A DNA stretch of 64,000 nt from an uncultured delta proteobacterium (GTDB lineage: Bacteria > Myxococcota_A > Polyangia > Polyangiales > Polyangiaceae): the NCBI GenBank assembly GCA_963850305.1, contig CAWKKR010000007.1, forward strand, positions 640,001 through 704,000. Direction: 5' to 3'. Under the pieces are notes generated by a model. That model was not told the DNA's origin. It worked only from the letters and a program-made list of their open reading frames with translations, and made no database searches. Positions 1 through 64,000 of the stretch are shown here, one piece after another (positions within the stretch are counted from its first letter, which is position 1; every line of letters begins with the position of its first letter). The position numbers and the translations under genes are program-made.

Positions 1-1696
1 CGACCCACCCCGGGTGCTCGCTCTGACGGAACTGGCCCTCTACTGCGACGCTAACTACGACGTGAACAGCGGCCTGCGCATCGTTGCCGAGCACCTGCAC
101 CCCGGCGAGGGCGCAGACCTCGCGCGCCGAAGCGGTTCACCGATGAACGTCGTGAAGTTGATCGTCGTGCTCCTGGCGCTCGGCGCCGCTTTCGTGGCAA
201 GGCGAGGTCGTCGCGTTCCCGTTGCGGTGGTGGCGGGTCTCGCGATGGCGGCGGTGGGGGCGTACGCGGATTTCGGTGCGTACCACGACGGGCGCTTCGT
301 CCACGACCACGACGTGTTCCATTACTTCATCGGGGCGAAGTACTTCCCGTCTCTCGGCTACGATCTTCTATACGACTGCGCGAGCATCGCCGAGGCCGAA
401 GCGGGATTTCCGCAGAGAGTCGGACTTCGACCGATGCGGGATCTGCGCACGGACTACATGGTGGCCGGCACGGAGGCGCTCCGGCACACCAAGGAGTGTC
501 ATCGGGCATTCTCCGAAGTCGAGTGGCATGATTTCGTGCGCGACGTTCGGGTTTTTGCCAATGCGTCCGTGGTGAGCGAGTGGATCGCCGTCCTGAAGGA
601 TCACGGCTTCAACGCGAGCCCTGCCTGGATCGCACCGGCGCGTGCGCTGTCCCGCCGGTTGCGCGCGTCTTCGCCGTGGGTCATTGGCTGGGGCGCCTCG
701 GCGTTCAGCGGCGTCGTTCCTGCCCTCGATCCGCTGTTGCTCGCGCTTGCCTTCGGCGCGGCGGTCTGGGGCTTCGGAATCGTGCCGGCCTCCTTCGCGG
801 CGATCGTGTTCGCTTGCAACCCGCTCGCCGAATTTTCTTGGATCGGCGGCGGATTTTTGAGGCAGCTCTGGTTCGCGAGTCTCGTGATTGCACTCGCCCT
901 CTTGCGCCGCAGGCAATGGGCTCTGGGCGGCGCAGGACTCGGTATCGCGACCGCGCTGCAGCTGTTTCCGGTCGTCTGCCTCGCAGGTGTCGCGGCCCTC
1001 GGGGCGGTCGATCTCGTTCAGCGCCGGCGCGTGGATGCTCGGGTGAGCCGCGTGCTCGCTGCAGGTGTCACGACCCTCGTCCTCCTGGCGCCGCTATCCG
1101 CGTGGGGATCGGGGCGGAGCCGAGCGTGGTCCGAATTCGTGATCAACACGCGAAAGCATGCGGCCACGCCGTCCGGCAATCTGGTCGGCTTGCCCGCAGC
1201 GCTCTCTTTTCGCATGTCGACGCGCGCGAGCGTGCTCTACGACGTCGCTGCGGTCGACGCGCACGCACACGTCCGGCAGGCGCGCATCGACAACTATCGG
1301 CACGTCCGTCCCCTGCACTGGTTCGGCATCGTCCTTGGGCTCTGGCTTTTCATGCGCCTGGCTCGTCGTCGAGCAGTCGAGCCGTGGGAGCTCGCGGTCT
1401 TCGCTCTCGCGCTCGTCCCGTTTTGCCTCGAGGTCTCCAGTTACTACACGGAGTGGCTGTCCATCATTGCGCTCGCGGGTAGGCGTGCTCCACCCACTTG
1501 GCTGGTAATTCTCGGCACCGTGACGGCGTTGCTGGCCCTTCGAATGTTCCTTTCGAGCGCCGAATCCGACGTGCTCTTCGCGAGGTCGAGCTGGATCCTC
1601 GTCGGCGGAGTGACTGTCGCGCTGGCCTGCGAAGCGTGGCGACGTCCGAACGCGGAGTCAGGGTCCGTAGCTGTACCGGGTGACCCCTCGGGCTGA
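1..1696 (+). CDS. Polytopic membrane protein, possibly a GT-C-fold glycosyltransferase; probably 5'-partial (frame is open from the window edge)
   Basis: Frame of ORF 14..1696 has no stop back to position 2 (DPPRVLALTELALYC...). About 10 hydrophobic segments plus a periplasmic-type loop HDHDVFHYFIGAKYFPSLGYDLLYDC. Alternative ATG at 143. Confidence 0.6.
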   Translation, partial: DPPRVLALTELALYCDANYDVNSGLRIVAEHLHPGEGADLARRSGSPMNVVKLIVVLLALGAAFVARRGRRVPVAVVAGLAMAAVGAYADFGAYHDGRFVHDHDVFHYFIGAKYFPSLGYDLLYDCASIAEAEAGFPQRVGLRPMRDLRTDYMVAGTEALRHTKECHRAFSEVEWHDFVRDVRVFANASVVSEWIAVLKDHGFNASPAWIAPARALSRRLRASSPWVIGWGASAFSGVVPALDPLLLALAFGAAVWGFGIVPASFAAIVFACNPLAEFSWIGGGFLRQLWFASLVIALALLRRRQWALGGAGLGIATALQLFPVVCLAGVAALGAVDLVQRRRVDARVSRVLAAGVTTLVLLAPLSAWGSGRSRAWSEFVINTRKHAATPSGNLVGLPAALSFRMSTRASVLYDVAAVDAHAHVRQARIDNYRHVRPLHWFGIVLGLWLFMRLARRRAVEPWELAVFALALVPFCLEVSSYYTEWLSIIALAGRRAPPTWLVILGTVTALLALRMFLSSAESDVLFARSSWILVGGVTVALACEAWRRPNAESGSVAVPGDPSG

Positions 1697-1734
1697 ATCG
1701 TCGACGCTCGAGCGCGGGCACGAGTTTTTCATAT

Positions 1735-2226
1735 GTGCTTCACATGGTGTTCGAAGCGCTTCCGGCCAGGTCGTCGAGCCACGAGGAATCAGTCAGGGCG
1801 CTCCGCCGCTTTCTCTCCGGGTGGGGCATGAAGGACACACCGAGCGCGTTCGTCGCTGCTGGACGGCTCGCTGCGGCGGCGCGTGGCGGCTGTCGAACGA
1901 CGAGCCCGCGTGAACTCTGCGAGCGGGGTGCGCGAATCGGGCGCGCGTGGATCGAGGATTTCGCTCGCGCGGCCGGCGGAACCGAAGTGGATTGGCTCTT
2001 TCGCGCCAGACGGCTTCTCGAGCGCTATCCGCGCACGTTTTTGGAGACTCCGATTCCGATCGGCCCCCGGCCGATGCGGCTCCTGCTGTTGCCGGAACCC
2101 CAGCCTTCCGAGATGATGCAGCAGTCCATCACCGATTCCGTCGAGCGACTCCAGCGGCTCATCGAGGCCGTGGCGGAGCGCCTGCGGATGCGGCGCGCGA
2201 CCGTCGATGCCCGGCCCTGCATCTGA
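1735..2226 (+). CDS. Hypothetical protein upstream of opgH
   Basis: 163-aa ORF co-oriented between the membrane protein and opgH; C-terminal LLPEPQPSEMMQQSI segment. Confidence 0.5.
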   Translation: MLHMVFEALPARSSSHEESVRALRRFLSGWGMKDTPSAFVAAGRLAAAARGGCRTTSPRELCERGARIGRAWIEDFARAAGGTEVDWLFRARRLLERYPRTFLETPIPIGPRPMRLLLLPEPQPSEMMQQSITDSVERLQRLIEAVAERLRMRRATVDARPCI

Positions 2227-2335
2227 CACGGACTCCTGCGCCGCACTGTTTCGCGCGCCTCTGCTCGCGGAGGATGCAGTGGCGCCCGTCCGTCGGGCCC
2301 GGACGTAGGCACGACTTTTTCATGGCCGCTGCGAC

Positions 2336-4378
2336 ATGGAACCACAAGCGACGAGCATTCCCTTTCTCCGAGAGCAACCACACCCCGACGCGGCCCAGAG
2401 ACGTGCGTGGCTCGTCGTGGGTCCCGTCGCGGCGACCAGTCTGCTTGCCACCGCGCTGTTCGGCCTCGCGCTCTTCGATGCGCGCGTGGGTGAGCTCGGA
2501 CTGCTGCTCGTTGCGCTTTTTTTTCCGCTTTTTGCGTGGGTGGCGTTCTGGTTCTGGGTGACGCTCATCGGCGTGGCAAAGATTCGCGGAGCGCGGCGCG
2601 AGCTGGCCGGGTTCGGGGACGACGGATGTCCATCCTCGCTGGAGGAGCCGCTGCCCCTCACCGCCGTCGTGGTGCCCATCCACAACGAGTCCGTTGACGG
2701 CGTGTTTGCGCGCCTCCGCGCCATGCTCGAGTCCGTCGCGGCCATGCCCGGCGCCGATCGCTTCGAGTTCTTTCTGCTGAGCGACTCGTCAGAGCCGGAC
2801 GTCTGGCTCCGCGAGGAGATCGCGTGGGCGGAGCTCCGGCAACAGCGGACGCAAGCACCCATCCTTTATTACAGGCGAAGGGGGCGCAAGTTCCGGAAGA
2901 AGAGCGGTAACATCGGCGAGTTCTGTGAGCGCTGGGGGCGACGATACCGCTACATGATCGTTCTCGACGCCGACAGCGTCATGGACGGCAAGATCATGCG
3001 CGAACTCGTGCGACGGATGGAACATGCGCCGCGCGTCGGTATCCTCCAGGCACCGTCGCTGCCCGCCATGCGGCACTCATTTTACGCGCGATTGCAGCAA
3101 TTCGCTGCGTCCATCTACGGGCCGCCGATCTTCGCGGGTCTGGCCTATTGCTTCCAGAGCCGGGGGAACTTCTGGGGACACAACGCAATTCTCCGTATGG
3201 ACACGTTCATCGAGCACTGCGGTCTTCCAGGGTTGCCGGGACGACCTCCGCTGGGCGGGCCGATCCTGAGTCACGACTTCGTCGAGGCCGCCTTGATGTG
3301 CCGCGGCGGCTACGATGTCAGGCTCGCGTGGGATCTGACGGCAGGGAGCTACGAGCAGTGCCCGGTGTCGCTCGAGAGCGCGGCGGCGCGCGACCGGAGA
3401 TGGTGCCAGGGTAATCTGCAGCACGCGAGGCTCATTCTGTCGCCGTCATTCTTGCCGGCGAGTCGCGTTCACTTCGCGGTCGGTGTTTGCTTTTACCTGG
3501 TGTCCGTTCTCTGGGCGGTGTTCACGCTGGTCTATACGGTCGTGTATGTGCGCTCCCCCGGAACGGCGATCCCCGGCGGTCTGCGAGAGGTGTCCGTCGG
3601 GCTGTTCGTGACGACGTTCTCGCTCCTGTTCGTCGCGAAGCTCGCGAGCCTCGCGCTCGCGGTCACGGACTCCGCTCGCGCTCGATCGCATGGCGGCAAG
3701 TTTGCGCTCGTGACCAGCGCGGTCCTCGAGACTACGGTCTCGGTCCTCGTCGCACCGATTCTCATGGTGGCTCACGTCGCCTGCGTCACCTCGGTCCTGT
3801 TCGGCATGACCGTCGACTGGGGGAGCGTCGAGCGCGGCGAAACCCCTTCGCCCTGGATGGATGCGGTGCGGGCCTACGGTGCCGAGAGCCTCGGCGGTAT
3901 CCTCCTGATGGCCCTCGTCTTCGTCGGTGCTCGTGGGGTTTTCTGGTGGTTGTCGCCGATCTGGGTCGGCCTGACGTTCGCGGTGCCACTGGCCGCCGTC
4001 CTCGGCAGTCGCTCCGTGGGAGACGAGTGCAAGCGCGAGGGCCTGCTCTTGACGCCGGCCGATACGGAACGATCGCCGATTCTCGAACGGGTCGCGGAAC
4101 TGACCCGCGAACCGCCCGTCGAAGCATCCGATTTCCTCGGTCGGTTTCGCACTTTCGTGAGCGACCCCTGGTTCAATTCGCTGCACGTTGGACTGTTGCG
4201 CGCGGCCGGGCTCCGCACGCGCCCGCGCCAGGTTGTGGCGGAGCTCGTGGACCGGGTGCGCCGCGCGGGCGCCAGTGCGCTCAGTCCCGATGACGCACTG
4301 ACGATTCTGTCGGACCCATGGGCGATGCAGACGCTTCATGACGAGAGCAACGCCGTCCCATCCGAAGAAGCCACCTGA
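2336..4378 (+). CDS. mdoH: Osmoregulated periplasmic glucan biosynthesis glucosyltransferase H (GT2)
   Basis: Motifs VPIHNE, FLLSDS, KKSGNIGEFC, VLDADS, GNFWGHNAI, LSHDFVEAA and RDRRWCQGNLQH; N- and C-terminal TM helices. Confidence 0.92.
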   Translation: MEPQATSIPFLREQPHPDAAQRRAWLVVGPVAATSLLATALFGLALFDARVGELGLLLVALFFPLFAWVAFWFWVTLIGVAKIRGARRELAGFGDDGCPSSLEEPLPLTAVVVPIHNESVDGVFARLRAMLESVAAMPGADRFEFFLLSDSSEPDVWLREEIAWAELRQQRTQAPILYYRRRGRKFRKKSGNIGEFCERWGRRYRYMIVLDADSVMDGKIMRELVRRMEHAPRVGILQAPSLPAMRHSFYARLQQFAASIYGPPIFAGLAYCFQSRGNFWGHNAILRMDTFIEHCGLPGLPGRPPLGGPILSHDFVEAALMCRGGYDVRLAWDLTAGSYEQCPVSLESAAARDRRWCQGNLQHARLILSPSFLPASRVHFAVGVCFYLVSVLWAVFTLVYTVVYVRSPGTAIPGGLREVSVGLFVTTFSLLFVAKLASLALAVTDSARARSHGGKFALVTSAVLETTVSVLVAPILMVAHVACVTSVLFGMTVDWGSVERGETPSPWMDAVRAYGAESLGGILLMALVFVGARGVFWWLSPIWVGLTFAVPLAAVLGSRSVGDECKREGLLLTPADTERSPILERVAELTREPPVEASDFLGRFRTFVSDPWFNSLHVGLLRAAGLRTRPRQVVAELVDRVRRAGASALSPDDALTILSDPWAMQTLHDESNAVPSEEAT

Positions 4379-4449
4379 CCCCAGAGGTTGCCTGGGATGG
4401 CCTTCGGGTCCGGGAGATCGCCCGGGTCGAAACGCGTTCCAGCGCCGTC

Positions 4450-5430
4450 TCAGAGGCCCCATTCCGACAGGTGCGCCGCGAGTACCGCATAGAAACTCTG
4501 CGCGTCGAAGCTGCCTGACCAGCCGATCTGCTCCCAGTGATCGGCGTCCACCTCGCCGAGGACGCTACCCCACCGTTGCGACTCCGCGGGCACGATGCCG
4601 TCGTTGGACCCGACGGTCCGCAGCAAGTACGCATGCCCGGGTGCGAGGAGAGCGTTCAGGCACGTCGTGTCGGCCCCGACGGCCCCGACGACGCTCGAAT
4701 AAGCGACGCCGGATACGTCGGGGATGTCATCGTTGAAGCGTGCCATGCGCTCGGTCGTGAGGTCGTAGAGCCCATCCACGTTGGCGCCCACGGAGTTGAG
4801 CATGCGCCGCAGTTGACGCCATTCGCCGATCCAGTTCGCGCCGGTGTCGGCCAGCGGCGTCCCGCGGTGGGGCGTGCCGATCGTGGTGAGCGATGCGACG
4901 CGCTCGTGGAGTCCGAGGCGGGCGATCGCGTAGCGCGCGTCGAGGCCGCCCATGCTGTGCGCGACGATGTTTACGCGCTCCGCGTCGAGCCGCTCGATCT
5001 GGCGTGCAAGCTGTGCAGCGCGGAGCTCGACTCCTGCAGCGGGCGCGACGCGCACCGAATGAACGCGGTGACCTGCCGCTTCGAGACGCTCGCGAACGCC
5101 GCGGAAATATTCTTTTCTTGCGCGCGGCAGAACGATCGCGTCGAACCCCATGTAACCGTGCGCGAGGACGATCGGGTGACGCGTGGGGGCACAGCGTGCG
5201 ACGTCCGCAGGGCGCGGCTTGGGGCGAAGCTCCGGGAGAACGAGCCGCCGTTCGGGCGCCGGCCCCGCGGTACGTTCGTCCGAGACGAGCAGGAACCGGC
5301 GTAATCGTCTCGGCCAGCGCGCGCGTCGCGCTCCTGCCGTCTGCTGCGCTCGATGTTCGCGGACGAGCGCCAGAACGAGAAATATCGCGACCGAAAGGGC
5401 GCCGATGACGAGAAGCGCGCGCGCGAACAC
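4450..5430 (-). CDS. Lipase-family alpha/beta hydrolase with N-terminal membrane anchor
   Basis: PIVLAHG oxyanion motif, AHSMGG nucleophile elbow, TIGTPHRGT, NDGIV and ADH catalytic Asp/His. Confidence 0.88.
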   Translation of the reverse strand: MFARALLVIGALSVAIFLVLALVREHRAQQTAGARRARWPRRLRRFLLVSDERTAGPAPERRLVLPELRPKPRPADVARCAPTRHPIVLAHGYMGFDAIVLPRARKEYFRGVRERLEAAGHRVHSVRVAPAAGVELRAAQLARQIERLDAERVNIVAHSMGGLDARYAIARLGLHERVASLTTIGTPHRGTPLADTGANWIGEWRQLRRMLNSVGANVDGLYDLTTERMARFNDDIPDVSGVAYSSVVGAVGADTTCLNALLAPGHAYLLRTVGSNDGIVPAESQRWGSVLGEVDADHWEQIGWSGSFDAQSFYAVLAAHLSEWGL

Positions 5431-5543
5431 GGTTGGCCCTTTTCCTCAGACGGCTACCGTGCGGGTTTCATTCCGTCAAGCGTTCCAGTGGAAGCGTTCA
5501 CCCTCAAATTCGCACCAACAAAAATCTGCGGGCTCCGGCGCGA

Positions 5544-7034
5544 TCAGTAGGGATCCTTCATCATGGGCGGCGGATCGATCAGGCCCAGGTCCGACGTTGC
5601 TGGTGGCGGGCGCTCGATACGGACCTTCTTCGACGTTCGTCGCGCGGGCGCCTTCCTGATGACGCCTTCTCGCCTCGGTTGTGGGCGCGCCGCGCGCGCG
5701 ATCACTTCACGCTCTACCGTGCGGGGCGCGTCCATCGACACCGGCGTTTCCTCGGGAAGCTTCGCGGTTCGAGGCTGCGGAGGCTCGGTACGCACCGACG
5801 AAGAGATCGTCGGCGCGAGTGACACTTTCGCGTGGTGAACATTCCGCACGAGCGCGAAGGTCGACGAGAAGAATGTCACTCCGGCAAGAGCGGCGACGAC
5901 GACATGAAGATGTCCGCGCCCCGCGGGCGGTCGTCGAGGGCGACGAGCACGCAGGTCCGTTCGCGGCCGCTTCTCCAGCGGGATCGTCGGTGCGCGCGGC
6001 GGCGCGGGCTGCTGGCCCGGAGGCGTTTTCACGTTGAGAAGAGGGAGAGGCGTGCTTGGTGGCGGCGACGAGATCTCGCCGACGGCGGGCACGTGCAGCG
6101 GATCGTCGTCGTCCTCGTCGTCGGTGCAAGCGAGCCACGTTTTCTGCAGGGATTCGCCGCAAACATCCTCCGTGACGCCTCGCTCGACGAGCCACCGCGA
6201 GAGGTCCCTCCCGAGCGCGCTCATGGACGGATAGCGTTCGTCTCGATCGCGAAGGAGACCTCGCTGGAGGATGGTCCACAGCGCCTTATCGTTCACGCCC
6301 AGGGTGCATATCGGGATGACGTCGTCTTCGATCACGCTTCGGAGGACCGCGTTGTAGTTGGTGCCGTGAAAGGCGGCGCAGCCCGTCACCGCCTCGTAAA
6401 GTACGACGCAGATCGTCCAGACGTCGGCTCGAAGATCGACGTCCTCCAGCCCGCGCGCTTGTTCGGGCGCCATGTACCATGGGCTGCCGAGGATGGTGCC
6501 GTCGCGCGTGAGTTTCGGCGGTTCGCCGACGCAGCCGACCTTCGCGATGCCGAAGTCCACGACCTTCGGCTGGAGTCGGCGGCCTTCTCGCGCGAGAAAT
6601 ATGTTGGAAGGCTTCAGATCCCGATGCACGACGCCGCATTGGTGCGCGTGCGACAGGCCCTCGATGACGGGCAGGAGGATCTGACCCGCGACCGAGGTCG
6701 CGATGCGCGTCTGCTCGGCGAGAGTGTCGCAGAGACTCCGTCCGGAGAGCAGCTCCATCACGATGAACGGGTCCGCGTGTTCGGTTTCTCCGAAGTCGAA
6801 CACGCGAACGATCGCGGGGTGTTCGATCTTCGCCGCCGCACGGGCCTCGTTGAGGAGGCGCGTCGAAGCCTCGCGCGAGTGGAGCTCCGGCCGGATGAGC
6901 TTGAGCGCGACCGGCGCCTCGAGGGTCTCGTTACGGGCGAGCCAGACCGTTCCCATGCCGCCCTCGCCGAGCACCCGTTCGAGTCGATACTTTCCGACGA
7001 GATCTCCGGTCGCGTAGTTCCTGAGCACTTGCAT
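5544..7034 (-). CDS. Hanks-type Ser/Thr protein kinase with TM segment and Pro-rich tail
   Basis: LGEGGMGTV, VALK, HRDLKPSN, DFGIAK, YMAPEQ and DVW motifs; likely start ATG 7034 (ORF track extends to 7157). Confidence 0.95.
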   Translation of the reverse strand: MQVLRNYATGDLVGKYRLERVLGEGGMGTVWLARNETLEAPVALKLIRPELHSREASTRLLNEARAAAKIEHPAIVRVFDFGETEHADPFIVMELLSGRSLCDTLAEQTRIATSVAGQILLPVIEGLSHAHQCGVVHRDLKPSNIFLAREGRRLQPKVVDFGIAKVGCVGEPPKLTRDGTILGSPWYMAPEQARGLEDVDLRADVWTICVVLYEAVTGCAAFHGTNYNAVLRSVIEDDVIPICTLGVNDKALWTILQRGLLRDRDERYPSMSALGRDLSRWLVERGVTEDVCGESLQKTWLACTDDEDDDDPLHVPAVGEISSPPPSTPLPLLNVKTPPGQQPAPPRAPTIPLEKRPRTDLRARRPRRPPAGRGHLHVVVAALAGVTFFSSTFALVRNVHHAKVSLAPTISSSVRTEPPQPRTAKLPEETPVSMDAPRTVEREVIARAARPQPRREGVIRKAPARRTSKKVRIERPPPATSDLGLIDPPPMMKDPY

Positions 7035-7188
7035 GAAGAATCTGCATGAACCAGACCCGAGGACGGGTCGTTCGTTCGTGCGCGATTTCCCGGGTCGTGC
7101 GCCCGCGCGTGACGGCGCGCGGGCTCGCGTGCGGAGTATTCCTGCCACGCGCGACAAAACCGCGCATGCCCGGGCCGGCTTCGCGGGC

Positions 7189-7194
7189 TAGAAT
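7189..7194 (+). promoter_or_regulatory. Putative -10 box (TAGAAT) 6 nt before the ATG; leaderless-type promoter
   Basis: TAGAAT-GACGGG-ATG(7201), with no Shine-Dalgarno between. Confidence 0.45.
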
Positions 7195-7200
7195 GACGGG

Positions 7201-8380
7201 ATGAACGAGGGCGATCTCGACCGTGCGCTGCGCCTCGAGACGCTGGCCATTCACGCAGGGCAGGCTCCGGATCCGGTGCACGGCGCGGTGATGACGCCGA
7301 TCGTGCTCTCCAGCACTTTTGCGCAACCCGAACCAGGAAAACCCTTGCGCTACGATTACTCGCGGAGCGGCAATCCGACCCGCGAGGCGCTCGAGGCGTG
7401 CGTCGCCGCACTCGAAGGGGGTGGTCGCGGGTTTGCGTTCGGAAGCGGTTGCGCCGCGGCGACGACGCTGCTCCACACGCTTCGCCCCGGCGATCACGTG
7501 GTGTGCGGGGACGACGTGTACGGCGGCACGCATCGTATCTTGCGCACGGTGCTCGCACCAATGGGTATCGACGTGACGTTCGTCGACCTTCGGACGACGG
7601 ACGCGCTCGCCGGGGCCCTGATGCCCCGAACCCGGATGGTGTGGCTCGAGACGCCCACGAACCCGCTCCTCCGGCTAGCGGATATCCGCGCCGTGGCGCG
7701 TGTAGCGGCGGAACATGGCGCCCAGCTCGTCGTCGACAACACGTTCGCGTCACCGATCTCTGCAGCAGCCGCTCGAGCTTGGTGCGACCGTCGTCGTGCA
7801 CTCGACGACGAAGTACATCAATGGCCACTCGGACGCGGTCGGCGGTATGGTGGTGACGCGAGACGCGGGCCTCGCCGACGAGCTCCGATTCCTGCAGAAC
7901 GCCATGGGCAGCGTTCCGAGTCCCTTCGACTGTTATCTCGTCCTGCGCGGCATCAAGACGCTGCCCGTGCGCATGGAACGCCACGTGGCGACCGCGCTCG
8001 AGCTCGCGACGCGCCTCGAACGCGCGCGGGGCGTGTGCCGCGTCCACTACCCGGGGCTCGTAAGCCATCCGCAACACGTGCTCGCCAGGACGCAGATGGC
8101 GGGCCCGGGCGGCATGGTGAGCCTGGAGCTCGAGGGTGGAGTGGAAGAGTCGCGACGGTTTCTCTCCGCGCTTCGCATCTTCACGCTCGCCGAGAGCCTC
8201 GGCGGTGTCGAATCGCTAGCGGAGCATCCGGCACTGATGACCCACGCTTCGATTCCCGAGGCCCACCGGCGCGCGATCGGCATCGGTGACACGCTCGTGC
8301 GACTGTCCGTGGGACTCGAACACGTGGAAGATCTCTGGAGCGATCTGGAGCGCGGGCTCCGTGCGGCGAGGGACGGATGA
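7201..8380 (+). pseudogene. Cystathionine gamma-lyase/synthase (Cys/Met metabolism PLP enzyme) split by a +1 frameshift near 7759; pseudogene or sequencing error
   Basis: N-half in 7201 frame (YSRSGNPTR, DDVYGGT, WLETPTNP, VDNTFASPI); C-half in 7715 frame (LQQPLELGA, HSTTKYINGHSD with the PLP Lys, FTLAESLGGVESL, VRLSVGLE). Sequence CCG ATC T CTG CAG has one extra base. Confidence 0.85.
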
Positions 8381-9753
8381 GCGCTTCGACCGACGTCCGC
8401 GGCGGCGTGCTCGCGCTCATCGGCGAGACGCCGCTCGTCCAGCTCGCATCGTTCGACACGGGCCCCTGCGAGCTCTGGGTCAAGCTCGAAAACCAGAATC
8501 CGGGTGGCTCGATCAAGGATCGCATCGGGCTTGCCATGATCGAAGCGGCGGAGCGTGCGGGATCGATCGGTCCTGGCTCCACGCTCGTCGAAGCGACCGC
8601 CGGCAACACGGGGCTAGGGCTGGCGCTGGTGGCGGCGCGGAAAGGGTATCGGCTCATCCTCGTCATCCCAGACAAGATGAGTCAGGAGAAGGTCTTCCAC
8701 CTGCGCGCGCTCGGCGCCGAGGTGCGGATGACGCGCTCCGACGTCGCGAAGGGACACCGGGACTATTATCAGGACGTTGCCGCCCGGATCGCTCTCGAAG
8801 TCGGCGGGCACTTCGTCAATCAGTTCGGCAATCCAGCGAACCCGCTTGCCCACGAGATGACCACCGGACCCGAGATCTGGCGTCAGAGCGAAGGCCGTCT
8901 CGACGCGATGGTTTGCGGTGTCGGCTCGGGCGGCACCTTGACCGGGCTCAGTCATTACTTCGCACGCATCGCGCCTGGAGTGGAGATGGTGCTCGCGGAT
9001 CCGGCTGGGTCCGTGCTCGCGGGCTACGTCCGGACGGGGAAGGTCGGTACGGCGGGTTCCTGGGTCGTGGAGGGGATCGGCGAAGACTTCATTCCGCCCA
9101 TCTGCGATCTGTCGCGAGTGAAGCAAGCCTTCACGATTCCCGACGAAGAGAGCCTCGCGACGGCGCGAGCGCTGCTCCGCGCCGAGGGGATCCTGGCCGG
9201 GTCCTCGTCGGGCACGCTCGTCGCCGCGGCGCTGCGCTATTGCCGCGCACAGACCAAACCGAAGCGGGTCGTCACGCTCATTTGCGACAGCGGCAACAAG
9301 TACCTGTCGAAGATGTTCAACGATTTCTGGATGCGCGATCAGGGCTTCTTGCGAGGGGAACCGAAGGGCGACCTGCGCGACCTGATTTCACGCAGCACCG
9401 ACAAGGGATCGGTCGTCGCCGTGGCGCCGTCGGATACGCTGCTCGTCGCGCACAGCCGGATGAAGCTTTACGACGTCTCCCAGCTCCCTGTGCTCGACGA
9501 GGGGCGCATCGTCGGCATCCTCGATGAATCCGACGTGTTGCTCGCCGTATCGAAGGACGAAGACGCCTTCCGTCACGCCGTGCGGGATTTCATGACGGGG
9601 CACCTCGAGACCGTTCAGGTCCACGCGCCGTTCGAGTCTCTGCTCCCCCTCTTCAAGAAGGGGCTCGTCGCGATCGTCTGCGACGGCGACACTTTTCTCG
9701 GGCTCATCACGCGGATGGACGTGATCAATTATCTGAGGAGAAGGCTCAGGTAG
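8377..9753 (+). CDS. cbs: Cystathionine beta-synthase with C-terminal CBS domain pair
   Basis: KLENQNPGGSIKDR, EATAGNTG, GVGSGGT, EGIGEDFIP and DSGNKYLSK motifs; C-terminal VSQLPV...GIL CBS repeats; ATGA overlap with upstream gene. Confidence 0.9.
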   Translation: MSASTDVRGGVLALIGETPLVQLASFDTGPCELWVKLENQNPGGSIKDRIGLAMIEAAERAGSIGPGSTLVEATAGNTGLGLALVAARKGYRLILVIPDKMSQEKVFHLRALGAEVRMTRSDVAKGHRDYYQDVAARIALEVGGHFVNQFGNPANPLAHEMTTGPEIWRQSEGRLDAMVCGVGSGGTLTGLSHYFARIAPGVEMVLADPAGSVLAGYVRTGKVGTAGSWVVEGIGEDFIPPICDLSRVKQAFTIPDEESLATARALLRAEGILAGSSSGTLVAAALRYCRAQTKPKRVVTLICDSGNKYLSKMFNDFWMRDQGFLRGEPKGDLRDLISRSTDKGSVVAVAPSDTLLVAHSRMKLYDVSQLPVLDEGRIVGILDESDVLLAVSKDEDAFRHAVRDFMTGHLETVQVHAPFESLLPLFKKGLVAIVCDGDTFLGLITRMDVINYLRRRLR

Positions 9754-9930
9754 CGAGTGCGGGACGGTGACTTGGGTCGTGCGGAACGAGAGCGAGCCCT
9801 GCACCGGCCCCCTTCGCCGCAATGCCAAACCGGCTCCTGCGTTGCCACGAATCAGAGCCTGTTCCGGAAGCCGCACTCCCTGACGTCCGGGCCGAGTGGC
9901 GAAGGATCCGATGCGCGTTAGTTTTGTGGA

Positions 9931-11217
9931 GTGGAGTATCTCATTGTCGTGGACGCCCCGGCTTTTCGCGTCTCCGGCTCCTCCTTTGCGACCGAGAGCG
10001 CGTTCGCTCGACATCTGAGGTTGCTTGCTTCGCGGCTCGCTCCAGCGTTCGACAGGCTGCGTCTCGCGGCGCCCGCGATGCCGCGGGCGCGCTACGAAGC
10101 GGAGAAAGTGCACCTCGCCGAAGTCCACGAAGAGGAAGGCATCTCCTTCATCCCCATGCAGGAGCTCGGAGCGCCGTTCTTCGAGTACCTCGGGCGTGCG
10201 CCGCGCGCGTGGCGTACGCTGTGGGAGAGCGTGCGGCGCTCCGACGTCGTGCATTCGGGACTGAGCTCGGATCTCGCGCGACCGCTCGGCTTCGTCGCAA
10301 CGCTCGCGGCGGTGATCCAGAACAAGCCGGCGACCTTCGTCGTGGACATCGACTTCAGAGAGTCGGCGCGGATGAACTATCGGACGAAGCGCTGGTCATT
10401 GAAGAGCTATTTGCTCTGCCGGCACGTGTACGATCCGCTGCGCGTCGCGCAGATCCGCTTCGCGATCCGGCATTGCTCCCTCGTGCTCCTGAAGAGTCGG
10501 CGGATGGTCGAGGCGTTCGGGGGTGGCGAGTCGCACGTGAAGGATTTCCTCGATGCCGCGCATTCGGAGGAGCACGTGATCGGTGCCGACGATATTCGTC
10601 GCCGCGAGGCGCGGCTCGATCGTCGGGACGAACCGCTGCGACTCGTCTATTTCGGCAGGCTCGTCGGTTACAAGGGTGTCGATCGCGCGATCGTCGCTCT
10701 CTCGATGGCGCGCCGTCGGTCGGGGCGAGACTTCACCCTCGACGTGATCGGCGCCGGAGAAGAGGAACCGAATCTCCGGCGGCTCGCGGGGAGTCTCGGC
10801 CTTGCCACGCGGGTGGCGTTTCGCGGAGCCATCCCGTACGGCCCCGTGTTGTTCGATGCACTGTGCCGCGCCGATCTCGCGGTCGCGACGCCGCTAGCCG
10901 AGGACACGCCGCGCAGCGCGATCGATGCCTTCGCCGCGGGGATCCCCATCGTTGCGTTCGACCTCTCTTATTATCGCGATCTGGCACGCGGGGGCGCGGT
11001 TCTCGTCGCGCCCTGGCTCGACGTCAGGGCAGTCGCGGAAGGCATCCTCGAGCTCGATGAAGAGCGTGACCGCCTGAAAACGATGATCCGAAGCGCCGTC
11101 GAGTTCGCTCGAAGGAACACCCAGGAGATCTGGCTCGAACGCCGCGTCGCGTGGACGGTTGCGTGCACCAGAGCGCGCTCCCCAGAGTCCTCGTCACCTC
11201 CGAGGCTCGACGGTTAA
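9931..11217 (+). CDS. Glycosyltransferase, GT4 family (GT-B)
   Basis: YFGRLVGYKG, VIGAG and EDTPRSAIDAFAAGIPIV C-terminal GT4 motifs. Confidence 0.8.
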   Translation: MEYLIVVDAPAFRVSGSSFATESAFARHLRLLASRLAPAFDRLRLAAPAMPRARYEAEKVHLAEVHEEEGISFIPMQELGAPFFEYLGRAPRAWRTLWESVRRSDVVHSGLSSDLARPLGFVATLAAVIQNKPATFVVDIDFRESARMNYRTKRWSLKSYLLCRHVYDPLRVAQIRFAIRHCSLVLLKSRRMVEAFGGGESHVKDFLDAAHSEEHVIGADDIRRREARLDRRDEPLRLVYFGRLVGYKGVDRAIVALSMARRRSGRDFTLDVIGAGEEEPNLRRLAGSLGLATRVAFRGAIPYGPVLFDALCRADLAVATPLAEDTPRSAIDAFAAGIPIVAFDLSYYRDLARGGAVLVAPWLDVRAVAEGILELDEERDRLKTMIRSAVEFARRNTQEIWLERRVAWTVACTRARSPESSSPPRLDG

Positions 11218-12917
11218 GGCTCGGTCGCGCCGGACGTGCAGCCGTTAGACGGTCTCGGCTCGCCGCGCTGATCCGTCGCAGGACACCCGGACCCTTTTCC
11301 GATCGCGGGGCTGCCCGTTGCGGGAAGAATCGTCAGCGTCGGTCCCCCGTTGTCGGCGAGAGTGCCAAGATCGATGTCGGCGAACGTGGTCGTCGGGGTG
11401 CATTTCTGATCCGCACCGGTGCAAACGACGTGCGTCGCAGGCCACTGCAGGTTTCCGTCGCCCGTGCTGTTTCCATCCTGACACGCCATCGGCGCGCCGC
11501 AGTCCTTCGATGTGTCGTTCGCGAAGAGTGTGTTCGTGATCGTGAGTGTGGGGTCTCCGGCAATGGCGGCGCCGAACAGACCGGAGCCGCCCTCAGCCTC
11601 GTTGTTCGCGAAGGTGCAGTTCAGGAGCGAGCCGCCGTTGCCGAACAGAGCGATCGCGCCGCCGAGGCCGTCCGTCGCCGAATTTCCGGAGAACGTCACA
11701 TTCGTGAAATCGAGATCCGAGCCGTCGGCCTGGATCGCGCCCGAGCCCTTCGCGGAGTTGTTCGATAGCGTCGACGCAGTGATCGCCAGCTTGGAATTGT
11801 GGAAGTACATCGCACCGCCGCTGCTCGCCTGGTTCCCGTCGAAGGTGGAGCGATCGAACGTCGTCGTGCGCTCCTGTCCGTCCGGCGTGCGTCCGATGGC
11901 GCCGCCGAGTTCGTTGGCCACGTTGTTGCGGAAGGTGAGTCCGCAGAAGAGGTCGTCGCCATCGTCACCGCCGTCGATGGCGATGGCGCCGGCGTTGCCG
12001 CCGTTCCCGGATTCCCCGCCGCGCACGGCGCACTTCGAGTCGATGTAGTTCTCTCCGGTGCCGAGGGCCTCGTTGCCGGTGAACGTACTGTTCACGACTT
12101 GGAGGTCGGAGTTAAGCATGTACAGGGCGCCGCCGTTGGCGCCGCTATTGTCTTCGAATACGCTCCCCTGCACGATGACGCCGAGCGAGCCGAGTGCGTA
12201 CACCGCGCCGCCGACGTCCGGGCCCGTATCCGGCGCGCGGTTATGTTCGAACACCGAATCGATCACGTGGAGGATGCCGTCTCTGAGATAGAGGACCGAG
12301 CCGCCCCCGTCCGTGTCGGTTCCCTGAGAGCAAGGCGCGGGCGCGGCCGGGATCTGGGTCCCCGAGGACTTCCCGTTCACGAACGTCAGCCGTTCCAGGG
12401 TCACGGTCGTGTTGTTCTTTCGGTAGTCCCCGTGGTCGAAACCGAGGATTCGCGTCGCCCCGCCTCCGTCGAGGGTCACGTCACCGCCCCCGTCGATCGT
12501 CGTGTCCAGGCTGGTGGAAAGGTCGATCTGTTGCGTGATCGAAATGGTCACCTTGCCGCCGCAGTCGAACGCCACGACGCCGCCGCTGGCGACCGCGGTT
12601 CGCAGCGCCGCTTCGGTGCAGCTCGTGGCGCTGCCCGTTCCGACCACGTGATCCGCATGAGAAGCGTCCACGAGGGTCAGCGGCACGGCGCAGATACTCG
12701 ACGAGGCTCCTCCATCGACCACGTTCGTCGAGCCGCCGCTGCCCGTGGCGCCACCGCCCGTGGTTGCGCCGGCCGCGCTCGCGCTGCCACCCGCGCTCGC
12801 ACCGCCACCCGCGCTCGCACCGCCCGTGCCTGCGTCCCCGTGGTCCGTGCCGCTGCTTCCGCATGCGACGATGAGCCCGGTCGCGAGCGCCACCAGGTAT
12901 TTTCCTCCGCACTGCAT
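11214..12917 (-). CDS. Lipoprotein with polymorphic-membrane-protein-like beta-helix repeats and choice-of-anchor-Q-like C-terminus
   Basis: Lipobox LIVAC, Gly linker, repeated FxxN...GGA(I/L/M) units, C-terminal LADNGGPTLT...SPAIG...DQRG...GATE; likely start 12917. Confidence 0.75.
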   Translation of the reverse strand: MQCGGKYLVALATGLIVACGSSGTDHGDAGTGGASAGGGASAGGSASAAGATTGGGATGSGGSTNVVDGGASSSICAVPLTLVDASHADHVVGTGSATSCTEAALRTAVASGGVVAFDCGGKVTISITQQIDLSTSLDTTIDGGGDVTLDGGGATRILGFDHGDYRKNNTTVTLERLTFVNGKSSGTQIPAAPAPCSQGTDTDGGGSVLYLRDGILHVIDSVFEHNRAPDTGPDVGGAVYALGSLGVIVQGSVFEDNSGANGGALYMLNSDLQVVNSTFTGNEALGTGENYIDSKCAVRGGESGNGGNAGAIAIDGGDDGDDLFCGLTFRNNVANELGGAIGRTPDGQERTTTFDRSTFDGNQASSGGAMYFHNSKLAITASTLSNNSAKGSGAIQADGSDLDFTNVTFSGNSATDGLGGAIALFGNGGSLLNCTFANNEAEGGSGLFGAAIAGDPTLTITNTLFANDTSKDCGAPMACQDGNSTGDGNLQWPATHVVCTGADQKCTPTTTFADIDLGTLADNGGPTLTILPATGSPAIGKGSGCPATDQRGEPRPSNGCTSGATEP

Positions 12918-13026
12918 GACCGCAGAGCTTCTCACCGTTCCCGTGTATCCGGCAACCAGACATGCCGCGTACATGTGGGAGCGTCCGGCGCGTCCAAAAA
13001 ATGCCGGCGCGACTGGATGACGTCGG

Positions 13027-14115
13027 TCACTCGCGCGTACGGCGAAGTGCCTCGGACAGGGACGTCGCGAGTTGTTCCGGGCGCGGGGCGTCCCCGTGGG
13101 ACGCCTCGAGCAACTTCGCGAGTACGGTGATGTACGACTGCCCGAGTGTCGTCGTGACCGTCGCGGCCGTCGCGCCCGAGATTGCGCCGCCGATGGCGCT
13201 GCCGACCCCGGGAACCAGCTTGAACAAGCCGGCCACGATGGCCCGGCCCGCCACCGTGGCGCCCACCGTGCCCGTGACGGAGCTTATCAGCGTCCCGTAA
13301 AATGCGTCGTCGAGATCGAGCCCGAAGGTGGAGCTGATCCCGACGAGCATTCCGATCTGAAGCGGCACGAGCAGGGCCGCGTCGGCGAACGGAATCGGCG
13401 TGGCGCCCACGGTCGCGGCGGCCGCGGCGGCGCCGGCGACCACGGCACGCGCGCGCTGGCGCTTCAATGCCAGGCTGACCCGTTGCGCCGCGACGAATGC
13501 GGTCCGCTGCCCCTCCGGAATGACGGTCATGGTGACGTCGACGAGTTCCGACAGGCCGCGCGCCGGCAGCTCGATCCCGTCGTCCAGGGTCTCCGGTAGC
13601 GCGCGCACCGAGACGACGTTTGCTGACCGCGGCAAGAGCCGCTGGACTTCCACGCGAAACCCCTTATCGGAACGCGCCTTCGTCACGACCGCAATGACGG
13701 GGATCTCATTTTTTGCGAGAAGCTCGACGAGCGCGCACTCCCCGTCGTCGACGCGGCGCGAGTCTTCCGTGATGCACAACCAGGCGCAGTGGACGTGGCG
13801 ACTCGGGTCAGCGTCACGGCGGCGTGTAGTGACCAGACGCTCGAGCTCGGATAGCGTCTCGCGGAACTTGTCGAGTTCGAGCCCGCGCGAATCGATGAGC
13901 GAGATGGGCACGCCGGGCTTGGTGTATTCGCGGATCTCGCGTGTCACCGGACGCCCTTGCCCCGTCTGGGCGAGCTGGCCCTGGAAGACTGCGTTGATGA
14001 GAGTGCTCTTTCCGACCCCGCTCCGGCCGGCGACGAGGATCGTGGCGTGACCGCGCTCCGCGAGAGCCTCCCTAACGCGCTCGCGGATCATCGCGCCGAG
14101 GGCCGCGTCTATCAT
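13027..14115 (-). CDS. P-loop GTPase with C-terminal DUF697/YcjF-like membrane hairpin
   Basis: GRSGVGKST (G1), DSRG (G3), TKAR (G4); C-terminal TPIPFADAALLVPLQIGML hydrophobic region; likely start 14115. Confidence 0.8.
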   Translation of the reverse strand: MIDAALGAMIRERVREALAERGHATILVAGRSGVGKSTLINAVFQGQLAQTGQGRPVTREIREYTKPGVPISLIDSRGLELDKFRETLSELERLVTTRRRDADPSRHVHCAWLCITEDSRRVDDGECALVELLAKNEIPVIAVVTKARSDKGFRVEVQRLLPRSANVVSVRALPETLDDGIELPARGLSELVDVTMTVIPEGQRTAFVAAQRVSLALKRQRARAVVAGAAAAAATVGATPIPFADAALLVPLQIGMLVGISSTFGLDLDDAFYGTLISSVTGTVGATVAGRAIVAGLFKLVPGVGSAIGGAISGATAATVTTTLGQSYITVLAKLLEASHGDAPRPEQLATSLSEALRRTRE

Positions 14116-14200
14116 GGGTCGAGGAATCGTACGGTCGGCGTCGGGACGTGTCGAGGCGGAACGCGACCCGTCGAGCGAACCGGCGACGCTGCCGCGGGGC

Positions 14201-14842
14201 ATGAGTGGTATCTTACGTGCCGGCGCCGCGGCGCCCGGAAAGATCGCTTTGGCGGAGCTCGGAAAGATCAAAGGCGTCGCGTTCGGAGAGTTTCTTCTCT
14301 GGTACGAACGCGCCCACGGTCGCGCGGCGGTGGAGTCGGCCGTCGAAGCTGCCGAAGCCCGTCACGCGGAGGGCCTGGAGCCGCGCCGTGCCGGGTTCGG
14401 CGTTCTCGCGTCACGCTGGTATCCGGCCGCGCTCGTCCACGAGTTGGTCGACGCTCTGACGCACGGAAGGACCCCGGCCGAGCTCGAGGCCATGGCCAGC
14501 GACGCCGCGGATCACATCATGGGCCGGACGCTGCGCGGCGTGTACCGCGCCGTGTTCTCGATGTTCGGCACGCCGGAACGCTACCGGCGCTACATCGGCA
14601 AGCTCTGGAGCATGCATTACGACACGGGCACCGTGACGGTGCTCGCGCCGGAGCCGGGCCTTCATCGCGTCCTCTACGCCGGTTGGGCCGGCCATCATCC
14701 GTTCATCTGCCGGATGAACATGGCATCGTCGAGGACGATTTACGGTGCCATGGGTTGCAAGAGCGTCGTCTACGAGCGTACGCGCTGTCTCTCGGAGCAT
14801 TCAAGGGAATGCGAGAACACCGTCCGCTGGTCGAGCTCGTGA
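14201..14842 (+). CDS. Myxobacterial DUF2378/V4R-like hypothetical protein
   Basis: KIKGVAF, VLASRWYPA, LWSMHYDTG and C-terminal C..C..VRW pattern resembling myxobacterial HNOB/V4R-like paralogues; start uncertain (14114 or 14201). Confidence 0.55.
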   Translation: MSGILRAGAAAPGKIALAELGKIKGVAFGEFLLWYERAHGRAAVESAVEAAEARHAEGLEPRRAGFGVLASRWYPAALVHELVDALTHGRTPAELEAMASDAADHIMGRTLRGVYRAVFSMFGTPERYRRYIGKLWSMHYDTGTVTVLAPEPGLHRVLYAGWAGHHPFICRMNMASSRTIYGAMGCKSVVYERTRCLSEHSRECENTVRWSSS

Positions 14843-14861
14843 CGGCGGGGTGCTCTATCCA

Positions 14862-15665
14862 TCATCGCATGAGGAAGAGCACGGCCGCCCCGAGCAGAAT
14901 GCGGTAATAGCCGAATGGCTCGAGCCCTCTGCTCTTCAAGTATCGCAGAAAGCCGGCGATGACGGCCCAGGCGACGAAGAACGACACCACGAGCCCGATG
15001 ACGAGCTCCGTTCCGATGCCGGGTACGAGCAGATCCTTCCGGCCCTTCCAGAATTCATAAAGTGTCGCGGCGCCGAGCGTGGGCAGCGCGAGCAGGAACG
15101 AGAACTCCGCGGCGGTCGCGGTGGAGAGCCCCGTCAATTGTCCCGCGACGATCGTGCACATGGACCGCGACGCTCCCGGAAAGAGCGACACGCACTGTCC
15201 GAGCCCCACGATGAAGCCACGCTTGGGCGTCACGTGAGCCAGACCCTCGAGACGCGGCGCGGAGCTCCGCGCCCGGACGCGCTCCAGCGCAATCATGACG
15301 ACCCCTCCGACGACCAGCGCGGCGGCGACGGGCAACGGGCCGAAGAGCCATCGCTTGATCGTCGAGCGAAGCAGCAGGCCGAGTATCGCCGTCGGGACGA
15401 ACGCCGCGAGGAGCGCGGTCGCGAGCGCAATGGCTTCCGGCTCCCGTCGAGTGAGCCCGACGAGGCGCGCCCCGAGCAGCTCACGATAATGGACGGCCAC
15501 CGCGAGGATCGCACCCAGCTGGATGACGATGTCGAATGACTTGGCTGCGTCCCCATCGGTCCCGAGCAGGTGACCGACGAGGATGAGATGACCCGTGGAC
15601 GAGACCGGCAGATACTCGGTGAGCCCTTCAACGATCCCGAGAACCGTCGCAACGAGCGGAGTCAT
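14862..15665 (-). CDS. uppP: Undecaprenyl-diphosphate phosphatase (BacA)
   Basis: LGIVEGLTEYLPVSSTGHL, IQLGAILAV, PGASRS and AAEFSFLLALP motifs. Confidence 0.96.
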   Translation of the reverse strand: MTPLVATVLGIVEGLTEYLPVSSTGHLILVGHLLGTDGDAAKSFDIVIQLGAILAVAVHYRELLGARLVGLTRREPEAIALATALLAAFVPTAILGLLLRSTIKRWLFGPLPVAAALVVGGVVMIALERVRARSSAPRLEGLAHVTPKRGFIVGLGQCVSLFPGASRSMCTIVAGQLTGLSTATAAEFSFLLALPTLGAATLYEFWKGRKDLLVPGIGTELVIGLVVSFFVAWAVIAGFLRYLKSRGLEPFGYYRILLGAAVLFLMR

Positions 15666-15728
15666 GGGCGCGTCTTAGCATTTCCTCCCCCGAAGCAATC
15701 CACCCGATGAATCGCTCCGACCTCGTTC

Positions 15729-15734
15729 TATACT
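15729..15734 (+). promoter_or_regulatory. Putative -10 box (TATACT) 7 nt before the GTG of the ABC transporter; leaderless-type
   Basis: TATACT-GGGCCGC-GTG(15742). Confidence 0.4.
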
Positions 15735-15741
15735 GGGCCGC

Positions 15742-17583
15742 GTGAGCGCCCGGATGGCAGGCATGCGGGCAGAGAGGTCCGCCGAGCCACCGCGCGCGAT
15801 GCACTTCCTGGGTGTGTTCCGCTACACGCGGCGCGCACTCGAGCTCGTGTGGACGACGAGTCGCTCCGTGACGATCGGGTTGGGGGCCCTGAGCGTCGCG
15901 TCCGGCCTATTGCCAGCGGCGATTGCCGTCGTGGGCAAGCACATCGTGGACGGCGTCGTCGCGGCGAGCGCCGGTCGTTCGCCGCTCGCCCGGCCGCTCG
16001 AATACGTCGTTGCCGAGCTGCTGCTCGTGGCGATGCTGGCCCTCGCCCAGCGGGTGTCCGGTGTCTGCGAATCGCTGCTACGAGCGCTCCTCGGGCAGCG
16101 AGTGAACGAGCTCATCCTGGAAAAGGCGCTCACCCTCGAGCTGACCGACTTCGAAGACTCCGAATTTTACGACCGGATGACGCGCGCCAGGCGCGAGGCG
16201 TCCTCGCGTCCGCTTAGCCTCGTGAAGCGCGCCTTCGGCCTCGCGCAGAACGGCATCTCGATGTTCGTGTACGGCGGGCTCCTGTTCCGGCTCTCGCCGT
16301 GGGCGGTGGCCGTGCTCGGCCTCGCCGCGATACCCGTCTTCGTCGCCGAGACACGGTTTTCGGAGGATGCCTTCCGCTTGTTTCGCTGGCGCGTGCCCGA
16401 GACCCGGCAGCAGGCCTACTTGGAGACGCTACTCGCGCGCGAAGATCATGCGAAGGAGGTCACTCTCTTTCGACTGGGCCCGCTCTTTCTCGCGCGCTAC
16501 CGCGCCCTCTTCGAGAAGCTCTACGGAGAGGATCGCGCCCTCACGTTGCGTCGCGGGTACTGGGGATTCGGCCTCGGGCTCCTCAGTACGCTGGCGTTCT
16601 ACGGCGCCTACGCGTGGATCATCGTCCGCACCGTCGCGCGCGCCATCACCCTTGGCGACATGACGATGTACCTGCTCGTGTTCAAGCAGGGTCAATCCGC
16701 GCTCTCGGCCATCCTTTCCGCCATCGGTGGGATGTACGAAGACAACCTCTATCTGTCGAATCTCTACGAATACCTCGAACACCAGTCGACGTCGCCTGGA
16801 GGCACCGCCGTTTCGGGTCCGGTGCCGAACGACGGGATTCGATTCGAGGCGGTCACGTTCGCATATCCGGGCGCGCCGTCGCCCTCGTTGCGCGACGTGA
16901 CGTTCCACATCCCACGCGGCGGCAAGCTCGCCCTCGTCGGCGAGAATGGTGCTGGCAAGACGACGCTGATCAAGCTCCTTACGCGCCTCTACAGCCCGAC
17001 CTCCGGACGTATCCTGCTCGATGGGCTGGACTTGCAAGAATGGAGCCCGGACGCTCTTCGCGATCGCATCGGAGTCATCTTTCAGGACTTCATCCGGTAC
17101 CAGTTGCTCGTGGGTGAAAACATCGGCGCGGGCGACGTCGATGCTTTCGCAGAGGAGGCGCGCTGGCGTCGTGCCGCGGAGATGGGCATGGCCGATCGCT
17201 TCGTGGAGAAGCTCCCGCGCGGCTACGCGACCCAGCTCGGCAAATGGTTCCTCGACGGTCAGGAGCTGTCGGTCGGACAGTGGCAAAAGATCGCGTTGTC
17301 CCGCGCGTTCATGCGAGAAAAAGCCGACATCCTGGTCCTCGACGAACCGACGTCTTCGATGGACGCGGAGGCGGAAGCGGAGGTATTCGAGCGGTTCCGC
17401 GGGCTCGCCGAGAGCCGGATGGGGATCGTCATTTCGCACCGGTTCTCCACGGTGCGGATGGCGGATCAAGTCGTCGTGCTCGACTCGGGAGCGGTCGTCG
17501 AACAGGGGACTCACGAGGAGTTGATGCAGAAGGCGGGGCGCTACGCGCGGCTCTTCAACCTGCAGGCGGACGGATACCGCTGA
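15742..17583 (+). CDS. ABC exporter, fused permease and ATPase
   Basis: N-terminal TMD; Walker A GENGAGKTT, signature LSVGQWQK, Walker B LVLDEPT, ISHR H-loop. Confidence 0.93.
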   Translation: MSARMAGMRAERSAEPPRAMHFLGVFRYTRRALELVWTTSRSVTIGLGALSVASGLLPAAIAVVGKHIVDGVVAASAGRSPLARPLEYVVAELLLVAMLALAQRVSGVCESLLRALLGQRVNELILEKALTLELTDFEDSEFYDRMTRARREASSRPLSLVKRAFGLAQNGISMFVYGGLLFRLSPWAVAVLGLAAIPVFVAETRFSEDAFRLFRWRVPETRQQAYLETLLAREDHAKEVTLFRLGPLFLARYRALFEKLYGEDRALTLRRGYWGFGLGLLSTLAFYGAYAWIIVRTVARAITLGDMTMYLLVFKQGQSALSAILSAIGGMYEDNLYLSNLYEYLEHQSTSPGGTAVSGPVPNDGIRFEAVTFAYPGAPSPSLRDVTFHIPRGGKLALVGENGAGKTTLIKLLTRLYSPTSGRILLDGLDLQEWSPDALRDRIGVIFQDFIRYQLLVGENIGAGDVDAFAEEARWRRAAEMGMADRFVEKLPRGYATQLGKWFLDGQELSVGQWQKIALSRAFMREKADILVLDEPTSSMDAEAEAEVFERFRGLAESRMGIVISHRFSTVRMADQVVVLDSGAVVEQGTHEELMQKAGRYARLFNLQADGYR

Positions 17584-17604
17584 CGCCGCTGCGGCCGGCC
17601 TCCT

Positions 17605-18423
17605 TCACTTGGACGCTACGGTATCGGCGGTCACGGGCTTTCCGATGCTCCACGCCGGATTCGCGCGGAGCGGCTTCTGCTCGTCGCCGAGGCGAAAGGC
17701 ACGCGCGACGTCGTTCGTCATCGGGTGAATCGACGGCAGGCCGTAGCAATGCAGACTGGGGGCTTCCTCGTTCGAGAAGCGGCCGCCGCCGTGGGCGCCG
17801 AGCTGGTGGCTCCAGACGTCCGTCAGAAGAACCACCTGCCCCCTCGCGTCCACGAGGTCCGACCGTGTCAACCGAACCGGATCGTGCGTGCCGTCGTCGG
17901 CGATGCCGCCGACGACGTCCAGGGTTCCGTCGGGGCGAATATCGTACTCCACCTTGGCGCCCTCGACGTCCGCGGGGCCGTAGAGAAAGTCCTTTGCACC
18001 GGGTAGAACGAACATGAAATGGCTGTAAACGGCGTCGGTCGCGAGCGCCGGTACGAGCGTGTAAGAGAGGATGTTGTTGCCCCAGGGCCGCTCGGTCGAC
18101 CAGTACACGAAGTAGCCCACCTCGAGCCTGTTCCCGATCCGGTTTGCCCGATAGAGGACGGTATCGCCCAGAGTTCCGGCGCTCCAGTGTCGCGAGCCCA
18201 CGCAGATCGACTGATGCTCGACGCGTGCGCCATCACCGGACGCGGCTCGCGTCGTCGTGGCTTCCGGCGCGCGCAGGGAGAGCGCGCTCTGAAATGAGGA
18301 TTCCACGCGCGGGTGTGCTTCCGGCCATTTCGGCTCCGCGGTGATGGCGGTGTAGGCTGCGATAGCTAGCACTGCCGCAGGCCAGGAAAGGGTGCTGTCG
18401 ATCATCGGGTGCAGCAAGGACAC
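17605..18423 (-). CDS. Hypothetical exported protein
   Basis: 272-aa ORF with an N-terminal hydrophobic segment, normal composition, and no competing plausible ORF. Confidence 0.6.
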   Translation of the reverse strand: MSLLHPMIDSTLSWPAAVLAIAAYTAITAEPKWPEAHPRVESSFQSALSLRAPEATTTRAASGDGARVEHQSICVGSRHWSAGTLGDTVLYRANRIGNRLEVGYFVYWSTERPWGNNILSYTLVPALATDAVYSHFMFVLPGAKDFLYGPADVEGAKVEYDIRPDGTLDVVGGIADDGTHDPVRLTRSDLVDARGQVVLLTDVWSHQLGAHGGGRFSNEEAPSLHCYGLPSIHPMTNDVARAFRLGDEQKPLRANPAWSIGKPVTADTVASK

Positions 18424-18713
18424 ATATCAGAAAAGTTCCTTTGCTTGTCGGTGACGGAATCGTTCGATCGTTCCCCCCCGCGTCTCTCGCACGAGGCACG
18501 ACGCGGTGCGGGACGCCAACCCTTCGGCGTGACGTCGGCGTCAGCGTCGCCGTTGACGTCGGCGGAACAACGTCAGCGCTTTCGGAGAAAGTCCGCGAAG
18601 CTCCAAATTAAATCGCGGCCCATCAGCCGCCTGCCTCCGCTTGCGGCATATCGGCCGCCGTGTGAGCGTCCGCGTCAAATGACGATCGCCGTGAGCCGAA
18701 AAGGGAGTCGCGT

Positions 18714-19688
18714 TTGATGCGCGCTGTCATAGTTGACCGCTTCATCGAGCCAGCGGCGCTTGGGGTCACGCAAGCGCCCGAACCCACACTGACGGATGAC
18801 ACGGTCCTCATCGACGTCCGCGCCGCCGGGTGCAACTTCTTCGACGCGCTCATCGTTCAGGGCAAATACCAGGAGAAGCCGCCCTTTCCGTTTTCGCCCG
18901 GCGGGGAAGTCGCTGGCGTCGTGTCGGCGGTCGGCCGTCACGTTCCACACCTGCGCGAAGGCGACCGTGTGATGGGTTATCTCGGGCACGGAGGATTTGC
19001 GGAGCGCGTCTCCGCTCACCCCGAGTCGCTCCACCTGATCCCGGACGGCATGTCGTTCGAGCTCGCGGCGGGGTTTCCGATCGTTTACGGCACCGCGTAC
19101 GCATCGGTGGCGCAGCGAGGCGCGGTCCGTCCCGGAGAGACCGTGGTCGTCACGGCCGCTGCCGGCGGCGTCGGGCTCGCCGCGGTGCAGATCGCGAAAG
19201 CCGTCGGGGCGAGGGTCGTCGCGCTGGCGAGCGGCGAGAAGCTTCAGGTCGCCCGCCACGCTGGGGCGGACGTCGTGATCGACTATCGCCTGGACGGCTG
19301 GGTCGATGAGCTCGGTCGCGCGACGGACGGCCGCGGCGCAGACGTCGTCGTCGAAAACGTCGGAGGCGACGTGTTCGAGGGAGTCATGAAGCACGTCGCC
19401 TGGGGCGCCCGCGTCGTCGTCGTGGGGTTTGCTTCCGGGCGCATCCCGGAGGTTCGCTTGAACCGTGTACTCCTCAAGCACATCGCGCTCGTCGGCGTGC
19501 ACTTCGGCCCGACTGCGCGTCACGAGCTTCACACCGTGCGCGAAAGCTTCCGCGCGCTTTCGTCGCTGTACCGCCAGGGCAAGATCGCTCCGCTCGTGTC
19601 GAAGACGTGGCCTCTCGAGCGCGTCGCGGAGGCCCTCGCGGCGCTCGGCGGTCGTCAGACCGTCGGGAAGATCGTGCTCACGCTCTGA
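18714..19688 (+). CDS. NADPH:quinone oxidoreductase family (MDR, zeta-crystallin-like)
   Basis: GCNFFD, GKYQEKPPFPFSPGGE, AAAGGVG, VVGFASG and GKIVL motifs. Confidence 0.92.
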   Translation: MMRAVIVDRFIEPAALGVTQAPEPTLTDDTVLIDVRAAGCNFFDALIVQGKYQEKPPFPFSPGGEVAGVVSAVGRHVPHLREGDRVMGYLGHGGFAERVSAHPESLHLIPDGMSFELAAGFPIVYGTAYASVAQRGAVRPGETVVVTAAAGGVGLAAVQIAKAVGARVVALASGEKLQVARHAGADVVIDYRLDGWVDELGRATDGRGADVVVENVGGDVFEGVMKHVAWGARVVVVGFASGRIPEVRLNRVLLKHIALVGVHFGPTARHELHTVRESFRALSSLYRQGKIAPLVSKTWPLERVAEALAALGGRQTVGKIVLTL

Positions 19689-19697
19689 GCGCGAGCG

Positions 19698-21206
19698 TCA
19701 AGGGGCGCTCCGTTCGCATGCGAGGAGCGTCGCGTAGTATCGGGCGGCGCTCCCCCCTCTCTCGAGCAGGGCGGACGCCTCGTGGAGCGTCTCATAGGCG
19801 CGCTTCAATCGCAGGACGCGGGCTTCCTGGACTTCCAGAGCCGACAGTTCTCGGTCGACGCGGTCGACTTCTTCCTGACACTCGGCACGCGAGGCGGCTT
19901 CCTGGGAATGCTCCAGGATCGCTCGAATGGGCTCGCGGTTCCGGGTGAACTCGCTTTCGAAGTCGGGATGAAATGGATCGTCCAGGGCCGGCCACTTTTC
20001 GAGCAGTCGGGAGCTGAGCTGCGCTTCGGCTTCGGAGAGCGCATCTTCCGCGTCGTCCATGGCATCATTCAGCTCGTCGAGCTGGTGCTCGACGTCCGTC
20101 CAGCGCTTCTCGACGGCGGCCTCGTCGCGGAGGCCGAGCGCCGCGCCGAGCTGATCGACGACCGCGTCCTCCTCCGGCAGTATCTTTCGATCGATGGGCG
20201 CGCTTCCGTGTTCCACGCTCCGGAGCCAGCGCTCCGAGGTGGTCGTCGGGACGTCGAACGAGTTCGCGGCGATGGTCGCGCGCGCGTGCGCTTCGAGCAA
20301 GCTCACGATGCCGTCGTGATTGAAGTCGACGAGATCCGGCGCGAGGGGACGCCCGGAGCGGTCGGTCATGCCGAGCGCGTGGATGAAGTGTAGCCCGTAG
20401 CTCTCCTGCGCGCGCCGGTCGGGGTTCGCATCGCAGCCGCTCGTTTCACGGTCCCACGTGCCGGCGAACAGGCCGCACCGTGGCGCGCGGCTGGGTCCCT
20501 GGCGCTCGTCGGCGTGCGCGAACGCGAGCTCGGCGAACCCGCCCGAAAAGCAGGAGGTCGCGATCAGCCGGAGCGGGCGCGTCGAGGTCTCGTCCAGCTC
20601 GGCGAGCCGGGCGACGGTGAGGGGTCGCCCGCCCCAGAGCGCGATCGAATTCTCGCGCGCCGTCTCGCCCTGGTCGCCGTGGGCGGCGACGTACAGTAGG
20701 AGAGGCGGGCCCGGCTCTTCGAGCACTCCAGAGAGTTGTCGTTCGACATTGTCCACGTCCGCCCGCTCGGCCCAGAACCTCGGCCTTCGATAATGGCTGT
20801 CGCGACCAGCGCGCGGGGAAAGTAGCTCGCCCAGCTCCGTTCTCAGCGCGTCGCCGCGCGCCGCGGCATCCAGCTCCCGCACGCTTTCCGAGTCGCTGCC
20901 CCCGGCGAACAGCACCAGACCCGGCGGCGGGAGCGTCGAACGCACGAGCTCGATATCCTGCTCCAGGGACACCTCCGTGCTCTCGGGCGTCGCGCCCCCG
21001 CCCACCAGGAGATACCGTAACGGCCCGGCAATCCTGGGCATTCGAACCGGCTCGGGCGGCCGCGCCGACGATACAGGGCCCGTCGCTACGGGCGCGTGCC
21101 GTGAACCCTCGACGCGGAGTTGGGAGGTCCTCTTCTGGCCGCAAGCGTCGAGACAGAGGAGAGAAAGGACCGCCGTGGCCGTGAGTCGGAACGAGCCTCC
21201 TGTCAT
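19698..21206 (-). CDS. Lipoprotein with a caspase/legumain-like (clan CD) cysteine peptidase domain and C-terminal coiled coil
   Basis: Signal peptide ending CLDAC; LLLYVAAHG (His-Gly) and LIATSCFSGGF (Cys) dyad; EF-hand-like DFNHDGIVSLLE; acidic heptad tail. Confidence 0.6.
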   Translation of the reverse strand: MTGGSFRLTATAVLSLLCLDACGQKRTSQLRVEGSRHAPVATGPVSSARPPEPVRMPRIAGPLRYLLVGGGATPESTEVSLEQDIELVRSTLPPPGLVLFAGGSDSESVRELDAAARGDALRTELGELLSPRAGRDSHYRRPRFWAERADVDNVERQLSGVLEEPGPPLLLYVAAHGDQGETARENSIALWGGRPLTVARLAELDETSTRPLRLIATSCFSGGFAELAFAHADERQGPSRAPRCGLFAGTWDRETSGCDANPDRRAQESYGLHFIHALGMTDRSGRPLAPDLVDFNHDGIVSLLEAHARATIAANSFDVPTTTSERWLRSVEHGSAPIDRKILPEEDAVVDQLGAALGLRDEAAVEKRWTDVEHQLDELNDAMDDAEDALSEAEAQLSSRLLEKWPALDDPFHPDFESEFTRNREPIRAILEHSQEAASRAECQEEVDRVDRELSALEVQEARVLRLKRAYETLHEASALLERGGSAARYYATLLACERSAP

Positions 21207-21400
21207 GTTCGCGCCAGACAGTAACTGTCGGGCACCGTCCCGGATCGAAAAAAACTGGGAGCGTCGAGTGGCGCGCGGGTGCGGTGCTGAGCACGATATC
21301 GAGCAGCCTGCCAGATCAGCGAGCGAGCCAGCCGGTCGAGGACCGAGGCCTCGCCCGACCGCCGCGTCCATGCGAGATCCTGGCAATCTTCGAGACCGAG

Positions 21401-23329
21401 ATGACCGACACTCGCTCCCCAGCATCCACCGAAGCCAATCAGGGCCGAGAGTGGACGCTATCGACGACGTTCACCGTCGGCTTCGTCGTCGCGTTCGCGC
21501 TCTTCGTCATGGCGAGCGTTGCCGGCTTTCGCGAGCAGCGTCACGTCGCCGAGTCGGGCAACTGGGCCAAACATACGTTCGATGTGGTGGACCAGTCGCA
21601 GATCATCTTGCGGACCCTCGCCGACGCGGAAGATGGGCATCGCAGCTATTTGCTCACGGGTTCCGAACGATATCTCGAACCATACGATGACGCGATCCGG
21701 TCACTTCCTGGAGAGATCACCGCTCTGGAACGCACCGGCGTGGACGATCCCGCACAGCAGCGGCGACTCTTCGCGATCCGTCCGCTCGTCAATGCGGATC
21801 TCGCCGAACTCGAATCCACCATCGAGCTCCGCCGGTCCGGAAACGCGCAGGAGGCGACCCGGCGCCTCTGGCTCCGCTCGAGAGCCGACCACGGCACGCT
21901 TCAGCGACTCCGGATTCTGGTTCGAGACTTCCAGGATACCGAGCGCAATATCGTCCAGCAGCGTATTCAGGCGGGAGTCGTGCGCGCCCACCTGACACGT
22001 GAGTGCATCTTGCTCGCCACGCTCCTCGGCGCGGCGCTGGCGATCGCATCGCTCGTTGGAATGAACCGACAGAGTCAGCGCAGGATCGTCGCCGAACGGG
22101 AGTTTTCGCGCATCCGGATCGCTCAGCAGGAAGCACGGCTCAAGCTCGAGGAACGTAACCGGGCGGTGTCCGCGCTCCGGGCGGCTCAGCTGAGTGCGGA
22201 GGAGGCGAATCGCTCCAAGGACGAGTTCCTGGCGCTCCTGTCGCATGAGCTCCGTTCTCCTCTCAACGCGATCCTGGGTTGGGTCACCTTGCTACGCCGC
22301 GGAGCGCTCACATCCGAAAAGACGGGACACGCTCTCGAGACGATCGAGCGTAACGTCCATCTTCAGGCGCAGCTCGTGGACGATTTGCTCGACGTCTCTC
22401 GGATCGCGTCCGGGAAGCTCGTGCTCGACGAAGGCGCGGTCGATCTCGATGCCGTGGTCCGTGTCGCAATCGAAAACGTACGACCCTCGGCGGACGCGAA
22501 GGGCGTCGGCCTGCACGCGTCGCTGTCCTTGACGTCGGGGGCCGTCGTCCTTGGCGACGAGAAGCGACTTCAGCAGGTCGTGAGCAACCTCCTCACCAAC
22601 GCGGTCAAATTCACGCCGCGCCGCGGGAGCATCGCCGTCAAGCTCGAGGCTGAAAGCGGAGAAGCCGTGCTCGCAGTGACGGACACGGGCATCGGCATCG
22701 AGCCAGAATTTTTGCCACACGTGTTCGACCGCTTCCGTCAAGCGGACGGCACCATGACCCGCAAGCACGGCGGGCTCGGACTCGGGCTCTCCATCGTGCG
22801 GACGCTCACCTCGCTCCACAACGGACGGGTGGAAGCGACGAGCGAAGGACTCGGGCGCGGCTCGACGTTCCGCGTCCGCCTCCCGCTTCGAGACATCGAG
22901 CCGGATGTGTCGCGCGCGGGTGGCGAGCTGGAGAGCGCGGGACTCCGAGGAGTGAAGGTGGTCGTCGTCGAGGACGACGAGGACGCTCGAGACGCCCTCT
23001 GTCTGGCACTGGAGCAGAGCGGCGCCGTCGTGAACCCGTGCGCCTCCACGAGCGAAGCGCTGACCCTCCTCGATCACCTCACGCCGGACCTGATCGTCAG
23101 CGACATCGGCATGCCGGGTGAAGACGGCTACCGCTTCATGCGCCGCGTCCGCGCGCGCGAGGAGGCTCACGTCGCAGCCATCGCGGTCACCGGGTTCGCG
23201 AGCAAGGAAGACCAGGAAGAAGCCGCGCGATCCGGCTTCGACATCCACATCGCCAAACCCGTGCTCCCCGACGTCATCGTCGCGAAAGCGCGCGACCTTT
23301 TGGAACGAAGGCGCGCCGCGACGGCGTGA
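21401..23329 (+). CDS. CHASE3 sensor hybrid histidine kinase (HisKA, HATPase, REC)
   Basis: DAEDGHRSYLLTG..YLEPY (CHASE3), LSHELRSPL, NLLTNAVKFT, DTGIGI, GLGLGL; receiver VVEDD, SDIGMP and KP. Confidence 0.93.
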   Translation: MTDTRSPASTEANQGREWTLSTTFTVGFVVAFALFVMASVAGFREQRHVAESGNWAKHTFDVVDQSQIILRTLADAEDGHRSYLLTGSERYLEPYDDAIRSLPGEITALERTGVDDPAQQRRLFAIRPLVNADLAELESTIELRRSGNAQEATRRLWLRSRADHGTLQRLRILVRDFQDTERNIVQQRIQAGVVRAHLTRECILLATLLGAALAIASLVGMNRQSQRRIVAEREFSRIRIAQQEARLKLEERNRAVSALRAAQLSAEEANRSKDEFLALLSHELRSPLNAILGWVTLLRRGALTSEKTGHALETIERNVHLQAQLVDDLLDVSRIASGKLVLDEGAVDLDAVVRVAIENVRPSADAKGVGLHASLSLTSGAVVLGDEKRLQQVVSNLLTNAVKFTPRRGSIAVKLEAESGEAVLAVTDTGIGIEPEFLPHVFDRFRQADGTMTRKHGGLGLGLSIVRTLTSLHNGRVEATSEGLGRGSTFRVRLPLRDIEPDVSRAGGELESAGLRGVKVVVVEDDEDARDALCLALEQSGAVVNPCASTSEALTLLDHLTPDLIVSDIGMPGEDGYRFMRRVRAREEAHVAAIAVTGFASKEDQEEAARSGFDIHIAKPVLPDVIVAKARDLLERRRAATA

Positions 23330-23442
23330 ACGGTTCCTGTCGCGCAAGGACGTTCGGTCAGTCGCTTACCGTCGATTGAAGGCATCCAAGTCGGCATTGA
23401 AGGCATCCAATCGGCCAGCGAAGCAGGCCGCGACGGCGTGAA
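23315..23442. repeat. Nested direct repeats in a convergent intergenic region
   Basis: GCCGCGACGGCGTGAA at 23315-23330 and 23427-23442; ATTGAAGGCATCCAA at 23375-23389 and 23396-23410. Confidence 0.85.
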
Positions 23443-23447
23443 GGGCC

Positions 23448-25844
23448 TTACTCCGCGGCGACGGAGCGCGTGCTGGCCGGCAGAGTCACACCCTCCGGGG
23501 CTTTCGCGTATTCGCGGATCTGGACCTCCCCGGATTCGAGCTGACGGAAGCTCGGATAGAGCTCCGGGTATCCTCGATCGAACCGGGGGCCTTTGAAGCC
23601 CCTCCGGATCGCGGGCATCACGCAGAAGAAACCGGAGAAGGATTCCGCGAGGCGTGCGAGTTTTCGTTCGGTGGGCGTGAGATTGACGCCCTCCTCGAGA
23701 CGACGCTTCTCCTCTTCTTCGTGCGGCGAAGCGTAAGCGGTGATGAGACGCAGCTTCTGCGCCTCGAAGGTCATGGACTCGAACCGGAAGATGGACAAGA
23801 GATAGAGGCCCGACTCGGGCGTCATCTCCGGCAGCCGCGCGATGACCGAGAGCGGCTCGGCCATCGTCGCGAGATAGTCATCCCTGCCTTCGGCGATGAC
23901 GTGGTGCGTGACCATCCAGAGCTCGAAGTAATTCCTCGCCGGGATCGTCGCCTTCCAGCGCCCGAGATAGTGGGGCTCGAGCCGCGCCACGAGGAGCATG
24001 CTGAACCGCCCCAGAAGACGGCTTAGCGCTCGGAGATCACGGCGTCCAAACCGCTCGCGCACCCGCGCGACGACATCGGGAAGCGACTCGAACGTGACCC
24101 GCTCTTCCCTGGCGAGCATGGGCAAGAACTCGTCCCAGAACCGACGGACGTCTTCACCCGTCAGATCCCCGCCTTCGATCAGGGCAAGATCCATGGGATC
24201 TTCGCGACGCGCAACCGAGCGCTGCATCAGCACGCTGAGCTTCGAGCGGCGTCGCCAGAAGATCGCGTCGAAGTGCCATTGCTCGGGCTCGGGGAGAAAG
24301 TCTTCCCAGAAGTGCGGATCGAACCCGCGCGGCGGTGCGTGCGGACCGACGTAGGTGCGCTTCCACCAGTCCCCGGTGTCGAAGTGCTCCTTCACGCTGA
24401 CGGATTCGAGCATGATCGTGCTCACGCGCGCGACCTTCGGCGGCTCGGGGTGGCTCTCGAGCGCTTCGCTCTTCAAGAAATCGAGCCCGTGCCCCTCGAG
24501 GATGCGCTGCAAAAGTACGTCGGCGCCCGGTCGCGAGCCATAGCTGTACGGATCCCACGGACCGACGATGCTGCTGATGAGGCTCGTCGGGTTCATGCCG
24601 AACGTCTCGTAGATGACGGCTTGATCCCCTCGCGGATGGTGCGGCGCGACGAACTTGGGCGGCGATTTCGGATGAGTCGGCGAGAAGTGGAAGACGAGCT
24701 CGTGCCACTCCTTCTCGTCCCAGCTCACCTCGGCGAGCAGCGACATCTTCACGTCCGGCGAGGTGTGCGGCGGAAACACCCCGTACGGGTGGAGCCAGCG
24801 GAACGGGTGGAGCAGCCGGAAGAACCTCAGCGGAAGCTGGAGGATCTCCGGGAGCCGGTACCACGCGGACCAGAGGTGCCAGCTCTGCCCGATCCAGCTG
24901 TTGAACAGGAACGCGAAGCAGCACGACACGGTGTGGACGACGACGAACGCGTTCACGACGACCGGCGCGCCCGCGGCGAACATTCCGGCGATGTGAAGGT
25001 GCGTCGGCGTGACGTTGTCGAGCAGGGGAATGCACGCGGCGATGGTGAGCACGCTGAAGTACCCGAAGCTCCCCATCAAGTGGATGCCGATCATGAGGAG
25101 CGTCGTTACCGCGGCGCACACGACGCTGAGTGGGCCCGGCACGAACACGAAGAAGGGCGCGGGGATCTCCGCGAAGAACATGAACAGGACGGCTGGCTTC
25201 AGAAGCTTCGTCGGGAGCTTTTGCGCGTACCACCCGAGCGGAGAGGGCAGCGGCTGGGACAGCAAGAAACCTTTCAGGTACGAGAGATCCTTCGACGTGC
25301 TGCCGAGGAATTTCTGTTTGCCGAATCCGAACATGACGCGGAAGACGAGCAGCCGGTACGCCCACGCGAGCGCGGGAGCCGGAGCGGCGACGGCGCTCAG
25401 ATTCGGCAGGGAGTGTGTCGGAGGGATGAACAGCGCCAGGATGACGCACTCGAACATCAGGCAGTCCCACGGGAAGATCAGGCCGATCGCCAGATCGAGG
25501 GACAGGTAGCAGACGTAACAGACGAGAATCGCCCAGAACGAGAACGCGCCCCCGTAAACCAGCGCGGCGGCGGCCAGGAGCCCGGTGCACGCGAGCGCGC
25601 GCAGCATGGCGTCGCTGTCGTTCACCCAGAGCAGCGTCGGAAAATAAACGAAACGCCGCCAGGTGGGGAAATCTCGACGGATCTTCCGGAGTCGAAGCGC
25701 GACGGGTAAGCCGCCGCCGCGGCCGGAGCCCAGCACGATCTGGCCCGCGAGCGACGCGAAGGAGATGAGCAGCACGAGCCCGAGCGCCCGCGTGAACAGT
25801 CCCCACACGAGCTCGGGGCGCAGCGACGCCAGCCAGTCGAACAT
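23448..25844 (-). CDS. Lipase maturation factor (LMF1)-family membrane protein with long C-terminal extension (paralogue 1)
   Basis: LF.R.LGLV.LISF.SL..Q, FPTLLW, PWDCLMFE, LLVFRVMFGFGK.K, QPLPSPLGWY, YGVFP and PPKFVAPHHPRGD LMF motifs. Confidence 0.82.
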   Translation of the reverse strand: MFDWLASLRPELVWGLFTRALGLVLLISFASLAGQIVLGSGRGGGLPVALRLRKIRRDFPTWRRFVYFPTLLWVNDSDAMLRALACTGLLAAAALVYGGAFSFWAILVCYVCYLSLDLAIGLIFPWDCLMFECVILALFIPPTHSLPNLSAVAAPAPALAWAYRLLVFRVMFGFGKQKFLGSTSKDLSYLKGFLLSQPLPSPLGWYAQKLPTKLLKPAVLFMFFAEIPAPFFVFVPGPLSVVCAAVTTLLMIGIHLMGSFGYFSVLTIAACIPLLDNVTPTHLHIAGMFAAGAPVVVNAFVVVHTVSCCFAFLFNSWIGQSWHLWSAWYRLPEILQLPLRFFRLLHPFRWLHPYGVFPPHTSPDVKMSLLAEVSWDEKEWHELVFHFSPTHPKSPPKFVAPHHPRGDQAVIYETFGMNPTSLISSIVGPWDPYSYGSRPGADVLLQRILEGHGLDFLKSEALESHPEPPKVARVSTIMLESVSVKEHFDTGDWWKRTYVGPHAPPRGFDPHFWEDFLPEPEQWHFDAIFWRRRSKLSVLMQRSVARREDPMDLALIEGGDLTGEDVRRFWDEFLPMLAREERVTFESLPDVVARVRERFGRRDLRALSRLLGRFSMLLVARLEPHYLGRWKATIPARNYFELWMVTHHVIAEGRDDYLATMAEPLSVIARLPEMTPESGLYLLSIFRFESMTFEAQKLRLITAYASPHEEEEKRRLEEGVNLTPTERKLARLAESFSGFFCVMPAIRRGFKGPRFDRGYPELYPSFRQLESGEVQIREYAKAPEGVTLPASTRSVAAE

Positions 25845-25850
25845 GGCGTG

Positions 25851-25856
25851 ATTCTA
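25851..25856 (-). promoter_or_regulatory. Putative -10 box (TAGAAT) 6 nt before the LMF ATG; leaderless-type
   Basis: Minus strand reads CTG-TAGAAT-CACGCC-ATG(25844). Confidence 0.45.
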
Positions 25857-25948
25857 CAGTGGTCGCCCGGCGGGCGGGACGATTACAGTGGGCTTTCCGC
25901 GCCGCGCATCCTCGGGTTCGACGCCCTGCGGCGTGAATGGCGCGCTCG

Positions 25949-26488
25949 CTACCTATGGACGGAGACGTGGACGTGCGACGCGTCCTCGTAGAAGACCCAG
26001 TCGAACCCCGCCTCGACCGCGAGCCGCGCGAGTCGACCGAGGCGCTTCGAGTCCACGTCGGAGGTCGTGATGTCGGCGGCGCGGCCCTCGTAGTGGATGC
26101 TGTTCGTGCCGTGCTCGTGGAGTTCGTCCCAGGCTTCCGTCACTCGCAGTCGCAGGTCCGGCCACTCTCGCTCGACGAGCGGCGCGAGTCTTCGGAGCTT
26201 GGCGCGAAGTCGGGGCGTCATCATGCGGTCCGCGCCCGTGCCTTCCTCGTCCTTGAAGACGATGTCCGGCGAATCGCACCGCACCAGCCGCGAATATTCG
26301 ACGCTCCCGCGTTCCACCCGTTCCGAGATGGCGCCGACCGCGCCGATCTCTCCCGTGTCGGGAACGCGCTCGCCGAGTCGAAGAGGACGCTCCGACGCTT
26401 CCCATCGGGATAGCCCGACGGTACCCGGGAAGTTGTCGGAACAGGCGATCGCCAGAAGGGCGATCACGACGAGGGTCTTCTGCGACAT
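25949..26488 (-). CDS. Hedgehog N-terminal signalling domain homologue (Hh/DD-peptidase fold), predicted lipoprotein
   Basis: PDIVFKDEEGTGADRMMT, WPDLRLRVTEAWDE, HYEGRAADITTSD and LARLAVEAGFDWVFYE...HVHVSV closely match animal Hh-N; signal MSQKTLVVIALLAIAC; alternative start 26521. Confidence 0.92.
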   Translation of the reverse strand: MSQKTLVVIALLAIACSDNFPGTVGLSRWEASERPLRLGERVPDTGEIGAVGAISERVERGSVEYSRLVRCDSPDIVFKDEEGTGADRMMTPRLRAKLRRLAPLVEREWPDLRLRVTEAWDELHEHGTNSIHYEGRAADITTSDVDSKRLGRLARLAVEAGFDWVFYEDASHVHVSVHR

Positions 26489-26649
26489 CGCGGCGTCGGG
26501 GCGAAGTGCACCCGCAGCCATGGATCGTCGCAGGGTACGCGGAGCCCCGGCAAGAAAACGACGGCGGCGACGGCGCCGGACCTCCGCAATGACGAACCCA
26601 GCCCGTCATCGCGGGAGCAAGGGCGCTTTCGACCCCGCGATCTCCGAGG

Positions 26650-26901
26650 TCAGTGCGTCTTTTTGGGCATGTCCGCGTTCGCGATTCGGTCTTTGGCCTT
26701 CGGAGGCATGGCGTTCACGAACGAGTCGATCTCGCGTTCGGCTTGTTCCTTATGAAAGCCGTAGCGGTGCTGAAGGCGCCCGAGGAGCATGTCCTTCTTG
26801 CCAGCGATCGTCTCGAGATCGTCGTCCGTGAGCTTGCCCCAGTGGCTCCGGATCTTTCCCTTCAACTCTTTCCAATTACCTTGCAACGCGTCCCAGTTCA
26901 T
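26650..26901 (-). CDS. CsbD-family stress protein
   Basis: MNWDALQGNWKELKGKIRSHWGKLTDDDL...G.LQ.RYG; AAGGAG-like RBS upstream. Confidence 0.9.
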   Translation of the reverse strand: MNWDALQGNWKELKGKIRSHWGKLTDDDLETIAGKKDMLLGRLQHRYGFHKEQAEREIDSFVNAMPPKAKDRIANADMPKKTH

Positions 26902-27169
26902 GACGGCAAACGCTCCTTCCGACGATGGGCCGCCGGGCACGGCCGGCCGACGTCTTCTCCGACGAGGTGCAGCCGGCGTGCCAGTGTTTCGGAGCAAACT
27001 CCCGCGGAAATCGCCCTGCCGTGCGTGGCAAAATGTCGCCGGGCGTGTCCCTTCGCTCGGGCACGCCTTTCGGACCCGGCGTTCAGCCATTGCCAAATCG
27101 AGACGTCGGGCTCGAAGTTCGGGATATGCTCGCGCCCCCTTTGCCGAGCGCCCCGGGGAATGAGCTTCA

Positions 27170-28237
27170 ATGAACTTCCGCAAGGGCTTGGGATTGGTCG
27201 CCGTGATCGCCACGGCGATCGCGGGCGGAGATCTCGAGTGCAGTCACGTCCAGCAGACGGCCGAGCAGCAGCATGGCGGCGAGCTCTACGAGCGGATGTG
27301 CTCGGTGTGTCACGGTCGTGCGGGTGAAGGGTACAAGGCCGATCAGGCTCCCGCCCTCCGCAACGCCGCGTTCCTCGGAACCGTGACGGACGAGTATCTG
27401 AGGGCCGCAATCACGAACGGCCGCCACGGCACGACGATGTCCGCCTGGGCGCGCTGGCACGGTGGGCCACTGACTCAGCCGGACATAGAGTCCGTCGTCT
27501 CTTTCATTCACACGTGGGATCCGTCCGCGCGCCCGGCCCTCGATCAGGCGCCTTCACGCGGAGATGCGCTAAGGGGGGCAACGACATTCGCGAGCCAGTG
27601 TGCGAAGTGTCACGGCGCTCGCGGGACGGGCGGACCCAACGTGAACATCGGCAATCCGCAGCTCCTCTCGATGGCGAGCAACGGCTTCCTGCGCTACGCG
27701 ATTCGTTACGGCCGGCAAGGGACGGCCATGCCCGCGTTCGAGCCGACGCTCGGCGACGCGAAGATCGAAGACCTGCTCGCGTTCCTTCGCAACCTTCAGG
27801 CGACGGCCGCTCCCCCTCCGCCGGCTCTCCCGTCGCGTCCACCGCCGATCCCGCTCGGTCCCGTGCCGCTCAATCCCAAGGGTCCGGAGCCCGTCGGCTT
27901 TCACCCGAGTCCGGCGACCACGCCTGCGGAGGTCATTCACGCACAGCTAGAGAGGGGCGCGAAGATGGCGCTTCTCGATGCGCGTGCGCCGTCGGACTAC
28001 ACGGTGCAGCATATCGCTGGGGCGGTCAGCGTTCCCTTCTACGACCCCGGTCCGTACCTCGCGTTGCTGCCCAAGGATGCCTGGCTCGTCTGTTACTGCG
28101 CGTGCCCTCACGCGGAGTCCGGGCAACTCGCACAGAGGCTCGTCGCAAGCGGATTTTCGAAAGTCACCGTTCTGAACGAGGGCCTCGGCTTCTGGCGCTC
28201 CAAAGGCTTCCCCACCCACGCGGGCACGGCGCCCTGA
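27170..28237 (+). CDS. Exported di-heme c-type cytochrome fused to a rhodanese-like domain
   Basis: Signal peptide; CSVCH...MSAW and CAKCH...MPAF heme/Met motifs; LLDAR...HIAGAVSVP and VCYCACPH rhodanese motifs. Confidence 0.85.
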   Translation: MNFRKGLGLVAVIATAIAGGDLECSHVQQTAEQQHGGELYERMCSVCHGRAGEGYKADQAPALRNAAFLGTVTDEYLRAAITNGRHGTTMSAWARWHGGPLTQPDIESVVSFIHTWDPSARPALDQAPSRGDALRGATTFASQCAKCHGARGTGGPNVNIGNPQLLSMASNGFLRYAIRYGRQGTAMPAFEPTLGDAKIEDLLAFLRNLQATAAPPPPALPSRPPPIPLGPVPLNPKGPEPVGFHPSPATTPAEVIHAQLERGAKMALLDARAPSDYTVQHIAGAVSVPFYDPGPYLALLPKDAWLVCYCACPHAESGQLAQRLVASGFSKVTVLNEGLGFWRSKGFPTHAGTAP

Positions 28238-28244
28238 CGACCTC

Positions 28245-29255
28245 TCAGGGGGTGGCGGCGCTGCTGCGGTACTTCGTCGGCGACACGCCGGTCCATCGCT
28301 TGAACGCCCGGTCGAAGGACGCGACGTCCGAGAAGCCGAGCAAGAACGCGATCTCGCTCACCGCCGGACGCGGCTTGGAGAGGTACTGTTCGGCGAGTCG
28401 CCGTCGCATGTCCTCGACGATGTCGCTGAAGGTCGTTCCTTCGTCTTCGAGCCGCCGTCGTAGCGTCGCGACGCTCATCGCAAGCCGTCGCGCCGTGCCG
28501 CGCATCGTCACTTCGCCCATGCCGAGCTGCGCCGAGACCGAATCGCGAACGCGCCCGACCATTCCGTCGCGCGCCTCCAGCCGGCTCATCAATTCGCGTG
28601 CGTGTTGTTCGAACGCCACGAGGATGTCCGGATTGGCCCGGGACATCGGCGTTCGGAGTCGTGACTTTCGCATCACGATCGTGTTGTACGGCGCACCGAA
28701 CTTCACCGTCGTCCCGAGCCGTTCGTACGCCGCGGCGTGAGCCGGTCGCTCGTGCATGAACCGGATCTCGAGCGGTCGTTCCACGGTTGCGTTGCGACGT
28801 GAAAAGGAGAGGGCCGCCGCGACGGCAAAGTCGTTCGCCGCGGGCGGCTGCGGCACCGCGTCCGTGACACGGAACCGCCACTCGGCGATCTCCCCGTCCG
28901 GCACCAGCGTCACCTCGGCCGCGTCGTGCAACACGCGAAAATATCGGGCCATGCAGAGGATCGCGTCGCCGAGGGTGGGGGCCGCGCGGGCCGCGTACTC
29001 GAGTACCTCGAAATCGCCGGCCTCCAGCGACTCGCCCGCCAGAAGCCCGAGTGCGGGCCCGCTCGCGGCCGCCGAGTCACGGAGGAGTCTCATGGCAATC
29101 CGATGTGGCACTCGTGTGTCCGGATTCGCAAAATCCGCGGGCTTGATTCCCGCGCTCGTCAGTCGGTCGAGCGTGTTCGCATCGGCGGCACCAACCCGAA
29201 CGAAAGGCCACATCAGCCTGACCGAGAGCGATGCCTCCTTGCGCGATACGTGCAC
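28245..29255 (-). CDS. AraC-family transcriptional regulator with N-terminal ligand-binding domain
   Basis: C-terminal ARRLAMSVATLRRRL and EIAFLLGFSDVASFDRAFKRWTGVSP; start probably GTG 29255 or ATG 29213. Confidence 0.9.
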   Translation of the reverse strand: MHVSRKEASLSVRLMWPFVRVGAADANTLDRLTSAGIKPADFANPDTRVPHRIAMRLLRDSAAASGPALGLLAGESLEAGDFEVLEYAARAAPTLGDAILCMARYFRVLHDAAEVTLVPDGEIAEWRFRVTDAVPQPPAANDFAVAAALSFSRRNATVERPLEIRFMHERPAHAAAYERLGTTVKFGAPYNTIVMRKSRLRTPMSRANPDILVAFEQHARELMSRLEARDGMVGRVRDSVSAQLGMGEVTMRGTARRLAMSVATLRRRLEDEGTTFSDIVEDMRRRLAEQYLSKPRPAVSEIAFLLGFSDVASFDRAFKRWTGVSPTKYRSSAATP

Positions 29256-29755
29256 GGCCGCGGGATGGTAACGCGAGCCCTCACCGATATCAGCCGCGAT
29301 TCGCGCAGGAAGTCTCCCGCGAGAACACCACAGCACGCATGGAAAAGTGAAATCGGAACGCAGTTTTCCCCACACCTGGACGTGTGGATGGACCTCGCGT
29401 ACTTGCGCAACTGTACGAAGCCTGCGCGGCCCACGATGTACGCAAGCTCTGGCGACGCATCGCGCCTTCTCCGAGAAATTCGCGCGAATATCCAGCCAAT
29501 TCAGGCAAACCAGGGCTCGATCGAGCCGTGGCACGAGCGTTGCTCTACTGCTCCGCGTGCTCCGCACCTCCAATTCCGTCGCATCCCAAAACCGGATCGT
29601 CGGAAGCTGAACAGTCCAAGCCTCGGTGATCCCGACTCGGACACTTCAGCAGGAGGAGCAGGAACGACGATGGCAGCGCTGGAAGACGTCCTCCACATCA
29701 CGGGACGGCTTCCCAGGGAACGGCGAACGCGGCGACCCCGGTTCACGGTAACCCT

Positions 29756-31195
29756 TCAGGTGACGCCATCTGGCCGAGAAGGAGCGGTGCTGAGCGGGAG
29801 GGCGACGTCCTCGAGCGCGCGACCCTCCGCGGCCACCCCGAGCACGAGCGCAACGGCAGCTGCGCCGGTCATCAGCGCGGCGCCGATGGCGTACCCGATG
29901 AAGAGCTCGTTCCGGCTTCCGGTCTGGATGAGCGCGCCGAACAATGCCGGCGCGACTAGCCCCCCGACGCCGGTTCCGACGGCGTAGAAGAGAGCGATCG
30001 CGAGCGCGCGGATCTCGAGCGGGAAGATCTCGCTCACGGTGAGATAAGCCGAGCTCGCCGCCGCCGATGCGAAGAAGAACGCCACCGACCAGGCGAGCGT
30101 CTGGGTGAAAGCGTTCAGCGCTCCGACTCGAAAGAGCACTCCAGTCATCAAGAGTGCCGCGCCGCTCACGGCATAGGTGACGGCGATCATCGTCTTTCTT
30201 CCCACCGAGTCGAAGAGATGTCCGAGGACCAGTGGTCCGGTCAAGTTGCCGAGCGCAAAGGGCAGCAGATACTGCCAGACCTGCTCCGGCGAGACGCCGT
30301 AGAAGTGGGTGAGCGTCAGCGAGTACGTGAAGAAGATCGAGTTGTAGAAGAACGCCTGCGCGGTCATGAGCGACACTCCGAGGAGCGCGCGGCTTCGGTA
30401 GGTCGAGAACATGACGCTCGCGATTCGCCGAAAGCCAATCCGGGTCCCCACGACGAGGCGGATGCGAGTGAGCTGGCCCGGCGAGTCCGCCCTCGCGCAC
30501 CGAGCCTCGATGCCCTGCACGATCGCGTCGGCTTCGGCCTGCCGCCCGTGCACCATGAGCCACCGGGGAGATTCCGGCACGAATCGTCGCAACAGGACCA
30601 CCCCAAGCGCGAGGATACCCCCGAGCGCGAACGTGGCACGCCAGCCGAGGTCGTGGCTCAAGACATGCGATTCGAGCAGAACCCCCGAAGCCGCGGCGCC
30701 GAAGGCGGTGCCGATCCAGTACCCGCCGTTGATGCCGAGGTCGACGGTTCCGCGCACCCTTGCCGGGATCAGCTCGTCGATCGCGGAGTTGATTGCAGCG
30801 TACTCGCCGCCGATGCCCATGCCCGTGAAGAATCGGCACACGATGAACGATGGGAAGCCGGTCGAAAGCGCCGTGGCGAACGTGGCCGCAACGTAGAGCC
30901 CGAGCGTCGTCAGAAACAGCTTCTTCCGCCCGTGACGATCCGCGAGGTGGCCGAACACGATCGCCCCGACGATCGCCCCCGCGATGTACGCGGTGCCCGC
31001 CCCGCCCACTTCGCCTGCGCTCAGGGCGAGTGTGTCCCGTTCTTCGAGCACGCTGCCGAGTGAGCCGACGATCGTCACTTCTAGGCCGTCGAGCATCCAC
31101 GTCACGCCGAGTGCGGCGATGACGAGTACGTGAAAGCGCCCCAGCGCCAGCCGGTCGAGGCGCGCAGGGACGTCGGTCTCCACGACGGAATTCAC
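29756..31195 (-). CDS. MFS transporter
   Basis: GHLADRHGRK motif A, GMGIGGEY, FVPESPRWL, SEIFPLEIR; GTG at 31195 with G-rich RBS (ORF-track extension to 32035 is antisense artefact). Confidence 0.92.
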   Translation of the reverse strand: MNSVVETDVPARLDRLALGRFHVLVIAALGVTWMLDGLEVTIVGSLGSVLEERDTLALSAGEVGGAGTAYIAGAIVGAIVFGHLADRHGRKKLFLTTLGLYVAATFATALSTGFPSFIVCRFFTGMGIGGEYAAINSAIDELIPARVRGTVDLGINGGYWIGTAFGAAASGVLLESHVLSHDLGWRATFALGGILALGVVLLRRFVPESPRWLMVHGRQAEADAIVQGIEARCARADSPGQLTRIRLVVGTRIGFRRIASVMFSTYRSRALLGVSLMTAQAFFYNSIFFTYSLTLTHFYGVSPEQVWQYLLPFALGNLTGPLVLGHLFDSVGRKTMIAVTYAVSGAALLMTGVLFRVGALNAFTQTLAWSVAFFFASAAASSAYLTVSEIFPLEIRALAIALFYAVGTGVGGLVAPALFGALIQTGSRNELFIGYAIGAALMTGAAAVALVLGVAAEGRALEDVALPLSTAPSRPDGVT

Positions 31196-31336
31196 TGCTC
31201 TCCCCCCTAACAAACGACGTTTGCCAACGATAGCGCCCATGCTCCCGTCCTCTCCGAATGTGCAGCCGGGCGCCAGAGTGTAGAATCCGGGGACTGCCGG
31301 GTGCGGGTCGGGGTGCCGCGCCGGGAGAGCTCGAAG

Positions 31337-32962
31337 ATGGCCAAGATCAAAATCACGATCTCGAAGCGGTGGGTCGCGCCAGGAGTCGCGGCGCTCTTCG
31401 CGGGCGCCTGTCTGCCCGCTCCAGCTCAACAGGACGTGTCGCCTGGGTCGGGTGGAACGGACGCCGGCCTTGGTGCGCGCGCGGGTGGTTCTCCCGGAAG
31501 CGGCGGCACGGCGAGCGGCGGCAGCAGCGCCGACGGTGGCACGAACGCCGGTGGTGCCACGAACGACGGCGGCACGAACGTCGGCGGTGGCACGAACGGC
31601 GGTGGTGCCACGAACGTCGGCGGTGGCACGGACGCCGGTGGTGCCACGAACGTCGGCGGTGGCACGAACGCCGGCGGTGGCACGAACGCCGGTGGTGCCA
31701 CGAACGACGGCGCCACGAACGACGGCGCCACGAATGCCGGCGGCACGAATGCCGGCGAAGGCGGGGCTGATGCTTCCGTGTCGTCCAGCAGTGGTGGCGG
31801 CTCGTCGAGCGGCGGCGCTGCGTCGTTGCCCGACGCATCCGTGAACGTGCCGGACGGCTCCTCCGACGCGGGCGTCGGCCCCTGCGGTATCTGCGCTTCG
31901 GGGCTGTGCCTCGACGGCGGCGTCTGTGCCGCATGCGCCGGTGATTCCCAGTGCGCGGGTGGCCGCTGCAATCCCGCCACCCACTCCTGCGTTTCCTGCT
32001 TGCCGGGCCCGACGGACAACTGCGGTGCAACTCAATATTGCGATCCGGTGCTGCTCACGTGCCAGGAGGGCTGCAAGAGCGGGGACTCATGCGCGAGCGG
32101 CAGCTGCAACGCGGCGCACGATTGCGATGAGTGCGTCGCCGACGACGAGTGCGCCGCCGGTCGGCTCTGCGCGACGGGCCAATGTGCGGCGGCGTGTGAA
32201 TCCGCGATCGATTGCCCGAGTGACTTCACGTGCTGCGATTCTCGCTGCGCAGCTCTGTCCCGCGATCCGGCAAACTGCGGCGGATGTGGCGTCGCGTGCT
32301 CGACGGCGCAATATTGTGGCGGGAGTGGGTGCGCGGCGAATGACGTTGCCGACATTTGCGACGTGTCGCGGATCACGGTCCTGCTCGATACGCTCACGGT
32401 GGACGACACCGTCGGCCCTCAGGTGGCCGCGGCCATGAATCGGCTCTGTCCGTCCGCACCGAGCACCGAGTCCGTGGACCAGGGCGGTTCCCCCGTGATC
32501 AATCCCACGACCGGTCGACCCGTGGGCGGTCCCGGCGATCTTATCGTCGCGCTCGGCGGCCCGTTCGGGCAGCGCGTCGTCGAGTATCTCGAGTCATCCG
32601 GGATCTCGAAGGTTCGCTACACGTTCGACGAGAACACGGCCGGCTTTCGCGGCACCGCGGGAGACGGCGCGGCAGACTCCCTGATCGTCGACGCCGACGT
32701 GTCCACCCTCACGGCGAGCCACGACTTTTTCCTCATCGAACCCGTCGTGGATCCCGTGTCCGGGACGCGTGTGTTCGAGCTTTACGGTTTGACCTATGCC
32801 GGGACGGCTGCGGCCGCCTGGTTTTTCACCAATCAGATGCTCCCCCAGGCGGACCTTCCGAGCTTCGACCAGACCTACTACGTCTACGAATGGACGGACA
32901 CGGACGCGAACCTGGCGCCCGACGCGAGTGACACATTTCGGCTGGTCGCCTCCGGCACCTGA
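31337..32962 (+). CDS. Cys-rich surface lipoprotein with Gly/Thr/Asn tandem-repeat linker
   Basis: Lipobox FAGAC; (GGTNAG/GGATND/NVGG)n repeats about 31535-31755; Cys-rich block including DPANCGGCG; globular C-terminal domain. Confidence 0.75.
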   Translation: MAKIKITISKRWVAPGVAALFAGACLPAPAQQDVSPGSGGTDAGLGARAGGSPGSGGTASGGSSADGGTNAGGATNDGGTNVGGGTNGGGATNVGGGTDAGGATNVGGGTNAGGGTNAGGATNDGATNDGATNAGGTNAGEGGADASVSSSSGGGSSSGGAASLPDASVNVPDGSSDAGVGPCGICASGLCLDGGVCAACAGDSQCAGGRCNPATHSCVSCLPGPTDNCGATQYCDPVLLTCQEGCKSGDSCASGSCNAAHDCDECVADDECAAGRLCATGQCAAACESAIDCPSDFTCCDSRCAALSRDPANCGGCGVACSTAQYCGGSGCAANDVADICDVSRITVLLDTLTVDDTVGPQVAAAMNRLCPSAPSTESVDQGGSPVINPTTGRPVGGPGDLIVALGGPFGQRVVEYLESSGISKVRYTFDENTAGFRGTAGDGAADSLIVDADVSTLTASHDFFLIEPVVDPVSGTRVFELYGLTYAGTAAAAWFFTNQMLPQADLPSFDQTYYVYEWTDTDANLAPDASDTFRLVASGT

Positions 32963-32964
32963 CG

Positions 32965-33582
32965 TCACGCGCGGAAGCTGATGCGGTAATCCGCGGAGGC
33001 CTCGGCGATGGTCTGAAGCTCGACACGCGTTTCGAGCCCCCGGGCTCCGGCGACGGCAGCGGCGAAGCCGTGCTCGAGACCTTCGAGGAAGAGGCGCGAG
33101 AACAGCCCGCTCGGAAATGTCAGCCGAGCCGTCGTATGGACGCGGCCATTCGATTCCTCGACCTTGCCCGTGGTCAGTGTGGACCCACGATGAAGCGCAT
33201 GCCATCGCTTCGACGCGCCCAGAATGACGAGCGTCGGCGACAGGAGGCGCATGAGGGTGCGGAGGAGAGGCTTGTCGAAGAGTTCCTTGTTCATGGAAAA
33301 CGTCCACTGATGAAACGCCGCGTCCGTCGTGAAAGCGAGATCTCGAACGGCGAGGTGGGCCAGCTGAAAGTCCACTTCGGGAACCCAGCCATCGAGCGTC
33401 TTTCCGGACAGGAGCTTCGCGGCGGATTCCGGAACGCCAGGGTCGCGGGCCAGCCGCGCGAACTCCTGCGAGTACCGATCGAGGACCTCGCGGCGCACCT
33501 CGCAGCTTCGGAAGCTCTCGGGTCGGCCTGGCAAGGCGTCGAGGTACGCGGTGACGTGGGGCAAACGGGTGGCCACGGTCAT
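32965..33582 (-). CDS. Myxobacterial DUF2378-like hypothetical protein
   Basis: YLDALP..P.SF..C, WVPEV, LM.LLSP..V...A..RW..LHRGS pattern; 205 aa. Confidence 0.55.
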   Translation of the reverse strand: MTVATRLPHVTAYLDALPGRPESFRSCEVRREVLDRYSQEFARLARDPGVPESAAKLLSGKTLDGWVPEVDFQLAHLAVRDLAFTTDAAFHQWTFSMNKELFDKPLLRTLMRLLSPTLVILGASKRWHALHRGSTLTTGKVEESNGRVHTTARLTFPSGLFSRLFLEGLEHGFAAAVAGARGLETRVELQTIAEASADYRISFRA

Positions 33583-33688
33583 CGCACGTTACGATCGCCG
33601 AGATGGCGCCCGGGCGGCAAGCCGATGTTTTGGCGGTGTCCTCGCTGGCCTTGACTGACGATGTTTCCGTCGTAGCAAGGCGTACCCC

Positions 33689-34381
33689 ATGAAATGGCGA
33701 AGCCGAGTACGCATGGTTCGACCGTCACTGCTCCTCGCGCTCACCGGCGCGGTGGTCTTTGCTGGAATCGCGAACGGCAGTGCAGGCGCATCGCCTCGTG
33801 AAATCACGGTGGATCCTGCCGGCTTTCGCGTCATTGCTCGCCAGTCCGGCAAGGTGAACTACTACACGCTCGTCGAGGGTGCCGACCCACACATTCATGC
33901 GGCGTATCGCCCGCCGACGGCGACGGCGGTTCTCGGTTACGAGATCCCGGATGCGCTACGGCATCGCGTTGCGCAGGTACGCTGGAAGTGGCGAGCCGAC
34001 ACGCTGCCGCGCGGTGGCGATGAGTGTCGAGACGGCAAAGGGGATTCCGCGGCGGTCGTCTACCTCACCTGGCGGCGCGGCCTGAAGTGGTATTCGGTGA
34101 AGTACGTGTGGAGCGCGGTCGGCCCCAGGGGCAAGACTTGCGACGTGAAGCGGAACCTCTTTCGTGCGCAGGACACGGTCGTGGTCGACAGCGGCCCGCC
34201 TCTCGACGAATGGCACACCGTTCGGGTCGACCCAGACACGGAGTTCCGGAATCACTTCGAGGGGGGTGATGCGCGCGCAGAAGTCCCCGATCTCATCGGC
34301 ATCGGAATCATGACGGATGGCGATCAGACGAACAGCGAGAGCGCCGCGGACTTCGGGGGCTTCTCGCTCATGACGCGGTGA
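33689..34381 (+). CDS. DUF3047-like exported protein
   Basis: Signal peptide; WKWR..TLP.GGDE, DSAAVVY, KYVWS and GIGIMTDGDQT.SES.ADF motifs. Confidence 0.7.
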   Translation: MKWRSRVRMVRPSLLLALTGAVVFAGIANGSAGASPREITVDPAGFRVIARQSGKVNYYTLVEGADPHIHAAYRPPTATAVLGYEIPDALRHRVAQVRWKWRADTLPRGGDECRDGKGDSAAVVYLTWRRGLKWYSVKYVWSAVGPRGKTCDVKRNLFRAQDTVVVDSGPPLDEWHTVRVDPDTEFRNHFEGGDARAEVPDLIGIGIMTDGDQTNSESAADFGGFSLMTR

Positions 34382-34399
34382 GAGGTTCCCGTGCGCACT

Positions 34400-35284
34400 T
34401 CAGCGCAGCGTGACGTGTAGGCCCACGGTCTCCAGGCTGCCGTCGAACGGAGGCACCTGGACACCGCGGAAAAGCCTCGCGACGCACTCACCTCCGAGCG
34501 TCCCCTGTAGCGCGCTCTCCTCGACGACGGCATGCGTCGCGCGTCCGGAGGGCGCGAAGGTGACCGTCACGCGAAGTCTGCCGGTTGCAGCATCGCCGCA
34601 TCGAGAGGACGCTGTCGCCGCCATGGCCTCGAGTGCGGCACGTGCGGCGTGGGGATCGAACGTGCTCGCCGTCGGCGCAGGCTCGACTTCGGCCTTTGTC
34701 GCCGGAGCGGGCTCGACTTCGGCCTTTGTCGCCGTCGTCGTCGGCAGAGCTCGGGGGGCCTTCGGGGCCGGCGCGGGCTCTTCAGCGACGCGTGGAGGCT
34801 CCGCCGCAATCATCACCTGAGGCAATTGGATGCTGCTCCCAGGCAGTGGTGCCGAGTCCTCGAGCGACGGCGACGGATGGGCGAGTGTTCCGCTCACCGG
34901 CCCATGGAATGCGATCGGAGGGATGCTTGCTGGGTGCGCGACGGAGGTAGGTACGTGCTTCGAAGAGCCACGAGCGATGAAGAATGGCAGCGCTGTCAGG
35001 AGAGCCACCATGACGAAGAACGCGACCATCGGCGCGCTCACCTTCGACCCGTCCCTGCGAGCGGCTTCACCAGCGTCGACCGCCGTTGGAGGCATCATTA
35101 CAGGATGGTCGGGCGTCCCGATGCGAGCGACCGACAGGGCGAGGGCTCGCAGGTCCGCCTTCGAGTCAGGCGGACCAAACGGTGCCGCGTCGGGAAGGGG
35201 AGGGATGTTCCGTGCGAGGCCGGGCGGCGGCGGTCGGCGGGGTCGGATGGTGAGATGCAGAGGTTCGAGGGGGCCGTGCGACAT
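34400..35284 (-). CDS. Pro-rich bitopic membrane protein with AgmX/TonB-C-like C-terminal domain
   Basis: Single TM, Pro/Ala linker with duplicated TKAEVEPAP, C-terminal FD..AA..AL...C...VTVTFAPSG...GECV...F....VPPFDG. Confidence 0.6.
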   Translation of the reverse strand: MSHGPLEPLHLTIRPRRPPPPGLARNIPPLPDAAPFGPPDSKADLRALALSVARIGTPDHPVMMPPTAVDAGEAARRDGSKVSAPMVAFFVMVALLTALPFFIARGSSKHVPTSVAHPASIPPIAFHGPVSGTLAHPSPSLEDSAPLPGSSIQLPQVMIAAEPPRVAEEPAPAPKAPRALPTTTATKAEVEPAPATKAEVEPAPTASTFDPHAARAALEAMAATASSRCGDAATGRLRVTVTFAPSGRATHAVVEESALQGTLGGECVARLFRGVQVPPFDGSLETVGLHVTLR

Positions 35285-35502
35285 GACCCTCGGCTGCTCT
35301 GCATCGCGCGCGCCAGCGTGTAGCTAGGGCGTTTCGCCGCTTCCGGTCGGGGGCGTCGTAGCGTCGGTCACGTAGTCGACGGCGATCTCGTCGGCGTAGC
35401 GTCGGTCACGGGCGAGAGGCAGAGGGTGAAATTCCTCCTTTCGTGCGAGGTTCGTCACTTGTGTTAAACCAGGGGGTCGGATTTCGATCGAAAGGAGCGA
35501 GG

Positions 35503-36363
35503 ATGCGCGCGGCAATCATCTGCGGGATCTGTGCAGGCACCGTTTGGCTCGTTGCGTGCGGCAGTAGCGGTTCGAGCTCACTCGGCGGTTCGGGCTCGGG
35601 GGGCGCGGATTCCGGAACGGGACAGCTCGGCGCGGGCGGCTCGTCGGGCGGCGGCTCTTCGAATGGTGGGGAAATTGGCGCCGGGGGTTCCGCTGGACTG
35701 GGCACAGGTGGCTCGAGCGGCGGGACGGGACTTCAAGACGGTTCGGTCCCGGACGCGAGTGCGTCTGCGGATGCCGGCGGTCCAGACTCGGGCAGCGTTG
35801 GCGGAGCAGATGGTGGCGGCCAAGATGCCAGTGGCAGCACGAACAGCGGCGGCACCGGGAGTGGCAGTGGCGGCAGCGGCAGCGGCAGCGGCGGCATTAC
35901 CGGAAGTGGCGGCACCGGGAGTGGCAACGGCGGCACCGGCGGCGGCAGCGGCGGCACCGGGAGTGGCAGTGGCGGCATTACCGGAAGTGGCGGCACCGGG
36001 AGTGGCAGTGGCGGCATTACCGGCAGCGGCGGCACGACCGGCAGCGGCGGCACCGTCGCTGACGCGGGATCGGCGTGCAATGTTCTCGCGGACTGCTGCA
36101 AGAGCGTCGCCCCCGTGGAGGCCACGGGCTGCAACGAGATCGTTTCGCTCCACTTCGAGACGGCATGCCAGCAGGCGGCGCGTACGTATTGCGCGAATTC
36201 GGATGCGGGCAGTTCCGTGGAAGTCGATGGCGGAGGCGGTTGCAGTGCGCTGACGACATGCTGTAACCGGCTCGCCGGGGACCAGAAAGTCCTCTGCAAC
36301 GCCGTGACGAACGCGGGACAGAACTCCACGTGCGACGAGATCTCGGCGCTCTTGTGTAGATAG
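35503..36363 (+). CDS. Gly/Ser-linker lipoprotein with two C-x2-L-x2-CC helical repeats
   Basis: AAGGAG RBS; lipobox LVAC; (GSGGTG/GSGGIT)n; CNVLADCC...C...C...C and CSALTTCC...C...C...C. Confidence 0.7.
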   Translation: MRAAIICGICAGTVWLVACGSSGSSSLGGSGSGGADSGTGQLGAGGSSGGGSSNGGEIGAGGSAGLGTGGSSGGTGLQDGSVPDASASADAGGPDSGSVGGADGGGQDASGSTNSGGTGSGSGGSGSGSGGITGSGGTGSGNGGTGGGSGGTGSGSGGITGSGGTGSGSGGITGSGGTTGSGGTVADAGSACNVLADCCKSVAPVEATGCNEIVSLHFETACQQAARTYCANSDAGSSVEVDGGGGCSALTTCCNRLAGDQKVLCNAVTNAGQNSTCDEISALLCR

Positions 36364-36512
36364 CAACCGGCCCATCGGGGTACTCTGGGTCGGCGAGTCG
36401 CATTCTTCCGGGATTTCTCCGTCCTGGAGGTCGCTTGACACAGCTCGATGCCTTCGGTACGTGCGGGAGCGCGGATGGCCTTATCGCCGTCCCGCTTCCA
36501 CGGAGGACACTG

Positions 36513-37025
36513 ATGCGAAAGACGATTTACACACTGGCATCGGCGGCGCTGTTGCTGTCGGGAACCGCGTTCGGGGACAACGTCGGTCACGCCACGGGTA
36601 TGAGGAGTGCGTCGGGCTACGGTCCCGCCGGATGCGGTCTTGGTTCGATGATCTTCGCGCCGGATTCAGGGCTAACCCAGATATTTGCCGCGACGACCAA
36701 TGGCACGTCGGGGACGCAGACATTCGGCATCTCGAGCGGAACGAGCAACTGCGGGGACACTCACGGTGGGTCGGCCAGCACCAAGTCCTTCGTGCAGACG
36801 AACCGCGTCGCTCTGTCGAAAGATATCGCCCGCGGCCAGGGTGAGACCCTGATGAGTCTCGCCGAGCTGGCCGGGTGCAGCGATTTGGGCGCGGTCGGTC
36901 ACGTTCTGCAGAAGAACTTCAAGCAGATCTTTCCGACGGCGTCCGCGACCGACGGGCAGGTGAGCGACGCCGTGATTCAGGTCCTCAAGAGCAATCGGTC
37001 GCTCGCTTGCGGAAACCTCGTCTGA
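36513..37025 (+). CDS. DUF3015-family secreted protein
   Basis: GGAGG RBS; signal peptide; GPAGCGLGS, AATTNGTSGTQTFGISSGTSNC and DIARGQGETL motifs. Confidence 0.85.
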   Translation: MRKTIYTLASAALLLSGTAFGDNVGHATGMRSASGYGPAGCGLGSMIFAPDSGLTQIFAATTNGTSGTQTFGISSGTSNCGDTHGGSASTKSFVQTNRVALSKDIARGQGETLMSLAELAGCSDLGAVGHVLQKNFKQIFPTASATDGQVSDAVIQVLKSNRSLACGNLV

Positions 37026-37051
37026 CGCTCCGCAGGCCGATGAAGTGAAGT

Positions 37052-37088
37052 ACGATGGGGGTGACGCGGTCGCCCCCATCGTCATTTT
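37052..37088 (+). terminator. Intercistronic stem-loop (terminator/attenuator-like)
   Basis: ACGATGGGGGTGAC-GCG-GTCGCCCCCATCGT, a 14-bp stem with one G:U pair, followed by CATTTT. Confidence 0.6.
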
Positions 37089-39062
37089 GTGAACGGACGA
37101 ATGGCGGAGATATCGAGCCCCCGTCGGCGAGCGATCGTTCTTTTCCTGGTGTCCTTGGCTTCGCTGGCTTTTGCGCAGGCGGGTGTGGCCGCCTCGGGCG
37201 ATCCATATGTCGAATCGCTCGTCGTCTCGGCGCGCGCGCGCCGGCTCTTCATGGAGGAGGAGTGGCTCCGTCTTGGCCACTACCGACGTGGAATGTTCGG
37301 CGGTTACACGAGCGAAGCGGACGGGATGCCATTCTTCCTCGCCGCGGACGGCAAGACGGATCCCGAAGCCGAGCTTCTGACCACCTTGCGCGCGTTCTTC
37401 GCCGAACCGTCGCCGGATCTCGACGTGCAGCACGCCATCTGCAAGTTTCCTGCCCGCTTCATGTGGCTGAACCAGGAGCTTCACTTCGACCGAACGCACT
37501 TGCCTCGTGTCGACTGCCGCGCGTTCCGCGAGTTCGTGACGGCACTCGATCCCGAGTCGGTGACGCTCGTGTTTTCCTCGTATTTCCTGAACAACCCCGC
37601 GTCGTCCTTCGGTCACACGTTCCTGCGTGTCAACAAGCGTGGGCGTTATGGAGCCGGGCACAACGATCTCCTCGACTACGGCGTCGACTACTCGGCCAAC
37701 GTGGATACGTCGAATCCGGTCTTGTACGCGCTGAAGGGGCTGTTCGGGTTGTTCCCAGGCACGTTCCATCGGATGCCGTATTACCTCAAGGTCCGTGAAT
37801 ACAACGATTACGACTCGCGAGATCTCTGGGAGTACGATCTTGCGCTTCGGCCCGCCGAGGTGGCGATGTTCGTCGCGCATCTCTGGGAGCTCGGGTCGAC
37901 GTACTTTGCCTACTATTACCTGTCCGAGAATTGCTCGTATCACGTGCTCGGTGCGCTCGAAGCGGCAAGCCCCCGCTTGAATCTCCTGAAGCCCCTTGGC
38001 TGGCCGGTGATCCCTGCGGAGACCGTCAAGGTATTGTTCAGAACTCCGGGACTGGTCCGGAGTATCCATTACCGTCCGTCAGGGCAGACGAAGTTTCGCG
38101 CCCGACTTCGGGAACTCTCGGCGCAAGAGACGCTTGCGCTCGGCGATTTGTTCTCCGACGCGAACGCCAAACTCGACGCGAGTTTCACGCAAGAGCAACG
38201 AGTGCGGGTGCTGGACGCAGCGCTCGATCTCGCCGACACGTCGTTTGCCGATCAACTGCTGAAGGGGGACAAGGAACGCGACCGCGATGTGGCCACGTAC
38301 AAGCAGACGCTGCTCGAGCGTCGCGCTGACGAAGACGTAACGAGTGAAGACTTCACGATCGCTCCACCCGTCAGAAGCATGCCGCACATGGCCCACGGTT
38401 CGCGGAGAGTCGGTCTGGGCCCGGGATACTCCACGCGCGAGGGGTACTATCAAGCGTTCAAGCTGCGCCTGGCACTCCACGACATCGCTGACCCGGCCGA
38501 GGGATACCCCGACACGGCTGAGATCCAGTTTCTGCCGGTCACGCTTCGTTACTACGAGAGGGACCCCAGGCTCACCGTCGAGGACGCCTCGCTGATCCGG
38601 CTTCTGTCGCTGAGTCCCTGGGACGAGTTTTCGAAGAAGCTATCCTGGTCGGTCAACGTCGGGGCATCGCGGATCCGCGACGCGGGGTGCGGCAGCTGCC
38701 TTGCGGGCCAGCTGGACGTCGGAGGAGGCGTCACGGTGTCGGCCTTCAATCATGGCGCGATGCTCTATCTGCTCGGCAACGCCCAGATCGACGGGTTGTC
38801 ACCGATTCATGACGGTCTCGGGCATCTGCCCCTGCGCGTCGGCCTTGGCCCTTCGTCGGGGCTGAGGCTCCGCTTCACGGATGACCTGATCGCCGTCGCC
38901 CGAGCGGAGTGGCTGTACCTCCCCCTGCAGGAACCGAAGTACACGTGGCTCGGGCAAGCCGCGATCCGCTGGCAGTACGTGAAGAACTTCGCGTTGAGCG
39001 TCGAGGGCGGCTATCAACCCGGTGCCAAGAGCGTGCAGGCGCTCTCGTACATTTATTTCTGA
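37089..39062 (+). CDS. DUF4105 (Lnb N-terminal-like) domain protein with predicted C-terminal beta-barrel
   Basis: W..LGHY, FFLA..GK.DP.AEL, CKFPAR, NNPASSFGHTFLR, RDLWEY.L and YYYLSENCSY motifs; amphipathic strands ending in YIYF. Confidence 0.8.
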   Translation: MNGRMAEISSPRRRAIVLFLVSLASLAFAQAGVAASGDPYVESLVVSARARRLFMEEEWLRLGHYRRGMFGGYTSEADGMPFFLAADGKTDPEAELLTTLRAFFAEPSPDLDVQHAICKFPARFMWLNQELHFDRTHLPRVDCRAFREFVTALDPESVTLVFSSYFLNNPASSFGHTFLRVNKRGRYGAGHNDLLDYGVDYSANVDTSNPVLYALKGLFGLFPGTFHRMPYYLKVREYNDYDSRDLWEYDLALRPAEVAMFVAHLWELGSTYFAYYYLSENCSYHVLGALEAASPRLNLLKPLGWPVIPAETVKVLFRTPGLVRSIHYRPSGQTKFRARLRELSAQETLALGDLFSDANAKLDASFTQEQRVRVLDAALDLADTSFADQLLKGDKERDRDVATYKQTLLERRADEDVTSEDFTIAPPVRSMPHMAHGSRRVGLGPGYSTREGYYQAFKLRLALHDIADPAEGYPDTAEIQFLPVTLRYYERDPRLTVEDASLIRLLSLSPWDEFSKKLSWSVNVGASRIRDAGCGSCLAGQLDVGGGVTVSAFNHGAMLYLLGNAQIDGLSPIHDGLGHLPLRVGLGPSSGLRLRFTDDLIAVARAEWLYLPLQEPKYTWLGQAAIRWQYVKNFALSVEGGYQPGAKSVQALSYIYF

Positions 39063-39071
39063 GGCGATGGC

Positions 39072-39908
39072 GTGCGCTCGCTCGCTTTACTGATCTTGCT
39101 CCTTCCGGGCTGCACCGGACTGTTCTATTACCCGTCGCGAGAGGTCTACTCGTTGCGGCCATCGAACGCCGACGACGTGGCCTTCCGCGCGTCCGACGGC
39201 GTGCTGCTGCACGGCTGGGTGCTCCATGCCGAAGGCGGCGATCCCAGGGCCACGGTCGTTCATTTCCACGGCAACGCCGGCAACCTGACTGGCCATGTTC
39301 GCCAGCTCGCCTGGATCACCCGTCATGGCTACGATCTGTTCGAATTCGACTATCGTGGGTACGGCACCTCGGAAGGCGCACCGAATCCCGAGGGGGTGAA
39401 TCGCGACGCGGTCGCCGCCATCGAATACGCGAACCGGGAACTGGCGCCGAGAAGTCACATGCGGCTCGTGGCATATGGGCAGAGCCTCGGCGGCGCCGTG
39501 ATGCTGCGCGCGCTCGGCGATACGGGAACGCGGAATCTGATCGCCGTCATCGTAGAGTCGAGCTTCAACTCGTACCAGGAGGAGGCGGCGAGTCTTCTTT
39601 ATCGCACTCCGATCTTATTTCCCTTTTTCGGGCTCGCGTACACGCTCGTATCCGACCGATATGCTCCGGCTCCCTGCGTTGCTGCGATTTCTCCCGTGCC
39701 GCTCCTCATCATCCACGGAGACGAAGATCCGATCGTGGACGTTCGTTTTGGCCGTGTGCTCTACGAGCTAGCCCGGGATCCCAAGGAACTCTGGATCGTC
39801 CCGGGCGGGGGACACATCGATGCGCTGACGGTGGACGGCGGTGCGTACCGGCAACGCTTGCTCGCGTATCTCGACCGGGTCAGCCCCCTGTGCCGCACGT
39901 GCCGTTGA
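39072..39908 (+). CDS. Alpha/beta hydrolase lipoprotein (ABHD12/13-like)
   Basis: Lipobox LPGC; HFHGNAGN, DYRGYG.S.G, GQSLGG, IIHG.ED and GGGH motifs. Confidence 0.88.
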   Translation: MRSLALLILLLPGCTGLFYYPSREVYSLRPSNADDVAFRASDGVLLHGWVLHAEGGDPRATVVHFHGNAGNLTGHVRQLAWITRHGYDLFEFDYRGYGTSEGAPNPEGVNRDAVAAIEYANRELAPRSHMRLVAYGQSLGGAVMLRALGDTGTRNLIAVIVESSFNSYQEEAASLLYRTPILFPFFGLAYTLVSDRYAPAPCVAAISPVPLLIIHGDEDPIVDVRFGRVLYELARDPKELWIVPGGGHIDALTVDGGAYRQRLLAYLDRVSPLCRTCR

Positions 39909-42459
39909 CGCAGCTCTGACCGGGCTTGCAGACCTTTCCGCAGCCTCCGCAGTTGGCAGGATCCGTCAGCACGTCGACGCATTGTCCGTCGCAAGCGTTG
40001 GTTTCGCTGCCGCACGCGCACGTGCCGTTGATGCACGACATCGATGCGCGGCACGCGTTGCCGCAACCACCGCAGTGCGACGCGTTCGATGAAAGATCCA
40101 CGCATGCGCCGTCGCAGGTCGTCTCCCCCGCAGGGCACACGCAGGCGCCGGCCGCGCAGTGCTCTCCGGCTGCGCAGGCCTTGCCGCAGCCTCCGCAGTT
40201 TTTCGAGTCTGTGGTGGTGTCGACGCACGCGCCGCTGCACGAGGACGTGCCCGCCGCGCAAGCGCACGTTCCCCCGGCGCAGACCTGGCTTTGGGCGCAC
40301 GCCTTGCCGCACCCGCCACAGTTCTCCGGATCGTTCAGCGGGTCGATGCAAGCGCCGTTGCACTGAGAGAAGGCGACGCGACAAACGCACCGGCTCGCGA
40401 TGCAGCGCTGGGTGTCGTCGCAGTTACCGTCGCACGAGCCGCAGTGGTTCGGATCGCTGGTCAGATCGGCGCAATCGCCGCCGCAAGTGGTCCGCCCTCC
40501 GGCGCACCGGGCGCGGCACTGGCCACCCCCACACACCTGCGACGCGTCGCAGGCCGTTCCACAGGCGCCGCAGTTGTCATGGTCGGCCAGCAAATCCGCA
40601 CAAACCCCCCCACTACAGAGAGTGCTTCGCGCGGGACAACGGCACGCGCCGGAGACACACTCCTGGCCAGCCCCGCACGCCCTCCCGCAGCCGCCGCAAT
40701 TGCTGGCGTCGTCGAGCGTGTCCTTGCAGCCGTCCGCGCAGGCCGTTTGCGAACCCGTGCACGAGCACGAACCATCGCTGCACGACTCACCGGTCCCGCA
40801 CGCGGTGCCACAGGAGCCGCAGTCCGCGGCGTCCGACAGGAGATCGATGCACGCGCCGCCGCATTCCGTCGTGCCCGCGGGACAGACGCAATGCCCCCCG
40901 TTGCAGACCCGCCCCGGTCCGCACGTGAGACCGCACCCCCCGCAGTTGGCGGCATCGTTGCCGGTCTCCGTGCACGCATCGCCGCAGCGCTGTGTTCCGA
41001 TCGGGCAAACGCAGAGCCCGCTTAAGCACTGCAGAGCCGACGGACAAGCGTTGGCGCACGTCCCGCAATTGCGGGGGTCGGTCTCGGTATCGGTACAACC
41101 GTTCGAGCAACTCTGTGTGCCGGGAGGGCAGGTGCAGGCCCCGCCCGGGCAGGCGACACATTTGCCGCCCTCGCACACGCCGCCGTTGCAGCTCACTCCG
41201 CACGCTCCGCAGTTCGCGCCGTCGGTGAGCGTGGCGACGCACATCGAGCCGCAGGGAGTCTCTCCGGACGGACAGACGCACTTTCCGGAACTGCACGACT
41301 CCGCGGAGTTGCAGACGACCGCGCAGCCGCCACAATTCTCTCCATCCGAGAGCGTGCTCACGCAGGCGCCGTTGCAATTCGACAGACCCGTGGGGCAGAT
41401 CGCGACGCATTTGCCTCCCGAACAGGTGCTGCAGCGCGTACCGCAGGCGCCGCAGTTCGCGGGATCCGAACTCGTGTCGACGCAGTCCCCGGAGCACGCC
41501 GTCGTTCCGGCGACGCACACGCATGCGCCCCCGTTGCATGCCCCGTCCGTGCCGCACGACACCGTGCACTTTCCGCAGTTCCGCGGATCCGTCGCGAGAT
41601 TCACGCACATGCCGTCGCAGTCGACGAAGCCTGCGGGGCAGACGCATCGACCGCCCGAGCACGTCTGGCCTCCGTCGCAGAGCACACCGCACGCTCCGCA
41701 GTTTCCTGGATCGCTCGACGGGTCCACGCACGCCTGACCACACTGCACCGATGGAGGCACGCACTTACTCACACACGCTCCCGACTCGCAGAGTGGCGCC
41801 CCGGCCGCGCATGCGTTGCCACACTTGCCGCAGTTCTCCGGATTTGCCGTGAAGGCTCGGCAGACGCCGTTGCAAAGGGACGTTCCTGGGCCGCACGTGC
41901 AGGTCCCGGCGATGCACGTCTCGCCGCCCTCGCAGAGCACGCCGCACGCGCCGCAATTGGCGTTGTCGCTCGCCAGGAAAACACAGGCGCCCGCGCAGGC
42001 CGTCTCACCCGGCAGCGAGCACGCGCATTTCCCGCCCAGGCATACCTCCGCGCCGCCGCAGTCGTTGTCGCAGGTCCCACAGTTGCTGGAGTCCGACGAA
42101 GTGTCCGTGCAGGTACCGTCGCAGTCTTCGAGGCCAGCTCCACAACTTCCCGGGCTGCCTCCAGAACTCGTGCCTCCGGCTGCGGCGCCGCCAACGGCCG
42201 CCCCTCCCGAACCCGTCACGTTGCCGGTGCCCGTCCCTCCCGCGCCTGTCGCGCCGCCGGCAAACCCGCCGTCGCTCGATACGTGAGAGCTTTTGCAGAG
42301 ACCGTCGATGCACGGCACGCCCGGAGCGCAATCGATGGACGTCTGACAGATGTTGACCCCGCTCCGACTGCATCCCGACGCGATGAGGGTTGCGGCGATC
42401 GCGGTAACGATGAAGAAAGAGAGCCCGCGCTTGTCTGCGAGGGCGTACGTGGCGGACAT
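39880..42459 (-). CDS. Large Cys-rich repeat lipoprotein (18 D-x2-NCGxCG-x2-C repeats, Stig1-like/myxobacterial type)
   Basis: Signal ending IASGC; Gly linker; 18 repeats of about 40 aa counted; stop overlaps the convergent hydrolase gene by 29 nt. Confidence 0.85.
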   Translation of the reverse strand: MSATYALADKRGLSFFIVTAIAATLIASGCSRSGVNICQTSIDCAPGVPCIDGLCKSSHVSSDGGFAGGATGAGGTGTGNVTGSGGAAVGGAAAGGTSSGGSPGSCGAGLEDCDGTCTDTSSDSSNCGTCDNDCGGAEVCLGGKCACSLPGETACAGACVFLASDNANCGACGVLCEGGETCIAGTCTCGPGTSLCNGVCRAFTANPENCGKCGNACAAGAPLCESGACVSKCVPPSVQCGQACVDPSSDPGNCGACGVLCDGGQTCSGGRCVCPAGFVDCDGMCVNLATDPRNCGKCTVSCGTDGACNGGACVCVAGTTACSGDCVDTSSDPANCGACGTRCSTCSGGKCVAICPTGLSNCNGACVSTLSDGENCGGCAVVCNSAESCSSGKCVCPSGETPCGSMCVATLTDGANCGACGVSCNGGVCEGGKCVACPGGACTCPPGTQSCSNGCTDTETDPRNCGTCANACPSALQCLSGLCVCPIGTQRCGDACTETGNDAANCGGCGLTCGPGRVCNGGHCVCPAGTTECGGACIDLLSDAADCGSCGTACGTGESCSDGSCSCTGSQTACADGCKDTLDDASNCGGCGRACGAGQECVSGACRCPARSTLCSGGVCADLLADHDNCGACGTACDASQVCGGGQCRARCAGGRTTCGGDCADLTSDPNHCGSCDGNCDDTQRCIASRCVCRVAFSQCNGACIDPLNDPENCGGCGKACAQSQVCAGGTCACAAGTSSCSGACVDTTTDSKNCGGCGKACAAGEHCAAGACVCPAGETTCDGACVDLSSNASHCGGCGNACRASMSCINGTCACGSETNACDGQCVDVLTDPANCGGCGKVCKPGQSCVNGTCGTGG

Positions 42460-42499
42460 GGTGCGCGTTAAAATAGCGTGAACGGCCGCGCTCCGCCCG

Positions 42500-44851
42500 T
42501 CAGGGCGACCGACGCACGACCTTTCCGTCGCGTAACACCGCGAATCGTGGCCAGTTCTCCTCGATGTCGAGAACGTCTTCGTGCGTCGCGAACTGGGTCT
42601 TCAGAAAGTCCGCGACGTCCATGGAGCCGTAGAGGCAGCGCAGGAACCGGTCCATCCGTTCGACGACTCGTCGCTGCTTGTCCGGCAGTGGGGCCCGCCC
42701 CTCCTGGTGATTGTAGGCATCGAGCAGCCGGAGCTTGTGGCTCTGGTGAACGAGCGCTTCATAGCGGAACACCGCCTCCAGTTGATTGCCGGACTGCATG
42801 GTCATCTCCTGCACGCGCTCGATCGCGTGGCTCGGGTCGGTCGCCACACGGTCGTACTCTTCACGGCCGAGCACGACGACGTGGTGGCACAGGAGTCTGA
42901 GCGCGTAGGAAGAGTTCACGTCGAGCGTCGAGCGAACGCGCCCGAACACAGGCAGGATCCCTTTGTCCGTGAAGAGTGGCTCCAGCCTGGCGAAGAGCAG
43001 CGCGCCATAGCGGTTCGCCACGCGCTCGAACCGGTGGAGAACCGCGCGGTCGAAGTCGGCGCGCAGGCCCTCGACGCGGCGCCGAAGGCCGCCCCAGCGG
43101 TGCGACCAGCCCTGGAGCTTGGGCACGAAATCGGACCAGAAACGCTCCACGTCTTCCGCCGATACGTTCTCCGCGTTCAGCAGCACCAGCGCATGGATAT
43201 CCTCACCGGCGATGGCGCGCGCCATGAGCGTGCCGACGAACGAGCGCCGGAGCCAGACGAGGTCGTCGTAGTGAAACAGCTCCGGCGAAGGAAGGGGGTG
43301 GTCCCAGTAGCCATCGTCGCGGTTCATCGGCGGAAAATGTGGGCCAACGAGCGTTTTTTTCCACCAGCCACCAGCCTTGCATTCGGACCACGTCGAGGGC
43401 TCGAAGAGATACGTACGCACTCGGGCGACCTTCGGCGGACCGTGCTTGCGCTCGAGTGCGCGATCGTAGAAGCCACCTCCCGGCGCCGTTCCCTCGAGGA
43501 ACCGGTGAACGAGCATGAGTGCACCAGGGACGCCGCCGTGCCCGTAGGGATCGAACCGGCCCGCGAAGTTCCGGACGATGCTGGCCTCGTTGATGCCGAG
43601 CCCTTCGTACACGATGGCCTGATCGACTCGATCATGGTGCGGCGCGCAGAATCGCGGAGGCGATGACTCGTCCGTGGGCGAATAGTGCTGTCGGATCGTG
43701 TGCCAGGTGTCCCCGTCCCAGCTCGCCTCCAGGACGGGTAACGCTTTCGCGGCGGGCAGGGACTGAGGCGGGAACACGCCGTATGCGTGCACCCACCGAA
43801 AAGGATGCAGTGCCCGAACGAGGACGACCGGCCACGTCAGGAACCGAGGCCGCACGCGCTCCCAGAACGGCCAGATCATCCATGTCTGCGCACAGAACGT
43901 GTTGAACGGTAGCGAGAGCAGCGAGATCGCGACGTGCAACAGGACGAGCGCATGAATCGCGGCGTGTCCGGGCGACGAGCAGAAGGTCGAAGGGTCGAGG
44001 GCGAGTGCGGTGCGGGTGTCGAACCACGAGAGCGCGAGCACGATGACGATCAGATTGAAGAAGCCGAAGTTCCCCGTGACCCAGATGGCGAGCATGAGAT
44101 TCACGATCGAAAGGGCTCCGACGACGCTCCACCGTCCCGGCGCGAACACCGTGAACGGAAGCGGGATCTCCGCGACGAACATGACCGCCAGCGCGAGGCG
44201 CTGCACGGGCATCGGCAGGAAGTAAGCGAACCACCCGAACGGCGTCGGAAGGGGTTGATTGACGAAGAAGCTCCGGAGAAAGCCCTTATCGTCGGGCGTG
44301 GTCCCGAGAAACTTGTGCTTACCGAACCCGAACAGCACCCGGAACACGAGTAACCGAAAGACCCACGCGATCGCCGGAAGAGGCGCGGCGGTCGCCTGCA
44401 AGTCGGGGACCGGGTGCGTTGCGGGCAGGAACATCCCCCAGAACCCCGCCTCGAAGAGCATGCAGTCCCACGGATAGACGAGCACCATGGGGCGATCGAG
44501 GGACAGGTACGCGAGGTAACAGACGGCGAAGGCGAGCGGCGTCCAGGGCCCCCCGACGATAATGGCCGTGGCGCCCGCCATGCCGAGCCAGGGGAGGGTG
44601 CTCAGGAACGCGTCGCCCGCGCCGAACCAGAGGAGAGTCGGGAAATAGAAGAACCGCCTCCATGTCGGGAAATCGAGCTCGATGCGCCGCAAGCTGTCAC
44701 CGATCGGCGTGATGCCGCGACGGCCCGCCGTCGGGAGCACCTGCGACGACAGCGACAGGAATGAGACGAGGAAGACGAGCCCGATGCCCCGCGAGACCAG
44801 CCCCCAGATCCAGGTCGGATCCGCGTCGGCCCAGCCGGAGATGAGGTTCAT
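42500..44851 (-). CDS. Lipase maturation factor (LMF1)-family membrane protein with long C-terminal extension (paralogue 2)
   Basis: Same motifs as paralogue 1: FPTLLW, PWDCMLFE, FRVLFGFGK.KFLG, NQPLPTP, YGVFPP and PPRFCAPHH.R.DQA. Confidence 0.82.
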   Translation of the reverse strand: MNLISGWADADPTWIWGLVSRGIGLVFLVSFLSLSSQVLPTAGRRGITPIGDSLRRIELDFPTWRRFFYFPTLLWFGAGDAFLSTLPWLGMAGATAIIVGGPWTPLAFAVCYLAYLSLDRPMVLVYPWDCMLFEAGFWGMFLPATHPVPDLQATAAPLPAIAWVFRLLVFRVLFGFGKHKFLGTTPDDKGFLRSFFVNQPLPTPFGWFAYFLPMPVQRLALAVMFVAEIPLPFTVFAPGRWSVVGALSIVNLMLAIWVTGNFGFFNLIVIVLALSWFDTRTALALDPSTFCSSPGHAAIHALVLLHVAISLLSLPFNTFCAQTWMIWPFWERVRPRFLTWPVVLVRALHPFRWVHAYGVFPPQSLPAAKALPVLEASWDGDTWHTIRQHYSPTDESSPPRFCAPHHDRVDQAIVYEGLGINEASIVRNFAGRFDPYGHGGVPGALMLVHRFLEGTAPGGGFYDRALERKHGPPKVARVRTYLFEPSTWSECKAGGWWKKTLVGPHFPPMNRDDGYWDHPLPSPELFHYDDLVWLRRSFVGTLMARAIAGEDIHALVLLNAENVSAEDVERFWSDFVPKLQGWSHRWGGLRRRVEGLRADFDRAVLHRFERVANRYGALLFARLEPLFTDKGILPVFGRVRSTLDVNSSYALRLLCHHVVVLGREEYDRVATDPSHAIERVQEMTMQSGNQLEAVFRYEALVHQSHKLRLLDAYNHQEGRAPLPDKQRRVVERMDRFLRCLYGSMDVADFLKTQFATHEDVLDIEENWPRFAVLRDGKVVRRSP

Positions 44852-45029
44852 TCAGCCGGACAAGTTACCCCAACACGATCGCCGAAGAGTCGAAGATTCG
44901 GCCCGGGATTCAGCGGTTTGAAGACTCGCGAACCCGGACCGCGCGAGAGAATTCGTCGCCGATCCCTTGCCCGGGGAGGTCGAAGGCATGCATGCTCGCG
45001 CCTCGAAGCTCCGCGAAGGAGTCAAGTTC

Positions 45030-45446
45030 ATGAAGACCATTTCCGTACTCGCGTTTGGCGTCGCCACCCTTCTCTCGTCCACGTGGGCCGTCGGTCACGA
45101 GGCTTCGACGGCGTCGTCGAGCGACGGGACGACTCACCACGGTGCCAAATCCGGTCATCACGGCAGTCACTCGACCAAGCACGCGAGCCACGCCGACGGG
45201 CGCGACGCTCGCGCCAGCAAGAAGGCGTCGCACTCGGAGAAGAAGACCGCGAGGGCCGACAAGGCGAGCGGCGCGCACGGTTCGAAGAGCGAGGCCAAGC
45301 ACAAGGCCGAGCACGCCGACGCGCGGCGCGCCGAAAAGGGCACCAAGGGCGCCCATCACAGCGCGCATCACGACAAGCGCACCTCGAAGACGGACCATGC
45401 CGACGGCCCCGACGACCGTCGGGTGGCGCGCCGCGATACGCGCTGA
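45030..45446 (+). CDS. Secreted His/Lys/Ala-rich low-complexity protein
   Basis: AAGGAG RBS; signal peptide MKTISVLAFGVATLLSSTWA; charged His-rich mature part. Confidence 0.65.
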   Translation: MKTISVLAFGVATLLSSTWAVGHEASTASSSDGTTHHGAKSGHHGSHSTKHASHADGRDARASKKASHSEKKTARADKASGAHGSKSEAKHKAEHADARRAEKGTKGAHHSAHHDKRTSKTDHADGPDDRRVARRDTR

Positions 45447-45460
45447 GTCCGTTCAGCCCG

Positions 45461-46180
45461 TCACGCAACCGCTGCTCGCATGTAGCTCGGCGCGCGGAAC
45501 GTCTGATAGACGGGCGCCGGGCCCACGCGTAGAAGATGCCGCACCTCATAGAGCGGTAACGCGAGCAGGTGTTCCCAGTCGGCGACGGGCAACCACGCAG
45601 CGCGCAGGCCGCGAACGAGTCCCTGCAGGATCATGCGCCGCACCCATGGCTCGCGGCCTCGGATGAGCGCGATCGCGACGATGAAACCGACGCCCGGATT
45701 CTTCGTCTGCGCGAAGCTGAAGGCGAGCAGCGAGGCCTCGCCGATCAGGTCGCCCTTGTAGCCGGTCACGACGTGCCAGAGGTCGTGCGTGTCCCGCATC
45801 CGGTTCCGCAGAAACTCCAGCTCCGGCGGCAGATCCTTCGGGTCACGCGTCCGCCCTTCGACGCTTGCCTGCTTCAATCCCTCGGCGGTGATGCCCTCGG
45901 AATCGAGAAAGTTCAGATACTCCCTCCCGAGCGACCCCGCAGGAAGCCTGGACAGGCTTTCGCGATCCAGCAGGGTATCGAGCAGCTCCGGCCTGTCGCG
46001 GAGCAGCGCGGTGCCCGTCGACGTGCGCCGGAACTTCGCCAAGGTCCGGATGCCGTTCTTTCCGGACAGGGCCTCGATGATGCGGAAGACTTGGGCCGTG
46101 TCTTCCGGATTGTGGAGGAGTGCTCGCATGGCGCGCGCCGCGTCGCCAAGTCGAATACCGTGACGGGAATCGGTTGCCAT
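45461..46180 (-). CDS. Coq4-family protein
   Basis: L..LP.GSLGREY..F and R.RDTHDLWHVVTGY..DL.GE (HDxxH-x11-E metal motif). Confidence 0.85.
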   Translation of the reverse strand: MATDSRHGIRLGDAARAMRALLHNPEDTAQVFRIIEALSGKNGIRTLAKFRRTSTGTALLRDRPELLDTLLDRESLSRLPAGSLGREYLNFLDSEGITAEGLKQASVEGRTRDPKDLPPELEFLRNRMRDTHDLWHVVTGYKGDLIGEASLLAFSFAQTKNPGVGFIVAIALIRGREPWVRRMILQGLVRGLRAAWLPVADWEHLLALPLYEVRHLLRVGPAPVYQTFRAPSYMRAAVA

Positions 46181-46211
46181 CGTGCTGAGAGCTCCAGTCG
46201 CCTGCCGCGTA

Positions 46212-46229
46212 ACTTACAACATTGTAAGT
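46212..46229. promoter_or_regulatory. Palindromic operator, probable TetR binding site
   Basis: ACTTACAA-CA-TTGTAAGT perfect 8-2-8 inverted repeat, AT-rich, between divergent coq4-like and tetR genes. Confidence 0.75.
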
Positions 46230-46258
46230 AACACGCACCCGTTGTTTGTCAACTGACC

Positions 46259-46882
46259 ATGCCGAAGAAGCGAGCAGCCATTCCGAAGCCCCGGCCCCGT
46301 CGATCGGCGGAGGAGGCTCGTCGCGAGATTCTCGACGCCGCCGAGCGACGGCTCGGGGAGCTGGGTCCCGACGGGATCCGACTCCAGCAGATCGCGGCCG
46401 ATGTGGGCGTCTCGCATCCCGCCATCCTCCATCACTTCGGAAGTCGTGAAGGGTTGATTCGCGAGGTGGTCGGGCGTGCCGTCGAAAGCCTGGAAGCCGA
46501 GATCGTCCGGTCGATCGAGACGGCGCGGCTCGACGGGGGCTCTCCCGCGCTGGACAACGTGGAGCGTGCGTTTCGGGTGCTCGTCGAGAAGGGGCACGCG
46601 CGGGTCGTGGCCTGGCTGATCCTTTCGGGACACGCACCCGAAATCCAGGGGTCACGAGTGCGCACGGTTGCGGAGGTCGCGCATCGCCGTCGAGTCGAGC
46701 TTGCGCCGCAAGGCGAAGCTCCGGACTTCGAGGATACCCTGTTTCGCACTCTCCTGATCGCGCTCGTTCTCTTCGGCGAAGCCCTCGCGGGCCCCCAGAT
46801 GCGCAAGAGTGCGGGCCTGGATGATCCGGGTGCGGCGCGACGGTTTCGGGAGTGGCTCGCCCGGCTCGTCGTCGAAGCTTGA
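46259..46882 (+). CDS. TetR/AcrR-family transcriptional regulator
   Basis: ILDAA...G..GIRLQQIAADVGVSHPAILHHFGSREGL HTH. Confidence 0.92.
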   Translation: MPKKRAAIPKPRPRRSAEEARREILDAAERRLGELGPDGIRLQQIAADVGVSHPAILHHFGSREGLIREVVGRAVESLEAEIVRSIETARLDGGSPALDNVERAFRVLVEKGHARVVAWLILSGHAPEIQGSRVRTVAEVAHRRRVELAPQGEAPDFEDTLFRTLLIALVLFGEALAGPQMRKSAGLDDPGAARRFREWLARLVVEA

Positions 46883-46951
46883 TCGGACGCCGGTCGAAGA
46901 ATGGACACGGGGCTCGGCTTGACGCATTCTCGCCGCTCTGGAGGATCCTTC

Positions 46952-47542
46952 ATGAAGATCGCGCTTCGTCATTCCGTTCTCGCGCTCACTCTCGGAGCTG
47001 CCGCCGTCGCTGCCGCGTGTGGTGGTTCCAACCCGCCCGCGGAGTCCGCACCGGCGGCGTCTGCGACACCGCCCGCGCCTGCGGAGTCCGCAAGCGCCGC
47101 GAGTGCGCCAGAGGCCGCGCCGAGCGCATCGGCCGAGGCGGCGCCGAGCGCAAGCGCCGCGGAAGCAACCCCTCCCGCGGCCCCTGCCTGGGCCGACATG
47201 ACGATGGATCAGAAGAAGGAACTCATGAAGACCCAGGTCATTCCTCAGATGAAGGAAGCGTTCCAGGGGTTCGACGCGAAGAGGTTCGCCGACTTTCACT
47301 GCGGGACGTGCCACGGCCCGGGCGCCAAGGAAGGCAAGTTCGACATGCCGAACCCGAAGCTTCCGAAGCTCGATCCCAAGGACAACTTCGCGAAGCAAAT
47401 GAAAAAGATGCCCGCGATCACGAAGTTCATGATGGAGACCGTGTCTCCGACGATGGCGAAGATCCTCGGGATCCCGCCGTTCAACCCGGAGACGCATCAG
47501 GGCTTCGGCTGCTTCAACTGCCACACGATGGCGAAGAAGTAG
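46952..47542 (+). CDS. Lipoprotein c-type cytochrome (two CxxCH)
   Basis: GGAGG RBS; lipobox AAAC; Ala/Pro linker; CGTCH and CFNCH; Met-rich. Confidence 0.8.
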   Translation: MKIALRHSVLALTLGAAAVAAACGGSNPPAESAPAASATPPAPAESASAASAPEAAPSASAEAAPSASAAEATPPAAPAWADMTMDQKKELMKTQVIPQMKEAFQGFDAKRFADFHCGTCHGPGAKEGKFDMPNPKLPKLDPKDNFAKQMKKMPAITKFMMETVSPTMAKILGIPPFNPETHQGFGCFNCHTMAKK

Positions 47543-47580
47543 GCCCGCGAGGGGCGCCGTCCTTCGGCCGTGGCTAAGCT

Positions 47581-48621
<1,041 letters not shown>

Positions 48622-48641
48622 GTGTCACTCCTCGCTCCCGG

Positions 48642-49211
48642 CTAAATTTCTACGTATCGTTTCCGCAGCGCCGTATAAGCGCGGTGCGCGCGGAGCTTCA
48701 CGGCGCTGACCGTCGTACCGAGGACCTCGGCGGCGTGCGAATGCGAGAGCCCCTGGACCCGCAGTAACTCGAATGCCATGCGCTGGTTTTCCGGTAGCCC
48801 GGCGAGAACGCGAGCGACCACCATCGCCGTCTCCCTGGCGACGAGCTCTTCGTCGGCGCCGGCCGCGGGGGAAGGGAGGGATGCCTCCGCGAATTCGGAG
48901 CTGTCCCGGCGCACGCTGCGGCGGTTCCGGCGTGCGTCGTCGATGAGCAACCGGCGAGCAATGGCGTAGGCCCATGGCAGCACCGCGCTCCCGGCGATGA
49001 AGGTGCCGCGGGCCCGGTGCATCACGAGGAATGTCTGCTGCACGAGATCCTCGGCGTGCGCCTCGCACGTCGTACGCCGGCGCAGATACCGGTAAAGTCG
49101 CTCGGAGAGGACGTCGTACACCACGGCGAACGCCTGATCGTCGCCCGTCGCGTAACGATCCATGGCCAGATCCTCGGGGCGACGTTCCAGCGTAGTCACT
49201 TGACGCCTCAA
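48642..49211 (-). CDS. ECF RNA polymerase sigma-70 factor
   Basis: GD..AF..VY, AEDLVQQTFL, W.Y.IAR..L.D and LPE.QR.AF.L...GLS....AEVLG....AVK.R.HRA. Confidence 0.9.
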   Translation of the reverse strand: MRRQVTTLERRPEDLAMDRYATGDDQAFAVVYDVLSERLYRYLRRRTTCEAHAEDLVQQTFLVMHRARGTFIAGSAVLPWAYAIARRLLIDDARRNRRSVRRDSSEFAEASLPSPAAGADEELVARETAMVVARVLAGLPENQRMAFELLRVQGLSHSHAAEVLGTTVSAVKLRAHRAYTALRKRYVEI

Positions 49212-49465
49212 AACATTACAGGGCCGTCAGGGGGGCGGCCATGAGCAGATCTCCGAGTTGGTAGACGAGGGGCGTTGCCTGCTCCCCGCTCGCTACGCGA
49301 CTGCTCGTTATCCAGAAACGGCTTTGCGCCGCGTGGGGTTGGGTTTCGGGGGGGCCTCGGCCGCCTTGTCCCCCCGCGGCTCGCTTGCGCGACCACTCCC
49401 TCCGCCGCCTTCGGCGGGCTCGCGCTCGGGGCCGTGAATCGGCTGGACCAAGCGTGGGATGGTTT

Positions 49466-52400
49466 TCACTCGCACGCAGTCGACGTCGTTCCGGTGATGA
49501 CTTGAATCCGGCCGCCGCCGCCGCCGCCGCCGCCGCGTGAGCCGGAGGGTGCGTTGGCGCCTGCGGTGCTTCCCGTGGTGGCACCGACCTTGAACGCCGT
49601 GCCGCCGGCTCCGCCGGTGTCGCTGCTGTTGCTGGCTCCCCCGATCGCCGCCGTGTTGTCCGTGGTGTGTCCGTTGTCGCCGCTGTTGAAGGTCGTGTTG
49701 TTGCTGCTCCCGCGGCCGGCGCTGCCGCCGCCGCCGTGAGCACGCGCGGCGCCGCCGGTGCCAAAGACCGGTGCCGCAGGCGACACGAGCAAAATGCCGC
49801 CGCCGCTGCCGCCGCCCCCGCCGCCGGCGGGCGACGACAGATTGGTCTGCTTCTGTCCCCCGCTGCCCTCCGTGGTGATCGTAGCCGCGCCGGTCGAGCC
49901 GATCGTCAGCGTTCCCGAGGCGCTGATCTCGACCGCGCCGCCGCCGAATCCGCCGAGGCCCGGCGTCGTCGCGTCACCGTTGGCGCCCGAGCAACCGCCC
50001 CTGAGGGGGATGAGCGTCGTGATCGTGCTGACCACGCCGCCGGCGCCCGAGCCCTTTCCGCCCGCCGTGCCGAAGCCGCCGCCGCCGCCGCCGTAGTGGC
50101 CTCCCGCCGTGCCGACGGTGCCCGTCTGGAGCGGCGTGGTGCACTGGCTCGCGATGCTTCCGCCGGGCCCCGGTCCTGCAGCAGTGGCCCCCGCGTCGAT
50201 CATGCCGCCCGAATCCACGAGCACGTTGCCCGAGACGAGGAAGACGATGGGCTTGTTGCCCTGGAGCCGGATGACGTGATTGTTCGTCACGGTGAGGCCC
50301 GTCAAGCGAACGACCATCACGGTCGGCCCCGACGAGTCTTCCTGCGCGACGCCGTTCGTGAAGTCCAGAGTGCCAAGCGCGCAGCTCGTGCTCGTGATGG
50401 AGCCGCTGGTCGAGTCAATCGTCGTCGTGCCAGCGGCGTTGCAGTTCCAGGCGGGAGATGTTTTGAAGTTCGTGGCCCACGGCGCTGGATCGACGTTGAC
50501 GGTGGGTGGCAGCGTCACGTTCGTGCAGCACGGAGCGCAGGAACCGCCGCAGTCGACGCCTGTTTCGGTCCCGTTCTTCACGCCGTCCGTGCACGTCGCG
50601 GCGACGCACTTCTTGCTGGTGCAGACGAGGCTCTGGCAGTCCGAAGCGACGGCGCATGCGTCGCCCGACGGGCAGCTCGGGCAGCTCCCGCCGCAGTCGA
50701 CGTCCGTCTCGGTTCCGTTCTTCACGGTATCCGAGCACGACGGCGCGGCACACGTGCCGCCGCTGCACACGCCGCTCGCGCAATCCTTCGCCGCCCCGCA
50801 TCGCTTTCCGTCCGCGCATTTCGAGCAGCTTCCGCCGCAGTCGATGTCCGTCTCGGTGCCGTTCTTTACGAAATCGGTGCACGTCCCAGCCTGGCAGGTC
50901 CCCGAGCAGACCAGGCTCACGCAATCGCTCGACACGAGGCAGTCGACGCTCGTGCCACACGCGGGACAGGTCCCACCGCCGCAATCCGTCCCGGTCTCCT
51001 TTCCGTTCGTGATGCCGTCGGTGCACGTTCCGGTCTGGCAGGCCCCGCCTGTGCAGTGTCGACTCGTGCAGTCGTTTGCCGCCGTGCAATGGTCCGAATC
51101 GGCGCAGGGAGGGCAACTCGGACCGCCGCAATCGACGTCCGTCTCGGTCCCGTTCTGCACGCCATCCCCGCAGCCCGGAGCCGCGCACACCTTGCTCCCC
51201 GGCGCGCAGAACGCCGTGGAGCAATCGGAGGCCGTTCCGCACTTTGCGCCGACGGCGCACGCCGGGCAGGTCGGACCGCCGCAATCGACGTCCGTCTCGC
51301 CCCCGTTCCGGACGTCGTCCGAACACGTCGCGTCGGCGCACGCGGATGCGGTGCACACTCCCGATGCGCAATCGGAGGCCTGCTTGCACGCCGTGCCGAT
51401 CGCGCATGCCGCGCAGGACGTGCCGCCGCAATCGATCCCCGTCTCTGCGCCGTTCATCACCCCGTCCGAGCACGTCGCGTCGGCGCACGCCGCTCGCGTG
51501 CACACGTCGCTCGAACAGTCGGTTGCGACGAAGCACGCGAGGCCGGACCCGCAGCCCGGGCACGAGCCGCCGCAATCGACGTCCGTCTCGGTCCCGTTCC
51601 GGACGGAGTCGCTGCACGTCGGGGCGCTACACGTGCTGCTGTTGCTGCACACCTTACTAGCGCAGTCGGAATTGATGTCACAGTGAGAGCCCGTCGCGCA
51701 ACCGACGCAGCCGCCGCCGCAGTCGACTCCGGTTTCGGCTCCATCGCGCACTCCGTCGGTGCACGCCGCATCCACGCAAATCCCGGACACGCACAATTCG
51801 GTCGCACAATCCGCGGGGCCCGTGCACGGCGTGCCGAGCACGCAGGCCGCGCAGTCCCCGCCGCAGTCGATGCCGGTCTCGGAGCCGTTCTTCAGCCCGT
51901 CCGCGCACGTAGCGTCCTGGCATGCCGTGGCCGTACACACGCCGCTCGTGCAATCGCCGCCGGACGCGCACGTTCCTCCCGGCCTGCACGGGCTGCATGT
52001 CGACCCGCCGCAGTCGACGTCCGTTTCGGCTCCATTCTTGATACCATCCCCGCAGGTCATCGAAGCGCACACGCCGTTCCCGCAGACGCCGCTCACGCAG
52101 TCCGTCGGGTTCGCGCACGCTCTTGCGTCCACGCAAGCCGGACAGTCCCCGCCTCCGCAGTCGATGTCGGTCTCGGCTCCATTCTTCACGCCGTCGCTAC
52201 ACGACGCGGCCGCGCACGTGCCGTCCGCGCACTCGAGGCTCACGCAATCCGCGGCCCCGAGGCAGCTCCGCGTGTCGGCGCACGCGGGACACGTTCCGCC
52301 GCCGCAATCGACGTCCGTTTCCGCGCCGTTCTTCACGCCGTCCGTACACGTCGAGCCGCCGCCGGACCCTGCGGCACCCGTCACGCCGCCGTCTCGGCCC

Positions 52401-52492
52401 GCGCCGTTGCTGAGATCGTCCAGTCCCGAGAGCGCGCAGCCCTGGACGAGCGCGCCGACCAGCATCGCTTCGAGCCAGACGATGATGCGCAC
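49466..52492 (-). CDS. Large Cys-rich repeat lipoprotein (13 CxDGxxNGxETDxDCGG repeats) with Gly-rich C-terminal domain
   Basis: Lipobox VQGC; 13 repeats of about 49 aa counted; C-terminal GGGGGGFG...GGxGGGA.EI...GGGGGSGGGILL domain. Confidence 0.85.
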   Translation of the reverse strand: MRIIVWLEAMLVGALVQGCALSGLDDLSNGAGRDGGVTGAAGSGGGSTCTDGVKNGAETDVDCGGGTCPACADTRSCLGAADCVSLECADGTCAAASCSDGVKNGAETDIDCGGGDCPACVDARACANPTDCVSGVCGNGVCASMTCGDGIKNGAETDVDCGGSTCSPCRPGGTCASGGDCTSGVCTATACQDATCADGLKNGSETGIDCGGDCAACVLGTPCTGPADCATELCVSGICVDAACTDGVRDGAETGVDCGGGCVGCATGSHCDINSDCASKVCSNSSTCSAPTCSDSVRNGTETDVDCGGSCPGCGSGLACFVATDCSSDVCTRAACADATCSDGVMNGAETGIDCGGTSCAACAIGTACKQASDCASGVCTASACADATCSDDVRNGGETDVDCGGPTCPACAVGAKCGTASDCSTAFCAPGSKVCAAPGCGDGVQNGTETDVDCGGPSCPPCADSDHCTAANDCTSRHCTGGACQTGTCTDGITNGKETGTDCGGGTCPACGTSVDCLVSSDCVSLVCSGTCQAGTCTDFVKNGTETDIDCGGSCSKCADGKRCGAAKDCASGVCSGGTCAAPSCSDTVKNGTETDVDCGGSCPSCPSGDACAVASDCQSLVCTSKKCVAATCTDGVKNGTETGVDCGGSCAPCCTNVTLPPTVNVDPAPWATNFKTSPAWNCNAAGTTTIDSTSGSITSTSCALGTLDFTNGVAQEDSSGPTVMVVRLTGLTVTNNHVIRLQGNKPIVFLVSGNVLVDSGGMIDAGATAAGPGPGGSIASQCTTPLQTGTVGTAGGHYGGGGGGFGTAGGKGSGAGGVVSTITTLIPLRGGCSGANGDATTPGLGGFGGGAVEISASGTLTIGSTGAATITTEGSGGQKQTNLSSPAGGGGGGSGGGILLVSPAAPVFGTGGAARAHGGGGSAGRGSSNNTTFNSGDNGHTTDNTAAIGGASNSSDTGGAGGTAFKVGATTGSTAGANAPSGSRGGGGGGGGRIQVITGTTSTACE

Positions 52493-52684
52493 CGTTACAG
52501 ACTAGCCGATATCCACGGGGTGCGGCGTCGAGCAGGCACCGACCTCGTCAACCACGTCGGTACACATGCCTACACTGCCCGCGACAGGCGATGGCTCGCG
52601 TGGAAGATCGAGTGTCCGGACGGCGTAGGGAACCGTTAGGCTCATGGGTTCGGAGCAGTCTCGCTCCGAGGTTCGGAGGGTCAG

Positions 52685-53347
52685 ATGAGACGGTTCTTCC
52701 AGGTTGCATCGTCGTTCGCCGTGTTCTTCGCTGCCGGGTTGGCGTTCGCCGATCCAATCCCGTCGCCGGACGCGCCCTCGATCGGCCCGGCGGCGGTGAC
52801 GCCCCCGAGCGCCGCACCCGCGGACTCGACGACCGTCGCGATGTCCCCGCGCGCGGCCGACGAGGAGCGCACCGCGAAGAACGTGCTCTACATCGAGGGC
52901 GGCGGTCCCGCGCTGCTTTATTCGCTCAACTACGAGCGAACCTTCGGCGACTTCTCCGGTCGCATCGGGCTCATGTACTTCTCCGTGTCCGCGAGCGGAG
53001 AGTCGTCCGACGGTTCGTCGGGAGGGAGCGCTTCGGCAGCGTTCCTCGGCGTCCCGCTCGAAGTGAACTATCTCGGGATCGGTTCGAAGAAAAACATGCT
53101 CGAACTCGGAATCGGCGCGACCATCTTTCACGCAGGTGAAGGTGCGTCGGCGTTCGGCGCGGGCTCGAAGACCTCGGCCAGTGCAGGGGCCACGTGGGTC
53201 TGGCCGAACGCGATCGTCGGTTATCGTTACCAGCCACCGGACGGAGGTTTCGTATTCCGTGCGGGGCTGGCGCCCATGGTGGCTCCGGGACTGATAGCGT
53301 TCATCCCGCTGCCCTATCTCGCACTCGGCGGCGCGTTTGGCCCCTGA
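52685..53347 (+). CDS. Secreted/outer-membrane beta-barrel-like hypothetical protein
   Basis: GGAGG RBS; signal peptide AFA-D; amphipathic strands (N.LY.E.GG...YSLNYER, GYRYQP..GGF.FR.G). Confidence 0.65.
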   Translation: MRRFFQVASSFAVFFAAGLAFADPIPSPDAPSIGPAAVTPPSAAPADSTTVAMSPRAADEERTAKNVLYIEGGGPALLYSLNYERTFGDFSGRIGLMYFSVSASGESSDGSSGGSASAAFLGVPLEVNYLGIGSKKNMLELGIGATIFHAGEGASAFGAGSKTSASAGATWVWPNAIVGYRYQPPDGGFVFRAGLAPMVAPGLIAFIPLPYLALGGAFGP

Positions 53348-53356
53348 CAGACTGAA

Positions 53357-53537
53357 GCGACCCTGGTGAGATCGGTGCCGCTCGCGACGCGGTCGGAGGC
53401 GACCCTGACGAGAGAAGGGCCGCTCGCGACGCGGTGAGAGGCGACCCTGGCGAGAAAAGGGCCGCTCGCGACGCGGTGAGAGGCGACCCTGGCGAGAAAA
53501 GGGCCGCTCGCGACGCGGTGAGAGGCGACCCTGACGA
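53357..53537. repeat. Intergenic 42-bp tandem repeat, about 4.3 copies
   Basis: Unit GCGACCCTGGCGAGAAAAGGGCCGCTCGCGACGCGGTGAGAG starting at 53357, 53399, 53441, 53483 and partially at 53525. Confidence 0.92.
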
Positions 53538-53641
53538 AATCTGTACTGATCACGACGACATCCGTGTCTCGCCTGGCGAGATCGGCGCGGCGTCTCCTGA
53601 GTGCGTGACAGGCCGCGTGGGTTGACCGACACTATAAGAGA

Positions 53642-54091
53642 ATGCGCGTTCGCGCCGGACGTTCGAGTTGGGTGCGAACGGCGGCCGTCGCCGCTCTCCT
53701 CGCCGGCTGTGTGCCGCGCGCACCGACGTCGATCTCCGCCGGCGTACCGTCCCGATCGCCGTCCACGGTGTGTCCCTTCGGGCTTCGCGGGGTGCGTGTC
53801 AGCGTGGATGACGTCGACGCGGGTATCGACGTGGCCTTCGTCGCGTTCGCGACGGACGTGGTCGAGCTCCGTCGGAGAGTGCACGCGGCGTTCGACGGCC
53901 AGGGCGAGGGCGCCGAGCCGCCCGCTCCGGGGGCAGAGCCGCCCACGACGAACGCGCGCATCACGTTCGAGGACGCCGGCAACGGCATGATGATGCACGC
54001 ACGCACTTCCGTGCCCGGCGACGTGAAGCCCCTCCGCAAGGAGATGCGCGCGCTCGTCGAGCGTGCCGCGAAAGTCAAAGAGTGCCAGTAG
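53642..54091 (+). CDS. Hypothetical lipoprotein
   Basis: Lipobox LLAGC; 149 aa with a duplicated (V.V.D...G)-like strand pattern. Confidence 0.6.
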   Translation: MRVRAGRSSWVRTAAVAALLAGCVPRAPTSISAGVPSRSPSTVCPFGLRGVRVSVDDVDAGIDVAFVAFATDVVELRRRVHAAFDGQGEGAEPPAPGAEPPTTNARITFEDAGNGMMMHARTSVPGDVKPLRKEMRALVERAAKVKECQ

Positions 54092-54207
54092 GCCGAGCGA
54101 CGCACAGGACCTTGTGCACGGGGCCTCTCACGAGGCAGCCCTCGACCGAGATCGCCCTGCCCCCTCGTCGGGATGTCGGGGCGCGCTGACGGAAGGTTCA
54201 GGATGGC

Positions 54208-55560
54208 TTAGAACATCACGCCATCTTGCACGTAGATGCCGAGCGGCAGGTTCGGGTTCTCGGAGACCGCGTCGGGCGAATAGGCGACGTCGATGCGAAA
54301 GACGCCGGCCTGTCCCCAGATCAAATAGAGTCCGCCGCCGGCGCCCCATTTCAAGCCGAGGCCGTTGCCGTCGGCCGACGCGCGGAAGGTGTAGTCGGAC
54401 CAGAGACGGCCGGCGTCGAACAGGAGGTCCCCGCCGAAGTGGAACGCTTCGCCGAGGATGTGAACGTCGAACAGCATCCGGCGGAGTTCGAGGTTGCCGA
54501 GCACCTTCAGGGGGCCCAGGTAACGACCGGACGGCACGCCGCGAATGGCCTCGGGTCCGCCGATCATCTCGTCGTTTCGAAACGGGCCGCCGGTGTAAAG
54601 GTCGAAGAAGGGCACGTTCCCGAACTGCGCGTCGACGACTCCGCGCGCCGCGAGCACGACGCCGGCGGCGATGGGTTGATACGTCGCGAGCATCGCCCCG
54701 AATGCGCCGTAATGGATGTTCGCGTCGATCGGGAATGCCTGCACGAGGCGAACGCCGATCTGGTGGTAGCTTCCCTTCCTCGGGAAGTATTCGTTGTCGC
54801 GCGTGTCGTAAACGACGCCCGCGCCCACGAGGAGGGATGCGGTGTCTTCCACGCCGGTGACGGCATGGGTCGAGGCGTCTTCGACGAGCTTGCTGCCGGA
54901 GTAGGGAACCGGCGTGTCGTAGCGAAATGTCGTGGCGAGCATGATGTCCCAGGGCGGACGCCACGCGAACCGAGTGAGCTCGCGCACGCGGGCCTCGCGG
55001 TCGTCGAACTGGAAGTAGCGGCCCGGGTTCCCGAGGATGTCCCCGGGCTTCGTGGGGCTCGAGGCGTTTCCGATGCCGTAGTAGCCGTGGTTGATGGTGC
55101 GCTCGTAGGACACCGCCGGGTTCACGCGGATCTGACCGCCGTCCAGGCCGGGCCAGTCGAGTTGCCAGAGGTAGTTCTGTTGCGTGATCTCGGCGCCGTT
55201 CGGGCCCGACTTCACGCTCGCGGCGAGGAGCAGATCCATGTTCCACACGTAGGGGCGGAGTCCGCCGCCGAAGCGCGTGAAGGTGCCGACGCCGCCGAAC
55301 TCGAACCCGATGTCGCTGTCTCCGCCGAGTAGCGGGAATCCCGCAGGTTCGGAGCGCGACGTGTCGTAGTCGAGCTCGTCCGACTCCGCGGCGATCTGCG
55401 TGATCGGAGCAGGGCTGGACGTGCTGACCACGATCTTCGGGATCGATCCGCCGGAAGGGGGGGCGGCCGGCGCGGCGCGCGCTCCTGCCGCGACGCACAG
55501 GACGGCCGTGACGGCCGAGGCGCGGGCGAGCGATGGGGGAGGGGATTCGGAGCTGGTCAA
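54208..55560 (-). CDS. Omp85/BamA-TamA-type outer-membrane beta-barrel without POTRA domains
   Basis: GFPLLGGDSDIGF, YDTRDNEYFP.KG, IRGVPSGRY.G, GNLELR, DAGR.W and FRIDVAYS motifs, terminal Phe; start uncertain (TTG 55560). Confidence 0.75.
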   Translation of the reverse strand: MTSSESPPPSLARASAVTAVLCVAAGARAAPAAPPSGGSIPKIVVSTSSPAPITQIAAESDELDYDTSRSEPAGFPLLGGDSDIGFEFGGVGTFTRFGGGLRPYVWNMDLLLAASVKSGPNGAEITQQNYLWQLDWPGLDGGQIRVNPAVSYERTINHGYYGIGNASSPTKPGDILGNPGRYFQFDDREARVRELTRFAWRPPWDIMLATTFRYDTPVPYSGSKLVEDASTHAVTGVEDTASLLVGAGVVYDTRDNEYFPRKGSYHQIGVRLVQAFPIDANIHYGAFGAMLATYQPIAAGVVLAARGVVDAQFGNVPFFDLYTGGPFRNDEMIGGPEAIRGVPSGRYLGPLKVLGNLELRRMLFDVHILGEAFHFGGDLLFDAGRLWSDYTFRASADGNGLGLKWGAGGGLYLIWGQAGVFRIDVAYSPDAVSENPNLPLGIYVQDGVMF

Positions 55561-55574
55561 GGCGCGGGCAAACG

Positions 55575-56279
55575 TCAGTGCGGAACGCGCAGACGATACC
55601 CGACACCCGGCTCGTTGATCAGATACTTGGGCTGCGCCGGCTCGGGCTCGATCTTGTACCTGAGCTTCTTCATGTAGACGCGCAGATACTGGACCTGCGT
55701 GGCGTAACCCGGGCCCCAGACCTCTTTCAGGATCTGGCGGTGAGTGAGCACGCGTCCCTGCGAGCGAATCATCAGGCGCAGGAGCCGGTACTCCGTCGGC
55801 GTGAGATGGATCTCGGCGCCGGAGATCGTCACGCGCCGCATGTCGAAGTCGACCATGAGGTCGCCGACCCGCGCGGTGCCGGAATCCCTCTCTTCGGCGT
55901 TCAGGTCCGAGTTTCGGAGGACGACGCGGATGCGCGCGAGGAACTCTCCCGTACCGAAAGGCTTGGTGACGTAGTCGTTCGCGCCCGCGTCGAGAGCGAG
56001 GATCTTTTGCTCCTCCTGCGCGCGCGCAGAGACCACGATGATGGGCACGGTGCTCCGCTCGCGGATCCGGCGCGTCACCTCGACGCCGTCGACGTCCGGG
56101 AGGCCGAGGTCGAGGAGGACCAGGCTCGGAGTCGAATCGAGCGCCCGCGAGATCGCTTCGAGTCCGTTCGAGACGAGCTCGCAGCGGTACCCCTGCTGCT
56201 TCAGCGTGACATGGAGCAGCGCGCGCGAGTGCGCCTCGTCGTCCACGACGAGGATCGTTGCGGGCTGGGCGGCCATCAT
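55575..56279 (-). CDS. KdpE-like OmpR-family response regulator
   Basis: ILVVDDE, LDLGLPDVDG, ALDAGANDYVTKPF, HLTPTEY, YLRVYM..LR.KIE and NEPGVGYRL; ATGA overlap with kinase stop. Confidence 0.9.
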   Translation of the reverse strand: MMAAQPATILVVDDEAHSRALLHVTLKQQGYRCELVSNGLEAISRALDSTPSLVLLDLGLPDVDGVEVTRRIRERSTVPIIVVSARAQEEQKILALDAGANDYVTKPFGTGEFLARIRVVLRNSDLNAEERDSGTARVGDLMVDFDMRRVTISGAEIHLTPTEYRLLRLMIRSQGRVLTHRQILKEVWGPGYATQVQYLRVYMKKLRYKIEPEPAQPKYLINEPGVGYRLRVPH

Positions 56280-57373
56280 GCGACCTCCGAGACGCGAGAC
56301 TCGGCGACGTATCGTTCGAACGCATCCGCGCCCTTGTCGACCGGCAGCGCGAACGTGACCACCGTGCCGCCGCCCGCGCGGTTTTCGAGCCAGATATGAC
56401 CCTGGTGCGCCGTGATGATCGCCCGGCAAATGGTGAGACCGAGGCCGAAGCCGCCGTCGGTTCTCTGATCCCCTCGATACAGTCGTTCGAAGACCTTGTC
56501 CTCGGCGCCCCGCGGAACGCCGGGTCCGCGATCGGCTACCTCGACGAGAATGCGCTCGTCCTCGTACCGGGCGGTGAGTTCGATGGGTGACGAGGGGGGC
56601 GTGTAGCGCATCGCGTTCTCGATCAGATTGATGAGGACCTGTTCGACGAGGACCGGATCGAAGCAGGCGAGGGGCACCTCCTCCGGCACGTCCGTGCGCA
56701 CCGTGCGCCCTGCGAGGGCGTGTTCCAGCCGGACCAGCGCCGAGCCGATGACTTCGTCGATCGCCTGCGGCGTCCCTTTCACGCGAACTCGCCCGGACTC
56801 GAGCCGGGTGAGCTCGAGCAGGTTTTTCACGAGGCGCGCCAGCCGCTCCGATTCCTCCGACACCATGCGGGTCAGCTGACGGCGCTCCTCGGCGCCGAGG
56901 GTGTCTTCGTACAGCGCGCGGCTCGCCCCGACGATTGCGTTCAAGGGCGCCCGCAGATCGTGGGACATCGCGCTCAGGAGGGCATTCCGTAGCCCCTCGA
57001 CGTGAGCCTGTCGCCGAGCGTGGACGGCCTGCCGGCGGAGGCGGTCGGTCAGCACGCTGACGACGCCGGCGACGGCGAGCATGATGCCCATGGTGAGCAC
57101 GCTCTGTCCGTCCCCGACGGAGAGCGCGTTCTCCGGCGGGACGAAGAGGTAGTCGAAGGCGAGCACGCCCCCCAGCGCGGCAAAGATGGCGGGGCCTATC
57201 CCGTACCGCGCCGCTACGACGAGGACGCCGAGCGGGAAGAGAAGCACCCGGTCCGCGAGTCCGAGCACGCCGGTGCCCGCGAGCGAGACGGCCGAGCATG
57301 CAGCGACGACGGCGAGGGCGACGACGTACCCCGCGACCCATCGAGAGGGCCGGCCGTCATCGTCCGGAATCAT
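56276..57373 (-). CDS. KdpD-like sensor histidine kinase, short form (DUF4118, HisKA, HATPase only)
   Basis: Four TM helices with FDYLFVPP; E.LRNALLSAMSHDLR.PL; NLIENA.RY; DRGPGVP; GLGLTIC; no N-terminal KdpD/USP domain. Confidence 0.85.
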   Translation of the reverse strand: MIPDDDGRPSRWVAGYVVALAVVAACSAVSLAGTGVLGLADRVLLFPLGVLVVAARYGIGPAIFAALGGVLAFDYLFVPPENALSVGDGQSVLTMGIMLAVAGVVSVLTDRLRRQAVHARRQAHVEGLRNALLSAMSHDLRAPLNAIVGASRALYEDTLGAEERRQLTRMVSEESERLARLVKNLLELTRLESGRVRVKGTPQAIDEVIGSALVRLEHALAGRTVRTDVPEEVPLACFDPVLVEQVLINLIENAMRYTPPSSPIELTARYEDERILVEVADRGPGVPRGAEDKVFERLYRGDQRTDGGFGLGLTICRAIITAHQGHIWLENRAGGGTVVTFALPVDKGADAFERYVAESRVSEVA

Positions 57374-57448
57374 TTCCGCGCGACGCTCGCCGCGCAATCG
57401 GGCCGTCCGCAACACCGGGGAACGATACCACGGGTCGCGACGGCGAGG

Positions 57449-58264
57449 TTATTCGCAGCTCGCCGTGCCTCCCGAGGAGACGACGCACGCCTGGCCCGCC
57501 TTGCAAGTGACAGAGCTGCACGGGTCCGTCTCGCAGGTTGCCGAGCCGTCCGACTGGGCGACGCAGACGTCGCCTGTCTTGCATGTCACGCTCGTGCACG
57601 GGTCGGTCTCGCACATGCCGACGCCCGACTGGGCGACGCAGACCTCGCCCGCCTTGCACGTCACCCCCGCGCACGGATCGGTGTTCCCGACGCACGCACA
57701 GACCGCTGGGTCGTCGTTCCAGGTCTGCCCCGCTCCGCACGTCTTGGCGGCCTTGCACTCGCACACGCCGCCGCGGTCACGAGAGAGCCCGCCGAAGAAG
57801 AACGGGAACGGCATCCCATGATGGTCCTGGACCGAGCATGTCCCGGAACCCGGGCACGACGCGCCGTTCTCCCCGCACGCGGGCGCCGTGGCGCACGCTC
57901 CGTAGTGATCGATCGACGTGCCTCCTTGCACGGCCTCGCAGAAGTTGCCGTACGTCACGCCGTCGCAGCCGCAGACCTTGGCGACGTTCGACGGGCAGTG
58001 CTTCGGTCGATCGACGCAGATCCCCATGTGCTCGTTCGAACACCCGTTCGCGAGGATTGACGCGCAGACGCGTTCGCCGCCGCACTCCTTGGCTTCGCGT
58101 CCGCCACACACGCCGAAGGGGAGCGACAGATCGCTCGCGACGGTTCCGGTCGTCGCGTTCGTCTCCGACGGCGGCGACGCGCCGCTGCAGCCGGCGCACA
58201 GAGCCAGCAGGACGAATGACATCGGAAAGCCTCTGGTCACGTCGAGTAACGCGAATCTCGCCAT
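57449..58264 (-). CDS. Cys-rich lipoprotein with Kazal-type domain and three follistatin-N-like repeats
   Basis: GGAGG RBS; signal ending CAGC; CP....KVCGCDGVTYGNFCEA....G.C Kazal motif; 3x DPC..VTCK.G..CV.......CE. Confidence 0.75.
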   Translation of the reverse strand: MARFALLDVTRGFPMSFVLLALCAGCSGASPPSETNATTGTVASDLSLPFGVCGGREAKECGGERVCASILANGCSNEHMGICVDRPKHCPSNVAKVCGCDGVTYGNFCEAVQGGTSIDHYGACATAPACGENGASCPGSGTCSVQDHHGMPFPFFFGGLSRDRGGVCECKAAKTCGAGQTWNDDPAVCACVGNTDPCAGVTCKAGEVCVAQSGVGMCETDPCTSVTCKTGDVCVAQSDGSATCETDPCSSVTCKAGQACVVSSGGTASCE

Positions 58265-58532
58265 GGTGCCTCCGTGCGTGCGCTGCGATCGAGTGCGCAT
58301 GTTCTATGGACACCCTACAGGCCGAGATATTCGAGTCAAGGCGCGCTCCGACAAACGTCGTTGACGGATCTAGTCGCGTGAAGCCACCCACATCGTCGCT
58401 GCCAGAAATCGCGGGATAATCCGGCGACGCGACGTGACATCGACATCTGGTGCCGCGTGTTCTCACATCCTACACGGACGCCGGGGGCGATGTGTGTTTC
58501 GACCGCAGATCTGGCGATCTGCTCCCTCGAAA

Positions 58533-59432
58533 TCAGCCGCCGGCCATGAGTTGCACGAGCCCGCCCATGAAGCCCTCGTAGCTCATGTTGGAGAAGATGG
58601 GGACGTCCAGCCCGCCGTCGACGACGAGCGCCTGTCCCGTGACGAACGAGGACTCGTCGCTCGCGAGAAAGAGAATCGCGTTCGCGACGTCCTCCGCGGT
58701 GCCGGCGCGCGGTATCGGCTGGCACGTCGCGAAATGCGCGGCGAGCTTGTCCCTGTCCACGGGGATGCCGGCGGGGCTGTCGTAGTAGATGGGGGTCAGC
58801 ATCACGCCGGGGCAGACGCAGTTGATCCGGACGCGAGAGGGCGCAACCTCCAGGGCCGCGGCGCGGCTCATCGAGATGAGCGCGCCTTTCGTCGCGGCGT
58901 ACGTCGTCTGGTTCGGCCACGCGCGCAGCGCGAGGATGGACGACAGGTTGACGATCGAGCCGCCGCCCCGTCGCGCAAGAAGCGGGATCGCCTGGCGCAT
59001 CCCGTGCCACGCGCCCTTCAGATTCACGTTCATCGTCCGTTCGAAGACGTGGTCCGGGACGCTCGAGAGGTTGCCTTCCGTCGTGCCGATGCCGGCGTTG
59101 TTCACCAGCACGTCCAGGCCGCCGAAGCGCGCGACCGCCGTCTCGAAGACGCGCGCCATCTGCTCCGCGTCGGTGACGTCCGCGGGGACGAAGCATGTCT
59201 TCGCTCCGAGGCGCGCGGCGATTGCCGCCCCGTCGTTTTCTCCGCCGAGCGTCCGGCGGGCATGATGGAGCTGTCCGCCGACCTTTTCGTTGGCGGCGCG
59301 TGCCGAGTCCGGCGTCAGATCGCAGAACACGACGCTGGCGCCCTCCGCGACGAAGCGCTCCACGACGGCGAGCCCGATGCCCGACGCGCCCCCCGTGACC
59401 ACGGCCACCTTGTTCGAAAGACGGTTCGTCAT
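58533..59432 (-). CDS. Short-chain dehydrogenase/reductase (SDR)
   Basis: TGGASGIG, NNAGI, YAATK, RIN.VCPG and FVTGQ.L.VDGG. Confidence 0.95.
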   Translation of the reverse strand: MTNRLSNKVAVVTGGASGIGLAVVERFVAEGASVVFCDLTPDSARAANEKVGGQLHHARRTLGGENDGAAIAARLGAKTCFVPADVTDAEQMARVFETAVARFGGLDVLVNNAGIGTTEGNLSSVPDHVFERTMNVNLKGAWHGMRQAIPLLARRGGGSIVNLSSILALRAWPNQTTYAATKGALISMSRAAALEVAPSRVRINCVCPGVMLTPIYYDSPAGIPVDRDKLAAHFATCQPIPRAGTAEDVANAILFLASDESSFVTGQALVVDGGLDVPIFSNMSYEGFMGGLVQLMAGG

Positions 59433-59486
59433 CGTTTGCCTCTCACCGATCTCGTGCCCCGGGTTTCGCCCGTGGCGCCCCGCGTT

Positions 59487-59789
59487 TCAGTTCGTCCCGT
59501 GGTTGCTTTTCGCGCCTTTGCGGACGAGCTTCATCAACTCCTCGTCCGTTTTTGCACGGGTCTCGGCGCGCTCGACCTCGACCCGTTGCTTTTGTTTTGC
59601 CGCTGCGGATTTCCTGGCGTCCTTCGCACGTTGGTACGCCGCGCGTCGCTGCTCGCGGGCGGCTTCCTTCATCGCGAGAAACTTCGGGTCCTTCGCGCGC
59701 CGTTCCTTGGCGGCGAGATACGCTTCCCGGCGCAACCGTCGCGCGACCTCTTTCCGTGCAGCGACCTTGTCCTCGGGTTCCTTCGGCAT
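59487..59789 (-). CDS. Small basic coiled-coil hypothetical protein
   Basis: About 100 aa Lys/Arg/Ala/Glu-rich helix (DPKFLAMKEA..EQRRAAYQ.AK); co-oriented with flanking genes. Confidence 0.6.
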   Translation of the reverse strand: MPKEPEDKVAARKEVARRLRREAYLAAKERRAKDPKFLAMKEAAREQRRAAYQRAKDARKSAAAKQKQRVEVERAETRAKTDEELMKLVRKGAKSNHGTN

Positions 59790-59883
59790 GGCACGCGGAC
59801 GATACCTCATCCGCCCCCGCATGAGCGCCGTCCGCAAATCCGCACCAACAAAAAATCTTCCCTTCGATCTCGCCCGCCACCGC

Positions 59884-61260
59884 TCAGGGGGGGACGGCGC
59901 CGGAGTTCGAATCGAATCCGGCGCGCGACGTGATCGGCGTCAGATCTACGGCCTCGAACTCGGCGCTCGTGACGGACTGCACCTCGTCGAAGATCGCGTC
60001 GGACCAGCTCGAGCTGGGTTCGCCCTGGATGTAGAGGTTGCTGCCGCCATCGGCCAGGTAAACGCCGTAGGTCTTGAGCGCAGTGAGGATCGCCTTCGAC
60101 TGGACGCTGTAGTTCGACGGGATCTGGTAGGACGACTTGATGCGGAAGAGCTGGCCCATCGGCGGCAAATTCGTCGACCCCGTGCCGTTCGACGTCAGGT
60201 GCCTTGCCGGCCAGACGTAGCTCGTCCGGATGCTGCTCGAGTCGATCGTGAACCGGAGGGCGTGCAAGATCTTTCCGGACGACGCTTCGTCGGCCTTGAG
60301 GAGGAGCGGCGCGATCGGAAACCCCGCTGCATCGGCGGACGTCCACCCCGCGGGGCGAAGCGCGTTGGAGGTCAGATCGAAGGAGGCGGAGCCGTAGATG
60401 TCCCACGTGCCGCCGGTCCCGGTGTAGGCGTGGTACGCCTCCCACAAGCGGCAGGCGTCCTGATCGATGAGCAGGATGTGATGGTCGCCGTAGGCCTGTC
60501 CGACGACGTCCGGGAACACGCCGCCCTCGACCAACACCCCGCTCGGGATGGGCAGGACCGGCGATGGCGCGGCCGCGGTCGTGCACGGCGAGACGAAGGA
60601 ATGGGCGTTCCCCACGGCGCAATCGGACTCGGCGCGCGAGTCCCAGTTCAGATCCGCCGTGTCCTTCGTCGTGTACGCGACGTTGGCCCACGGGATCGAG
60701 GCGCCGTGCACGACGTTGTAGGGAATGCCGTAGTACGTGTCGGGTTTCGTCATGTCCTCGGATTGCCCGAGGTCGAGATGGATCTTCACGCTCCCGATCG
60801 TCGTCATGTACGCGGCGGAGTTTCCGTCGGGCGGCAAACCATCGATGGGCGTGTTGAAGATGTTGTTCGCGGGAAACATCGGACATCCGCCGATCATCGG
60901 GGACGTTCCCGTGGGCTCGCCGCCGCCCGCGCCGCCCGCTGAAGTCGAACCACCGGAGCCGCCCGCGCCGCCCGCCGAAGTCGAACCACCGGAGCCGCCC
61001 GCGCCGCCCGCCGAAGTCGAACCACCGGAGCCGTGACTCGCGCCTCCGCTTCCGCTTCCCCCGTTTCCGCTCGAAGCCCCGCCGCTCGAAGCCCCGCCGC
61101 TCGAAGCCCCGCCGCTCGAAGCCCCGCCGCTCGAAGCCCCGCCGCTCGAAGCCCCGCCGCTCGAAGCCCCGCCGTCGGTGCCGTGGTTCGAAGTGCCGCC
61201 GCCGCCGCAGGCGACTCCGAAAATTGCCGAAGCCAGGACGATCGAATCGATGTGTTTCAT
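59884..61260 (-). CDS. Lipoprotein with Gly-repeat linker and conserved uncharacterised globular domain
   Basis: Lipobox GVAC; C-terminal FP.NN.FNTPI..LP, YGIPY, GDHH.L, WTSADAAG.P, HALRFT, PMG..FR and ALK.YG...AD.G. Confidence 0.8.
   Translation of the reverse strand: MKHIDSIVLASAIFGVACGGGGTSNHGTDGGASSGGASSGGASSGGASSGGASSGGASSGGASSGNGGSGSGGASHGSGGSTSAGGAGGSGGSTSAGGAGGSGGSTSAGGAGGGEPTGTSPMIGGCPMFPANNIFNTPIDGLPPDGNSAAYMTTIGSVKIHLDLGQSEDMTKPDTYYGIPYNVVHGASIPWANVAYTTKDTADLNWDSRAESDCAVGNAHSFVSPCTTAAAPSPVLPIPSGVLVEGGVFPDVVGQAYGDHHILLIDQDACRLWEAYHAYTGTGGTWDIYGSASFDLTSNALRPAGWTSADAAGFPIAPLLLKADEASSGKILHALRFTIDSSSIRTSYVWPARHLTSNGTGSTNLPPMGQLFRIKSSYQIPSNYSVQSKAILTALKTYGVYLADGGSNLYIQGEPSSSWSDAIFDEVQSVTSAEFEAVDLTPITSRAGFDSNSGAVPP
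61067..61171. repeat. Perfect 15-bp coding tandem repeat x7 (GGASS)
   Basis: CCGCTCGAAGCCCCG x7 inside the 59884-61260 gene; adjacent 36-bp unit (GGSTSAGGAGGS-like) about x3. Confidence 0.9.
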
Positions 61261-61544
61261 GGCCTTCCCCTCACGCTGAGCGCCGCTACCCGCCGCCCGT
61301 CGTGCTGGCGGGCCCTCGGACGAGCGCGCATTTCGTTCGCTTCTCCGCAGCGGCAAAACGGCGCGAGCATCGCACGGCGCTTCATTGCCAACAACGGGGC
61401 TCGCCGGACCAGACAACGCGTCGCGCAAGAGTTCATCCTGGTTGTCGGCGAGTGCACCGAGCAGTCAGTCGAATCTCGTGGCCGCGCACCCAGTTGCCGA
61501 TCGCCCGACCGTTCACCATGGTCCGTCGAAACAGGGGCATCACG

Positions 61545-62903
61545 ATGCAGGGACTCGCGCGACGGGGACTCGGTTCGATCTTTCTCCTGACGTCGGTTTG
61601 CGGCTGCGCGTCCAGCGGGAAGCGTCCGCGGCCCGACGAGGCCAACGACGGAGCGGCTCGAGACGGCCGCGCTTCATCGCCGCCGCTGGATGCCGGACCC
61701 TGGCGCGTCGCCGACGACGCCGGACGGAGCTCACCCGATGCCGCGCCGCCGCGGTCGAAGAAAACGCCCACGGGACCGAGCCATTCCGCCGACGCGGGTG
61801 ACCCAGCGCGACCCCCCGCCGAGGCCGGCGTGAAGGCGCCCGCCGTGGATTCGGGGCGGGAGCCGCGGAGCGACACGGACGCGATGACGGACGCCGCCGC
61901 GCCGCTCCACGTCGATGCCGCGGCCGACGCGTGCGTCGCACCGTCGCCCGCCGCAGACGCCGACACCGATGCCGGTATCGACGACGGAGGCGTTCGGGAC
62001 GCGACCGTCGTGAGCGACGCGCGCGCCGTCACGCACGCCGCCACCCCTCCGAGTTGCGTCTCGCTCGCCCGGAATTGCGGACATTCCAGGAATGCAGATT
62101 GCTGCGCGTCGTCCATCATCCCGGGGGGCACCTATGATCGCAGCGACGACGCGCACGCCCCGGCCACCGTGAGCGATTTTCGCCTCGATACGTACGAGGT
62201 CACCGTCGGACGCTTTCGACGATTCCACGACGCTTACTCGCAGGACATCATCCCGGCGGGCGCCGGAAGAAATCCGAACGACCCGGAGGACCCCGGCTGG
62301 GACGTTTCGTGGAACACGAATCTGCCTGCCGATCGCGACGCTCTCGTCGCCGACGTACAGTGGTGCAGCTCGAGTTTCGCGGCGTACACCGACGCGCCCG
62401 GCCCGAACGAGACGAAGCCCATCGCCTGCATCGATTGGTACGAAGCGTTCGCGTTCTGCGCATGGGACGGCGGGAGACTCCCGACCGAGGCGGAATGGAA
62501 CTACGCCGCCACGGGCGGGAGCGAGCAACGAACGTATCCGTGGGGTGAAACGCAGGTAGGCGCGGACACGACGCTCGCCATCTACGGCTGCTATTACGAC
62601 GGCACCGGGACGTGCACGAGCGAGCAGAACAGCGCCCCGGTGGGCTCGGCTCCGGCGGGTGACGGAAGATGGGGCCAAGCCGATCTCGGCGGCAGCGTGT
62701 GGGAGTGGGTTTTGGATTGGTACGCGCCGTACTCGGAGGCTTGCTCGAACTGCGCCGACCTCGAACCGACGAAGAACCGTGTCCTCCGCGGCGGCAGCTT
62801 CTACGATCCGCTCACGTATCTCGCCACGGCCTATCGCGCGAACATTTTCGATCCGACCGTGCAGGCGTTCGACGTGGGCGTCCGGTGCGCGCGGGATCCC
62901 TGA
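61545..62903 (+). CDS. Formylglycine-generating-enzyme (FGE/SUMF1)-fold lipoprotein
   Basis: F.LD.YEVTV.RF, W.EA.AFC.W.G.RLPTEAEW, YPWG, DLGGSVWEW..D.Y, RV.RGGSF and GVRCAR. Confidence 0.88.
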   Translation: MQGLARRGLGSIFLLTSVCGCASSGKRPRPDEANDGAARDGRASSPPLDAGPWRVADDAGRSSPDAAPPRSKKTPTGPSHSADAGDPARPPAEAGVKAPAVDSGREPRSDTDAMTDAAAPLHVDAAADACVAPSPAADADTDAGIDDGGVRDATVVSDARAVTHAATPPSCVSLARNCGHSRNADCCASSIIPGGTYDRSDDAHAPATVSDFRLDTYEVTVGRFRRFHDAYSQDIIPAGAGRNPNDPEDPGWDVSWNTNLPADRDALVADVQWCSSSFAAYTDAPGPNETKPIACIDWYEAFAFCAWDGGRLPTEAEWNYAATGGSEQRTYPWGETQVGADTTLAIYGCYYDGTGTCTSEQNSAPVGSAPAGDGRWGQADLGGSVWEWVLDWYAPYSEACSNCADLEPTKNRVLRGGSFYDPLTYLATAYRANIFDPTVQAFDVGVRCARDP

Positions 62904-63000
62904 AGGTGACGATCGCAGATGTGGTGGCGCGCTTCACGCCGCGCGTCGCCGCGCAACAGAGGTGGTCCGTTCATCGCGAGTAGATGATACCGTCGATGGC

Positions 63001-63681
63001 ATGAGCTTCACGGGGTTCGCCGACGCGGACGCGACGTTCTTTCGTTTGCTGGCAAAGAAGCAGAATCGCGACTGGTTTCGAACCCACAAGGTCGAGTTCG
63101 AAGAGGGCTGGCAAGGGCCGATGAAGGAGCTTCTCGCCGGAGTCCGCGCGGGCATCGACGGGGCTTACGAACATTGCGACCTGGAGGAACCGAAGCTTTT
63201 TCGCATCTTCCGCGACGTGCGCTTTTCGAAGGACAAGTCGCCGTACAAGACGCACCTCGCCGGGGTCATCGCGGTCGCGCAGAGGGGCAAGGTGACGGAG
63301 GTACCGATGGCCCTCTACTTCCACGTGGGACACCCCAAATCGTTCGGCGCGGCGGGCCACTACATGATGGACACGCATGCGCTTGCCGGATTCCGCAAGG
63401 CAGTCGCGGACGAGAAACGAGGCGCGGAGCTCGAAAAGACGATTGCGAAGCTCGTGAAGAAGGGCTTCTCGGTCGATTCGTACGGCACGTACAAGAAGGT
63501 GCCGAAGGGCTATGACCCCGAGCACCCTCGCGTCGAACACCTGAAGCGGAAGGGGCTCACCGTCGGGTTCCCCGAGCTCCCCAGGGGCATCCTGGCAACG
63601 CCCAAGCTGCTCCCCTGGTTGGTCGCGCAGGCGAAACTCTCGGCGCCGCTCGTCGAGTGGCTCGTGTTCGCCACGCGCTGA
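63001..63681 (+). CDS. DUF2461-family protein
   Basis: F.GF......FF..L...QNRDWF, FRIFRDVRFSKDKSPYK and KKVPKGY..EHP. Confidence 0.88.
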   Translation: MSFTGFADADATFFRLLAKKQNRDWFRTHKVEFEEGWQGPMKELLAGVRAGIDGAYEHCDLEEPKLFRIFRDVRFSKDKSPYKTHLAGVIAVAQRGKVTEVPMALYFHVGHPKSFGAAGHYMMDTHALAGFRKAVADEKRGAELEKTIAKLVKKGFSVDSYGTYKKVPKGYDPEHPRVEHLKRKGLTVGFPELPRGILATPKLLPWLVAQAKLSAPLVEWLVFATR

Positions 63682-63752
63682 CGACCGACGCATCACGAAA
63701 TCTCAAAAAAGCCAGCGAATCGGCGGGTCCCTGACGGTAGGCTCCAGCCCTC

Positions 63753-64000
63753 ATGCGTATCCGTACCGAGTGGTTCCTGCCGGTTGCGGCAATTCTGCTG
63801 CCGGGGTGTCTCAAGCCGATCCAGCCCGACGCGATCGGTCCGTCACCTGCCGCGCTGCCGGCGACATCAGCGGCGCCGGCTGCCGCTCCCGATGATTCGA
63901 TGTTGCCGCCCCTGAAGAAGGAGGACCTCGTCGTCGGCACGGGACCGGCGGTGAAAAAGGGTGACCGCGTGAGCGTTCACTATGTCGGGACGCTGCTCGA
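63753..64000 (+). CDS. FKBP-type peptidyl-prolyl isomerase lipoprotein (3'-partial)
   Basis: Own translation: MRIRTEWFLPVAAILLPGC...LKKEDLVVGTGPAVKKGDRVSVHYVGTLL; runs off the window end, so absent from the ORF track. Confidence 0.85.
   Translation, partial: MRIRTEWFLPVAAILLPGCLKPIQPDAIGPSPAALPATSAAPAAAPDDSMLPPLKKEDLVVGTGPAVKKGDRVSVHYVGTLL

Follow-up and report, generated by a model that had tools for sequence, protein, structure and literature searches.

A stand-alone bacterial Hedgehog-domain protein with a predicted lipoprotein signal in part of one myxobacterial family

Bacterial proteins with a Hedgehog signaling domain have been described as bacHh or BacHh, members of a Hh/DD-peptidase family (Roelink, 2018, PMC6027127; Jagers and Roelink, 2021, PMC8052667), and their function was called unknown (PMC6027127). 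The 2021 supplement already includes RYZ03269.1, a protein from Myxococcales represented by its core (residues 109-212), and a 149-residue stand-alone entry, PYS76727.1 (46-149). The conservation described in the text excludes the N-terminal arm that binds Ptch1 and heparan, and the terms "lipoprotein", "signal peptide" and "Myxococc" are absent from the main text (PMC8052667). The same source describes the M15/LAS peptidases as being without the Ca site of the Hh type (PMC8052667); further background is found in PMC3482391 and PMC2362128. No report of a lipoprotein bacHh was found in the literature searched, with most subscription journals and bioRxiv supplements outside reach. The bacHh domain is published, a Myxococcales core included (PMC8052667), whereas the stand-alone lipoprotein form with a family-wide, putatively lipidated Cys arm was not found in the literature surveyed; the earlier note, too, stated that it knew of no characterized free-standing, lipid-anchored member in a myxobacterium.

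The window, the whole stretch of 64,000 nucleotides analyzed here, contains such a gene (Table 1). Pfam HH_signal matches residues 30-176 of the encoded protein (E 3.4e-52, 176.8 bits, cut-off 22.1), far ahead of Peptidase_M15_3 (E 1.7e-5 only), and all 25 matches at E<=0.001 in a sequence search of the PDB are Hedgehog proteins (best 2e-45). Against SHH chain 6e1h_C, the ungapped stretch from P74 to V177 has 66 identical residues in 104 columns, as counted by eye on the printed alignment, in agreement with the figure in the earlier note. An AlphaFold2 model built from a 106-row alignment has a mean pLDDT of 89.7 (52-59 for residues 1-30), and all 38 Foldseek matches of this model at E<=0.001 are Hh, the best at a predicted rmsd of 1.0 A and the first four 51-54% identical to the protein across 148-150 columns of structural alignment; the next matches are the LAS peptidoglycan enzymes LysECD7, MepA, LdcB and DD-peptidase (E 0.02-0.07). 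The Hh-N assignment made in the earlier note, and the superposition on Hedgehog structures that it called for (about 1 A rmsd), are thus borne out, and an ordinary M15 DD-peptidase is ruled out by the difference between the two Pfam E-values and by the all-Hh top Foldseek matches. The protein resembles the M15/LAS peptidases (Zn DD-carboxypeptidase 1lbu, LdcB/VanY, MepA, LysECD7 endolysin) in its LAS fold, its Zn ligands and the weak Pfam M15_3 match, but differs from them in an identity of 11-20% and a TM-score <0.5, and the bond that they cleave cannot be carried over. The nearest ESM Atlas cluster, a lead only, is of the HH_signal type, with 112 members that are mostly bacterial and Myxococcota the commonest.

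Table 1. Features at the bacHh lipoprotein locus (positions in the window)
Feature	Position	Strand	Basis and remarks
Stand-alone bacterial Hedgehog-N (bacHh) lipoprotein gene, 179 aa	25949..26488	-	ORF translation, Pfam; single copy in genome
Type II signal peptide (predicted), residues 1-15: K4, hydrophobic stretch 6-15, then A-I-A ahead of Cys	26444..26488	-	Sequence; relaxed lipobox rule
Cys16, predicted lipidated +1 residue	26441..26443	-	27 residues before conserved Pro43; 25 in most animal Hh
20-residue tether C16-P35 with family LS[KR] motif	26384..26443	-	Low model confidence over most of tether
Hh-N / LAS-fold domain L36-V177	25958..26383	-	Pfam, SHH alignment, AlphaFold2 model, Foldseek, residue conservation
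LMF1-family membrane protein, downstream same-strand neighbor, 104 bp off	23448..25844	-	Pfam; elsewhere near gene only in L050 and L051
Short ORF between bacHh gene and cytochrome gene	26650-26940	-	Also near gene in L050 and L051
c-type cytochrome (two cytochrome domains) and rhodanese, divergent neighbor	27170..28237	+	Pfam; near bacHh gene in 5/36 loci

As had been proposed, the domain stands alone. The protein ends in ...HVHVSVHR followed by a TAG stop, three residues past HxHxS, and no Pfam match to a Hint domain was found downstream of the Hh-N domain in the 179-aa protein. A split or truncated Hedgehog is ruled out, the reading frames of 43 of 47 loci stopping <=15 residues past the last motif. 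An alternative in-frame ATG at 26521 would give a 190-aa form with 11 more residues in the signal peptide and an identical mature protein. Prediction of a homodimer from residues 16-179 with Zn and Ca gave a score of 0.00, which carries no weight for or against a dimer.

Regarding the metal sites, the Zn ligands H132, D139 and H174 correspond to SHH H140, D147 and H182, and the putative catalytic residues E168, H126 and H172 to SHH E176, H134 and H180, so that the set named in the earlier note is intact; the two bacHh Zn motifs, H132-x6-D139 and H172-x-H174, are present in the myxobacterial lipoprotein with E168 as the putative E177-equivalent general base. The Ca-site residues E81, E82, D87, T117, E118 and D121 are also present (SHH D95, T125, E126 and D129 being equivalent to D87, T117, E118 and D121), and L123 replaces SHH D131. 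The residues listed earlier are kept, Leu at D131 included, and the labels "E90, E91" have to be corrected as mouse numbering: the acidic pair E81/E82 corresponds to E89/E90 when numbered like the other SHH residues, with an offset based on SHH chain 6e1h_C, which we take to start at residue 24. The protein shares with bacHh the domain of ~145 aa that is >50% identical to ShhN, the Zn motifs, the E177 equivalent, Ca-site residues and the end right after HxHxSV; bacHh is further defined by Ca-coordinating residues all identical to those of Shh, of which five of six carboxylates are found here.

Of the matches listed, 118/119 family members and 104/106 fused bacHhs have all seven putative catalytic residues named in PMC4102407, but no more than 26/39 eukaryote-type rows do; five of the Ca carboxylates are retained by 118 of the 119 family members. 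All six carboxylates, with Asp at the D131 position, were detected in 13/119 family members, 34/106 fused bacHhs and 14/39 eukaryote-type rows among the matches listed; since no more than a minority of the latter two groups has it either, the full set of six is not family-defining in practice. PMC4102407 places mouse D132 next to an exposed, weakly bound second Ca ion that was proposed as a regulatory switch. With D131 lying by the proposed switch ion and mostly lost, Ca regulation is less sure than Ca binding, and the description of the protein as Ca-regulated in the earlier note is weakened. Glu at SHH position 133 (E125 here) is found, among the matches listed, in 119/119 family members and 106/106 fused bacHhs and in 6/39 eukaryote-type rows, and the lipoproteins have residues of their own, C71 in 72% and Arg at the D131 position in 45%.

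The signal peptide passes the relaxed lipobox rule with Ala at -3, and thus departs from the textbook lipobox, given as L-[AST]-[GA]-C in PMC3222651. An n-region, an h-region and a lipobox Cys are present under the relaxed rule, and the genome encodes Lgt (three loci), LspA and Lnt. As an aside, lspA, lnt and one lgt (a match in two pieces in different frames) lie within 12 kb (G000:C5:306363-318650), and two further lgt are on C8. The Cys lies 23-34 residues ahead of the conserved Pro43 in 91 of 94 aligned bacterial rows, at 42 in one, and is lacking in two, these rows being the query and 93 of 119 listed relatives, hand-picked, with the 26 omitted having mostly truncated or over-long starts; with all 120 listed rows kept, 84 pass the lipobox rule and 110 have a Cys arm as scored by an anchor script. 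Among the genome loci examined, 43 of 47 have the stand-alone form with Cys 23-33 residues before the conserved Pro. The suggestion that the signal is of the lipoprotein type holds as a trait of the family, the Cys at a set spacing in 91/94 rows and 43/47 loci arguing against chance.

In 12 animal Hh the distance from Cys to Pro is 21-26 residues. The lipoprotein is like animal Hedgehog (SHH, DHH, IHH; PF01085) in having this N-terminal Cys, similarly spaced, behind a signal peptide, in the core identity, predicted fold, Zn site and five of the six Ca carboxylates, but unlike it has no Hint/Hog domain with cholesterol transfer and no cholesterol. The lipidation chemistry also differs, with Lgt and Lnt acting in bacteria and Hhat on animal Hedgehog. 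Among the matches listed, the arms are of similar length (108 of the 110 in the family have 16-22 residues, the 41 from animals 14-21), but the animal arm consists of CGPGRG and a Cardin-Weintraub basic run and the lipoprotein arm differs in sequence, except for a likeness in Nematostella Hh1: the LS[KR] motif was detected in 89/110 family arms, 1/41 animal arms and 0/97 fused-bacHh linkers among the matches listed. Fused bacHhs start at the L36 equivalent and their upstream linkers are unrelated, which argues that the Cys arm is an addition of the lipoprotein family. It is in the stand-alone position behind a lipoprotein signal and Cys arm, the large family and the mostly lost D131 equivalent that the protein is unlike published bacHh as described from its first dozen examples.

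Lys at +2 was found in none of the 84 rule-passing members among the matches listed, and the 179-aa protein has Gly at +7; neither of the M. xanthus lipoprotein sorting signals given in PMC3222651 is therefore present, these rules being those of a different myxobacterial family. Two loci, L109 and L111 (genomes G442 and G439), and the proteins P0011 and P0020 retain both the signal and the LS[KR] motif of the arm but are without the lipobox Cys. The motif may thus serve a role apart from lipid anchoring, and with two members of the genus lacking the Cys the lipid anchor is not obligatory.

The gene is native to the bacterium. Its GC3 is 0.83 against a genome median of 0.81, its codon adaptation is at the 86th percentile among 3000 genes, it sits on a 1.13-Mb contig, and its flanking genes are identical in kind at two loci in other genomes (L050 and L051). 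Contamination or a chimera, which the earlier note had argued against from codon usage, is ruled out by these properties together with orthologues in 64 of 383 genomes of the source's taxonomic family. The 64 positive genomes belong to 18 of 89 genera and include all seven genomes of the source's genus. In the order-wide search, which used a stricter first look than the search within the family, the protein was detected in 27 of 190 other genomes of the same family and in none of the other families of the order but one, where a single genome of 15 encodes a long form that lacks the Cys. Examination of 47 of the 65 positive genomes gave 43 stand-alone forms with Cys, two without Cys in which the arm motif is kept, and two long proteins. 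In a search restricted to proteins of 98-314 aa, the best 120 of 1000 matches, the query aside, are 56-75% identical to it and nearly all ~180 aa long; three of those listed have an NCBI organism name and all three are Polyangiaceae. These single-copy proteins occur in a part of one myxobacterial family and are under purifying selection, with dN/dS of 0.08-0.19 (median 0.13; 11 close pairs among 573 equal-length pairs). NCBIfam has no family for the protein, and tblastn against a phage collection gave no match; among the sequencing runs listed, none of RNA contains it and a single DNA run does, at a share of 0.07.

Two other Hh-N architectures were observed in Myxococcota. In one genome of the same family the lipoprotein form is replaced by a 1127-aa protein (L043, L056, P0122) with two Hh-N domains together with Amidase_2, glucosaminidase, PG_binding_1 and DUF2272. 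A second, divergent Hh-N family of ~550-650 aa, mostly in one other family of genomes, was found at L006-L016 (for example L006, 1054-2703; L007, 1048-2733; L013, 1087-2757; all on the minus strand); its layout comprises a signal ending in Cys, a ZU5-like region (Pfam ZU5 no better than E 0.1 in L006), an Hh-N with inserts in which the Zn motifs are kept, and a further C-terminal region.

Regarding the genomic setting, neighbors in 36 loci (up to 6 kb of flank) are stable within groups of related genomes and different between groups. No conserved operon or receptor partner was found in these loci, the commonest neighbor cluster occurring in 8/36 and tracking related genomes; the comparison used a rough gene caller, which overlooked the Hh gene itself in four loci, and BLAST clusters mostly without names. 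The LMF1-family neighbor is restricted to L050 and L051 and is thus not a family-wide partner; it is a protein of 798 aa with a long C-terminal part without Pfam match. The short ORF upstream is one that we take to resemble CsbD/YjbJ. A scan for Sigma-70 promoters at the gene found none, and terminator-like matches were at chance level. The gene looks like a stably inherited one without a dedicated partner, rather than a mobile cassette or part of a ligand-receptor operon.

Among the best 120 of 629 longer relatives, 14 are animal-type Hh with Hint and 106 are without Hint. Another Pfam family was detected in 36 of these 106, and 32 of the 36, among the matches listed, pair the Hh-N with a hydrolase, transpeptidase or binding domain for peptidoglycan (Amidase_2/3, phage lysozyme, GH25, glucosaminidase, pesticin-type lysozyme, VanY, YkuD_2, PG_binding_1), the 32 being related sequences and not independent events and the other 70 of 106 having no second recognized domain. 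Together with the catalytic set complete in 118/119 family members, these partners make a membrane-tethered Zn peptidase acting on peptidoglycan peptides the most likely reading, which we hold to be probable as a whole, lipidation, location, catalysis and substrate each being inferred. A bacHh member would have become a stand-alone lipoprotein in one sub-lineage of Polyangiaceae type and then been inherited mostly vertically. After export of the precursor, Lgt would attach a lipid to Cys16, LspA would make the cut and Lnt would add the N-acyl group, and the mature triacylated protein would hang from a membrane, probably the outer one, on its flexible 20-residue tether. Its LAS-fold domain, with Zn on H132/D139/H174, E168 as general base and at least one stabilizing Ca ion, may then hydrolyze a peptide bond in stem peptides of peptidoglycan or their fragments, from the cell's own wall or from a scavenged or prey wall.

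Some points temper this. No peptidase activity or substrate of any bacHh was found in the literature surveyed, which counts against a peptidase; animal Hh keeps the same site yet acts as a ligand, so that conservation alone is no proof of catalysis; and no cell-wall gene recurs as a neighbor in the 36 lipoprotein loci, where clusters are mostly without names. The same catalytic conservation would be expected of a lipid-anchored Zn peptidase whose targets are proteins or peptides of the surface or matrix, which it might, for instance, process or shed at the cell surface. The lipoproteins form, with two other rows, a clade of their own (96/86) with their own residues and no peptidoglycan partner domain, and some M. 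xanthus lipoproteins are placed in the matrix (PMC3222651). However, the nearest relatives with a recognizable partner are overwhelmingly fused to peptidoglycan enzymes and the cleft residues of the family match those of the fused forms, and we regard a substrate other than peptidoglycan as possible though unlikely. Alternatively, the domain may be a pseudo-peptidase, a non-catalytic module whose Zn- and Ca-dependent binding holds peptidoglycan, a glycan or a partner protein at the membrane. Animal Hh binds through this cleft, the "pseudo-active site" view is reviewed in PMC6027127, and the fused domain usually lies at the very end of the hydrolase, a possible place for a targeting domain. The general base and both stacking histidines are nevertheless kept more strictly in bacteria than in animals, beyond the apparent needs of binding, which makes this alternative an unlikely one.

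The earlier note had left the choice between a Zn peptidase and a lipid-tethered signal. As a signal, the protein would carry a lipid and act from cell to cell through a receptor, RND/Patched-like or of another kind, in a bacterial equivalent of Hedgehog signaling, and the build of the protein is indeed that of processed animal HhN (predicted lipidated N-terminal Cys, similar arm length, a basic arm residue and nothing past the domain); the gene is single-copy and kept in 7/7 genomes of the genus, and the genome encodes MMPL-type proteins, two of them with weak matches to the Patched model. This model also matches 4 of 14 control genomes, though, and MMPL 13 of 14, no receptor-like neighbor recurs in the 36 loci, a convincing squalene or oxidosqualene cyclase was not found (one weak match of 27.8 bits inside a 1736-aa frame, in a genome 94.8% complete), and strict catalytic conservation suits an enzyme. 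The protein is probably an enzyme and not a signal: the peptidase branch is favored by fusion partners and near-invariant catalytic residues, and we consider signaling highly doubtful. Other fusions were seen among bacHhs, to a three-TM YLATT domain (P0337, P0345, P0352), sulfatase, a TolB-like propeller, dockerin/Ig and CARDB.

Regarding the relation to animal Hedgehog, a quick tree of 153 rows and a careful tree of 64 rows place the 39 or 18 eukaryote-type rows, respectively, on one side of a branch. The root of the quick tree is not trusted, its outgroup consisting of long branches of divergent Myxococcota, one of them on the wrong side; the careful tree covers 149 columns of a subsampled set, with a bootstrap that is not fully settled, and hedglings, sponge and choanoflagellate sequences are missing from both trees. 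In the careful tree the 16 sampled lipoproteins group with two other rows (96/86) and are not joined to animal Hh, and between bacteria and canonical Hh lie a Paulinella protein, four proteins that are Hh-like but have no Cys arm, and three more rows. AU tests of the lipoproteins as sister to canonical Hh (p 0.16) or to all 18 eukaryote-type rows (p 0.43) did not reject either placement, the tested group including the two nested rows, which were added after the tree was seen. Canonical animal Hh is on average 49.2% identical to the lipoproteins and 51.1% identical to fused bacHhs, and the best match of 31 of 39 eukaryote-type rows is a fused bacHh. The relevance to the origin of Hedgehog that the earlier note had claimed is weakened by these results, with fused bacHhs as close or slightly closer to animal Hh and no lipoprotein-animal join in the best trees.

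The arms were compared separately. On the family arm profile, Nematostella Hh1 scores 16.4 bits (family median 20.6), with 1 of 200 shuffles as high, and it is the sole animal arm of 41 with the LS[KR] motif; two of the 41 beat their own shuffles, this one and one at 8.2 bits, and the Pocillopora arm scores 0.2, the cnidarians in the test being two named and one row that groups with them, since a homologue search started from Nematostella Hh1 yielded mainly fish Ihh. With 41 animal arms tried, the single match of Nematostella Hh1 is weak evidence.

The Hedgehog-like lipid tip of the bacHh lipoproteins is, as we infer, most likely convergent with the palmitoylated tip of animal Hedgehog. Convergence is the better explanation because lipobox-like starts are common in the genome (~539 of 5119 genes, rough caller), bacHh rows outside the lipoprotein clade (P0281, P0282) also have a signal and Cys start, and arm-less rows lie in between. 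Under a second account the myxobacterial lipoproteins would be the closest living model of animal Hedgehog's ancestral gene, arm included, and the palmitoylated Cys would be the bacterial lipobox Cys. Such an origin would fit the overlap in Cys spacing (23-28 in the lipoproteins, 21-26 in animals), the Nematostella Hh1 arm and the two AU tests; with a single matching arm among 41, Pocillopora at 0.2, fused bacHhs slightly closer and arm-less rows between the groups in the best tree, it is quite unlikely. Equally doubtful is its corollary that an early animal acquired the signal peptide, Cys, arm and domain in a single piece, with just a Hint domain left to be added. The reverse transfer, of an animal Hedgehog gene into a myxobacterium with the animal signal read as a lipobox, could draw on animal signal peptides that end small-small-Cys like a lipobox, on the aligned Cys columns and on the fit of the Nematostella Hh1 arm to the family profile. 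The family has bacterial traits, however, namely the invariant Glu at SHH 133 (6/39 in eukaryote-type rows) and the lack of two inserted residues behind E47, its mean identity is higher to fused bacHhs (55.6%) than to animal Hh, and animal and bacterial rows fall on opposite sides of a branch; this direction is extremely improbable.

Whether the Hedgehog domain can be a real peptidase has long been argued, and the lipoproteins provide a clean natural test, since their Hh-N is small, stand-alone and naturally bounded, is joined to no second enzyme domain and comes in many variants with a near-invariant catalytic set. The substrate of the lipoprotein would reveal the job of the ancestral domain. 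A bacterial lineage has also reached the build of processed Hedgehog, with a predicted lipid-Cys, a short arm and the domain, which if convergent is a tidy example and if homologous would explain the source of Hedgehog palmitoylation. The lipid-Cys arm is thus a handle on two questions, Hedgehog catalysis and the origin of the N-terminal lipid.

Outside cnidarians and bilaterians, a Paulinella micropora protein (P0327) combines FG-GAP repeats with an Hh-N domain (E 2e-43), for which transfer or contamination is possible. Four proteins from metagenomes or sequencing runs (P0330, P0292, P0318, P0326) have a signal peptide leading straight into Hh-N with no Cys arm; P0330 has a Hint domain, P0292 two LDL-receptor A repeats and Hint, and P0318 and P0326 have LDL-A. 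All four take positions immediately outside canonical animal Hh, and they may be informative about the assembly of Hh.
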